This document shows, piece by piece, positions 1-64,000 of a stretch of 64,000 bases of DNA. How positions within the stretch are numbered: the first letter of the stretch is position 1; every line of letters begins with the position of its first letter. This DNA comes from Sphyrna mokarran. Taxonomy: Eukaryota. Below the pieces are notes generated by a model. That model had not been told where the DNA came from. It saw only the letters and a program-made list of their open reading frames with translations, and ran no database searches. Location of the stretch: the NCBI GenBank assembly GCA_024679065.1, contig JAGIQG010000008.1, positions 96,782,001-96,846,000 on the forward strand. Direction: 5' to 3'. The translations under genes were made by a program, and so were the position numbers.

Positions 1-1613
1 AGTCCAATGCATCTTTATCCACATGACTTATCTTAAGTGAGTTTCTCATTTTGCACGCCCTTGATGTTCCCAATAGCTGACTCCATGCTATTTCCCTTCA
101 GGATCTCCATCAGATGAGGACAGGCCATCTGGGCTCGCAACCCTCTGTCCGACCCACACCCCTCTGCCTCTCCCCTCATCCTTCTCTCCCCAAGAACCCC
201 AGAGAGAACATGAAATTCTTGGCACTGCTTTCACATGCACCATCCATCAGCATTGAGACACTCACCTCAGTGGGACAAGTTAGCAGTCAGGCTCCTGGGA
301 CACTCTCAGGTGAGCACCACACAGCTGCCATTGCACACTAAGTGGACATAGGAGCTTCCAAGTAGCTGGCATTCAGCGGTCTGCTGGTTCCCAGGAGCCA
401 GCTGCCTCCAAGGTAGATGTTGATCTACTATAAAATGTCTTTGAGGCACTGGTATAAATGTAGAAGCAATACCATGCTTTACAGGAGCAACCTTCCAAAA
501 AGTGCAAGGCAATTTGAAGGAGTCCAGAATCCTTCTCTCAAAGGAGATGTTGCTAGCAACCTGCAGTACCCAGACCAACACTGTGAGGGTGGCAACGCAG
601 TGGTCCGAGCCATGTCTGACAACTTCCAAAGCTTGGCACACTTGGATGTCCGTGACTGAGGCACAGGACAGAAAGGTTCCGTCACTCATGGACATATTGC
701 AGATGCAGCTGGACATTGCAGCAACGTTTCAGAGATTGGACAAGTCACACTTGCTGGGGGATATCGTCAGTATGTTCCAGACAATGGTGGGCCTCCATGA
801 CTGGCATTGCCAGTTGAATTTGAAGCTTCTGGAGCTCCCTCTGGCTGCCCCTCCATCCCATAGAGTGACTTGGGGGCCACAAAGCACCTCAAGGAACAAA
901 GACGTGCGGGAGCCCAAACTGGGGCTTTTCATTAGGAAGACTCTGTCAATCCCTAGCTCTACTGAATTCTGCTCTGCTGACACAAATCACGTCCAGGCAG
1001 CAGGCAGAATAGGATGACATGGTGACACATGAAAGTCAGCTGGGACTCTCATAGTCCAAAGGCATCACAGAACAGAGGGCATAAAGCAGCAGGTTGCTTC
1101 CATTTCTGATGTGCAATCTGGAGGAATACCTAGAAGATTAGGAAGACGCGGGACCATTGAGTTGGCATGGGTGCAGTCTCATGCCTTTAGTTAGGGAGGA
1201 TTGGACACAGAAAGTTAAATTTCACTTAAACCAGTGTTCACATTCAGACTGGGTTGCCTTTCACTGGTTCCAGCCTGCTAATGAAATGCAAATCATCAGA
1301 TTTGCATGATCATTGAGCTCCTGTCCGATCTGGGACCTCCATTCTGTAGGGTGTCTGGATTCCTATAACACTGAATGGGGCCAGTGAACCCCACCATAAA
1401 TTATAAAATTGCATTCAATTGCCTTTTTAACAAACTCAATAGCTCCCTAACTTTTTTTTCCCTCAGATAGCATTCACGCTTCTGATTTCAGTGCTCATTT
1501 GCCTCCCACATAATTGGAAACTGACACAACGACATTGGATTGCTGACCTAACATCATCATACCATATTTTACACAAGAACTGGGAGTACAGTTTTATGAC
1601 CGTAAAAACAGCC
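1..1613. mobile_element. Decayed Harbinger-like DNA transposon, right part
   Basis: Ends in cgtaaaaacagcc (reverse complement GGCTGTTTTTACG), resembling the TIR of the element at 19900-23293; GC-richer, broken coding-like interior. Confidence 0.35.
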
Positions 1614-1756
1614 ATAGAAAAATGGAATCTGAAAGCTATGTGTGGTTAAGAGGATCCTTGTTGTACAAGCTCGATGAGCTGAATGGCCTACTTTTGCATT
1701 GTAGGGATTTTATGATTCTACAAAAACAGGAACATATTTTAATGATTTACATTTAC

Positions 1757-1902
1757 CTCTAAACCTCCACTTTCATCCTGGAAAAGTAAAGTGAATGTTC
1801 CAAAATCAGAATGCTCTGCACATCGCGTCTGATGTCCTTTCACAGAGGATTTTATTATTGGTGGGTAGAATGCAGTTCTCAGGGTTGTAGGATTTTGATT
1901 AC
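1757..1902 (-). CDS. 2OG/Fe(II) dioxygenase exon 5 (HxD iron-binding motif)
   Basis: Acceptor tttctcaaag; (S)NQNPTTLRTAFYPPIIKSSVKGHQTRCAEHSDFGTFTLLFQDESGGLE; donor GAG|GTAAAT. HSD...TLLFQD..GGLE is the 2OG-FeII_Oxy core. Later exons were not found in the window. Confidence 0.92.
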
Positions 1903-2278
1903 CTTTGAGAAATTACACAATAGGTTATAAGGTAGAAATTATTAATCATGCTGAAAGGCAAAGTTATATTTTAAAAAACTGTTTTCCACCAGCAAAATCT
2001 AAAACAGGTGATATTTGTCACTCTTCTACTTCCTGCTGAATTTTTGACATATAATTTACACTATCTCTTTTCACCAATTTTCTCTCTATTCCTAGTGCTT
2101 CCCATATCTTTTGAAGCTGTTGATTCCTTATCTAGTTGGTGTCAGATATATTCATATGTGTTGATTGAGTGGTTACTGTTCATGTGTACTTGTGTCAGCC
2201 ATGACTGTGAAAGCTTGCAGGATACTTAACTATAGAGGAAATCACAGTAGATTTTACGATTGTCAAACATGTACTTAC

Positions 2279-2432
2279 TGCCTATCTTTTTGTGCTTGTT
2301 GATAAAGAAATCAGATTCCAGGCCCAGGCCCATTGTAATCACTTTCAGAATTCGAATGGACAGCTGCTGGCAGGATTTGTAGAATGATTCCATACATTTT
2401 GTAAACTCAGGAGCATGTTTGATAGGCCAGTT
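2279..2432 (-). CDS. 2OG/Fe(II) dioxygenase exon 4
   Basis: Acceptor ttttttcatttatattag; NWPIKHAPEFTKCMESFYKSCQQLSIRILKVITMGLGLESDFFINKHKKIG; donor A|GTAAGT, phase 1. Confidence 0.9.
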
Positions 2433-3812
2433 CTAATATAAATGAAAAAAGGGACCTTTTCATTCAAATTGTCTTCACTGAAACAAAAAAGCTGAAGAAA
2501 TATATCTTGCACAATCCATCTGAGCCACTTCACTTGTGTTAAAAATGTTTTTCCTCACACCATTTTTTTTTGCCAATCGTCTTAAATTGCTGTTCTCTGA
2601 TTTTCAATCCTTCGGCTAATGGGGACTATTTCTCTCTAACCACTTTGACTAGATTAGATTATTTATGATTTTGAACACCTTTTTTTCTCGAAACAGAAAA
2701 ACCTCAATTTCTTCAAACTACCAATGTAACTGAATTAGCTTATCTCAGGAACCATTTCTCATAAATCTTTTGTGTGATTCAACAATCCATATCCAACCTA
2801 ATGTGTAGTATTCAGAATTGGATACATTACTCCAATTGAGGTTAAACCAGTCTCTTCTAAAGTTAATTATATCTTTGTTGTTTTTGAACTCTGTTGTTTT
2901 TGTGAATTCCAGGATCCTTAATGTCTTTTCAACACTTTCTCAACCCTCCTGCCATTTCAACGATATGTGCACAAACACTTGCAGGTTTCCGTTTTTGCAC
3001 CTCTCTTAAAATTGTGTTTTTTATTTCATTTTGCTTCTCCTCATTCTTTCTGCCAAAATGTTTCACTGCACTCATCCCTGCATCAAAACATCATTTCCAA
3101 TGTGTTTTCCCATTCACAACTTGTATATGTCCTCTTGAAATCCATTTGTGAATTTTCTTTACTGTTCAGTGTTACAGAAACTGCACTACATTGTGTTGGG
3201 TTCCAACCTTTGCTAATGACTCCATTATGTTACCGCAGAGCATTGTTAAAGGAAGGTTGGGAGGGAAGGAGGTGTGACATCTGGAACATGTCCAGATCAA
3301 CTCTGCCCAACAAATATTTTTCATGGCTGGTACATCCTGGAATCATTAAGGAAGTTATTGTTCTTTGTGTACTTCTGACTTTTCAGCCAAATAATCGACC
3401 TGTGCCAAACCATGTAAGAGATTGCTTTTACCCTTTTTAAATGTGGTTAGTTAGCAGCTTACACTCCCACCATTGACTTCCTTGAGTGATGACTATTAAT
3501 CTTTTCTGCAGAGCCTCTGGAATACTGAGCTAATAGAAGCTTAATATAAACTGAAGGTAAATGTCATCAAAGGTAACAGTATTTAATGGTTTCAGGCTAA
3601 GGAAATAATAGATTATTTCAAAATAAGCCGGGAAAGTTGGGTTTGGTTTCACTGCTAATAAAACCTGAGACCTCCTGAAGCCTTCACATCATTGTCTGTG
3701 CCATCGGTAAGAATCTCCTATAAATCTGTACGAGGAATAAACTGCATCTACAAATCTCATTCCTGTCAAAGGTATAACAGAAAAAAAATCAATTTATGTT
3801 TAGAGATCTTAC

Positions 3813-3879
3813 ATCACTTGTAGATATTGCTGTTAGATTAAAGACTTCCTTCAGGTCTCCAGAATATGTTGAATTTAAG
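3813..3879 (-). CDS. 2OG/Fe(II) dioxygenase exon 3
   Basis: Acceptor ccttcacag; (I)LNSTYSGDLKEVFNLTAISTSD; donor GTAAG; 67 nt converts phase 2 to phase 0; DLKExFN motif. Confidence 0.9.
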
Positions 3880-4070
3880 CTGTGAAGGACAGAACCATTC
3901 ACTTATTAAACAGAATCATGCAGAATTACTATTGAGTTCATTTCAAGTCTACTTCTTTCATGACAAAATTTAAACCCATCAATAAACTATTCAATTTAAA
4001 GTAATTCACTGAGGGAACAGTTCTGCATTAATATCGCTTGGCTTCATTGTTAAAAAAACCTAAAGTTTAT

Positions 4071-5195
4071 GAGGGCAATTCTCCCAGCCTGCTGCGAATT
4101 CTAGCAGCACAGTGAGCAGGAAACATCAGTGGAGGACGTTTTAAGGACTTATCACTGGACATCCAAGCCTCTGTGCATCTCCGTGGCAAAGCTTTTTAGA
4201 GTATTCAACCCAGTGTTAGAAATCGGCTTGGAGCTGATTTCAAAATTGAAATCTCCATTTACATTTCATTAGCGGGCCCCAGGACTGAAGTCTCTGGGCC
4301 CACTAGTGTTCACCATCCCCACTTTAGCCCTACTAGAAGTGGTTCTCTTCAGTGGGATTTACTACTACTCTCAATTGACAGGGAACAAGTGGCCGATCCC
4401 ACTGGAGGGGCAGAGGCCATGGAAGCCTCTTCAGGAGGTCAGGGGTAAGGGGTGGTGCCCGCTGGGTAGTGCCAGCCTGGCACTGCCAGCCTGACCCTCT
4501 GGTACAGCCCAAGGGGCATTGGCCAAAGGAGATCTTGGCAGTGCCAGCCTGACCCTCTGGCACTACCCAAGGGCATTAGCCAAAGGACATCTTGGCACTG
4601 CCCACTGGGCATTGGGCAGTGCCAAAGAGGTGGGAACAGACCGGGCAGGGCCTATAGGTGGGAGATCATTGTGGGATCCTGCTGCCATTGTGGGGATCTG
4701 TGTCAGAGGGAAGGAGAAGGCTGGTTATCCAGGTAGGGAGTGGTCAGGACTGCAGCGGGGTGGGGGGAGGGTGTGGGGGTAGAGGGGGGGTTGCTGGTGA
4801 CGGAGTGATTGGGACAATTGAGGCTAATCTGGGTGCAGGGGATCATTGAGGTTGGCTTGAAGAGGTCGTGGAGACAAGCAATCAGTGGATTGGTAGGCCG
4901 GTGATGGGAGGTCATGGTGCTAGCCAGTGATCTGGAGGCCGACACTGTAAGACTACTGCGCATGCACCGATCTTTTCTCTGACAGATCAGCACATGTGTA
5001 ATAGCCCGCTCAGTGCTATGCTGTTACCCTGTCTGGGAGGAATAATGATTTTCAGAGGGAATTCCACTAGGGCACTCTGCAATGTTTAGAGTGTTGGAGA
5101 TTCAATCTGAAAATCCTGCTAAAAAAACCAGCAGGAGTCACTCCCACTTTTACGCAAATAGGGTACTTAGAATTTTCTTGGCAGAATCCCAGCCC
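4071..5195. mobile_element. Non-autonomous DNA transposon (GGCAGTGCC-rich family), in a dioxygenase intron
   Basis: Ends gagggcaattctccc and gcagaatcccagccc; internal repeated ggcagtgcc/ggcactgcc; resembles the reverse complement of 13668-14720 and 23866-25226. Confidence 0.65.
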
Positions 5196-5315
5196 ATATG
5201 ATGACAAAGTAATCTTCTATTCAACTTCTATTCAAGACTCTTTATTTTAAGATTGTGCGCTTGAGATTGATGCATCTATGGGTTGCACTGGATGAAGCTT
5301 TTCAGGGAACCTTAC

Positions 5316-5434
5316 ATTTCTGTTTCAATCCACCCTTGGCTTGGAATGTCAGAGTCTGTTCGACGGGCATACTGTTGTTTAATGTTCCTTGGAAGCTGAA
5401 AGAATCTCTTGCTGATGTCCATCACTTTAAATAC
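5316..5434 (-). CDS. 2OG/Fe(II) dioxygenase exon 2
   Basis: Acceptor ctcctcag; VFKVMDISKRFFQLPRNIKQQYARRTDSDIPSQGWIETE; donor AT|GTAAG, phase 2. FFxLP and GW motifs are typical of the family. Confidence 0.85.
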
Positions 5435-6232
5435 CTGAGGAGCAATTGTTTGGAATTGTATAAAATATGTGCTCTATCTTTCATGCAGGCTGCGATTTCA
5501 CAGCATTATTAAACTTTACCATTTGCACTTACATAAACACAAAACCCTGATTACTTTATTATCTCCTTCAGCTCACCTTTTTCTGCTCTGTGATTTTATT
5601 TGGTTTTCTTGTGTGTTTTTAGTTTTCCAGCTGTTTTAATACTCGCCATCACTGCCTTAAATTTTCATCTTCTCTGCTTTTAGGCAAAAGCAAGATCCAT
5701 CAAGAATAGAAAAAGGGAAATTGAAGCATATAAAAAAAATCCTTTAGTTGCTCTAGATAGCATAACAATGTTGAAAATGAGTTTGTGAAATATTTCTTCT
5801 CTCAATGTTTCCAGCGAGTTAGGAATTGTTTAGAATTTTATTAAATTACAAAGGCAGTTCAGCGACTGTCGAAATTGAAAAAAAGAGTGACACAACAAGT
5901 TGAAGGCTTAATTTAATACTTGGGAATGCCCCTCAAATCCAGCGCACCTTGTAGGCCGCACCACCATTGATTCTGTGCCAGAAGAAGATTATTATCTGAT
6001 GCTGCTGAGCTGCAACTGATGAATTAACTTGATTCCTCAACCTACGTCCATCTAATTGGTCATCTTTTCCTCACAAGAAAGCTGGGACAAAGTTACATTG
6101 CTTATTTGAACCTGAAAAAACAATCAAAATCTTTTACAGGCTCAGGCCTTTCTGCTAACACAGCAATGAACCTTCACACCATCAGACCATTCAATCATTT
6201 ATTTTATCAATAATTGAAGGTTTTGTATTTAA

Positions 6233-6877
6233 CATGGTTAACAAAATGATTCACAATCCATAACACTTCAAATGCATCACTTAACCAAGTCACATACACA
6301 AATATCACATATATAAAGTGCCACAATTTCATCAGATTGACTCAAATATTTACATTAAAAACATCACAAATTAACTCAGCTAAGATACATCAACATAAAA
6401 GCTGTGTGGATTTGCCTCATTAATCAGATTTCAGTTCACAATGCAGGCCACTGAAGCTATGTCCCTTTTCACATGGAAAGGCGCAGCAACATGAGAGGGA
6501 GAATAGATATAGACAGTAGTCAAGGTGGTCTGTACTTTTACTGAAAACCTCCATTTGAAAAACTGCATTCACAGTCATTTCAGTTTCTTTTCAGTACACA
6601 AGCCTATTAGAGAAATATGAGTCAAATTCACTTGATATCTACTCCTGCTTGTTCTTGTTTCTCTTTACCTGCATTTTTATAAGACCTTTCTACCAATAAA
6701 TCCACACAGCTTTTATATTAATATTTCTTAGCTGAGCTATTTTTTGATGCTTTTATGTAAATATTTGAGTCAATCTGATGAAATTGTGAAATATATATAT
6801 GTGGCCTTTGTGTGTGTGATTTGGTTAAATGTTGCATTTGAGGCATGATGGAATGTGTGTCATTACGGTTCACCATG
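6233..6877. repeat. Imperfect inverted repeat, arms ~6233-6413 and ~6698-6877
   Basis: Includes a perfect 34-bp complement (6322-6355 cacaatttcatcagattgactcaaatatttacat vs 6755-6788) and matching ends (ataaaagctgtgtggattt / aaatccacacagcttttat). Confidence 0.9.
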
Positions 6878-7231
6878 CTAACTACAAAATCTTTCATTAT
6901 AATCACTGAAGCAGATTCACAGATCAACTTAGTGAACATAACATGCAGGATTTTATGACCTCGCTCAAGCGAGACCGGAAATTCCTGCCCAAGGTCCACT
7001 GAAATTTCTATTGTCGGACCCTCGCCTACTCCGATTCCATGGTGGGCAAGGTGGTAGTGTTCTGGCAAATATTAATGTGGCATAATTCAAAATATTAATC
7101 ACTCTGCATTTTGATACAGGCGCTACATAATAGAACAAGAATACTCACCTTATTTCAGTTTGCATGCACATTAGAATACCATTAGGAATCACGATAAAAA
7201 CATATAATGAGAAAATAAAATGGATACATAC

Positions 7232-7384
7232 ATTTTCATCTTCAATCCCAGTGTTTTTGAGATATACAAAACCAATATCACGGAAGGCCCTTATGACCTC
7301 TGTGGATAATCGTTTCATTTCGATGGCTGATGGCTCAGTTTTTCCCAAACTAAATGAGCCAAAATCAACCACTTCAATGCTCAT
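7232..7384 (-). CDS. 2OG/Fe(II) dioxygenase (IPNS-like, DIOX_N domain), coding exon 1
   Basis: ATG at 7384; MSIEVVDFGSFSLGKTEPSAIEMKRLSTEVIRAFRDIGFVYLKNTGIEDEN has the DIOX_N pattern (VVDF...AFxxIGFVYLKNTGI); ends at donor GTATGT, phase 0. Confidence 0.9.
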
Positions 7385-7547
7385 CTTGTTCTAAGGATTC
7401 TGTCTTCTTCTGAGCTTTTAATAAATAAAAGTAGAATAAAATGATTTAAATAGAATTGGCTAAAAGTGAAAATTGAACTAAATTTGTTTAGGTTAATAAT
7501 TGAATTAACTCTAAATTCAACCAGACTTATAATAAATTTTTTTTTTT

Positions 7548-10500
7548 AAAGAGCAACACAGCACGGGAAACAGGCCCTTCGGCCCAACGAGCCCGCGCTG
7601 CCGTCATAATTATATAGTAGCAAATCCATTATCCTATTTTGTTATTCCTATATAATAATATATATATTATTCCTAATATGGAAAATTCTCACTATAGGGA
7701 CAATTTGTTTCCCAATCAGCCGAAGAGCGAATTTTTGGGTTGTGGGAGGAAACCGGAGTGCCCGGAGAAAACCCACGCAACCCCGGGGAGAACGCGCAAA
7801 CTCCCGCAGACACCGGCCCAATTCCAAGTGTCTGCACAGCCACATCGATAGTCTCTGAGCTGTCATGGTGTCCTTCAGATGGTCCACATAAAGCACTCAT
7901 TTACGACATGAAGTACCAGGCAACCCATGAATCAACATCCAAGAGCTGTCCTTGCACCACCTGCCGAATGCATGCTCCTTGATGGTCAAGTATGGACCGA
8001 ATTACCTGTGGAAAAAAAAGCCATAGTTAAACAGTCCTACTATATCCCTCAATCTGCATACCGCTCATGTGGCTGTCCAAGAGACCCTTAAACAGCCCTA
8101 GCGTGCCTGCTCCCACCACCTTACTCGGCAGTGCATTCCACACCCCCACTACCCTTTGTGTGAAAAACTGCCCTCTAATATTCGTCCTATACATAGACCC
8201 CCTCACCCTATGGCCATGACCCCTCGTCCTATCCATTTCTAAAGGCGGAAAAAGTTTACCTCCATTTACTCTATCTATACCCCTTATAATCTTATACACC
8301 TCTCTGAGATCCCCTCTAAGCCGACGTCTTTCAAGGGAAAACAACCCCAGTCTATCTAATCGTTCCTCATAAGACAGTCCTTCCATACCAGGCAGCATCC
8401 TGGTAAACCTCCTCTGCACTGTCTCCAAGGACTCCACATCCTTCCAATAGTACGGCAACCAGAACTGGGCGCAGTATTCCAAGTGAGGCCTAACCAAAGT
8501 TCTATACAACTGCAACATCAAACTCCTACTCTTGTATTCTATACCCTTTTCTATGAAAGCTAACATACTATACGCTTTCTTTATCACCTTCTCCACCTGT
8601 GAAGACACCTTCAGAGACTTGTGAACCTGCACTCCCAAGTCTCTCTGCGTCTCTATACTCCGAATAGTTTTACCTTTTATCCTATAACTCTTCTACATTT
8701 TTCCGGCCAAAATGCATCACCTCGCATTTATCCGGATTAAATTCCATTTGCCATCTATCTGCCCAGTCTACCAACCTGTCTATGTCCTGTTGTATTGCCT
8801 GACACTGCTCTTCTGTACCCGCCAATCCAAACATCTTGGTGTCATCAGCAAATTTGCTGATCTCACCACCTACCCCTACTTCCAAGTCGTTTATGTAGAC
8901 CACAAATAGAAGAGGACCTAGTACTGAGCCTTGTGGCACTCCACTAGTGACAGGCTTCCAGCGGGAAAAAGAGCCTTCCACTACTACCCTCTGTCTCCTC
9001 CTCCCGAGCCAGTTCTCGACCCATCTACATACCCGACCCTGTATCCCATGCGCCTTCACCTTCTCTCTCAGTCTACCATGAGGAACCTTGTCAAACGCCT
9101 TACTGAAATCCATGTAGACGACATCAACGGCTTGTCCTTCATCAACTGTTTTTGTCACCTCTTCAAAAAATTCCACTAGATTCGTAAGGCACGACCTCCC
9201 CTTAACGAAGCCATGCTGCGTATCCCTGATCAGATCGCAGCGCTCCAGATGCTCATACATCCTGTCCCTAAGGATCCTCTCCATTAGCTTACATATAACT
9301 GAAGTCAAGCTCACCGGCCTATAGTTCCCTGGGTGATCCCTCTGACCTTTTTTAAACAACGGTACTACGTTTGCTATCCTCCAGTCCTCTGGGACCTCAC
9401 CTGTGTCCAAGGAAGAGACAAAGATTTGCGTCAGAGGCCCAGCCAAGTCTTCCCTCAACGCCCTTAGCAGCCTGGGGTAAATGCCATCAGGCCCCGGAGC
9501 TTTATATGTCTTTAAGCTGCCTAACAGCCCCAACACCTCTTTCCTCGTAATCCTTATTTCCCTCAACCGATCCTCAACTTTGTCAACATCAGCACAGACA
9601 TCTGTCCAGTCTCCTGCGTGAATACCGACGCAAAGTATTCATTCAGGATCTCCCCCATTCCCTCAGGCTCTAAGCATAGATCCCTTCCTCTGTCCCTAAG
9701 AGGTCCAATCTTGCCTCTAACCATCCTTTTGCTCCTTACATAGGTGTAAAATGCCTTTGGATTTTCCTTAATCCTACCTGCCAGAGCCACCTCGTGGCCC
9801 CCTTTTGCCTTTCTAATACCCCTTTTAAGCTCCCATCTACACTCTCTATAAGCTTCCAGCGCTGTCTCAGTCCCTAGTTGCCTAGTTCTAATGTAAGCCT
9901 CTCGCTTCTTCCTGATCAAGTCCTCAATCTCCCTGGTAAGCCACGGTTCTCTAATCCTACCTTTCCCATCCTTTCTCCTTGCCGGCACATATCTTTCCTG
10001 CAGAGAGTTTAGTTTTCCCTTGAAAGACTCCCACATGTACCTCGTCGACCTGCCCTCAAAAAGCTTATCCCAGTCGGTATCTTTAAGATCTTGCCTAACC
10101 TGGCAGTATCTAGCCCTCCCCCAGTTAAATACCCTCCCTTTTGGGCCAGTCTCATCCTTTTCCATTAATATCCTAAAGCAGACAGAGTTGTGATCACTAT
10201 TTGACACCTGCTCTCCTACCTTGACGTCAACCACCTGGCCTGGCTCATTTCCCAGAACCAAATCCAGTATAGCCCCATCTCTAGTCGGGCCATCCACATT
10301 CTGCTCCAAGGACCCTTCCAAAACACACTGTACAAATTCCTCCCCGTCCACTCCTACAGCTCTGGGCACTCTCCAATCTACTCCAGGAAAATTGAAATCT
10401 CCCAATACTACTACCCTATTTTTCCTACACTTATCTAAAATGTCCCTGCATATCCCTTCTTCCACGGCCCGCGGGCTGTTGGGCGGTCTGTAGTAAACAC

Positions 10501-10828
10501 CCAACAGAGTAATCACTCCCTTCCTATTCCTCAACTCCACCCATAGAGACTCAATTCCTAAATCATCCATACCTCCCTCCCTCTGCACTGCTATGACGTT
10601 GTCCTTAACTAATAAAGCCACTCCCCCGCTCTCCTCACACCAACTCTGTCACGCCTAAAACACTTATACCCTGGAATATTCAATTGCCAGTCTTGCCCCT
10701 CCTTCAACCACGTCTCGGTCACCGCCACCACATCTAAACTCCTCGTGAACATTATTGCCTTCAGTTCATCTGTTTTTCCAGTCACACTCCTCGCATTAAA
10801 ACACATGCACTGAAGACCCTCAGCTCTC
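7548..10828 (-). mobile_element. CR1 LINE, near-complete ORF2 (APE endonuclease + RT) with a long 3' UTR containing a V-SINE
   Basis: ORF pieces 10609-10806, 9563-10621 (GDFN, SDH), 8682-9566 ([24 protein letters not shown]) and 8027-8638; three frameshifts; 3' tail gggccgaagggcctgtttc...tgctgt. Confidence 0.95.
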
Positions 10829-11659
10829 GGATATTGTTATTATAATAACAATTATAATATAATATAATAATAATAACAATAAATTGTTATTAAGTAGTAT
10901 GTGTGAGAAATTGGGCTCAGTACTATTTCTTTGTCGGGAAGTGTGAATGGCCTTGGAGATCGAAAATGATTTCTGTAACATGAATATTTACGTATGCCGT
11001 AAAACGCATGGAACATCATATTAGCGTAATTGATGGCATGTTGGCCTCTAAACTTCTTATCAGAGGTATGGAAAGCTGGAAGGTCATAACATCAATCAAC
11101 AGATAAAACTGACTCGACCCCTCTGCTCCCAACAAACACTCTCTCTTAACCTTACATACTGCTCATGTTCAGGAGCAGGAAGAATCCTTTATCAATGTTA
11201 TTTAAAATGATCAGTTACTCGTTGGTTAATAGCTGGTTGATTGCATCTGTTTATTGATAATTCTACAAATGTTTGGTGTGTTCCGCTGTTGTTTGGAGAT
11301 GCAAGAAGGTCCAGTGGGAGCAGTATGAGAGACCTTGAGAGGCATTTAGCTGACTTCAATATTTCTGCACAATCTAGCTATCATCAGACAAGGAGAATTA
11401 CTCAGCATTCTCCTTAGAATACAGGATGACTTAGAGAATGAACACATGCAATGCAGAACTGGACAAGCTTCTGGAAGAGGTTGGTGGAGGAGGATGTGGT
11501 AAGGATTGCAAACAGGAAACCATTTTTGCTGAGAGGTGTTGAGGAGCAATTCTATGACCTGACTCTCAATGAAGAACAATGGCTGGAATTCCCCATTCCA
11601 CCCCCCCCCCCGACCCTTTTCCCATTGGTGGGGCCAGAGAGCCATTGAAATCTCTGTTC

Positions 11660-12990
11660 CTCAGTGGTCGGTAAGTTGATGGAGAGGATTCTGAGAGATA
11701 GGATTTATGAGCATTTAGAGAAATTCAATATGATCAGGAATAGTCAACATGGCTTTGTTAAGGGCAGATCGTGCCTTATGAGCCTAGTTGAATTCTTCGA
11801 AAATGTGACTGAACACATTGACGAAAGAAGAGCAGTGGACATGGTTTACATGGACTTCAGCAAGGCATTTGATAAGGTCCCCCGTGCAAGACTCCTTGAG
11901 AAGGTGAGAGAGCATGGGATCCAAAGGGCTTTGGCCTTGTGGATCCAGAATTGGCTTGCCTGCAGAAGGCAGGGAGTAGTTGTGGATGGGTCTTCTTCTG
12001 CGTGGAAGTCAGTCTGCATGGAGTGCCCCAGGGATCTGTTCTAGGACCCTTGCTGTTTGTCATTTTCATAAATGACCTGGATGAGGAAGTGGAAGGATGG
12101 GTTAGTAAGTTTGCCGACGATACGAAGGTTGGTGGTGTGGATAGTCTGGAGGGATGTCTGAAGTTGCAGCGAGACATAGATAGGATGCAAGACTGGGCAG
12201 AGAAGTGGCAGATGGGCTTCAATGCGGATAAATATGTAGTGGTCTATTTTGGCAGGACCAATGGGATGAAGGAGTATAATATCAAGGGTAGGAGTCTTGG
12301 CAGTGTTGAGGAGCAGAAGGATCTTGGGGTCCGGGTCCATAGGTCTCTTAAATCTGCCCCGCAAGTGGAGGATGTGGTCAAGAAGGCATATGGTGTACTG
12401 GCCTTCATTAATAGAGGAATTGAGTTTAGGAGTCAGGACTTTATAAGACCCTTGTCAGACCCCACTTGGAGTATTGTGTGCAGTTCTGGTCGCCTCACTA
12501 TAGGAAGGATGTGAAAGCTATTGAGAAGGTGCAGAGAAGATTTACAAGGATGTTGCCTGGATTGGGGGGCATGCCTTACGAAAATAGGTTGAGAGAGCTA
12601 GGTCTCTTCTCCCTGGAGAGACGAAGGTTGAGAGGCGACCTGATAGAGGTTTATAAGATGTTGAGAGGAATAGATAGGGTGGATTCTCGGAGGCTGTTTC
12701 CCAGGGCTGAAATGGTCGCTGCAAGAGGACACAGGTTTAAGGCGCTGGTGGGTAAGTACAGAGGAGATATTAGAGGTAGATTTTTCACTCAGAGGTGAGT
12801 GAATGGAATCGGTTGCCATCAGTGATGGTAGAGGTGAATTCGCTGAGGTCTTTTAAGAGACTTCTGGATGAGTACATGGGATTTAATGGGATTGGGAGTT
12901 ACAGATGGTTCTATGGCCTGGTAAGTATAGATATGATCAGCACAACTTGCGAGCCGAAGGGCCTGTTTGTGCTGTAGTGTTCTATGTTCA
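11660..12990 (+). mobile_element. 5'-truncated CR1 LINE (RT + 3' tail)
   Basis: [25 protein letters not shown]; ends gagccgaagggcctgtttgtgctgtagtgttctatgttc. Confidence 0.93.
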
Positions 12991-13667
12991 AATCAATGGG
13001 ACCAGAAGATCCCACAGGCATGCGGGGCTGGAAAATTCCAGACAATATTTAAATTGCTCATTGAAATTTCCCACCTGCTGCACCCACAGCTACAACCTCA
13101 GAGCAGGTTTGACCACATTATCAGCGCGTGCAGAGCTGACCATGGCTACATGTGTGGCACATTTCAAACTAGAGCTAGAGATACTTGGTAATATGTTACA
13201 GTTTACATTCCATTGTTGCATACGGAAAGCTTTCTATTCACCGAAAGCTAGCTCCATTTAATTCTCACATACTAGAGAGATGCAGGCAGAATTAATTAGT
13301 AGATTGCAGGTTTTTCCATATTGCACAATATAATTGAGCTAACAAATATTGCTTTGAATGTTGTTACATGCCAACTTTGCTCTATCCCAGAACCGAAAAT
13401 AGTTTTACTTCCTCAAAGTCCAGTTTGTGCATTACCGTACGCATAGGTCAGTATTGTAGGCAGTGGCCATGATGCCTTCATTTTACAATGTGGTTGTAAA
13501 TCTGAGTTATGTAACGTAAGAGTTTAGCAAGTAACAATAGCAAGAAGCTTGAACACAGAACCAAATTTTATTATGTAAATTCTCAAAATTATTTAGACAG
13601 TTCTTGCTTGTTTACGATCAATAGATATGTTTTAAAATTGAAAGTCAGTCAGTTTAGAAAAATAAGC

Positions 13668-14720
13668 CAGCTGGGATTTTACCAAAAAAATTCTGAGTGT
13701 TGAATTTGTGTGAAAACTGGAATAATTCACACTGTTTTTTCAGTGGGAGTTTCAAAACAAATTTCCACAATCTGTGCACTGCAGAGTGCACTAGTGTGAA
13801 TTATGCTAAAAATCAGTGAGTGGTGCATATTCCAACTGGAGGGGCTGGCAACATAGCACTGAGTGGCCCACTGCACATGTGCCAATCTGTCAGTGCCAAG
13901 ATCAGCGCATGCACAGTGGCCCCCCCAGCACTGGCTGGTCAGTCCCACAACTCCTGCATTTCTAGTCCTCCATGTCCAAGGCTTGATCACTGGCCACTCC
14001 CCATGCATGCCCAGGCCAGTCTCGACCACCACTCTCTTCGCCTCCGGACAACCCCCGCAGCCCTAACCCCCTCAGCAGGTTGACTCCCCCGCACCTTCCC
14101 CCCTCCCCATCATGATGGTCAGCCCTGTTGCTAGGCTCTCTGCCTTTGACAATCAGCCCAAAAGCAGAATGATAGCAAGACCCTCACCCACACCAATCAT
14201 CCCCAGAGGCTCCGCCCCCATCAGGCCTCATCCCCTTGGCAGTGCCTTATCTATGCCTGATAGGCAATGTCAAGGTGCCCTCAGGGTATTGGCACTTTGC
14301 CCTTTGGGCAGTGCCAGGGGCCCAGGTTTGCACTGCCAAAGTATCAATGCTCTGGGGGATTCTCCCTCTGGCGCTCGATCCTCCAGGGGCCCCGATTGTC
14401 CTCTCTTTGCTCCAGTGGGATCAGGCCACCACAGTGGGGAGCTGCTGTAAACCCTAGCTGGGGGGTAGTGGTTAGGAAATGCTCGTGGACCTTCAGAGAT
14501 TTCAGTCCTGAACCCATTAATTCTATTTAAATTCTATTTAATTTCTCATTTGAATAATATATAATGCTCCTTGCTGATTTCTGGCGTAGAGCTGACACCA
14601 CTGTAAATTCAACATTGAGAGATGCTACTGGAGCAGATTGACCAGCTAATCAGGCGCCACTTGAATCTCCTGGTCCACTACGCTAAATAAGTAGCACAGC
14701 AGGATGGGAGAATTGCCACT
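13668..14720. mobile_element. Non-autonomous DNA transposon (same family as 4071-5195)
   Basis: Ends agctgggattttacc and gggagaattgccac; ggcagtgcc repeats. Confidence 0.6.
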
Positions 14721-16169
14721 GAGGACTGTTGTTTGCTTTCCACATACTTTATTCAGGAATTTATAACCAAACCAACAACACAAAAGCTAATTTCCCAACA
14801 AAGAGAAAAAAAATCTTAAGAAATAATGAAAGAAAAATATTTTACATATTTTCAATAAACAGTTTATTGAACATTTTTAGCAGATCGGCCAGTGTCTAGA
14901 AAGAGAAAGGATATACGTCTGCATTATATCATCAGACTGAACATGAGGGATAAATAGATACCACAGCAAGTTGTTTTTTGCTCCTTTTTATCGAATATGT
15001 TACATTACTTCTGCTGATAGTTAAATCCCAAAGTCTATTTGTCATTTCTCTCCTAAATTGCAAAATAAAATCACAGCCTACGTCAACAATATTTCCAATA
15101 TCATCACTCTCCATTGTTTCCTCTCTCTCTCTCCTACAAACTGAAACTTGGTTAAAAAAGTCAATGCTCAACTTTCCATGTTATAATTTCATTTCAGACT
15201 TCACAGGGTGCTTCTTTCAAATTTACAAAACTTGTTTTTTTGGAATGTTCCACTTTTAGTCAGATTACTCTCAAATAAGCAAAACATACCCCACACTGCA
15301 TCATATTTAAACCAACTATAATCTAAAATTGTAACATCAAAAACAGTGTCCCCCTTATTGATGACAAGAACATTTCAAATCTTAAATAAATTATGATTTT
15401 TACTCAATACTCACGACTAAGATCTTGAAAAATGTTTTAATCTTTGAAACTGTACTAACCTCTTTGATTTAAGTTGACAAGAGTTGCTGATTTATAAAGT
15501 TCAGTGTCAAATATTTGCTCTTTTCTGAGCTGATAATGGGAAAGATTTGTACTAAAATAATAACCAATCAGATTTTGGCTTTTCAATCTTGAGAGAATAA
15601 TTTATTTGCTTTGTAAGCAAAATCATGGGGTTTGAATAATAATGAAGAAGGGCAAGATCAAAAGTCTAACTTCTAAATTGGAATTGACTGATTTGAATGC
15701 ATGAGCAGCATCTAGACAGGGCAAAACTGTAAAGGACTTTGGGTGATATTTAAGGAAGAGATGTTTCAATTTACCAGTGAGGTACTTTCAAACAAGTGAG
15801 TAAGGCAGAGGAACCATATCCAGGATAATAATTGAGGTATGGATATTGTGGACACAATTTCATATTGCTTGGGGAGGTGTCCTCCTGACCCAGAAGCGTA
15901 TATAATAATGCAAGAAGAGGTTAGTTATCGCACACTCATGATATTTTGGTTGGTGGATGTGAGTAGGAGTAAGCTACTTTCCTGCAGACAGTTAAGCAGA
16001 TAATCAAAGGATCAAAAGTCCAATTGACAGGAATTTTACCTTGCCTGTGCAACTTTCAGGTTGGAGCTTGGTCAACAAAGATCATGTGTGAGATACCCAG
16101 ACAGCTTCAATCATGCATGCGTTCTACAATGCTTTCACGTGCTAAGGCTATTCATGGTAATTTGCCAAA

Positions 16170-18510
16170 ATTCGTTTGGAGTGATTCCTGCAGGTTGGAA
16201 AACAGCAAATGTGATGTCATTGTTTACAAAAGAAGATAGATAAAAGGTGGGTAACTATAGGCTTAACTTCTTGAATTTATCATCAAGGAAGAAATAGCGA
16301 GATGTCTGGATATAAATTGTCTCTCTGGTAAGACGCAGCATGGCTTCGTGAAGGGAAGATAATGTTTTCTTTGAATTTTGAAGAATTATTTGAGAACATT
16401 ACATGTGCAGTGAACAATAGGGAACCCGTGGATGTGGTGTGACTGGATTTCCAAAAGGCATTTGACAAATACTGCATCAAAGACTGCTACATATGATAAA
16501 GATGCACAGTGTTGTAGATAATATAATGGCATGGATAGAGGATTGGTTAGCTAACAGAAAGCAAAGAGTGGGGTATATGGGTGTTTTTCTGGTTGCCAAT
16601 CAGTGACTAATGGTATGCCTCTGGGATCAATGTTGGGACCACAATTGTTTACGATTTATATAAATAATTTGGAGTTGGCATTGAGTGTAGAAACCATAGA
16701 AAATTACAGCTCAGAAACAGGTCTTTTGGCCCTTATTGACTGTGCCGAACCATTTTTTGCCTAGTCCCACTGACCTGCATTTGGATCATATCCCTCCACA
16801 CCCCTCTCATCCATGAACTCGTCCAAGTTTTTCTTAAATGTTAAAAGTGCCACTGCATTTACCACTTTATCCAGCAGCTCATTCCACACTCCCACCACTC
16901 TCTATGTGAAGAATCCCCACTAATATTCCCTTTAAACTTTTCTCCTTTCACTCTTAATCCATGCCCTCTGGTTTTTTTTCTACCCTAGCCTCAGTGGAAA
17001 AAGCCTGCTTACATTCACTCTATCAATACCCATCAAAATCTTATACACCTCTATTAAATCTTCCCTCATTCTTCTACGCTGCAGGGAATAAAGTCCTGAC
17101 CTATTTAATCTCACTCTGTAACTCAGCTTCTCAAGTCCTGGCAACATCCTTGTCAACCTTCTCTGCACTCTTTCAACCTTATTTACATTTTTCCTGTAAC
17201 TAGGTGACTAAAGCTGTACACAATACTCTAAATTTGGCTCACCAATGCCTTTTACAACCTTACCATACCACCCCAACTTTTACACTCGATACTCCGATTT
17301 ATAAAGGGCAATGTACCAAAAGCACTCTTTACGACCCTATCTACCCGTGACGTCACTTTCAGGGAATTCTGTACCTGTATTTCCAGATACCTCTGTTCAA
17401 CTGCAATCTTCAGAGTCCTACCATTTACCCTGTATGTTCTACTTTGGCTTGTCCTTCCAAAGTGCAATACCTCACACTTGTCTGCGTTAAATTCCATTTG
17501 CCATTTTTCAGCCCATTCTTCTAGTTAGTCCGAATCCCTCTGCAAGCTTTGGAAACCTTAGTGTGTCAAAATTTGCAGATGACACTAAACATCAGAGCAA
17601 AGAGCAGACAGTAAACATCAGAGTGACAGAGCAAAGTGTGCAGAGGATGCTGAAAGTCTGCAAAGGGAAATAAATAGTCTTAACTGAGTGGGCGAGCATC
17701 TGGCAAGTGGAGTACAATGTTGGTAAATGTGGAGTCATCCACTTTGGTAGGAATAACAGCAAAATGGACTGTTATTTAAAAAGTTGCAGCATGCTACTGT
17801 GCAAAGGGACTTGGGTGTCCTTGTGCAAGAATTACAAGGAGTTGGTTTGCAGATGCAGCATGTAATTAAAAAGGCAAATGGAATTTTGTCCTTCGTTGCT
17901 ATAGGGATGGAGTTTAAAGACAGCGAGATTATGTTGCAGCTGTATAAGGTGCTGTGAGGCCACACCTGGAGTACTCCAGTTTTGGTCTCCTTATTTGAGA
18001 AAGGATATACTGGCACTGGAGGGGTGCAGAGGGAATTCACTAGGTTGACTTATGAGGAGTGACTGAAAAGTCTGGGACTATACTTAATAGAATTCAAAAG
18101 AATAAGGGGAGTTCTTATAGAAACATATAAGATTATGAAAGGAATAGATAGATAGAAGCAGAGAAGTTTTTTCCACTGGCAGGTGAAACTAGAACTAGGG
18201 GGTATAGACTCAAAATAAGGGGAAGCAAATTTAGGGCTGAATTGGGGAGGAACTTCTTCACACAAAGGGTTGTGAATCTGTTCAATTCACTGCCCAGTGA
18301 AGCAGTTAAGACTAAATCATTGAATTTTTTAAGGCAAGGATAGCTACATTTTTGAATAGTAAAGGAATTAAGGGTTCTGGTGAGCAGGCGGGTAAGTGGA
18401 GCTGAGTCCATGAAAAGATCAGTCATGATCTTACTGAATGGCGGAGTAGGCAGGTGGGCCAGATGGCCTACTCCTGCTCCTTGTTCTTATGTTCTTATGT
18501 TTTTATGTCC
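16170..18510 (+). mobile_element. Decayed CR1 LINE, interrupted by an antisense CR1
   Basis: RT remnants (WKTANV, DFQKAFDK, KFADDT) and (TTCTTATG)n tail at ~18483-18507. Confidence 0.85.
16689..17558 (-). mobile_element. CR1 3' fragment nested antisense in CR1
   Basis: ORFs 17252-17497 (MEFNADKCEVLHFG) and 16980-17168; tail at ~16690-16735. Confidence 0.88.
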
Positions 18511-19214
18511 TTACATGACTCCAGCCTGGCTTGGCTGGTTGTTGGCTGTTTGACAAAGATATCTGTGAAAAAGATTCCTCATAACATTACTCTGGTACCC
18601 TAGGACAGAGGTGGAAGGAAGATACAATTGGAATCATATCTTCGCAACTACTATGGTTGACAGCACAAGAGAGCTACTGAAATTCTGTTGTCTGAACCAT
18701 TTGGGGGATTTCCTGCAATAACTTGAGAGTAAGATTTGCTTATAATTGTGGTTCGCTGCACCCTAGTAAGGGGTCTTATCAAGGCAGTTCCACAGGCCTC
18801 AGAGGAAGATGCTACAGATGGTTCAGTGAGGAGCTTGGGCCAGCCAAGGGTGAAAATGAGGAGGCAGCTTGGTAACATTCAGGGCAGCAGGATTTTCCAG
18901 GGAAGCATTGACTCTTTCAGTTCCTCAATGAGTGTGACATGCCCTCACCATGGATCACTGCCAACTGAACCTGCTGAAATGCTTGTATCTGCTGGTGGTT
19001 GATGCAGGGAATTCATCCCTTGATGGTACCTCAGTGTCAAGGGAGGCACTTTATGGTCATGGCACAACCTGAGGGAATGTCACTTCCATGAAAGGGAGTG
19101 CCTGAGGGGAGAAACAGATGATATCATTAAGATCGTCATCACCAAGCGTCTTTGCAAACACAGTGGTAGCTCACCTAAATTAATACTTGTCTCACTGAAG
19201 CAGTGCAAGTGGCT

Positions 19215-19830
19215 AATGTGTGGGTACTCTGGATTTGCCCTTCTCGAAAATTCATACACCACATTACTCATTTGTGTATGAGATGGAATATCCTTTTAGC
19301 TTGACAGCAGCATCTTTTAGTGGTGAATATTATTTGTGTTGCGTAGTAGCAGTATGGAATAGCTAACTTCACCTGTTGCTCAAACTTTTCAGCTATCTTG
19401 TGCCTCCAGGGTAATTTGAGGTGAACTAGGCATTTTCAAGGTCAAAAATGAAGCCTCAGGCCTGTTTATGAGTTTGTGTGATATACAATGCAAAATGATC
19501 TGATCTGATCGTTATCCTGCAGGATGTCCTTGATGCTCTTGATTTCAGCATTGAGTCTGCATGGCAATGACTTGGGCCCCATTTGCAAGATTGCAAGGAA
19601 AACCAGTCTTATAGCGTATGGAACTGTATGAATAACATATATATTAACCAGTGCAGGTAGGCTTTGGTAGACAGCAGTAGAGAACCCTCTAGCAGATTTC
19701 TCAATGAGTAAGTCAAAGAAATGGAATTTATTTGACTGTTTCATTTCAAAGCTGAAATTGAATTCAGAATGGAGCCCATTAAGACATAAAGAAAATATTA
19801 CAGGCTACTGTGGATTTAAGTATAGCAAAC
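19215..19830 (-). mobile_element. Penelope-like element RT/thumb fragment
   Basis: MKQSNKFHFFDLLIEKSARGFSTAVY resembles the PLE E..n.lpFLDv.v......f.t.VYrK motif; followed by EIKSIKDILQDN. Confidence 0.6.
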
Positions 19831-20548
19831 ATAATTTAAAGGATTGTTTACCTTGTGTCCCTTATTTCTAGGAGAGCATGTGTTTCAGACTAAGATCAAG
19901 GGCTGAATTTTACGTGATTTATTTCTAAGTGTCCAGCTAGAGTGAAAATAGAAAAGTTGCTGCTTCATTTTCGGAGTGAGTTTTCACTCCCAGTTTCATG
20001 CAATTACTCTCTGAAAATATTGGCTAGTCTGTTTCTAGCCACTAGAGGCTGTGGACAGAGCCTAATTCGCCAGACAGCCTGCAGCTCAGATTAGAGCCAC
20101 AAACTGCACATGCGCAGGAAAAGCTCAAAAAAAAAGCAGCTCTGCTAACAGAGCTCCCCCAGGCCGGATACAGCCTCCCTTTCCTCCCCACAGACTTCGG
20201 AGACCCCCACAACGTTACTGACCCACTTATCCCCCCAACCCCCTCACCAGTCCACCCCCCACTCCATCTCTCCTGTTCACATCTGTCCCCTCCAGATCCC
20301 TGGCACATGGCCCCCTCATGGCTCTACAGGCCCTGATGGCTGACTGATGTGACCCTTTCTCTCTCTCCTGATCATTACAGAGACACAATATCCAACACCC
20401 CCCACCTCTTCCAGTTTGCATATCTGCAAGTGCTGACCTGGCTTCCCCTTTATGGTAACAAGTAAAATGCTTTAAACTTGCTGGAGTGCTCAAATGGGCA
20501 CCTAACTCGCCCAAACTGCCTACAGCTCCATAAAAACCCCAAGGATGA

Positions 20549-22330
20549 ATGGACAGGAAGGCAGTGCAGGAAGAAATGGTCTCTAGGAAGACAGCTCTCT
20601 GGTTTTCTGATGTTGACCTGGCTAGGTTGCTGGAGGCAATGGAGGTAAGGCACGACACCCTCTTCCCCCAGCAATATGCTATCCCGGAGGAAAGGAAGGA
20701 AATCTGGCCTGGGAAGTGGTGGCAGCCGGTCCAGTGCCAGGGCCCTGGCCAGAAGAACCAAGAAGCAGTGTCACAAGAAACTGAATGACCTCATCTGCCC
20801 TGATTCCCCCCACATCCAACACTTGCATGCCTTCAGCCCCTAACCCCAAGCATCACCACATTTGTCCTCTGAGGATCAATCCCTGAAACTCTGCAGGACT
20901 CGTGGCATCAGATTTTACATGGCTCCTTTTGTCCCCATAGGAGAGAATACCCACAATCGCCAGGACAGGGCAAAGACAGGGAGTGATGTGCCTGAGATCT
21001 GGGTCCTCACCCCCTTTGAGGAGCAAGCACTGGAGCTTGTGGGACAGGAGGAAATGCGGACCATCTGTGACAGCATGGTCAGGCTGTAGCATGGATGTGT
21101 GCACCTGCCTATCCTCTACTTGTTGGAGAAATGTCAAGTAAGTTGCATGCAACCCAGATTCCTCTCCCTCTCTTTCACTTAACCTTGTGCCCTGTTTGCA
21201 GGAAGGGACCCTGAACCACCTGGGCTATCTGGCATTGCTCCCAACCTGCCCCTGACAAGTTGGAGGATTCCTTGGAGGAAGCTGATGAAGGGACCTCCAA
21301 GGCCAGCATTAGTTTTGTGTTGGCTTTCATCTCGCAACCACTATCACAGAGACTCTTATATCAGTAGTTCAAGTTAGTGGTAAGCCATGAAGATCACTCT
21401 CAAGTGCCCTGCTGATGGACATTGGGTGAAGTAACATCCGAGGCCTCAGGCACACAGGCACCGGCTGGAGGTCTCAGACTCAGCTGGTCCCAGACTACAC
21501 AGTGGACCTCTGCAATCTCTTCTCCTTCAGCTGCTGGAGATGCAATAACAGAGCCAGAGAATGCAGGAGAGGCTGAAAGCAACACTGAACTGACTACAAG
21601 GCTAATGAGAGGATTCAGGAAGAACAGCTATTTCCTGTGCTGCGTGAATCCCAGACCAACACTGCAAGGGTAGCATCTGCAGTGGAAGCCCTGGGGCAGG
21701 AGATCCTCACAATGAGTGGCAGGTTCCTAGCAATGGCCAAGTCACAGCAGGCCACAGCTGAGCCTCAACAGGCTTCTCCAGATTCTGCAGCCCAGGGCTG
21801 AGGGGCTCGAGAGACTGCAGGAGACCGAGTGGGACTGTGCTGTGATACAGTGGGCTTTGGCTACAGACTTTGTGAACGTGGCTCAGTCAGAGAGACTCAT
21901 GGCTGAGGGTTGCAAAACTTGCAGAAGACCCAGTGGGATAGCTCCATGACATAAGTCTACAGCATCAGCCCATGAGAACATGGCCCAGTCACAGAGGGTC
22001 ATGGCTGAGAGATTGCAGAACTTGCAGAAGACCCAGTGGGATAGTTCCATGACACATCGGTCAGAGGATCATGGTTGAGGGATTGCAGAGTGTTGCCCAG
22101 TCTCAGAGGGCACTTGCTGCTGCTATTGACAGATGGCCCCCAACTCAGGTAACCAGCACAGAGGGCTCAACCACCATCACTAGAATGCAGGTGGCCTCCA
22201 GGACTGGCAGGGGCAGGTGACACCAGAACTGGAGCTCATTGCAGAAGTACTCTACCCCATGGAGTGACCCAGGGGCCCACAGAGAACCTGAGGGAGGAGA
22301 AAGTGCTGAGCCCATGCTGGGGTCTTCCAC
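20549..22330 (+). pseudogene. Myb/SANT-like DNA-binding protein of the Harbinger element (spliced, frameshifted)
   Basis: FSDVDLARLLEAMEVRHDTLFP..., then QCHKKLNDL in another frame; acceptor ccccatag at 20940 opens HNRQDRAKTGSDVPEIWVLTPFEEQALEL; degenerate heptad-like repeats at 21700-22140. Confidence 0.72.
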
Positions 22331-22437
22331 CTAGCCGCTGCGGTTGTGGCTGCACTTTCTGACTACCCCTTCCTGACTACAGGACATCTCAGAGGCAGAG
22401 GGATGAACAGGATATTATGGGTATGTCATCTGAAAAC

Positions 22438-22509
22438 TGAGTAAAGTTTTACAACACCAATTTTAAATCCAACCAATTTATTTGATAGTAAATTCGCGAG
22501 CTTTCGACT
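22438..22509 (-). mobile_element. Small Penelope terminal-repeat fragment
   Basis: Reverse complement cgaaagctcgcgaatttactatcaaataaattggttggatttaaaattggtgttgtaaaactttact aligns with 48660-48730. Confidence 0.6.
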
Positions 22510-23865
22510 TTATATTCTGGAAACTGGCCAGGGTCCTTTAGGTCCAGGCCCTCTAGAGGATACTTGCCAAGGGCGCAGTATGAAGCTGGCCACCTCCAAC
22601 TCTAAGATTCATCATGGGGAGACACCAAGACATAGTGGTAGGCCATGTAAGGTTAAAATGCTGTTGCAGCACTAAGATGTCATGGGCATCACCAGGTAGA
22701 TGAAATATTTAGGCACTTTCAAGTCTCACGTTCACATGTTTTTATATTATCACTTATTTAGCAAACGCTATTATTGCCAACAATAAATGTTATTTCACCC
22801 TGCACCTTTGACTAACTTGTCTCTAATTAACCTTTAACAGGGATGCACTTATGCCGATGGTCATTGGAGAGATCCTGCACATTGATGTCAGTTGGGAATG
22901 CCCCTCAATGCTCTGCTACTAAGAAAGTCAAGGCGCTCAAATAATTCACTGGCCATAATGGTGGCATACATTGGCAACGACTTAAGGCATCACAATGGCA
23001 TCCCCAGAAGAACTTATATAGGTGCTTTCCAGACCAACTGCAGCAAATGAAGTTGTAAAGGCAGGTGAACTGGGACGATTGGGAGTGAAGCTCAGTCATG
23101 ACATTGCGATGCATGCAAAAACATGTAAATTGATGTCTTGCCCATTTTGAGCTCCCAACCATGCCAACTTTCTTCCGTGGTAAGGTGGGAATGGGTGCGA
23201 AAATAGGTGCCATTCCTAGTGGCCACTTTATGCATGATTTTACGACATTTTCCCACTGCAAAACAGTCACAACAAGCTCGTAAAATTCCACCCTGAGAGT
23301 TTCAGTTGAGTCATTTGTGTTGGTTTGCAAATCTCTGAATCAACCAGCAGAATGAGGATTATATTGTGACTCCACAAGATAAGTCTTGGTTGCTTTAAAT
23401 CATGTGCCCCGTCCCCCCATATCAACAAAACCTTGATCTCTTGGGTTATAAGCAAAGTACTTTAAATTATTACAGACTGTATGAATTTTACGTAAGTGTT
23501 TGACAAAGACCATATAAAAGGCTGGTTAACAAGCTAAAATGGAAAGGTCAGTTTGTGTAAAAAGTTAGTTTTACGGATAAAAAATAGTGAGTTGTGATAA
23601 AAAGTTATTTTTCAGAATAGATGACAGTAGCCTTTGGACCAAGTGCAAGGGCTGCTGCTTTTTTGATCGATAAGTATCTTGCTTATCAGTGTACAGTGTA
23701 AAATTTCAATATTTGCAAATGAGAACAAACTTGGAAACGTGGCATACACTGAGGATGTCACCAATAATTGATAGGCCAGCAAAATGGGTAGGCAAGTTTA
23801 TGATGGAAATTAACAGAGAAAAGTGAGATGATGCATTTCGAAAGGAGCAATAAAAGGGGCACTAT

Positions 23866-25226
23866 GGCCGGGATACTCTCAAAAAAAAAATCAAAGTGCT
23901 GAATTTTTGTAAAAACTGGAGTACCTCCCAGTGATTTTTTTTTATCTTGATTTTCAAAATGAATCTCCCATAATCTGTGTATTGCAAAATGTTCTAATGT
24001 TCTAATAAAAATCTGATTGCTGGCCATCCGATTGCTGGCCTTAAGACATCTCCAGGCCAGGCCTGATACTCCTTCACCCGGCACTCCCAATCTCCTCACC
24101 CCCTACCCCCCACCACCTCCAAACCCAACCCACCAACCCTACAAGCCTTGGCAGCCCTGACCTCCCCCCACCCCACTCCAAAGGACAGCCCTAGTCACTC
24201 TCTGGCATGTCTCTGTCACTAATCCCAAAGGCAGAGGCAATGGGACCCCCACCTTCACCAGTCTCCCCCACACTGGCCCCGTCCCGTCTGGCTCTATCCC
24301 CTTGGCACTGCCTGATGCCCAATATGCAGTGCCAAGTTGCCCCTTTGGCATTGCAGCATGGCCCCTTGGGCAGTGCCAGGGCCAGTCTGGCATATTCCCA
24401 TTGTCCCCAACCCCCTGGTGGCCTCCCTGGCTTCTGTTCACTACAATGGGACAATGGGACAATGGGACCCACACCAATGAGGAAAGATGACAATCATTCA
24501 AAGCTTCTAGAGAGTTCCGTGGCTTATCCTTTTCCAAAATAGAAAACAACATGACCATTTTCCTCACCAAATTTCCATGGGTCAGGGAAACACTTTGGCC
24601 GCATTGAGCTCACAGCTTCTCCCGACGGTGAGGGGACAACAACAGTTGCAGTGCAAGGTGCATTTCTTTCTGCTCCCCACTGTCCCCTCGTGATGATTTG
24701 GTTTTTATTTTTTCTTTTAGGGTAAGGTGTGGTGTGGACCCTGTTCCCTGTCTGATTCTGAGCTTGAATGTACAAGCTCAGAATGTACAAGCTCAATGTG
24801 GGGAGGGGGAGACTTGATGACCAGGTGCTCAGTTTAAGCACAAGAGTTTTATAATTGTACGTGTTTGCCATTGAAATGTCACTATCAAAAAAAAATTATT
24901 CAAACGTTAGAATTCCGTTCATACAGCAGGATCTGGCCACCAACTCCCCGTTAGTGAGAAGCTGTTGTAACCCTTGCTGGAGTGAAACATTCCTGGTGTG
25001 AGGGAGAATGTTATCAGGCCCAAATACTTCAGTCCTGGGGCTAATAGGATTCAAATTTGAATTTAAATATTTTGACCAGTTCAATGCCAATTTCTAGCGC
25101 AGGGCTGACGATGTTGGAAATCTTGCATCCAGAGGCGTGAGGAGGTCGTTGTGCCCAGCGGGAAATCTGCTAACTGACTTCTGCTTAAGTCTTCTGAGTA
25201 GCGCTGCAGACTGGGAGAAATGCCTC
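23866..25226. mobile_element. Non-autonomous DNA transposon inserted in a decayed CR1
   Basis: Ends ggccgggatactc and gggagaaatgcctc, flanked by TAT on both sides; CR1 remnant (23480-23865) resumes at 25227. Confidence 0.6.
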
Positions 25227-25292
25227 TATATACTTAATGATAGGTTTAAAAAGTATGCAGGACAGAGGGATCTGTAGTTTCATGTGTTCATG

Positions 25293-26440
25293 AGCGAGAT
25301 TTTATGGTTCTACTTGTCCCGAAACCATAAAAACCAAATGAGCTGGTAAAATTGCATGACAGTTGAGAAATCGAGATCCTAATTTTTCAGCTTTTGCAAT
25401 CTTACTGGAACACGATTTCCGGCATGCTCAGCTCCTCATCCATTTTTTTTGTGAGAGGCTAAATAATTCACTTAAATATATTTAAATATTCATTAGCATC
25501 TATTTAGTGAGCCTGATACTCAATTTTCTTGGCTCGCGCTTTATGGCCTCGCTGGGAAAGGTTCTCTCTAGCAAGGAAAACAGCTGCTCCCGATGAACCT
25601 GGAATAGTTGTGTTACCCAAGCCGGTAGAACTGTGGGCCATTGAGGCTCCCCTGGGGAGGCTGAGGGCAAAGGGGCTGCCCCTTATGCAGTGTTAGCTTG
25701 GCAGTGCTAACCTGACACCATGGCACTGCTGGTCTGGAACCTAGGCATTGTCCACTGGGTACCTTTGCACTACCCAACTGGTAGTGCCAGGAGGCTGTTC
25801 CTGAAGAGGTGAGGTCTATGGGATGGGATCTATAGATGTGGGGCCTATTGGGCAGGCCTGAAGGGAATGGAGCATGAAGTGGCAGGGCTGGGAGGAGGTG
25901 GGTCCAGGATGGGCAGCTTGAATAGTGAACAGAGGAAGATCTGCTGCACATACTTCAGTTGTGATCAATGGGAGGGAGGCCCGCTGATGCTCAGTCTATG
26001 ATTAATGGAGGTGGGAGCACTGTGCATTCAGCCTGCAAACAGTTGTGGGGGTTTGGGGGGCACATTCAGTCTGGCTGGTGGAGGAGATGGAAGGGACTAC
26101 AATTTTGGGTATTGCAGGGCTCATGATAGGCTACGGCCTCTGTAATTGCTGGGAGGGGGCATTGGTTCAGGCTGGCTTTGGCAGCAGAGGCCTGACTGTT
26201 CTCTTTCCCTATCAAGGTTTGTTGTTAGAATTGCGCAGATGAACAGAGGTCTGCACATATGCAATAGCTCCCTCTGCTGCTGGCTGGCAAGTTAAACCCC
26301 GCCCACTGTTTCTAGTAGCTGAAACATGGGCTAGACTACGTACACAAGATTGGAAGTAACTCATCCAAGAAATGGATCCGCAACTCTCCCATTTTCATGC
26401 TAGCTAGACATTTAGAAATTTTCTTGTAAAATTCTATCTA
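25293..26440. mobile_element. Related non-autonomous DNA transposon
   Basis: Ends gagcgagattttatgg and ttgtaaaattctatc; ggcagtgc/ggcactgc repeats. Confidence 0.45.
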
Positions 26441-26828
26441 TTTTCCCTCAGGTTGCTTACCAGTTCGTCAAACACATTCTCTCTCAGCAGCTCACTTGAC
26501 TCTCTTCATCAGTTTCTTTGCATCTGAAGACACTCAAACAGCCTCAATTCACATCCTCCTGAACTCAGTCTTTTGCAGGCCCTTAGCTCGTCAACTCTGT
26601 TCAAGCCCGCGCCTTTTTATAACCTCCCCTAATTCCTGTTCCAGTGTACTGCTGTCTGGGAAATGTTGTTCATGTGTCCTGTTGTTTTAGTCTGGACAAG
26701 AGGAAATGTGGGAAAGATAGCACCCCTTCTGATCTCAGCCTAATGCTGCATAAGGGTGAATTAATAGATTTGGTAAAAAGGAGGATACATCTAACACCTG
26801 TGCATTAGAGTGAAGCACAGATGTTATT

Positions 26829-27125
26829 GGGCAGCACAGTGACACAGTCATTAGCACTGCTGCCTCACAGCGTCCGGGACCCAAGTTCGATATCCAGTTT
26901 GCGTCACGGTCTATATGGAATCTGCACATTCTCCCTGTGTCTGCATGAGTTTCCTCTGGGTGCTAGGGTTTTCTCCCACAGTCTGAAAAGACATGCTGGT
27001 TAGATGCTAAATTCTCCCTCAGTGTACATAAACAGGCACCGACGAATGCAACTAGGGGGTTTTCACAGTAACTTCATTGCAGTGTTAATGTAAGTTTACT
27101 TGTGTTAAACTAATAAATAAACTTA
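26829..27125 (+). mobile_element. V-SINE with MER6-like tail
   Basis: tRNA-like head (ggcagcacagtgacacagtc...gttcgatatcc), V-domain (ctccctgtgtctgcatgagtttcctctggg), tail ttttcacagtaacttcattgcagtgttaatgtaag...aataaa. Confidence 0.8.
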
Positions 27126-27329
27126 AGATTTAATCAAATGCTGTACCTTAAGGTCCTAATGTCAGCAGAATTCTCCAGCAAGGTTTTCTACTTGTTTGAA
27201 GAACAGGCAGTTTGTAACTTGATTACAGGCGAGCTTTTGGGTGGAAAGTTTAATAAAACAAGTATGGAACTATGTTCTGCATACTGATTAACTGTATAAA
27301 CAGTCTGTATCTTCACTTGAATCCATCAC

Positions 27330-29035
27330 TATGGCATACATTAAAGATGCCAAAAGACAGTACCAGACCAAGCTAGAGTCCCAGGCTAGCCACACTGACT
27401 CCCACCAACTATGGCAAGATCTGCAAGACATAACAGACTACAGGACGAAGGCATGTAAAATCTGCAGCTCCAACATACCTCTCCCTGATGCATTCTACGC
27501 TCATTTTGAGCAAAAGGTCAGCGAGACCATGCTCTCCACCCTGAAAGCCCTGGATGAACCTGTATCTGGAGTCACCATTGCAAATGTCAGAACAGCTTTC
27601 TTGAAGGTCAATCTGCGGAAAGCAACTGGCTGAGATGGGATAAGTGGACGTGCACTCAGATCCTGCATGAATCAGTTGGTGGAAGTATTCACAGACATCT
27701 TCAACTTCTCTTTACAACAATCTAAGGTCCCTTTCTGCTTCAAGAAGATGACCATCATCCTGGTACCTATGAAAAACCAACCATGCCTTAATGACTATCG
27801 GCCAGTGGCTCTGACATCCATCGTTATGAAGTGTTTCAAAAGGTTAGTCATGGCACAAATCAATTCCAGTCTCTGGGCTACATGGATCCATTACAGTTTG
27901 CCTACTGCTACAACAGGTCCACAGCAGATGCCATTTCCTGCCCCTTCACTCAATCCTGGAAAGCTTAGATAACAAGGACACCTATGTCAGCCTCCTATTT
28001 ATTGACTATAGCTCAGCCTTCAAAACTATTATTCCCGCAAAACTCATCTCCAAACTCTGTGGCTTGGGCCTTTGCACCTTCTTCTGCTTCTGGATTTTGA
28101 ACTTCCGAACTTACGGACCACAATCAGTAAAGAAGGCAACAACACCTCCTCCAAGATCATCCTCAACACTGGTGCCCTACAAGGCTGTGTTCTCAGTCCC
28201 CTACTATGCACCTTCTACACCTATGGCATGTGGCCAAATTCCCCTCCAATTTGATTTTCAAGTTTGACATCACCATAGTTGGTCAGATCTCAAACAATGA
28301 CAAGACGATGTACAGAAATGAGATAGAGAATCTGGTGAACAGGTGCGGCAATAATAATCTCTCCCTCAATGTCAGCAAAATGAAGGAGATTGTCTACATC
28401 AACAAGGACAAAGTAGAAAGGGTCGAGAGCTTCAGGTTTTTAGGTGTCCAGATCACCAACAACCTTTCCTGGTTCTCCCCATGCTAATACTATACTTAAG
28501 AAAGCCCACCAACGCCTTTACTTTCTCAGAACTCTCACCAACTTTTACAGGTGCGTCATAGAAAGGATTTTTCCTGGTTGTGTCACAGCTTGGTATGGCT
28601 CCTGCTCTGTCCAAGACCGCAAGTAACCACAAAAGGTCATGAATGTAGCCCAATCCATCATGCAAACCAGTTTCCCTTCCATTGACTCTGTTGATACTTC
28701 CTGCTGCCTTGGCAAAGCATCCAGCATAATTAAGGACCTCACGCATCCTGGATATTCTCTCTTCCTTCGGGAATAAGATACAAAAATCTGATGTCACATA
28801 CCAACCGACTCAAGAACAGCTTCATCCCTGCTGCTGTCAGACTTTTGAATGGATTTACCTTGCATTAAGTTGATCTTTGTCTGTACCCTATCCAAGACCG
28901 TAATATTACATTTTGCACTTTCTTGTTTCCTTTCCTATGAATGGTTGTTCTTGTCTATATAAGTTGGCAGAAACAATACTTTTCACTGTATGTTAATACA
29001 TATAACAATAATAAATCAAATCAAATCAAATCAAA
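27330..29035 (+). mobile_element. Rex1/Babar non-LTR retrotransposon, decayed
   Basis: [53 protein letters not shown]; tail aataaa(tcaaa)4. Confidence 0.85.
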
Positions 29036-30817
29036 CTTGATGGAGGGAGGTATCAGAATGTACTCCCTGAAATTGCTTTATTAGAGCTGTGTCAAAACTG
29101 TCTTAGAGGAGGCTGCAGCTCTAGTTTCTCTGGGGTAGTTTCCTTTGGGCTTGAATCATGAATAAACAATTGTAGCCTATCCTTTGGTTCCTTGCGATTG
29201 GTTTGAATAAATCTACCACATCACAGGGTGTAGAAGAAATTTACCAAAATGGTTCAAGGGGTGAGGGAATTTAACTCATTCAGGTTGGAGAAGTTAAGGA
29301 TGTACTGGAACAAAGTAGATTCAGGAGAGATCTGATAGACCTGTACAATATTCTGCAGATTTAGATAAGGTAGACAAAGCAAAGCTGTTCCTATTACTTG
29401 ATGTTACTGCCTATGAAACACATATTTGAGGATTTGAGTATGGTGGGGAAGAATTGTTTTTAAGAAGAGAGTGGCAACAAACATGACCTTGCTGCATACG
29501 AAGGTGGAGGAAGCAGAGATGATGAATGATTTCAAAATAAAATTAGATAAGCATTTGAGCAAAATAAACTTGCAGAGCAATGGGGACAAATTTGTGGATG
29601 AGACTGGTTGGATTGCTCTATGGAGAGTTAACATGGATTTGATAGATCAAATAATCCCATATTTAGTCATAATGAGTCTACTAGCTATATAACAAAAAAG
29701 ATACTTAGGAGGGTGCATTTTATAACTTAACATTTTTATACCTGAATTTCTTTAAAATGTTGACTTTAAAAGAATGAGACTGAACAATTACCGTCAGGCA
29801 CTCCTACTTAGTACTATACAGAGTAAACATGTAGTAATGATCCTTTACTCTGTTAAAGCAATGCAGCCCCATCTAACCTCAGAAAAATTCACAAGCTGCA
29901 TCAATGGGAATCTTTTCTTTACCCACACCAGCTCTCTTTGACTTCTTGACTAGGTTACTAGCCAAATATATTAACTAACTGGAATTGCACAAGGAAAATA
30001 TTCAAGTGTTTTTATGTCAAACAAGGTTAGATAAAAGGGTGGGATGCACAGACGAATAAATTCGGTACAGGAGTTTGAACGTGAACACTGCTAATCTGAT
30101 TGTAAACTCACTCCACATTCCTGCCTACTCATAATAAACTTTCACCCCTTTGTTAATCAATAATCTACAAAGCTCTGCCTTAAAAATGCTCAAAGTCTCC
30201 TCTTTCACTGCCTTTTGAGAAAGAGTTCCAAAGATGTTTGACCATCTGAGAGAAAATAATTCTCCCCTGTCTTAAATGAACAGCTCGTTATTTTTACACA
30301 TTGACACCTCATTCTAGATTCTCCAGAAAAGAGGAAGCATCCTCCCACAGTCAACTTCAGGATCATAAATGTTTAGATTAAGTCACCTCTTACTGTTCTA
30401 AACGGGGTGGAATAATTTGATCGAGGACAAGATTTTGAAAGGGGTAAAGAGGCAGATGGAGAAGAAAATGTTACAGAACCAGGATAATAAAGAGGAGGAA
30501 AGGAAAAGAAAGAATGATATAATGGGAAGCTGCAGGACAAGTGTTGGAAAAAGAGATAGAATAAAATAGGAAAAAGAAAAAGAGAGTATTTAATGGAAGA
30601 GGAAGAGACAATGAGGAGATGGTGGGGAGAAGTGGATACACTTACTACTGTTGATCAACTCCCTCACACTCTCACCTGTTCCTATCTCTGTAATCTCTTC
30701 TAGCTGTACAACCCTCAGATAAATCTTGGTTGATCTAACTATAGCTTCTTATGCAGTCATCATCCTTTGTCTCACCATTGTCAGCTGTGACTACAGCTGC
30801 CTATTCCCAGAACTCTG

Positions 30818-31470
30818 AATTTTTTTTAATTTCGAAAATATACTTTATTCATTAAAAAAACTCAAATAGACAATTGCAAACCTACTTACCTAAAAATTAC
30901 AAACAGTGCAAAAAAGAATCATTTTTACAGTGCTATACTATGCTTATTTATACAAAATTACAATCATTACATTTCAAAACTTAAAACTATATACATGCCT
31001 CAGATTTTACTGTGTGCTGTTATTTTTCAGATTGGCACACAGTTACGTAGGCTAACGGTATTTGGGCTCTTGGTCTGCCTCGGTTGAAAGGCTTTACAAT
31101 GTGGCTTTTCCCCATTGTGCCTTTGCGCATCACTCAGCACGTAGTTTTGGACCTTGGAATAGAACATAGAACACTATAGCACAAACAGGCCCTTCAACCC
31201 ATAAGTTGTGCCAATCATACATAGCAGCAATAGAACTATCTATAACTCTCAACCCCATTAAATCCCATGTACTCATCCAGAAGTCTTTTAAAAGACCCCA
31301 GTGAGTTCGCCTCTACCACCATTGATGGCAGCCAATTCCACTCACTCACCACCCTCTGTAACCTGTATGAACGTGCCAGACTGCAACACTCAGTCGAGGA
31401 CAAATCTTTCAACTGGAAGATTGGTCTGCCTGAAAAGATTGCAGATTCCCTTCCCAAAGCCCATTTTGGA
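30818..31470 (-). mobile_element. L1/Tx1-like 3' end, interrupted by a CR1 fragment
   Basis: On the minus strand ends in aataaa plus an A-rich tail; ORF-end remnant (SKVQNYVL) split by the CR1 insert. Confidence 0.5.
31159..31358 (-). mobile_element. CR1 3' fragment (same subfamily as 11660-12990)
   Basis: VVSEWNWLPSMVVEANSLGSFKRLLDEYMGFNGVESYR is nearly identical to ORF 12795-12977. Confidence 0.9.
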
Positions 31471-33800
31471 GAGCACATCCATCAAGTAGTTGTGTGATAT
31501 TTTGCCAAACGCCTTCTCCTGGTCTAAGCTGATGAGCATGTATGCACTTGCCTGTCCTGCACATAGGCAATCATATTCCTGGGAATCCGCAATTGGATCT
31601 GACTGCTCTACACAGACATCAGTAGTGCAGTTTCAATCAATGGATGGGAATCAGATGGCACGGAGGTGATCATATCCCTGAGTAGCACGAGGCTATCAGA
31701 GAATTCTGAAATGTTTTGCCTAAAGCTGGCCACCAATCCATTCCTTTAAGACTCTAAAAACTTATCTCTTCAATCAAGCTATTAGTCATCCTTCTTATAG
31801 TTCATTCTTTGAATGTTTAGTGTTTTTCTGATTACATTCTTGTGAAGTGCATCAGAATGTTCTTGTACATTAAAGTTGCTCTAGCCTTCTTGGTCAAACT
31901 TCATTCAGTACTACTCTTTGCTTTGTTTCTATACTTACATTTCCTGTCAAGTCCTCTCTGGCTTAACTTGTCTTTGAGTCACACCTCCTATTTCCTTGAT
32001 CCTTTTCCCACTAAACTGGTCATCACCTAACTTCGCCTCTTGACTTCCATGTTAGCTGATATTATAAATTATTACTTTAGGTGTACTTCCTCTCTCCTTT
32101 AAATATGCTGTGATCACCCCTTGCTCAGAAAGAATCACTTGACCCTCTGAACTTGCAAACTGCCATCTCACCTCCAATCTTAATTTGCTCTCCAAGGTCC
32201 TTTAACATATTGTCATCTACAAATACATTCCCATCTTTCTCCAAATCCCAGGCAAAATCTTACCAAAAAATGGCAGTGTTGTTTCTGGCGAGAAAACCAA
32301 CATGCTTTTCTCCTGAGAAACCGGTTATTTTATTTCCTGTTCTTACAGCACTTTGCAAAAAAAAAAATCAAGACCATGTTTCACACCATCAGACCAGGGT
32401 ATGCAGCCTCAACACAGGCAAAACAGATTGCTCAGAGATCTGAGCGCCATCTTCAAAGGGCACCCTGACCAGCACTTGAGTAAACGTCACCCACAGCCCA
32501 CCACGGAGGTCTCTGGGAGTCCCCTTCCGCATCCCTGATCTGAACTGGCACTTCTCTAACTACCCTTCAATTATTTCCCCTTCTTCTCCCTAATCATCTA
32601 TACCATCTCCCCCCAGCCACCACCAAATCTAAATGGGAATCCCATTTCCCATCATGAGTCCCCAAATGGGATTCACCCCTTCGCACAGGTTGACACTGCC
32701 TGGACATGTCCCTTTCCCTGGGGGTTACATCTACATTTATGACTCAGGGAGACTCCACGACACATCTTGGTGAACCTGTTGTAAACGGCACCAGTGCTAC
32801 ATCAAGCTGTTGTCTGCTGTATATCCAGCGAGGGGAAAAGTCCCAATGAGAGTTCTCACTAATAACATACTACTGTGTTAAAATGAGCTTTCTGCAGTCC
32901 TGCAGCATATGCTTCATGCCACACCACCAGTGAGGGACCTGTATAAACTCAGAAATTCAGCAGCATAAATCATGCTCTCCTGATTTTGAGAACATGCAGC
33001 CATTCCCACAGACAGAGAGTGCAGGCTTAACATTCCTCCCCTTACCATTTCTAAATCCCAAGATCTCTGTCCCTGCCGTGTTACCAAAATGGCTCTTAGT
33101 AAAGTCATAAATGATGTCCTATGTATCTATGACAACAGGAAATATTCTTTCCTCATCCTTCTTGACATGTCTGTCACCTTTGACAAGGTTGATCACAACA
33201 TCCTCCATCATATATCCGCTATTGTCTAGTTGGGTAGGATTGATCTTATGTGGTTCCATCCTTTTCTATCTAACCATAGCCAGATAATCACTTGCAATGA
33301 TTTCTCTTCCTGTTCCCACATTGTTACCTCCAGTATTCCCCAAGGATCAATCTTTTGTTCCTTCATCAACATCCATTGCATGGGATATCTTTCCATGTTA
33401 TTTCATTTTATATCATCTAAAAGCATCAGGTTAGTTTTCAGTGTGTGGTCTAAAGACACCCAGCTTTACTTTACCACCCTATATCTTGCCCCCTCTACTA
33501 TTACAAAATTGTCTGATTGCATACCAACATCACGCTGTTGGATGAGATCCCACATTTTACCTTCTAAATTTAAGGTTATCTAAAATCATGCTGCCTCTGT
33601 CTTAACTTGCAGCAAGTCCTATTCTACTATCACCCCTTGTTTACTGTTCTATTTTGGCTCCCAATCAAGCAATTTCTTGATTTCATAATTCTCATTCTTG
33701 TGTTCAAATCCCTCCTTTCCCTCACCCCTTTGTAATCTACACCAATCACACAATCCTCCAAGATATCTATGCTCCTCTAAATCTGGCCCAATCATAATCA

Positions 33801-36800
33801 TGACTCAGGGCTGGTGTGTTGCCTCCCAGGGGCTGGGGTCCAGGATGTCGCAGATCGGGTTTTTAAGCTTCTTAAGGGAGAGGGGAGTCAGCCCCAAGTC
33901 ATAGTTCATGTAGGGACACATGATATAGGAAGGACGAGGGAAGGGGATATTAAACAGAAATTTATGGAGTTGGGGTGGAAGCTTAGGGCCAAAACTGGCA
34001 GAGTGGTTATCTCTGGACTCTTGCCTGTGCCAAGGGATAGTTTAGAGAAGAACAGAGAGAGGGAATGTTTGAACTCGTGGCTGCAGGGATGGTGCAAGAG
34101 GGAGGGGTTCAGGTTCCTGAACAATTGGGACTCATTCTGGGATAGGTGGGACCTCTACAAGAGAGATGGTCTACACCTGAAACAGAGGGGAACTAATATC
34201 TTGGGGGGAAAATTTGCTAAGGCTATGCAGGGAGCTTTAAACTGATTTGGGGGGGAGGTGGGATCCTAGGTAGTTGGGGTGCTAAGAGGGATGAGAGTAA
34301 GGGGGTCATAGAGGAAAGCTGTAAAACACAGCAGCGTACGGGTGGGGTAGGGCATGGTTTGAAATGCGTATACTTTAATGCAAGGAGTATTCGCAATAAG
34401 GGGGAGGAACTTGCAGCTTGGACCAGTACCTGGAACTTCGATGTTGTGGCCATTTCAGAGACTTGGTAGAGCAGGGACAAGAATGGATGTTGCAGGTTCC
34501 GGGGTTCAAATGCTTTAGTCGGAGTAGAGAAGGAGGTAGAAGGGGGGAGGAGTGGCATTATTAGTCAAAGACTGTATCACAGTGACAGAAAAGAAGTTTG
34601 ATGAGGACTTGTCTGTTGAGGTAGTATGGGCTGAGATTAGAAATAGGAGAGGAGAGGTCACCCTGTTGGGAGTCTTTTATAGACCTCCTAAAAGTTCTAG
34701 AGAGGTTGAGGAAAGGATTGCAAAGTCAATTCTAGTCAGGAGTGAAAGTAATAGGGTAATTGTTATGGGGGACTTTAACTTTACTAATATTGATTGGAAT
34801 AGCTATAGCTCTAGCTCATTAGAGGGGTCAGTTTTCGTACAAAGTGTGCAGGAAGGTTTTTTGACTCAGTATGTAGATAGGCCAACTAGAGGTGAAGCTA
34901 CATTGGATTTGGTGCTGGGCAATGAGCCAGACCAGGTGTTAGGCTTGGAAGTTAGTGAACATTTTGGTGATAGTGACCACAATTCGGTTACGTTCACCTT
35001 AGTGATGGAGAGGGATAGGCATGAAGCTGGGGGCAGTAGTTATAGCTGGGGGAAGGGTAATTATGAGGCCATCAGGAGAGAATTAGGGTGCATAGATTGG
35101 ACTAGGAAACTACAGGGACTGGGAACATCTGGAATGTGGAGCTTATTCAAGGAGCAGCTGCTGCGAGTCCTTGATAAGTATGTCCCTGTCAGGCAAGGAG
35201 GAAATGGTCGAGTAAGGGAACCTTGGTGTACGAGAAAAGTTGATTCGCTGGTTAAAAGGAAAAAGGAGGCTTATGTCAGGATGAGGCTTGAAGGCTCAGT
35301 TAGTGCAATGGATAGCTATATATTAGCCAGGAGGGAGCTAAAGAGTGAATTGAGGAGAGCGAAGAGGGGACACGAGAAGACTTTGGCTAATAGGATTAAG
35401 GAGAATCCTAAAGCTTTCTTTAGAACATAGAACATAGAACATAGAACATTACAGCACAGAACAGGCCCTTCGGCCTTCGATGTTGTGCCGACCAAAATAA
35501 AAAGCAATGCCCCTCCAAACTAAACCATTCCCTTCTCTTCCATATACTTATCAATTACCTCTTAAACGCCACCAAACTTGGCGCATCTACAACAGCTGCA
35601 GGCAGGGCATTCCACTCCCTAATCACTCTTTGAGTAAAGAACCTACCTCTGATATCCGTCCTATAACTCATACACCTTAATTTAAAGCTGTGTCCCCTCG
35701 TGCTAGCTTTCTCCATCCAAGGAAAAAGGCTATCACTGTCCACCCTATCTAAACCTCTAATCATCTTATATGCTTCAATAAGATCCCCTCTTAGCCGCCT
35801 CCTTTCTAACGAAAACAACCTCACATCCTTCCACCTCTCTTCATAGGACCTGCCCTCCATACCAGGCAACATCCTGGTAAACCTCCTCTGTACCCTCTCC
35901 AATGCCTCCATATCTTTCTTATAATGTGGCGACCAGAGCTGCACACAGTACTCCAAGTGCGGCCGCACTAGAGTTTTGTACAGTTGCAACATGATGCTGT
36001 GGCTCCTAAATTCAATCCCCCTACCAATAAAAGCTAAGGCTCCATATGCCTTCTTAACAACTTTATCCACTTGACTGCCTACTTTCAGGGATAGATATGT
36101 TAAGAATAGAAGATTGGTTAGGACAAGATTAGGGCCAGTCACAGACAGCAGTGGGAAGTTGTGCGTGGAGCCTGAAGAGATTGGAGAGGCACTGAATAAA
36201 GATTTCTCTTCGGTATTCATGCAGGGTGATGTAAATGTAGTTATGGAGAACACTGAGGTACAGGGTTGCAAACTGGAAAGTATTGAAGTAGATAGGGAGG
36301 ATGTGATAGATATTCTCGAGGGTTTGAAGTTGGATAAGTCCCCTGGGCCGGACGGGATTTACCCTAGGATTCTCTTGGAGGCAAGAGAGGAGATTGCAGA
36401 GCCTCTGGCTCTGATCTTCAGGTCCTCGTTGGTTACGGGTGTGGTTCCGGAGGACTGGAGGATAGCGAATGTGGTCCCATTGTTCAAGAAGGGAAAGAGA
36501 GACCTTCCAGGGAATTATAGGCCAGTGAGTCTTACTTCTGTTGTGGGCAAAGTATTGGAGAGAATTATTAGGGATAGGATTTATAGTTATTTAGAGAGCA
36601 ATGAATTGATTGGGGATAGTCAGCATGGTTTTGTGAAGGGTAGGTCGTGCCTTACTAACCTTATTGAGTTTTTTGAAAAAGTGACCAAAGAGGTGGATGG
36701 GGTAAGGCGGTTGATGTGGTATATATGGACTTTAGTAAGGCTTCGATAAGGTGTCCCATGGAAGGCTTCTGCAGAAAATGCAGATGTATGGGATAGAGGG

Positions 36801-37885
36801 TGATTTAGCTAATTGGATTAGGAATTGGCTAGCAGATAGAAGACAGAGGGTGTGGTTGATGGGAGATATTCATCGTGGAGTTCGGTTACAAGTGGTGTAC
36901 CTCAGGGGTCTGTTTTGGGGCCCCTGCTGTTTGTAATTTTTATAAATGATCTGGATGAGGGTATTGAGGGATGGATCAGTAAATTTGCAGATGACACTAA
37001 AGTCGGTGGAGTGGTAGATAGTGAAGAGGGGTGTTATAGCTTGCAGAGTGACTTGGACAAGTTGCAGAGCTGGGCCGAGAGGTGGCAAATGGAGTTTAAT
37101 GTGGAAAGTGTGAGGTAATGCACTTTGGCAGGAATAATAAATGTGTAGAGTATAGGGCTAATGGTAGGATTCTTAATAGTGTTGATGAACAGAGGGATCT
37201 TGGCGTATTTGTGCATAGATCCCTGAAAGTAGGCAGTCAAGTCGATTAGGTTGTTAAGAAGGCATACGGAGTCTTAGCTTTTATTGGTAGGGGGATTGAA
37301 TTTCGGAGCCGCAACGTCATTTTGCAACTGTACAAAACTCTAGTGCGGCCGCACTTGGAGTATTGTGTGCAGTTCTGGTCCCCACGTTATAAGAAAGATG
37401 GGGAGGCATTGGAGAGGGTACAGAGGAGGTTTACCAGGATGTTGCCTGGTATGGAGGGCAGGTCTTATGAGGAGAGGCTGAGGGATTTGAGGTTGTTTTC
37501 GTTAGAAAAGAGGCGGCTAAGAGGGGACCTAATCGAAACATATAAGATGATTAGAGGCTTAGATAGGGTGGACAGTGATAGCCTTTTTCCTAGGATGGAG
37601 AAAGCTAGCACGAGGGGACACAGCTTTAAATTAAGGGGTGATAGTTATAGGACGGATATCAGAGTTAGGTTCTTTACCCAAAGGGTGGTTCGGGAGTGGA
37701 ATGCCCTGCCTGCAGCTGTTGTAGATGCGCCAAGTTTGGTGGCGTTTAAGAGGTTAGTTGATAAGTATATGGAAGAGAAGGGAATGGTTTAGTTTGGAGG
37801 GTCAATGCTTTTTATATTGGTCGGCGCAACATCGAAGGCCGAAGGGCCTGTTCTGTGCTGTAATGTTCTATGTTCTATGTTCTAT
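33801..37885 (+). mobile_element. Near-full-length CR1 LINE (ORF1 SGNH-esterase part + ORF2 EN/RT)
   Basis: 33814-34245 CLPGA..VHVGTHD..VISGLLP..DGLHL; 34552-35430 endonuclease; 36114-37792 RT; (TTCTATG)n tail; cataatca on both flanks (33793-33800, 37888-37895). Confidence 0.95.
35425..36092 (-). mobile_element. CR1 3' fragment of the same subfamily, nested antisense
   Basis: Reverse complement of 37219-37885; splits the host's KAFFR|YVKNRR; TAGA at both junctions. Confidence 0.95.
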
Positions 37886-38789
37886 TCCATAATCAATCAT
37901 AATCTTGCCTTCTGTTATCTCGGTTCCCAGCTCTGGAATTCCCCTCTTCCTGTCTGCCTTAGTTTCAACCTTTAAGTTTCTATCTTAAAACCCACCTCCT
38001 TGATGAAGTTTTTGATCATGTGACCTAATATCTCCTTGTGGTTTGCTGCCAAATTTTAAGAATTCATTTATAGGATGTGGGTGTTGCTGACTAGACAAGT
38101 ATTAATTGCCCATTTCTAATTGCCCTTGAGAAAGTCGTGCTCAGATCATTGCAACATAGGCCAATCTGCAACTCAACAAACAGTAGTCTTAAATTGAGCT
38201 ATCATATCCATACTTTTAAAACAAGCAGGATTATTCATCTACTGAGCTTCCACAGCCTGAACTTCACCATTTTCCTTTTGACCTCTAGTTTTCAAAATGA
38301 AAAGGACTTATGAATTGTCAACAAACATTATCAACAATCCATTATAACACTTAGTTGTGGATTGTTAATTGGATTAGCAATTAGGTCAGATGCACATTAC
38401 ATATTTGACCTCCAGCAATGTTATAACTAATCATTTATGTCTCCTTTTACCAGAATATTCCCTACTCGGTGTGATTCAGAATGGGAATTCTTGCATTATG
38501 TTAGATTGTATGCGTGAACCTTCCAATGCTTTACACTATATCTAGCAGTAGCTGCTAAGTGGGGCTGAGATAAGCACACTCTCGCTGTTTTGTTTTAGAC
38601 AGTATACACATTGAATACAAATGTTGTCTATGGAAAAGTCTAAAGGGAGCAATGATCTAATCCAGCTAGCCATCGTTGCATAGGATAATTTTGACACTCT
38701 CTATTTCTGAGTCAAGCATGCAAGGTGAACAGATGGCCTATTTACATGATTGCTGATAATGTCAATCGTGTAGGCTGTGGATCTATGGG

Positions 38790-39260
38790 AGTAGATATGG
38801 ACGACATCATCAAACGTGAGGATACCATTCTCCAGATACACGGTACATACTCTTGCAACTCGGCCAACGTTGTCTACCTAATACGTTGCAAGAAAGGATG
38901 TCCCGAAGCATGGTACATTGGGGAGACAATGCAGACACTACGACAGCGGATGAATGAACATCGCTTAACAATCACCAGTCAAAACAGTTCCCTTCCTGTG
39001 GGCGAACACTTCAGCAGTTCAGCATGGGCATTCGGCCTCCGACCTGCGGGTAAATGTTCTTCAAGGGGGCCTTCATGACATACGACAGTGCAGAGTCGCT
39101 GAGCAGAAACTGATAGCCAAGTTCCGCACACATGAGGACGGCCTTAATAGGGATCTTAGCTTCATGACACACTATCTGTAACCCCGGTAACTTGCCTGGG
39201 TTAGCAAAAAACCTCACTTACTGTGCTGTCTGGAGAAAATACACAATTCTCTAACCAATT
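38790..39260 (+). mobile_element. Penelope-like element, GIY-YIG endonuclease fragment
   Basis: CNSANVVYLIRCKKGCPEAWYIGETMQTLRQRMNEH...PVGEHF. Confidence 0.9.
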
Positions 39261-40009
39261 ACAGAGTAATTTCACTGCAGTGTTAATGTAAGCCTGCTTG
39301 TGACTAATTAAGGAACTTTAAACTTTAAAAAACTCCATGATTCTGTAACATTGAAAACAAGCAAAATAAAGCGAGAGATATATATATATATTATATATTA
39401 TAGCAGATGACCAGGAAGCAGGGTTAGCTATAACAGTTTGTGCAGCAATGAAATAAAAGTGACATTCACTTTAGCAATCTGAGACTTTAGCAGAGTAAAT
39501 GTAGTCAGAAACTAATATAAAATGTTTTCATACTGTAACTATGTTACAATGAAATCAGTGTTTTGCTTTTTTTTGTTTTTATTCCAACCAAATCAAGTCC
39601 AATTCAGAGTCTTAACAAAGTTGAGACATTCCCAAACCAAGCTGACAAGACAGGGTTCTGACCTCTGTCTTGGGCTTGATCTACATGATCCAAGCTGATT
39701 GGAGTAAGCATGGCTCCTCCTCCTTCAAGGCTTGATCTTATTTACATTTTAGCCAAAAGGCCAAGTTGCTGCTAATTGCTTCAAATGAAGCTAAAATGTA
39801 ACTTAATGACTATAACCAATACTACACTTGATCTTAACCAAAAGGTCAGGCAGTGTTTTGCCAGTCAGCAGGCTTTGTGAATTTACTCAAACTGTTCCAA
39901 TCCAACAGCACAATAATATAAAATGCTTCCCTTTCATTTTGTGTTTGAACTCTGTCCTGATAAGAAACATTTTACTGTTTTATAGTCAAGCGTCCAAAGG
40001 TCATGTATT

Positions 40010-40024
40010 AGTGAAAGTGAAAGA
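40010..40024 (+). promoter_or_regulatory. Candidate IRF-E/ISRE-type site upstream of the B7-H6-like ATG
   Basis: AGTGAAAGTGAAAGA matches the GAAANNGAAA IRF consensus about 75 bp before the ATG; a GATA site (TGATAA, ~39958) and AAAGGTCA (~39996) lie nearby. Confidence 0.45.
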
Positions 40025-40097
40025 CACAGCTTAATTTGCAGTTGCATGAACATAGTTCTTGAAAATGTTTTAGAAGATCAACGTTCTCAAAACAAGG

Positions 40098-40146
40098 ATG
40101 AAAATTTTGATTTTTTGCGGTGTTGTCTCATTGATTTCGATATCAG
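40098..40146 (+). CDS. NCR3LG1: B7-H6-like gene, signal-peptide exon
   Basis: ATG in aggATGa; MKILIFCGVVSLISIS is a basic-then-hydrophobic leader; phase-1 donor G|GTGAAA joins the IgV exon in frame (G+AC = Asp). Confidence 0.72.
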
Positions 40147-40255
40147 GTGAAAGATTATTGATCTAATTTCTCTTTTCGTATTTGTATAATAACAAAATAT
40201 GAGAGAATAAGAAAAGCGTTTGGAGAACTTTCGCTTTTGTTGCAACCAACACCCA

Positions 40256-41470
40256 CAAGTAAAAAGAGAAATTGTTGGAAATACTAAGCAGACAGCACCT
40301 GTGGGAGGTTTCAGATTTACCTTCCATCAGAACAAGAAAAAAGTTAGTGAAATAACAGATTTAGAACAAGTGCATAGACAGGGCAAAGCGGGGAGGAGAG
40401 AAAGGAAAGAGTAAGTCTGCGACAGTGTGAAAATCTAGAATGATTATGTGATTAAAGAGATGATGATACAATGCAAAATATAAAGCTAATGGGACAAGCA
40501 AAAAGATAAATCATGGAATCATAGAATAAATGGGCCCAGAGAAGGTATAAATGAGAATAGTAGAATTGGCTTCTGTTCAAAAAAATGAGGCACAATTCAT
40601 GATCTGAAATTGTTGAATTCAGTGTTGATCCCAGAAGCTATGAGGTTCTGAATCAACAGTTGAGCTCCTGTTCGTTGAGCTTACATTGAGCTTCAGTAGA
40701 ACAGTGTCGGAGGCTGGGAACACAAAAGTTGGAGTGCGAGTGAGGTAGAGGGTTACAATCACTATCAACAGTTTGGGGGTCTTCAAACTGAAAAGAGGCG
40801 TTCCACAAAGCAGTCGCATAGTCTGTGCTTTGTCGTGTTATTGCAAAAGATACTGCATCCTTAGTACCAAATGTAGTAAATTGAAATATGCTCTTTCATT
40901 TGGAAGAGACTTTAAGGCCAAGGCTTTGGGAAAGGAGAAGGTTAAAATGCAGGTATTACATTTCCTGCACTTGCAAAGGAAGATGCCATGGGAAGGAACA
41001 GATATTGGTTCTGCTAATGAAGCGGACCAGGGTGTCTCAGATGGAGTGGACCCTTTGCAAGGCTGAAAGGAATGGAAAGGGGAGGGTGTGTTTTTGGTGG
41101 TTGTAACATGCTGAAGGTGGCAGAAATGAGATAGAATGACCCATCGAATGTGGAGGCATGTGGGTTTGAATGTAAGGATGTAGCAATCCTATTGTGGTTC
41201 TTGGTGAAAAGGACAGAAAGTGAAAGCAGAAATATAGGAAAAGGAATGGACCCCTCAGTTATGAAAAAAAAAGCATAGTGTCAAGTTGGTATCAAAGTTG
41301 GCATTGTTTGTACAGATGACATGGAGACAGAGAAACTAGGAGAATGGCATGGAATCCTTACAAAAAGGCCGGGTGGAGGAAGTGTAGTTTCTTAATCTGA
41401 ACTCTGTTTCTCACTCCACAGATGCTGCCTGACTTGTTGAGTATTTCCAGCTTTTTCTGATTTTATCTCA
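40256..41470. mobile_element. Decayed element with inverted termini (probably Penelope-type)
   Basis: agaaattgttggaaatactaagcagacagcacctgtgg at the left; ccacagatgctgcctgacttgttgagtatttccagc at the right. Confidence 0.55.
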
Positions 41471-41974
41471 AGTATCCATCTTGTACAATATTTTACTTCT
41501 GTATTAATATTTACCACTGTGAAAGTAATAGTAAAATCCATTTGTTGCTGCTTAGTAAAAGCTCAAATCGACTGCAGTAATCAATATTCTAGTGAGGATG
41601 GTGTGTTTCAAATCTGGCTTCATAATCTGCCTAATCTTAATTCCCATCAGATTCTAGATAAATCCATTTCTGATAGGGATTGCTGGATAACATCTATATG
41701 TCATATATCTAGATTTAGCTTCTAAATTGTTGCTAATGTGGAATTATTTAAGTATATTCATGATTTGTAAAGTATTATCCCTATGAGCCTTGCAGGAAGG
41801 ATATTTAGACATAGTTTTATATTAAAAGCAATACCTCTGCTAGTTAATAAGATAACTAATCATGTTGTGAATATGGTTGATATTTTTCAGTAGTTGCATC
41901 TTTTCTGCTCATTGGCTTTTCGAAATAATCTTTTTAAAAAATTTCTGCAGTGCTTGGAAATTATTAAATAAGAA

Positions 41975-44900
41975 GAGATCTTGAGATGCAAAGTGATGTA
42001 GGTGACCTTGTGGATGAATTGCAAATCAAGTAATTAGGGAAGCTGATAGAATGTTGCAGGAAATTGATACAAAAGTAGGGTGGTTATGCTTTAGTTGTTC
42101 AGAGTATTGATGAGATCACATCTGGAGTATCGTGTACAGCACTGATCTCTTTACTTAAGGTAAAATGTAAATGCATTAGAAGCAGTTCAGAACAAATTTA
42201 CTAGACCTGCCAGGAATGGATGGGCTGTCTTCAAAGTCGTAGAATCATAGTTTACAGCATGGAAACAGGCCCTTCGGCCCAACTTTCTATGCCATCCTTT
42301 TTTTAAAAAACTTCTAAACTAATTCCAATTGCCTTCATTTGGCCCATATCCCTCTATTCCCATCGTACCCATGTAACTAAATGTTTTTTAAAAGATAAAA
42401 TTGTACCTGCCTCTATTATACTCCTGGCAGCTTGTGCCAGACACTCACCACCCTCTGGAAAAAGGTGCTCGTCTGGACACCTTTGTATCTCTCCCCTCTC
42501 ACCTCAAATCAAGCCCTCTAGTTTTAGACTTCCCTACCTTTGGGGTCTATGCCCTCATTATTTTATAGACTTCTATAAAGTTACCCCTCAGCTTCCTAAG
42601 CTCCAGAGAACAAAGTCCCAGTCTATTCAGCCTCTTCTTATAACTCAATCCATTAAGTCCCAGTAGCATCCTAGTGAATCTTTTCTGCACTGTTTAATAA
42701 TATCCTTTCTATAATAGGGTGACCAGAATTGCACAGTATTCCAAGTGTGGACTTATCAATGTCTTGTACAACTTCAACAAGACGTCCTAACTCCTGTATT
42801 CAGTGTTCTGACCAATGAAACCAAGCATGCTGAATGCCTTCTTCACTACTCTGTCCATGTGAACATGTACCCTTGATCTCTTTGTTCTGTAACTTCCCCC
42901 AATGCCCTACCATTAACTGAGCAAGTCCTGCCCTTATTCAACCTACCAAAATGCATTACCTTGCATTTGCCTAATTTAAACTCCATCTGACATTCATCAG
43001 CCCACTGGCCCAATTGATCAAGATCCCGCTGCAATTGGAAATAACCTTCTTCACTGTCTACCATGCCACCAAGCTTGATGTCGTCTTAAACTTACTAATC
43101 ATGCCTCCTATATTCTCATCCAAATTAATAATGTAAATGATAAATAACAGGGGGCCCAGCACTGATCCCTGAGATATACCGCTGGTCACAGGCCTCCAGT
43201 TCGAAAAACAATTCTCTACAACCACCCTCTGGCTTCTGTTAAGAAGCCAATTTTGTATCCATTTATATACCTCACCCTGGATCCCATGAGATTTAACTTT
43301 ATGTAGTACCTTGTCAAAGACCTTGCTAAAATCCATGTAGACAACATCATCTGCATTGCCCTCATCTACCTTTTTGGTTACCCCTTCAAAAAACTTAATT
43401 AAATTTGTGTGACATGATTTTCCATTCACAAAGCCATGTTGATTGCTCCTAATCAGTGCTTGCATCTCTAAATGTTTGTCGATCCTGTTTCTCAAAATAC
43501 CTACTAACAATTTACCCACCACAGGTGTGAGGCTCACCTGTCTATAGTTCCCATGTTTTTCCCTGCAGCCGTTTTTAAACAAAGGCACAACATTTGCCAT
43601 CTCCAATCTTCAGGCACTTCACCCATGACTATCGTTGATTCAAATATCTCGGCTAGGGATTTGCAATTTCCTTCCTAGCCTCCCACAACATCCTGGGATA
43701 AACTTCATCAGGTCCCGCAGATTTATCTACCTTGATGCACTTTAAGACTTCCAGCACCTCCTTCTCTGTAATATGTACTCTCCTCAAGACATCAATATTT
43801 AATTTCCAAAGTTCCCTAACATTTATGCTTTTCTCAACAGTAAATACCAATGAGAAATATTCATTTAGGATCTCACCCATCTCTTGTGGATCCGCACATA
43901 GAATACCTTATTGATCCTTAAGAGGCCCAACTCTCTTCCTTGTTATTCTTTTGCCCTTTCTGTATTTGCCTTATTTGCCAAAACAATTTTGTGCCCCCTT
44001 TTTGCTCCCCTGATTTCTCTCTTAACTGTACTCCTACACCCCCTACACTTTTCAAGAAATTCCTTTGATCCCAGCTGCCTGTGCACATCATGTGTCTCTT
44101 TCTTCTTCTTGACTAGGGCCTCAATATCCTGAATCATCCAGGATTCCCTACTTCTGCCAGCCTTGCCCTTCACTGTAAAAGGAATGTGTTTATCCTGAAC
44201 CCTGGTTAACACACTTTTGAAAGCATGCCACTTATCAGGTGTCCGTTTGCGTTCCCATAGATTCCCCCAATTAACTTTTGAAAGTTCCTGCCTAATACCA
44301 TCAAAATTGGCCTTGACCCAGTTTAGAATATTAACTTTTGGGATAGACCTATCATTCTCCATAGCTGTCTTAAAACTAATAGCATTATGGTCACTGGTCC
44401 CAAAGTGATCCCTCACTAATACTTCTGTTACCTACCCTTCCTTATTTCCCAAGAGAAAGTCAAGATTTCTCTAGTAGGGTCAACCACATACTGAATGAGA
44501 AATTCCCTCCATCCAACAAATTTCTCTCCATCCAACCCTCTAATACTATGGCTGTCCCAGTCAATGTTGGGAAAATTAAAATCTCTGACAATTACCACCT
44601 TATTTTTTATGAGGAGAGATTGGATAGGTTAGTTTGTATCTATTGGAGTTTAGAAGAGTAAGAGGCAACTTGTTCAAAACCTTTAAGGTCCTAGGAACAT
44701 TGACAGGATGAATGTGGAGAGGATGTTTCTTCGTGTTACTGAATCTAGAACTGGGGTCACTGTTTAAGTGCAAAGGGTGACAAAATTCAAAATGCCACGA
44801 GAGGCCAAAAATGAGATTTATGCTGGTGAGACCTCATGATATCTTTGTCCTCATCACCACCCCATACCCTCTCCATTGATTTAATGCAGTTCACGCCAGG

Positions 44901-45720
44901 AAGGACAGTAAAGTCATTAAAAAGCAATTAAATATCATTAGTGGACTTCCTTGTTTTTACTGTCCCATCACATTTGGTATTTTCCATTGGTAAGGTTTAC
45001 AATATGTCTAAACCAGAAAGGCAAAGAGGCACACAGCTAAGTGCAGCCTCCTGGGGAGAGAGGAATATTTCCAGCAGTATGCTGGTAGTGCCCTGATACT
45101 TCACTGGGTGTCAGTACAGGGCAGTGCCAGGATCACTACCACATCCTCCAGAGAGGTCCATGAGGGGATTCCCTGTACCTGTGGGATGGGTGCATCACTG
45201 TGTGTCTGCTGGAGAGAGATAAGGTCCCTTTTTGGGTCTCTGCACCTGTGAGGAAGATCTTTGCTTTTACTTCTAGTGCTAGATCGGGATGCCCTCCATC
45301 TCTGGAAAGCCAATGTTTCAGTGGCGAAGGACTCTTCTCTGACATTTTTTTCTTCAAAGTGTTGGAAACTATGGCAACAAAAGTCAGCTGTGCAGCACAT
45401 GACTTTTCTTGCCTGAGTCTGCACTTTGTTAAAAAAATGGAAATTTCAGCCCAGGATGTCACTGATTAAGAAGGAATGTTTTTTTTCAGAGGCTTGCGAG
45501 TCTCTGGAATTTTCTTTCTCAATAGCAGTAGAAGCAAATCTTTGAATATTTTTAAGGCAGTATTAGGTGAATTCTTCATTAACAATATGTTGAAAGGCTA
45601 ATGAGGATGGGTAGCAATGTAGTGTTGAAGGTACAATCAGATCAGCCATGACCTTATTGAATGATGGAGCAGGTTCATGGGGATCAGTGGCCTTCTCCTG
45701 CTCTGAATTTGTATATTTGT
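41975..45720 (+). mobile_element. Decayed CR1 3' part, split into 41975-42230, 44608-44780 and 45468-45720
   Basis: HLEYRVQ...GLS|YEERLDRL is continuous across the insert; CR1 3' UTR at ~45600-45720. Confidence 0.75.
42231..44607 (-). mobile_element. CR1 (EN + RT) nested antisense in CR1
   Basis: ORFs 43943-44416 (SDHN), 43653-43880, 43058-43606, 42846-43064; tail at 42240-42285. Confidence 0.92.
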
Positions 45721-47977
45721 AATTGCATGTGCCTGGTGGACTTTAACTGGTGTCTCAGTGTTGCCCTTTACCAGTGTTATACAGATTTCTGTGTTTTAAC
45801 CTCTGTGGTGAATAAACACACAAAGTCGACTTTTAATAGTTAAACACAATATTCTTTATTCTGTAGTTACTTAAACAACAGTAAAATGCTTGCAATTCAA
45901 AAACCAAATACCCACTATCGGTTACTTTACTTCATTTGAGGTTGGTTCCAGCTTGAAATTAAAACCTGGCCAAGTTTTGTTGTCGTATGGTATTAGTCCT
46001 TTGTTCTTTTCTTCTTGGAGATGATGTCTCTCCTTGTGAGCTTGGTCCCTGGGTTCTTCACACTGCCTTCTCAACAAGCTCTTTGTGTTAGCACAGTTAA
46101 AACTCCAAAGGTTCCTTGGTAACCAGCCAATGAATTGATCAGAAATCCCAATTGCATAGTTCAATTAGAACAATCAAATACAGCCAGATAAGCCAGATAG
46201 TGGTATTGGTCACTTCAGACTCCACCATATCTAGGCCCCTTAAGTGCATAACAAAGGAAAGACAGAAGATGTATTGAAAGTAAAACTCATTATAATGTGA
46301 ATTTCATTTTACACTTGTGCAAGTTCTTGAAAGTATAACAGGAACAGAAATAGGTAATTCAGATCCTTGAGCTTGTTTTTCCATTTAGTACGATCATGGC
46401 TGGTCTCAATTCCATGGTCATGGTCTCAATTCCACTTTTCTATCTGTTGTCCATAATTCTTCAATCTATTACTAATTAAAAATCTGTCTTAACTCCACTT
46501 TAAATTTACTCAACACTCCAATATCCACTGCACTCTGAAGTAGTAAATTTCAGAGATTCACAACCCTTTGAGAGAAGTAATTCTTCCTCATCTTAGAGTA
46601 TGAAGGCATACAACTAATAATAAAAGTAAGTGCTAAGCAATTTTCCAAAAATTATGGCCCATGTTGGAATCTTCAAGTAACTAAAGAATGTTAAATTAAA
46701 TTTTTCATATAAGATGAAATTAAATAACTTCCATATACATATTGTTTCTCTGTTCAATTGCTTAAAGCATTATTGAAATATTGTTTAGATTTTAAAACAT
46801 TTGTGAAGATGAGAGAGGCATTAAGATAGTATGATATGGCATTCACAGTGACTTTATTTGGTATTGTTACTGTCCTTTGCTTCATCTGAAAGTATTTATT
46901 TTTATTAAGTTACAGGGGGCAGATTTTCAAGATAATCAGATTACTGATTGATTTTTCGGACTGCATTGTTTCCTTATCTGAAATTGAGTTTTGCTCTAAA
47001 TTGTATTGTAATGTTGACTCAGTACAGTGCTCTAATTTGGTAATGTCACACAAACAAATGAAACCAGGGCTCATAAAAAAATTAGGAATACAATTAGACC
47101 CTAAGAGAGGCCATATAAAGTTGCAAGAAAAAGTAGCAAGCCTCAGGATTGGAAGTAGTTCAAAATTCAGCAAAGAAGGACCAAGAGATTGACTAAGAGG
47201 GAAAAATAGAGTACGAGAGTAAACATGCAAGTAATATAAACACAGACTGTAAAAGCTTCTGTGAGTATATAAAAAGAAAAAGATTAATGAAGATAACTGT
47301 ATATCTAAAATGGGAGAGTCTATAATAGATAACAAAGAAATGGCAGAGCAATTAAACACTTCTTTAATTCTGTCTTCATGGAAAAAGACACAAATAACTT
47401 CTCAGAAATTCTAGGGAACCCAGGATTTAATGAGAAGGAGGAATTGAAGGAAATTGGTATCAGTTAAAAAATATTGCTAGAAAAATTAACGAAACTGAAA
47501 CCCAATAAATCTTCAGAGACTGATAATCCACATCCCAGTGCAATAACAGAGGTGGCCATGGAAATAATGGATGTGTTAGTCATCATCTTTCAAAATTTTG
47601 TAAATTCTGGAACACCCCCAGCAGATTGGAGGGTGGCAAATATAATCATATTACTTAGAAAGAGAGGGAGGGAGAAAACAGGGAATTATAGACTGGTTAA
47701 CCTAACATCTGTAGTAGGGAAAATGCTGGAGTCTGTCATAAAAATTGAACTTCGTATGGGACTTTTCAACACAATTAAACAAAATAATGTTTGACAAACT
47801 TAGTATTTTGAGGACATGACTTGAACAATAGATAAGGGAGAACCAGAGCATGTGGAATCTTTGGATTTTCAGAAAGTTTTCATAAAGTTCTGCTTAAGAG
47901 GTTAGTGTGCAAAGTGGATTGGGGTAATGACATGGTTTGAGAATTAGTTAGCAATCAGGAAACAAAGACTGGGAATA

Positions 47978-48767
47978 TGTAGGAGAACAGTGACTACGGC
48001 GCCACACAACACTGCCACAGTAACCTCTGCAAGACATGCCAGATCATCAACACGGTTGCCATCATCTCACATGAGAACACCATCCACCAGCTACATGGTA
48101 CATACACTTGTAACTTGGCCAACGTTGTCTATCTGATGCACTGCAGGAAAGGATGTCCTGTGGCATGGTACATTGGAGAGACCATGCAGACGTTATGACA
48201 ATGGATGAATGAACACTGCTTGACAATCACCAGAGTGTTCTCTTCCTGTTGGGGAACACTTCAGTGGTTACAGGCATTCGGCCTCTGATCTTTGGGTAAG
48301 CATTCTTCAAGGCGGCTTTCACCACCCACGACTGTGCAGAATCACTGAGCAGAAACTGACAGTCAAGTTCTGCACACATGAGGATGATCTCAACCAAATT
48401 CTTGGGTTCATGTCACACTACCTATAACCCCCACAACTTGCCTGAGCTTACAAAATCTGACTAACTGTTCTGGCTGGAGACAGTACACATCTCTTGAACC
48501 TGTGCTTAACCCTCTCTCCACTCACATTGTCTATACCTTTAAGGCTTGATTATCTGTAAAGACTCACATTCCAACCATTATTTTGTAAATTGAGTTTGTT
48601 CTTTATATGCCCTGTTTGTGAATAGAATTCCCACTCACCTAATGAAGGGGCAGTGCTCTGAAAGCTAGTGGCTTGTGCTACCAAATAAACCTGTTGGACT
48701 TTAACCGGGTGTTGTGAGATTTCTTACTATGTTTACTCCAGTCCAACAGCGGCATCTCCACATCATA
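47978..48767 (+). mobile_element. Penelope-like element 3' part (GIY-YIG + terminal repeat)
   Basis: CKTCQII...NVVYLMHCRKGCPVAWYIGET; homologous to 38790-39260; terminal region with aataaa. Confidence 0.9.
48636..48670 (+). ncRNA. Minimal type-I hammerhead ribozyme motif (core mutated)
   Basis: CAC-CUAAUGA-AGGGGCAGUGCUCU-GAAA-GCUA-GUG: stem I CAC/GUG, stem II, GAAA; CUGA is changed to CUAA. Confidence 0.6.
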
Positions 48768-49351
48768 GAGAACCTAGAACAAGGGGTCACAGTTTAAGAA
48801 TAGAGGATAGACCATTTAGAACTGGGATTAGGAGAAATTTCACCAATCATGGGATGGTGAATTTACAGAAATTATTATCACAAAAGATTATGGAGGTCAA
48901 GTTACTGAATTTTTATGAAAGGGATAGATTTCCAAATACTAAAGGCATTAAGGGATACACAGAGAGAGTGGGAGAGCATGATGTTAGACAGAGTATCAGC
49001 CATGATTATCTTGAACAATGGAATAGTCTCGAGAGGCCGTATGGCCTACTTCTACACTGATTTTTTTTATGTTTCGATTCTGAAGAAAGAACTATGATCA
49101 GTTTACAACTATAAATTCCTTTTTATACCACACAAACTGATTGGCTTTGCCCTCAGAAGATCTTGCTGTGTAAGTTCTACATATTCCATAACAATTGCTT
49201 TAAATTATACATGGTACACATATGTAAGTTGTTCTTTTTGATCTTTAAATAAATGTGCAAATGTATCTTTTAGACAAAACTATGTAGTATTATTTCAGTG
49301 GCATATTTCCTTGGCTGTTTTCATGACTTTTTAAAAATTGTTTTTTTAAAG

Positions 49352-49690
49352 ACACGATAAATCTGAAGATATTTCAAAGCCCATTGAAAGTATTATTAAA
49401 TGAAGATGTTCTCCTGAAGTGCAAGGTAACTGGCTATGTTGGTGACACCATTGATCCAAAAACTGTTGGAGTTCTTTGGATACTTGATGAGCAGACAGAA
49501 GTATATTCTTTCATGGGAGGCAATCATATGACAAAGCGACCTGGAGCAAACATTTCTGATAGGAACTTATCAAAGGGAGATGTTTCACTGTACCTTCCAA
49601 AAGTACAGTTGACAGATGAAGGAAGGTACACTTGCAAAGTCATCGTAACTCCTGAACGTGCAGAACAGACTTCAGTAATGCAGGTCTTAG
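49352..49690 (+). CDS. NCR3LG1: B7-H6-like gene, IgV exon
   Basis: Acceptor ttttttaaag; 339 nt; C...W...RPGANIS..LSKGDVSLYLPKVQLTDEGRYTCKVIVTP closely parallels the B7-H6 IgV pattern ([36 protein letters not shown]); donor G|GTAAGT. Confidence 0.88.
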
Positions 49691-50384
49691 GTAAGTGTCT
49701 AAAAAAAACACTGTGGCACCTTCTTGTTACTTTTTGTTAAATGATACCAAATCTATAATTAATAATTATTTCCTCCGAATCATTCCTATCTATAACCCCA
49801 TAAGTTTGCCAGAAACATAGAAGAAATCTTATTTAGAGACATATTTCTGCACCACTTCCTGTGGAAGTTGTATGGCAGAGCCTCCTGCTGCCTTCTCAGC
49901 CTTGCCTCTTGCCTGAGGTGTGATCCTCAGATAAAATCACCACCAGTCAACTCTCTGCCTCAAAGGGGAGTGCAGCCTATGGTCATATGGGATTATGGTG
50001 ATTTTAGTTTTACAGTTTAACCCCATTATATATGGGGAGTAGTGGGAGGGTCACAAAATTTAAATATGCCTAGCTTGTGTGTTTATTGCTGTAGAAATAT
50101 CTCAGATGCTTATATTCACGCTGAGATTGAATGCTGACACATTGTCACACAGATCGGTGTTCAAGAGATTGCTGCTTTTGCATTTCCATCAGCTTCCTTT
50201 ATAAGATACAATTTAAGAAAATAACTCATTTACATTGCTGAGGGCTTGATCAGATTCAATCTTTATTTGGAACACACAAACCATATACAGCATGTCATTT
50301 TCCCTCTTTTTGACCTGAGCTACTGGGAAAAGGAAGCCAAAATGTTCAATGTTGGGAGTTTCCAGATAAGGTTATGAACTTATG

Positions 50385-51990
50385 AACTTTTACCACAGGT
50401 TGTGCCTATTTTCGGACGTAAATTTGATAAAGTCGGTCGTGAGGCGAGTAGCATGATCTGCATCGGCTTCCATGCTTTACCAAGGCCCAAAAATGGACGT
50501 GATCGCAACAGCAATTTAAATGCATTTGCATGCAATTAAATTGACTTAATGGGCTGCACGCCCAACTTTATCAGAATGTCCCCTTTTACCACCACATTTG
50601 CCCATTCAGAATTGGCAAGAAACAGATGTGCTCCATAGAAGTCTGATTCGGGCACTCCAGTTTGTGAGGGTATAGGTGCCTCGCATCTGATGGCTCTCTG
50701 CAAGAGATCAGTGGCATGAGTGGGGGAGGCGGTAAAGTGGGCTGCTTTTTTTGCCTGAGATCAGTGGTAGAGGGAAAGGAAGGCTGTCCACTGCCACTCT
50801 GCTGAGATCAGTGGGGGTGAAGGGATGGTTTGCTGCCACTCTGTCTGAGATTGTGGGGAGGTGGCGGGGCGGCGGGGGGGGAGGGGGGAAGCTGGTGAGG
50901 AGCCCACAATCGGTCTGGGTAGTGGGGAGGGGTAAATAATGTGTCCATTAGGGCCAGGAGGTGGCATTATGGGGCCCCAGGGGGATGTGGCAAGGTAGCA
51001 GCATTCTCCTTTTTTTTTGCGCATGCGCAGTTGGAGGCACCGATCGAAGCTGCAGGGTTTCAGATGTGTCAAGCCCTGCCCACAGGCTTGTGCAATACGA
51101 TTCGGGATCACTGATGTTCTTGCAGGGAGAGTGCGTATGGGGCGCCTCTGAATGGATCTAAAATACCTCCAGTTTCAAGTCCGCCCAGCACTTAGAATAA
51201 AAATGGTAAAATAGAATCCTAAGCATGGTAAAGTCGGACATGAAGCCTTTAATGCGATCCATGTCTACATCCATTCAAATGGCCTCGTTACCGAGACCCG
51301 GGAATGGCCATGATCTGATTTGGGCCCAAAACGGGCGCAACGGCAATTTGAATGCATTTGCATGCATTTAAATTGAATTAATGAACTGCCCACCCAACTT
51401 TATTAGCATTTCCCCTCGATCATTGTTTAGTGGGGCTTGGAGGGAGGAGGGGCAGATCGTCGTCTAGTTGGTGGTGGGGGTGGGTGTGGATGGTAAAGAA
51501 GGGAGGCCACATCATTCTCTGGTGAAGGGGTTTGGGGGAGGCGAGTAAGATGTATCTTTGGTAGGTGGGGCACGGGGGCAGAAGGTGGTCCGCTGCCACT
51601 CTGTGAGCAATCGGTAGGGGGCAGGGGGCCGTGATTGATCTGTGTAGTGGGGGTAGATGGATAAGGGGGGCAGTTATGTTGTGGAGTGGGGTGATGTCTC
51701 TGGGGGCCAACGCTCCTGCTTTTTGCTCCTGGGCCGCTTTCTCCACTTTTTGCGTTCCAGGAGCAATCTGTCATGCGTACGTTTTTTCAAATATTTTTCT
51801 AACTGCGTGTGCATAATTCAGAGCTCCGATTGTTTCAGACACGCTACGCCTCTCCTAGAGTGTGATTCAGATCCACAACTGTTTTTTCAGAGTAAGTGCA
51901 TACGGGGGCTCCTGAGAGCAGATTTCCAAGTGGGATCTGAATTGCGCCCAGATTCAGCATTTGGAATAAAATGGTAAAATTGGGCTCTAT
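50385..51990. mobile_element. Two tandem copies of a non-autonomous DNA-transposon-like element
   Basis: Shared blocks gcaattt(a/g)aatgcatttgcatgca (50512 / 51344) and ends gaataaaatggtaaaat (51196 / 51964). Confidence 0.6.
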
Positions 51991-52307
51991 GCCTCTGTTT
52001 CCTCTGATTTGAAAATAAAGTTTGAAAAAAGACAAAGATTCCAATTCGTAAAATTCCATTTCAAACCATAAGTCATTTTGGTTTGTTGGAAGTTCAATGA
52101 CTTAGTGACACCATAAGTTGTATTCAAACATGAAAGGTGCCATTTGAGAATGCAGAAAGGGAAAGGAAAGGATTTGGTTCAAATCTTAAGATTTGCATTT
52201 TCTGGTTTTAAGTAACTTACCTGTAAAGTGCTACCTTGCCAGCAGATTGCTGTTATGTAATTAACCTACACAATTTGCACTTAAATTTATATTTGCTTTT
52301 CACACAG

Positions 52308-52628
52308 CACGACCAAATGTTCAATTATCCACACAATCAATTACAATTCAAAGTGGTTCAGAGGGATCTGTGAGATGTGATGTTACTGGATTTTATCCTC
52401 AACAGTTGGACATCAGCTGGGTCAAGATATCAAAGCAGAAAACAGAAAATGTTCCATTAGAAAAATATACAAAACATTTTGTCAACAATCATGACAAAAC
52501 ATTTAATGTTTCCAGTCAGCTGAGGATTCAAGCAACAATGAAAGATGATGGTAATAAGTACGGATGTGTGGTGGAACATTCAACGTTTCCTGATGGTTTC
52601 ACAATTGAATCTGTGCTCAATGTGACAG
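52308..52628 (+). CDS. NCR3LG1: B7-H6-like gene, IgC1 exon
   Basis: Acceptor cttttcacacag; 321 nt; CDVTGFYP..ISW...NHDKTFNVSSQL...YGCVVEH is the C1-set signature; donor G|GTGAGT. Confidence 0.9.
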
Positions 52629-52847
52629 GTGAGTTCTGCTATGGAAGAAATGTGAGTGCGAGAGGAGGGTGGAAGGAAGGAGAGGAGGAGGGTTGAGTGA
52701 GTGAAGGAGGGATGGGTGAAAGTAGGGGAGAAAATAGATCTGGTGGATGCATGACAGAAAGAGTGATAAGAAATGAGAAAGAGTGGCTCGTATTTCATTA
52801 ATCCTTTAATATTTTAATGACTAATTCATTAGTTATCCATTACAGAA

Positions 52848-53200
52848 AGGCAATGGCTGAGTGGTATGATAGCTAGACTATTAATCCAGAAACTCAGCTA
52901 ATACTTTGGGGACCTGGGTTCAAATCCAACCATGGCAGATGATGGAATTAGAATTCAAAAAAAAATCTGGAATTAAGAATCTACTGATGATCATGTAACC
53001 ATTGTCAACTGCTGGAAAAAACCAACTGGTCTACTAATGTTCTCATGGAAGGAAATCTGCCATTCTTACGTGGTCTGGCCTACATATGACTCAGAGCCAC
53101 AGCAATATAGTTGACTCTCAAACTGCCCTCAGGCAGTTAGGGATGGGCAATAAATGTTGGAAAGCCAGCTAAGCCCATGTTCCACAAATGAATAAAAAAA
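52848..53200 (+). mobile_element. tRNA-derived SINE
   Basis: A-box-like TGGCTGAGTGG, B-box GGTTCAAATCC, tail agggatgggcaataaatg...atgaataaaaaaa. Confidence 0.8.
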
Positions 53201-53773
53201 GTGCTAGACAACAAGGAGGACAGAGTGGAAGTGTGGCAGAGAATTAAAATGATAGGTGAGACAGGGTCATACTTGTGGATTTTCTTTACAGTGTACTTAA
53301 GATCTGTGGGTGTTATTTATGCCCATCCTGAATAGCCCTTGAGAAGGGCACTTTCATCAACTACTGCAGTCCCCCTGCTACCCCCACAATACACTTGGGT
53401 GGGAAGCTCCAGGGTTTATGACTGTGGATGAAAAGCAATGCATTTATGAGTCAGGGAACTATATGAGTTGGAGAGGAGTTTGCAGATAGTGGTGTTCTCT
53501 TGTGTCTGCTGTCTTTGTTCTTCAGAGGTCTCCAAACTACGGCCCGCAGGCCACATCCGGTCCACAGCTGGCCACATCTGGATCGGAATGTGGAGACCAC
53601 TGTTCTATATGGCAGAGATAACAGTCTGGAAGCTGCTGCTAAATAATCCTTGATGCTGTGAATCCTGAGGATGGTACACAATGTTGCCACTATGTGGACT
53701 GGTGGATGGAGTGAAATTCTCAGGTGGTGAATGTTGCCAATTACTCAGGCTGCATTGTCCTACATGGTATTTA

Positions 53774-54118
53774 GGGCATCACAGTGGCACAATGGTTAAC
53801 ATTGTTGACTCACAACACCAGGAACAGCTTTGGGTGACAGTGTGGAGTTTGTATGTTCTCCCTGTGTTGGCATGGGTTTCCTTCAGGTGACCTGGTTTCC
53901 TTACACAGTCCAAAGATGCACAAGGTAGGTGGAATGGCTGTACTAAATTGCCCTTAGTGTTCATTGATGTAGAGGTTAGAGGGATTAGTATGGTAAATGT
54001 GCATGTATATGGAATAGGCCTGAGGAGAGGGCCTGGATAAGATGCTCTTGTGGAGAGTCGGTGCAGATTCAATGGGCCAAATGTCCTCTTTCTGCACTAT
54101 AGGGTTTCTATGGTTCTG
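53774..54118 (+). mobile_element. HE1-type V-SINE with CR1/HER1-like tail
   Basis: Head gggcatcacagtggcacaatggtt, V-domain gtgtggagtttgtatgttctccctgtg..., tail atgggccaaatgtcctctttctgcactatagggtttctatg. Confidence 0.85.
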
Positions 54119-54969
54119 AGTGCTGCTGGAAATGCATTCTCCAGGCAAGTATTTGGCAAATCCCTGGCAACTCTTCAGGATGTACTTCATCACACTCTTG
54201 ACTTGTGGCTTTTACAAGATGGACAGAAGGTGTATTGCTTGCTACAGATTTGTCATGATTAGATTCTCTCTCGTTCGAATTGGTTTTAGTTTGTCACATG
54301 TGTGACATAAATGTTACTTGCTACTTATTGGTCCAAGCCTCAATTTTGTCCATGCCTCTTTTCACATTGATGTGGACTGCTTCATTATCATAATAATAAT
54401 GGAATGGAATTGTTTTGCAATGATCAGTGAATTTGTTTGTTTCTGATGTTATAATGGATAGTGTTGAAGATGGTTGGGCCTTGGCCACTGCCCACAGGAA
54501 CACTTGCATTGATGATATGGGATTGGAATGATTGACTTCCAAAAACCAAACCAATCATTCTTTATGCTGCAAATGACCAGTGAGAGTTTACCCCCAATCT
54601 TCATTGACTTGATTTTTTGAGGACTTCTCAGCCACACAGTCAAACAACCCAAATTATTCAGTAATCCCATCTCCATCAGTTTCTGAGGCAGAGAGTTCCA
54701 AAGCCACACAATCCTTTGACAAAAAAAAAATTCTCATCTTTGTCCCAAAAAGGAAACCCCTAACTTTATTAAGCAGGTCTTGCTAGTTCTGGACTCATCC
54801 ACAAGAGGAAACATCTTTTCCATGTGACCTTGTCAAGTCCATTCAGAGTCTTATTTCAATCAAGTCACTCCTCACTCTTCTAAAGTCCAGTGGAAATAAG
54901 CCCAATCTGTCTAATTTTTTCTCATTAGACAACCTGCTCATTCCAGGTATCAGGTAGATCTTTTCTGAC

Positions 54970-55270
54970 ACCAACTAAATAAACAAACTCAAATTAGCTT
55001 AGGGATAAATTAAAAGGGGAAGCCCCCTACAAAGAAAGGGGGGGAACGGCCTGAACAAAAAACAAAGTCGAAAGAAAACTTAAAAAGTTAAATCAAAAGG
55101 TGATTCTCGGGGTCTATAATTCACTCCAGCCCCTGCAATGCCCAATGGGTGTGGAAGGCATCAACTGCACCCATGAATACAGTATGCTCTTTCTCCAGGG
55201 ACACTTGGCCGCGAATGTAGCCGCAGTAGAGGGGCAGACAGTCAGGAGCATCAGTCAGATAAACATCATC
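54970..55270 (-). mobile_element. Tx1-like LINE 3' end
   Basis: PDCLPLYCGYIRGQVSLEKEH...DAFHTHWA resembles a Tx1-type ORF2 C-terminus; inserted within an antisense CR1 remnant (54650-55345). Confidence 0.55.
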
Positions 55271-55959
55271 GGAAACACCTCCAACGCATTCACATCTTTC
55301 CTTAAATAAGGACCCAAAGCTGCACAATAATTCAAATGCGGAATGAGGTTTTCACAGAAATTGGCAAAGGCTTTTAGCAGACATGTTTTAATGAGTTATC
55401 CTTATCCAATGAATGTGCAGGTGTGTCTCCACCCACTTGTGCTGGCCATACATGGCGAGGGGTCAGACTTCATCAAGCTTACAGCTTGAGTTTCCTTTCT
55501 TCTTGCTTCTTTATTCTCCTAATTATGTTCTTCAAAACTCCAAAATTTATCATTTTGAACTGATTAAAACACGTGCATTTCCGCACTTAGACACTGACCA
55601 TAGGCATATCATCTAAACTGGTTTATTATAGTTGCCTGACCTTCAAGTATTTCTCCTCAGCTTTTTTGACCCCATTTCATATCTAATTTCTGTCCATTTG
55701 ATCAATTTGAATGAATCCAGTTGACTTTATCACCCTTGTAAATCCAAAGACATTTGTTCCAAGAGAACAATCCACATATTTAGTCTGGAATTAAAAACCT
55801 TCTGTTCTGAAGTTAGTTATATTTCCCATTAGTCTTTTCTTTGCTTGGTCATTTTGCACTAAACAATAGCTCGCCAACTACAAACCTATCTTAATTTATC
55901 AAGCTAATGAATTCCTGCTGCCATCTCACAATGAGTCCCATAATTTTTTGAATGATCCA

Positions 55960-56115
55960 AGAGATGCTGGAAATCTGAAATAAAAACAGAAATTGTTGGA
56001 TAAACTCAGTGGGTCTGGCAGCATCTGTGGAGAGAAAAACAAAGTTAACACTCCTATTTTTATTTGCTGATGTTGCCAGACCTATTAAGTTTACCAGCAC
56101 TTTTTGTTTTATTTC
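55960..56115. repeat. Short fold-back of Penelope-type termini
   Basis: aaataaaaacagaaattgttggataaactcagtgggtctggcagcatc versus gatgttgccagacctattaagtttaccagcactttttgttttattt. Confidence 0.6.
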
Positions 56116-56957
56116 CTGTGTACTATGTCCTTTGTATCTATGATTTTTGTCTGGGATGGAGATAGTGTGATCTGATTAAAGTATTGTAAAGTTTCATTAT
56201 TACTTGCTTGGATTTATGTTCTGCTGTTATAGCTGTGTATGAGTTTTGTAGATTTCAGCTTTGTATTTGCTGGGTTTGTTCACAATCAAGTCCACTCAGA
56301 CTCTGCTCTCTTCAGCTTCATCCTTTACTATTTCAACATTGCCCAATTAGAACATTTATGTTTATTTTTCCTTCCTATACATTGCATGTTAACAGATTAT
56401 TAGGTTAATAGGGTCTGGATAATCCTCAAGCTTGCCCTGAATGATCAGTTGCATGCTTTTACAAACCATTATTTTAGGTTGATGGGCCTGCAGTTTTCTA
56501 TTATTGTTTCATGACTCTTTCTGGTTATTGCAGGCACCAGATTATTTTGTTTCAATCTTTTGGTAACCTCTCTAATGCTATAGACTCCATCATGATGATT
56601 ATCTCACGAAACTGCTCCCTAATCTCCCTGAGCACTCTGAGATAAATATCACTTACCCCTTTTGACTTATTTACTTCAAGCATTTTTAACATTTCTAAGA
56701 CATCCATCTGATTTTTACCTCCTTCATTTGAAATGTCCATCCTTGGGGAATGCAAGTTGCTTATGCCTTTCCTTGTGAACACTTGAAGTAGACTTCTATA
56801 ATTTACATTTTAATTCTCCTGCTTGGTCTTTATTCAAATTGTCGTGAAGAACTGAGTGTTAAAACTAATTCTGCTTGAGCACTCTTAAATATTACAGTTT
56901 TCTTTATGCTTTAAACCAATTAAAATATCTTTGTTTTTATGTTCTTAAATTCTACAG

Positions 56958-57059
56958 AATCACGTAATCATTCATATGTTATTGCAGCTGTGATCGGTGT
57001 TGTGCTAATATGTATAACATTTGCCTTTGGGATTTTTATTTGGAAAAGGTATTCAAAAG
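56958..57059 (+). CDS. NCR3LG1: B7-H6-like gene, transmembrane exon
   Basis: Acceptor ttctacag; ESRNHSY-VIAAVIGVVLICITFAFGIFIW-KRYSK, a hydrophobic span followed by a basic stop-transfer; donor G|GTAAG; 102 nt, phase 1. Confidence 0.88.
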
Positions 57060-58254
57060 GTAAGACACTGGTTTAATCTTATAAGTGAAAAAAATTATAA
57101 CCAATTTATTTTCTCTAGCTCGTATTTAGGCTACAGGAGTCGTAAGCAATGTCAGCATTTATTGTCCATCCCTCCTTGCCTCATAAAGATGCTGGTGAAC
57201 CTCCATCTTGAATTCCTAAAGTTGCCTGATGACAGAACTCCCATAATGCTCTTGGTTAGGATGATCTAGAATTTTTAGCCAATGGTGATGAAGAAACACA
57301 ATATCATAATTATGTCATGATGGTGATTTAGGAAGGAACGTGGAGGCGTGAGCTTATGGATTTGGAAGAAATTGCTGAAGACGCCATTCCAAGGTGCAGT
57401 CATTCAAACTGCAGATAGCAAACAGGACTGCTTTAGAGTGGGTGGATCTTTAAACATTATTATCATGGTGGTTATAGTCACAGTAATTAAGGAGCAGTCT
57501 GTATGGTTGGATTAATTTTTCAAAAGCTCAATCTTCCAGTTGTATTTGAGGAGGCATAAACTTGGAATTTAAGCTTATTTATCTTTTTATTATGGCCAGT
57601 TTTATTTCAACAATACAGTTTAAAATTTTTCAACATTATTTGAATGAAGGCATATAAACCAGCTATGGCTCAGCCAGTGGCAATATTCCTATCTCTATGG
57701 AAGAAAGTTGAGATTTCAAACAACATCCCAAAGACTTGATTGGAAAATCTAGTCCTGATGTTGTATTCAACATCCTCAATTTATGCCTCAATTAACACCA
57801 CTTAAAAACGTAGACTAGGATTTTCCTTTGGGAGAGATGATTGTTCGGTTGTGATTGAGTTTCAGTGGGAAGAGCCTATATGCTGATTGGAAATTTTCAG
57901 TTAGCATCAGCAGAATGGCTTCAATAGGCCTCTAAGTGGATCTAATAGGCCCTCCATCTACCACTTATCAGAATATGATGGCAGACTGATTGCTAGTAGG
58001 AAATAATGGTCTGTCTTCCTCTGATCCCATCTCTAGAGCTGAATAAAAACTAGTTCCCTACAGTTGACTAATTCTGGAATGACACACGATACATTGCATT
58101 TAAAGAAATTATGTTGATAATGCTTTTGGGTTTATTGTGATTTATTGTGTTCACATCAGTTGGGGGTAATATTGTTTGTAAGAAGATTTTCACATTAAAT
58201 GACAATATGCAGCCAGGGCATGCTTTCAACATATTATTAAGCCATTACAACTCG

Positions 58255-58770
58255 ACACAACTCCTCTCCATGCTGCCTCTGTACCATCCCCTGTAATGCT
58301 ATTTCCATCTCATGCATTTTCATTTTCTAGGAAAATTTTTCTATATTGTTGTCTCTTTCCCATGCCATTTCCATCCTCTGCAACTTAATTCTTTGCATGT
58401 CGTCCCCTTCTTCCCAAGTCTGCAATTCTATTGCCATCCATCTTTCCGATGCCATCCCCTCTCTACCATGGCATTGTCATCCCATTCTATTCTGTCCTGT
58501 CCATGTCACCACTCCAGTGCCACCACTTTCCTCCCACTTCTCCTGTGCCATCCCCATCCCAGGCATTCCATTTTTCCAATTCCTTCCCCACACAATTCCC
58601 TTGCACCCAAGACACTCTTCTCCCATCTCAAGCTATTTCATCCTTTCCATGTCACTGCTTCAATGCCACTCTCTCCCTCTCATTTCACCCATGCCATCCT
58701 GATCCGAAGCCATTCCATTCATTTCATGCCACCCTCTCGTCACCTCTCTAAGCCAAACCCATCCCATGGA
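58255..58770. repeat. Pyrimidine-rich low-complexity CCAT/TCC tract
   Basis: Recurrent ccat(c/g/t) units with a strong C/T skew. Confidence 0.7.
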
Positions 58771-59149
58771 TTTATATCAGTATGTTTGGTGTAATGTAAA
58801 TGGAGGAATATGAATGAAGTCTACTTGCAAATTTAATCTTGGTATTTATTAATTAATGACACTTTGTATTTCAAAATTTTATTATGTGAGGAAATGCTGA
58901 AGATTAAGGAGAAATTGACTGGAGTTTAGATGGCCATGCTACTAGCATGAAAATACCAATCTTAATTTTTACTTCAGTAATTATAAAGGTGTAAGTCTAT
59001 TTTACAAATGTTGATTTGTGGGATGTATTTCTCTTTTAACATAATCAAAAAAATTGACTGATTGAAGTTTATGAATATTTCCAAAGGCAGGGAAATGCTG
59101 TGGTTTGGGGAAAAGATCCAGAGAACAAGGTTGCATCAAAGTTTAACAC

Positions 59150-61173
59150 AACCAATGGTGGTATTTAGTAAAGTTTGTGCAGTGGTGACCATTTACTGAT
59201 TTCTCAGGATTGATCATCACAATGAAAAGTTTGGACTCAGGGTACAATTCTCCCATCTGAGACTAAGTCCCATGGTGGAGCTAGGGATGGGGTGTATCAC
59301 CCATTGCAGAGGCCAACAGAAAGGAGAAAGGACAGGAGGAAGATATTTTGGCTGAGAAAGGGGTGGTATGGGGGATGGGATCAGAAAGATGGATGGCAGT
59401 GGCATTGGAGAAATGGAAAAGAATAAAAGAAAAAAATGCATTTTCTTCAGGTTTACTTTTCAGTTTATCAATCAGATGCTCCCAATTTCTACAGTTAGAA
59501 ATTAATCCCTAAAACTAAAAGTTGTGTTGTAAAACATATACACTTTGAATGAGATATTCACAACAAAGTATTAGGTTGAATACTTAAATCTTCATTATTT
59601 TATGTAATGTTTATTTTCTCATATATTTATATTCTATCCAGGTCAAAATCAAGGTGACGAAGAAACGCAAACATTTCTGCCGGAAAGCTCACATGACCCA
59701 GGCAGACCAGAAACTGAAACAAGTAAGACATTAACCATTTGTACCATCCATTATCTCTCATTTATCCATCTGAATCTCTATTTATCTGTTACTCAGGTAA
59801 AATGTAAGTTTACATTTGAAGTTTTCATTCTCCAAGTTCAATGACATCAGGGCACTCAAATTTAATACACAGGGACATACAAATTTGGAGGAAGAGTTCA
59901 TCATTCATCCCTTTGAACCTGCTCCAAGTTCATAAAATCATGGCTGATCTGATTGTAACCTTAACTCTACATTCCTGCCTGCCCCTGATAACCTTTCACT
60001 CCTTGTTTATCAGGAATCTATTTAACTTGGCCTTACAAATATTCAAAGACTCTGCTTCCACCATCTTTTCAGGAACAGAACTCCAAAGACCCATGATTGT
60101 TTGAGAGAAAACAATTCTCCTCAATTCTACGTTAAATGGGCCACATCTTATTTTTAAACACTCAGCCAGACCAATCAGACTAAAGCCACCGAGATGTTGC
60201 TGCTGCTAAACAAATTTAATGTCAGTGTCATGTTGGGAAAAAGAGCAACCCACAGGTTTCCATCTCAGTGATTTGGAATCTCACCATTGACTATTACAAG
60301 AATATAATCAGATAACTCTTATTTTGTGTCTTTTGATAAACTATTTGGGTATGAATTCTAACTTTTAGTTTTTATAATTATGTCAGGATTTTACCAGTTT
60401 TCTGATTTGGAAAGAATCTTATGTTTCTGCGCCGTAAATGACAATCAACTAAGCCATGAATTTCAATGAGAAACTTCAAAAATGCTTCAGAAAAGGTCAT
60501 GGCAGATAACTGTGGCACAACCTCTTGATAAATTTCATTATTGAAGTGGTTGCATGTCTGTTTAGGAAGTACCACAATGCTTGGATTTTTTAGGCATATA
60601 GTGGATCCCAAGATCAGCATCAAATGTGTGAGCCCATGTTGGTGGAGGGACGGGTCAGCAGAGACTTTTATTAGCCTCAGTTCCCGATTTGCTGCCTCAG
60701 CTCACAGCCAGTATTACAAATAACCAGTACTGAGGCTGGAAGAGGAAAGAAAGGGCAACATCACTTTAAACTGCCCTTTATCATTGTGACATGTATTAGT
60801 ATACAGTGAAAAGTATTGTTTGTTGTGTGCTATATAGACAAAGCACCCCGTACATAGAGAAGGAAAGAAGAGGTGGAGACTGTAATAATGGTATTCAGTA
60901 AAGTTTGTGCAGTGGTTTTACTGATTCTTTGGATTGATCACCACAATAAAAGCTTGGTCTCAGTGTACAATTCTCCCATCTGGGACTAAGTTCCATAATG
61001 GGGCCAAGGATGGCAGTATTACCCACTGCAGAGGCCAACAGAAAACAGAAAGGACAGGAAGAAGATATTTTGGGTGAGAAGAAGGTGATATTGGGGGGAT
61101 GGGATCAGAAAGATGGATGGTAGTGGCATTGAAGAAATGGAAAAGAATAAAAGAAAAATGCATTCTTTTCAGG
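59150..61173 (+). repeat. Local direct duplication, ~59150-59452 and ~60888-61173
   Basis: Shared gtaaagtttgtgcagtggt...tacaattctcccatctg...tgcagaggccaacagaaa...gggatcagaaagatggatgg...gaaatggaaaagaataaaagaaaa. Confidence 0.9.
59642..59722 (+). CDS. NCR3LG1: B7-H6-like gene, cytoplasmic exon (no stop yet; further exon(s) expected)
   Basis: Acceptor ttctatccag after a long T-rich tract; GQNQGDEETQTFLPESSHDPGRPETET; donor A|GTAAG; 81 nt, phase 1/1. Confidence 0.75.
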
Positions 61174-62617
61174 ATCTTCAGGGGCCTCAACTGTTTACCA
61201 TTTACATAGATGATGCGGAGGAGAGGGCTGAGAGTATGGTAGCAAAATTTGCTGATGACACGAAGATGAGTGGAAAAGCAAATTGCGTGGAAGGTGCGGA
61301 AAGTCTGCAGAGAGATCTGGATAGGCTGAGTGAGTGGGTGAGGACCTGGCAGATGGAGTACAATATTAGCAAATGTGAGATTATCCACTTTGGTAGAAAT
61401 AATAATAGGAGGGATTATTATTTAAAAGGCAAAAAGCTGCAGCGTGCTACGGTGCAGAGGGACCTGGGGGTCCTTGTGCACAAATTGCAAAAACCCAATC
61501 TGCAGGTGCAGCAGGTGATCAAGGAAGTGAATGGAATACAAAGAACAAAGAGCAACACAGCACAGGAAACAGGCCCTTCGGCCCAACGAGCCCGCGCCGC
61601 CGTCCTAATGTCTTAATGACATATAGGGACCAATCTAGGGAAAATTTGTTGCCCAATCAGCCTAAGAGCACATTTTTGAGATGTGGGAGGAAACCGGAGC
61701 ACCCGGAGAAAACCCACGCAACCACAGGGAGAACGCGCAAACTCCCGCAGACACAGGCCCAAATCCATGTGTCTGCACAGCAACAATGATAGTCTCTGAG
61801 CTGTCATGTTGCCCATCTGATGGTCCAGTTTAAGCATACACTAACGAGCACTAGGCCACTCCTGAAGCAACATTGAAGAGCAGCCCTCGCACGACCTGCC
61901 GAATGCATGGACCGAATAACCTGTGGAAACAAATAAGATATTTAGACAGTCCTGCTACATTCCTCTATCTGCAGACCGCTCATGTGGCCTTTATAGCGAG
62001 GGGGATAGAATATAAAAGTAGGGACGTCTTGCGGAAACTGTACAGGGTACTGGTGAGGCCACAACTGGAGTAATGTGTGCAGTTTTGGTCGCTGCATTTG
62101 CAGAAGGATATATTGGCCTTGGAGGGAGTGCAGACAAGGTTCACTAGGCTGATATCGGAAATGAGGGGGTTAGCCTATGAGGAGAGATTGAACAGACAGG
62201 GTCTGTACTTGTTGGATTTTAGAAGGGGGGATCTTATAGAGACAGATAAGATTCTGAAGGGGTTAAACTGTGTAGAGATAGAGAGATTCTTCCTGCTTAG
62301 AAAGGATAGCAGAACTAGAGGGCACAGCCTCAAAATAAGGGGGGAGGGGAGCAGTTTAGATCAGAGTTGAGGAGGAATTTCTTCACTCAAAGGGTGTGAG
62401 TCTCTGGAATTTTCTGGCCATTGAAGTGGTGGAGGCTACCTCGCTGAATATATTGAAGTCATGGTTAGATAGGTTTCTAATAGACAAGGGAATTAAGGGT
62501 TATGGGGAGAAAGCGGGAAAGTGGAACTGATCCACTTCAGATCAGCCATGATCTTGTTGAATGGTGGGGCAGGCTCGAAGGGCTAGATGGCTTACTCCTG
62601 CTCCTGTTTCTTATGTT
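61174..62617 (+). mobile_element. 5'-truncated CR1 interrupted by an antisense CR1 3' end
   Basis: GPQLFTIYIDD..KFADDTK, KEVNG|AFIARGIEYKS; tail ctcctgtttcttatgttc. Confidence 0.92.
61538..61988 (-). mobile_element. CR1 3' end with V-SINE-containing 3' UTR (second copy)
   Basis: Minus strand reads HMSGLQIEECSRTV* (compare HMSGMQIEGYSRTV* at 8027), followed by a UTR colinear with 7548-8026. Confidence 0.92.
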
Positions 62618-62634
62618 CACAACAAAGTATTAGG

Positions 62635-63402
62635 CCGATCTGTCAACGCTGCAATCCCACAATGCTGGCTATGTGACACCATCCCCTAGCCCCGGCAGCC
62701 TCAATCTCCCACCCTCCCCATCCCCCCTCTCCCGTTTTTGTCCTCAGTAGCCCCATAGCCACCCCTACCTCCATCCCCGCAGTACCTAACACTACTGCCT
62801 CCCTCAGCACTGCCAACCACTCAGCAGGCTGCTCCCATCCCAATGACTGGCCTTCCTCTCTCCCCCCACCAATCCTGGCTGCAAAATTGCAGCATGATCC
62901 CCTGCCTTCAATAGGCCCTACCCGTAGGCACTGCCCTATGTCTGGTGGGCAGTAACAATGTGCCTTCTGGGCATTGGCACTTTCCCCCTTGGGCAGTGTC
63001 ATCGGGTCCGGACTGGGACTGTTAAGGTGCCAATGTCCGGGGGGATCCTCTTGGTTCCCAAACATTCTGAGGCCTTAACGCCTCCCCCCCACTTCACTCC
63101 AGCTGGATCAGGCCACTAGCTCTCCATTGGTGGGGGCTATCATGGTCCCTCTTGGAGTGAAATATTCTGGTCCTGGAGATTTCAGTCCTGGGCCTGCGAA
63201 TTGCATGCAAGTTACATTAAAATTAGAGCTGCATAAATTATTCAGTTCCACGCCTATTTCCAGCACGAAGCTAATGGCATCAGAAATCCAGCACTGGGAG
63301 ACGCTCTCAAGACCAGATGCCATTTGGGGATGGTGTCACATAGCGTGGATTGCACTATTTGACTGCCACTTCAATCTCCTGGACCATTGCGCTGAGAATC
63401 CG
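62635..63402. mobile_element. Non-autonomous DNA transposon, partial (GGCAGTGCC family)
   Basis: ggagatttcagtcctgggcc and tgggcagtg blocks shared with 14230-14720; end ctgagaatccg. Confidence 0.5.
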
Positions 63403-64000
63403 TGTTATCTTTCAATATTGATAAATTGCATTATCATTACTGTTTCTGCACTTTTACACAATGTGCACAATGTCCTTTAGATTGTTTATAGATTTTTGTG
63501 CATTAATGAAGGATCACAGGCTCCCTACACAAAAGACAAAAGCATTACTGAAAAAAGAAAGTCAGGTGCCATTCTGTGTAACTGCATCATCACATGACAT
63601 CACTTATTAACCACACCATCAGCTTCTGGTTGCACAACACACATGTCCATCACTCACCCAACAGCACTTCCGGACACTGAGGACATATATCGTACGTCAA
63701 GATACTTCTCAACTTTCACTCACACACTATCAATGAAGCTACTACCCTGTTACCCATTTTTTTGTGCTCTCCAGAGCTCCAGCTATTCACCTGTGGCAGA
63801 CATGGCACCCAAGCATATTATTACACAATTACTACTGTTCTTCACTCATTATTGCAGGGCAAAAGCATAGAGTTGGGAGACACAAGGATATTTACACCGC
63901 CTGAGCTGTGGAGAGATGACGGTTCTCTGCATCATGCAGTATTGTAGCAACAGGAGGTCTATCTGCAGACGAACCGTCTTTTGTATTTGGAACAGGTCAA

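Follow-up and report, generated by a model that had tools for sequence, protein, structure and literature searches.

The stretch of 64,000 nucleotides analyzed here, referred to as the window (Sphyrna mokarran, contig JAGIQG010000008.1, positions 96,782,001 to 96,846,000 of the forward strand), contains two CR1-type LINEs whose 3' untranslated regions (UTRs) resemble the body of a SINE, which raises the question of how a SINE came to lie within an autonomous LINE and what it may be doing there. The V-SINE HE1 and its partner LINE HER1 have been described from sharks and rays (PMC3747384), and PMC4824008 and PMC5786205 both regard the role of conserved SINE bodies, the V-domain among them, as unknown. 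Our comparisons confirmed a high-copy LINE that, judging from its sequence, has domesticated a V-SINE. In its older subfamilies, genomic copies give evidence that both ORFs were spliced out together.

Both window copies lie on the minus strand and, when re-read, showed the order of parts given by the original prediction, in which the end of ORF2 is followed by a spacer, then by a head of tRNA type and a V-domain, and last by a CR1 tail. The spacer, put at about 130-150 nt, measured 153 nt in copy 1 and 127 nt in copy 2. Copy 1 (7548-10822) is a CR1-type LINE of subfamily A that is 5'-truncated at the start of ORF2 and has full-length relatives of ~4.6 kb. Its ORF2 stop codon (8027-8029) is overlapped by a branch-like site which, followed by a T-rich tract and CAG, makes up a putative 3' splice acceptor (8006-8030). 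A last exon is predicted to start at 8005, and the homologous acceptor appears to have been used in seven spliced copies of C/D type. Downstream of it follow the structured part of the spacer (7881-7998, predicted to form a three-way junction and a long irregular hairpin), the remodelled tRNA-type SINE head (7805-7874, A-box altered and B-box deleted, with a hairpin inside at 7835-7806), the V-domain with the next 50 SINE-homologous nt (7695-7804, core 7804-7741), a variable middle (7603-7694) that is unalignable or 40-50% different between subfamilies, and a CR1 3' stem-loop tail of the subfamily A type (7537-7602) with a short A-run at its end (7537-7547). AT-rich palindromes were observed in the variable middle (7654-7671) and at the 5' junction of the copy (10823-10845). 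Copy 2 (61538-61988), a member of subfamily B, retains the last ~14 codons of ORF2 (stop 61944-61942), an acceptor whose AG ends at 61921, a structured spacer (61913-61822), the head (61814-61746), the V-domain (61745-61636) and a tail with a heptamer repeat (61601-61538). It lies antisense within another CR1, which it interrupts, and its flanks are unlike those of copy 1. The two copies are 79% identical over 379 nt and 95% identical over the 63-nt tail. Three other CR1 ends of the window entered the tree described below and carry no insert, as had been claimed for the other CR1s. A free V-SINE (53774-54122, plus strand) served as comparison seed and is called HE1-like after a table in PMC3747384, not from sequence comparison. 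Another free V-SINE (26829-27125, plus strand) differs from the one at 53774 in its 3' tail, which means that two or more types of V-SINE tail occur side by side.

Copies 1 and 2 represent subfamilies A and B of one CR1-type clade, in which the older subfamilies C and D dominate. All 40 scored matches to copy 1 had 98-100% identity, and the 30 loci fetched for it (window copy included) all continue into ORF2, with scattered 5' breakpoints and a common 3' end. Copy 2 returned at least 40 matches at 93-100% identity, and the ORF2 end was present in all 29 other loci; five loci of the copy 2 type (B) share flanks, in two groups (L034/L036 and L038/L045/L048). A sample of 120 evenly spaced 10-kb pieces (1.2 Mb) contained 26 insert-bearing copies (19 C-like, 3 A, 3 B2 and 1 B), ~310 free SINE matches and 20 ambiguous matches. 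Extrapolation gives ~60,000 insert-bearing copies (Poisson range ~39,000-88,000), and an exact 22-nt motif of subfamily C alone occurs 20,068 times in the genome (control, 0). With tens of thousands of copies, shared junctions and mostly different flanks, these are not merely two copies with common flanks or differing junctions, and segmental duplication as the origin of copies 1 and 2 was rejected. Among the 26 sampled copies, 14 reach the ORF2 end and only one starts at the head. The insert-bearing element therefore does not move as a Pol III SINE, and an independent Pol III SINE with a remodelled head was likewise rejected.

Full-length members of subfamily A (~4.6 kb) encode an esterase-like ORF1 and an endonuclease-reverse transcriptase ORF2. 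Pfam RVT_1 and Exo_endo_phos_2 were above cut-off in ORF2 of a full-length relative, and ORF1 is a 314-aa frame with OSK above cut-off and Lipase_GDSL_2 just below it (E=4e-7). An ORF1 with an esterase (SGNH) domain is a feature of the CR1 clade, as are frequent 5' truncation and a 3' stem-loop that leads into a short tandem repeat. The insert-bearing LINE shows the truncation and the stem-loop, but its subfamilies vary in what follows the stem-loop. Subfamilies B and C end in a heptamer repeat and most A copies in an A-run of 7-11 nt, a recent change of tail type in subfamily A; several A copies end in other short repeats (window 7537-7547, L001-L030). The 5' UTR of subfamily A (L202, L205 and others) contains tandem monomers of 182-183 nt, each with a TATA box at its end, ~25-30 nt before the start of the next monomer. 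These tandem monomers resemble the monomer promoters of mouse L1. Contigs of a second organism bear a B/C-type head allele.

In a tree of 99 ORF2 ends, built from 3' ends of elements of one genome (sample, window and 11 added loci), all 17 insert-bearing ends were monophyletic with a support of 0.99. Their clade is nested among short-UTR CR1s, and the nearest sister LINEs have only ~25-45 nt between stop and tail. V-SINEs are known from bivalves and cnidarians (PMC4824008). Nesting, the tRNA-type head and this wider occurrence of V-SINEs together argue for the direction from SINE to LINE, and support the earlier view that the LINE captured the SINE. A CR1-type LINE clade would once have captured a V-SINE into its 3' UTR, with a splice acceptor and a predicted folded RNA before it, perhaps through a template switch or recombination.

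The captured parts are still recognizable. A V-domain of ~80 nt is present in the LINE insert, and its core is ~86-89% identical to a free SINE consensus built from 104 copies, which bears out its description as well preserved; compared by eye, it also agrees with 19 of the 20 positions of the reverse primer published for BivaV-SINE2. Over SINE nt 1-57, the head has 30-34 matching positions. In an ungapped scan, the first 50-60 nt of the SINE consensus scored best exactly at the head start in A, B and C, with 0-3 of 1000 shuffles as good when transitions were weighted and 0-44 of 1000 by plain identity. Weak results came from a gapped test without anchoring (1110, 133 and 58 of 3000) and from a head HMM, which reached only E=0.29. 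ARAGORN found no tRNA. The head is tRNA-derived without working A and B boxes, the A-box being altered and the B-box region deleted; where a replacement of the B-box by a hairpin had been proposed, there is instead a 19-nt gap. The hairpin itself is present, with the U-G pair in one copy and A-U in the other that had been noticed, and another of its pairs is C-G in A/B, U-G in C and U-A in D.

The head had also been regarded as decayed and proved to be conserved. It diverges by 13% between C and A and by 6% between C and B, and the V core and the tail each diverge by 6% and 3% in the same comparisons, against 32% (C vs A) and 30% (C vs B) at fourfold sites of ORF2 (Fisher p 0.012 to 2e-5). The middle that follows the V-domain is ~50% different between subfamilies. 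Measured in this way, head, V core and tail are under constraint. A protein-coding last exon was considered and rejected: the open frame that A and B have in common across head and V is shifted in C, and stops follow the acceptor in all of them.

The spacer is, according to the folding models, a conserved structured RNA behind a 3' splice acceptor. Its divergence of 17-30% is near the fourfold rate, with no significant difference. The spacer of copy 1 folds with z -4.3 (0 of 200 shuffles), and the alignment of spacer and head from six subfamily rows with z -6.6 and 7 both-side changes (3 of 300 shuffles). When each was folded alone, the free SINE and subfamilies A-D gave an identical five-helix layout in which the 5' end of the head is predicted to pair with the V-domain. 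Head and V are predicted to keep the fold of the free SINE. For this fold, a structure taken from the free SINE alone kept 30-32 of 40 pairs (36-440 of 5000 null draws), which is moderately above chance, and its both-side changes were not significant; strong support is confined to a structure fitted jointly to all rows, a partly circular procedure. Derivation of the spacer from the SINE was rejected, as the two did not align significantly in one direction or the other (47-436 of 500 shuffles scored equally well). No Rfam family reached its gathering score in the spacer region, where miRNA and lncRNA matches were at chance level only, and the spacer had no other match within the 1.2-Mb sample.

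At the upstream edge of the spacer, the T-rich tract and YAG/G are kept in five lineages (A, B, B2, C and D). By pyrimidine content, the acceptor had the highest rank in the window copy, in C and in D, whereas three other A copies placed it second to fourth. A stricter preset pyrimidine rule missed it in B, in C and in each of the four A copies. The 25 nt before the acceptor are 28-48% different, so that there is no more than a suggestion of selection on it. A search of C copies for foreign sequence just before the exon gave 77 matches (control, 3), of which the 40 nearest-acceptor junctions were examined. Most of these are simple truncations. In two copies the 5' end of the element is joined at a textbook donor, in a third the join is at a weak GT lying 9 nt upstream, and in a fourth ORF2 is joined one base away from a donor-like site. 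A targeted junction search found seven copies (control, 0), in which a textbook donor ~45 nt from the element's 5' end is joined exactly to the acceptor behind the ORF2 stop. The seven have different flanks, complete last exons and normal tails, and hence the GT/AG-bounded deletion, dispersal and intact 3' tail that characterize spliced copies of the SpIRE type. A single clade of these copies was rejected against 14 unspliced rows (AU p=0.006). As they are not one clade, it is likely that ORF1 and ORF2 were spliced out together, in a single intron, on more than one occasion, and this putative intron would be ~4 kb long with both ORFs inside. A C-related 5' end (L131) shows the donor in its unspliced state, and the donor has 26 exact genome matches; L131, whose 3' end lies outside the locus, is connected with the insert through its ORF2 (88% similar to C) and through the spliced copies. 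Given seven junction copies against 20,068 unspliced acceptor matches, spliced RNA was rarely the template.

No target-site duplication match longer than 6 nt was found at the spliced copies. All of them are C/D-type, and no spliced copies of A or B were found. In subfamily A, none of eight motif matches joined a 5'-UTR donor to the exon, and none of 30 matches to the 5' end was spliced (29 continue into ORF1, and the deletion in the remaining one does not coincide with the splice sites). The donor used in the junction copies has been lost in 31 of 33 subfamily A monomers. A combined A/B junction search was dominated by antisense tails of other elements among the 100 of 310 matches listed. Four sets of RNA contigs, compared with the part of an A copy that lies between 5' end and head, gave no donor-acceptor joint among the 15 of 36 listed, although contigs cannot show that a spliced joint is absent. 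One A copy (L178) has ORF2 joined exactly at the acceptor via a weak GT, possibly a cryptic splice. The minus strand of L131 has an acceptor-like site that follows the first donor by only ~45 nt, a distance probably too short for a normal intron. Strong donor motifs were also seen just before weak ORF1 matches in other CR1-like 5' ends (L097, L124, L245 and L290), which suggests that 5'-UTR donors are general in these LINEs.

The reading we favor, at a probability of roughly 0.58, is that the folded captured module helps the LINE transcript in cis and that splicing is an occasional side route. The V-domain stays constrained after loss of the Pol III promoter and within a LINE transcript, which points to a role at the RNA level. 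The module would have been conserved because its folded RNA aids the transcript in cis, with selection mainly on the fold through stability, export or particle assembly. The junction copies would be reverse-transcribed spliced RNAs of ~0.5 kb, without ORF1 and ORF2, mobilized in trans through the tail, and splicing would be a minor side route that lowers the output of the element. A more far-reaching reading, possible but doubtful, makes the entire LINE coding region a regulated intron: a single promoter would have two alternative products, the full mobile RNA and a spliced, structured RNA of 0.5 kb made from the domesticated V-SINE. The V-domain, folded as RNA and paired with the tRNA-type head, would then serve retrotransposition without depending on Pol III transcription.

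It is unlikely that splicing is itself the selected function, by which the element would regulate itself via a short non-coding RNA (a decoy for ORF2 protein or a hairpin precursor of small RNAs) with the module as its working part. On the one hand, the acceptor was kept in five lineages though the sequence just upstream is deleted or replaced in A/B and B2, subfamily A has two other textbook donors (in 29 of 29 and 28 of 29 copies), and splicing recurred in several subfamilies. On the other hand, spliced copies are few, with none for A, no junction appeared among the listed RNA-contig joints, and the donors may predate the capture, as donor-like motifs also precede weak ORF1-like matches of other CR1s. 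Quite improbable is a neutral passenger that looks alike across subfamilies because they have swapped parts of their 3' UTRs with one another or with the free SINE. Free SINEs are very abundant (~310 matches in 1.2 Mb), and template switching is known for SINE and LINE parts (PMC5786205, PMC4824008), but conservation is patchy (head, V and tail conserved, middle unalignable), the subfamilies have V-core differences from the free SINE in common, and the spacer shows covariation. We give very little credence to a module that works at the DNA level, be it as enhancer, insulator or antisense promoter: there are cases in which a conserved SINE body was exapted for gene regulation as DNA (discussion of PMC5786205), yet both-side and wobble changes in the present element point to single-strand pairing.

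There is also only a slim chance that the seven junction copies stem from microhomology-guided template jumps during reverse transcription and not from splicing. The junction carries 3 nt of microhomology, the 40 copies examined include the weak GT 9 nt upstream and the ORF2 join one base off, and the search that yielded the seven copies was aimed at exactly that junction. However, two of the four internal joins in the untargeted set fall at the same textbook donor, the scanned 5.5 kb (nested insert included) has ~129 sites with the same trinucleotide and only 6 donor-like sites, and the exact point is common to seven independent insertions. Finally, an origin of the V-domain in the LINE's UTR, from which the SINE would have been derived, has a precedent in LINEs that gave rise to SINE tails and some SINE middles (PMC5786205), but is already largely refuted by the nesting among short-UTR CR1s, the tRNA-type head and the V-SINEs of bivalves and cnidarians.

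No description of this structure of a LINE with a V-SINE was found in the literature searched, and the excerpts of bioRxiv 2025.02.02.635956 and PMC13295347 contained nothing on LINEs capturing SINEs. The element is like HE1/HER1 in its tRNA-type head, V-domain, CR1-type 3' stem-loop tail and similar host (PMC3747384), and unlike them in that head and V lie inside an autonomous LINE, the B-box is gone and 5' truncation is scattered; the comparison with HER1 is one of descriptions, not of sequences. The junction copies are comparable to human L1 SpIREs (PMC5860796) as rare retrotransposed spliced LINE RNAs that are likely dead ends. SpIREs splice within the 5' UTR or into ORF1 (PMC5860796), whereas here the intron would span both ORFs, the acceptor was acquired along with the captured 3' module, and what results looks like a bipartite non-autonomous element. 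ORF-less bipartite LINEs made by internal deletion have been reported for RTE, Ingi, Vingi and R2 (PMC5786205), and they too join a 5' end to a 3' end without ORFs; in contrast, our copies are CR1-type, have a GT-AG join and show no amplification as a family. Exonised zebrafish HE1 SINEs likewise place HE1-type sequence inside spliced exons, but there, in host genes, the splice sites used are within the SINE (PMC2911107), whereas the acceptor described here lies ~130 nt before the head, in sequence without a significant SINE match in either direction.

The V-domain here sits in an autonomous, directly assayable element for which near-identical young copies and short-UTR sister LINEs are natural controls, and the spliced copies point to a route to ORF-less bipartite elements by splicing. 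BovB LINEs carry SINE pieces at their ends and are another case of a LINE that takes up a SINE, although they belong to the RTE clade and are not known to have a constrained SINE body or a splice acceptor. Splice sites are also known from zebrafish LINEs. Present in tens of thousands across the genome, the acceptors could change the transcripts of host genes. In the window itself, a 2-oxoglutarate/Fe(II) dioxygenase-like gene has its probable first coding exon at 7232-7414 on the minus strand (DIOX_N E=2e-5, just under cut-off). Copy 1 has the same orientation and lies ~125 nt before the acceptor of that exon, so the LINE acceptor could compete with it.
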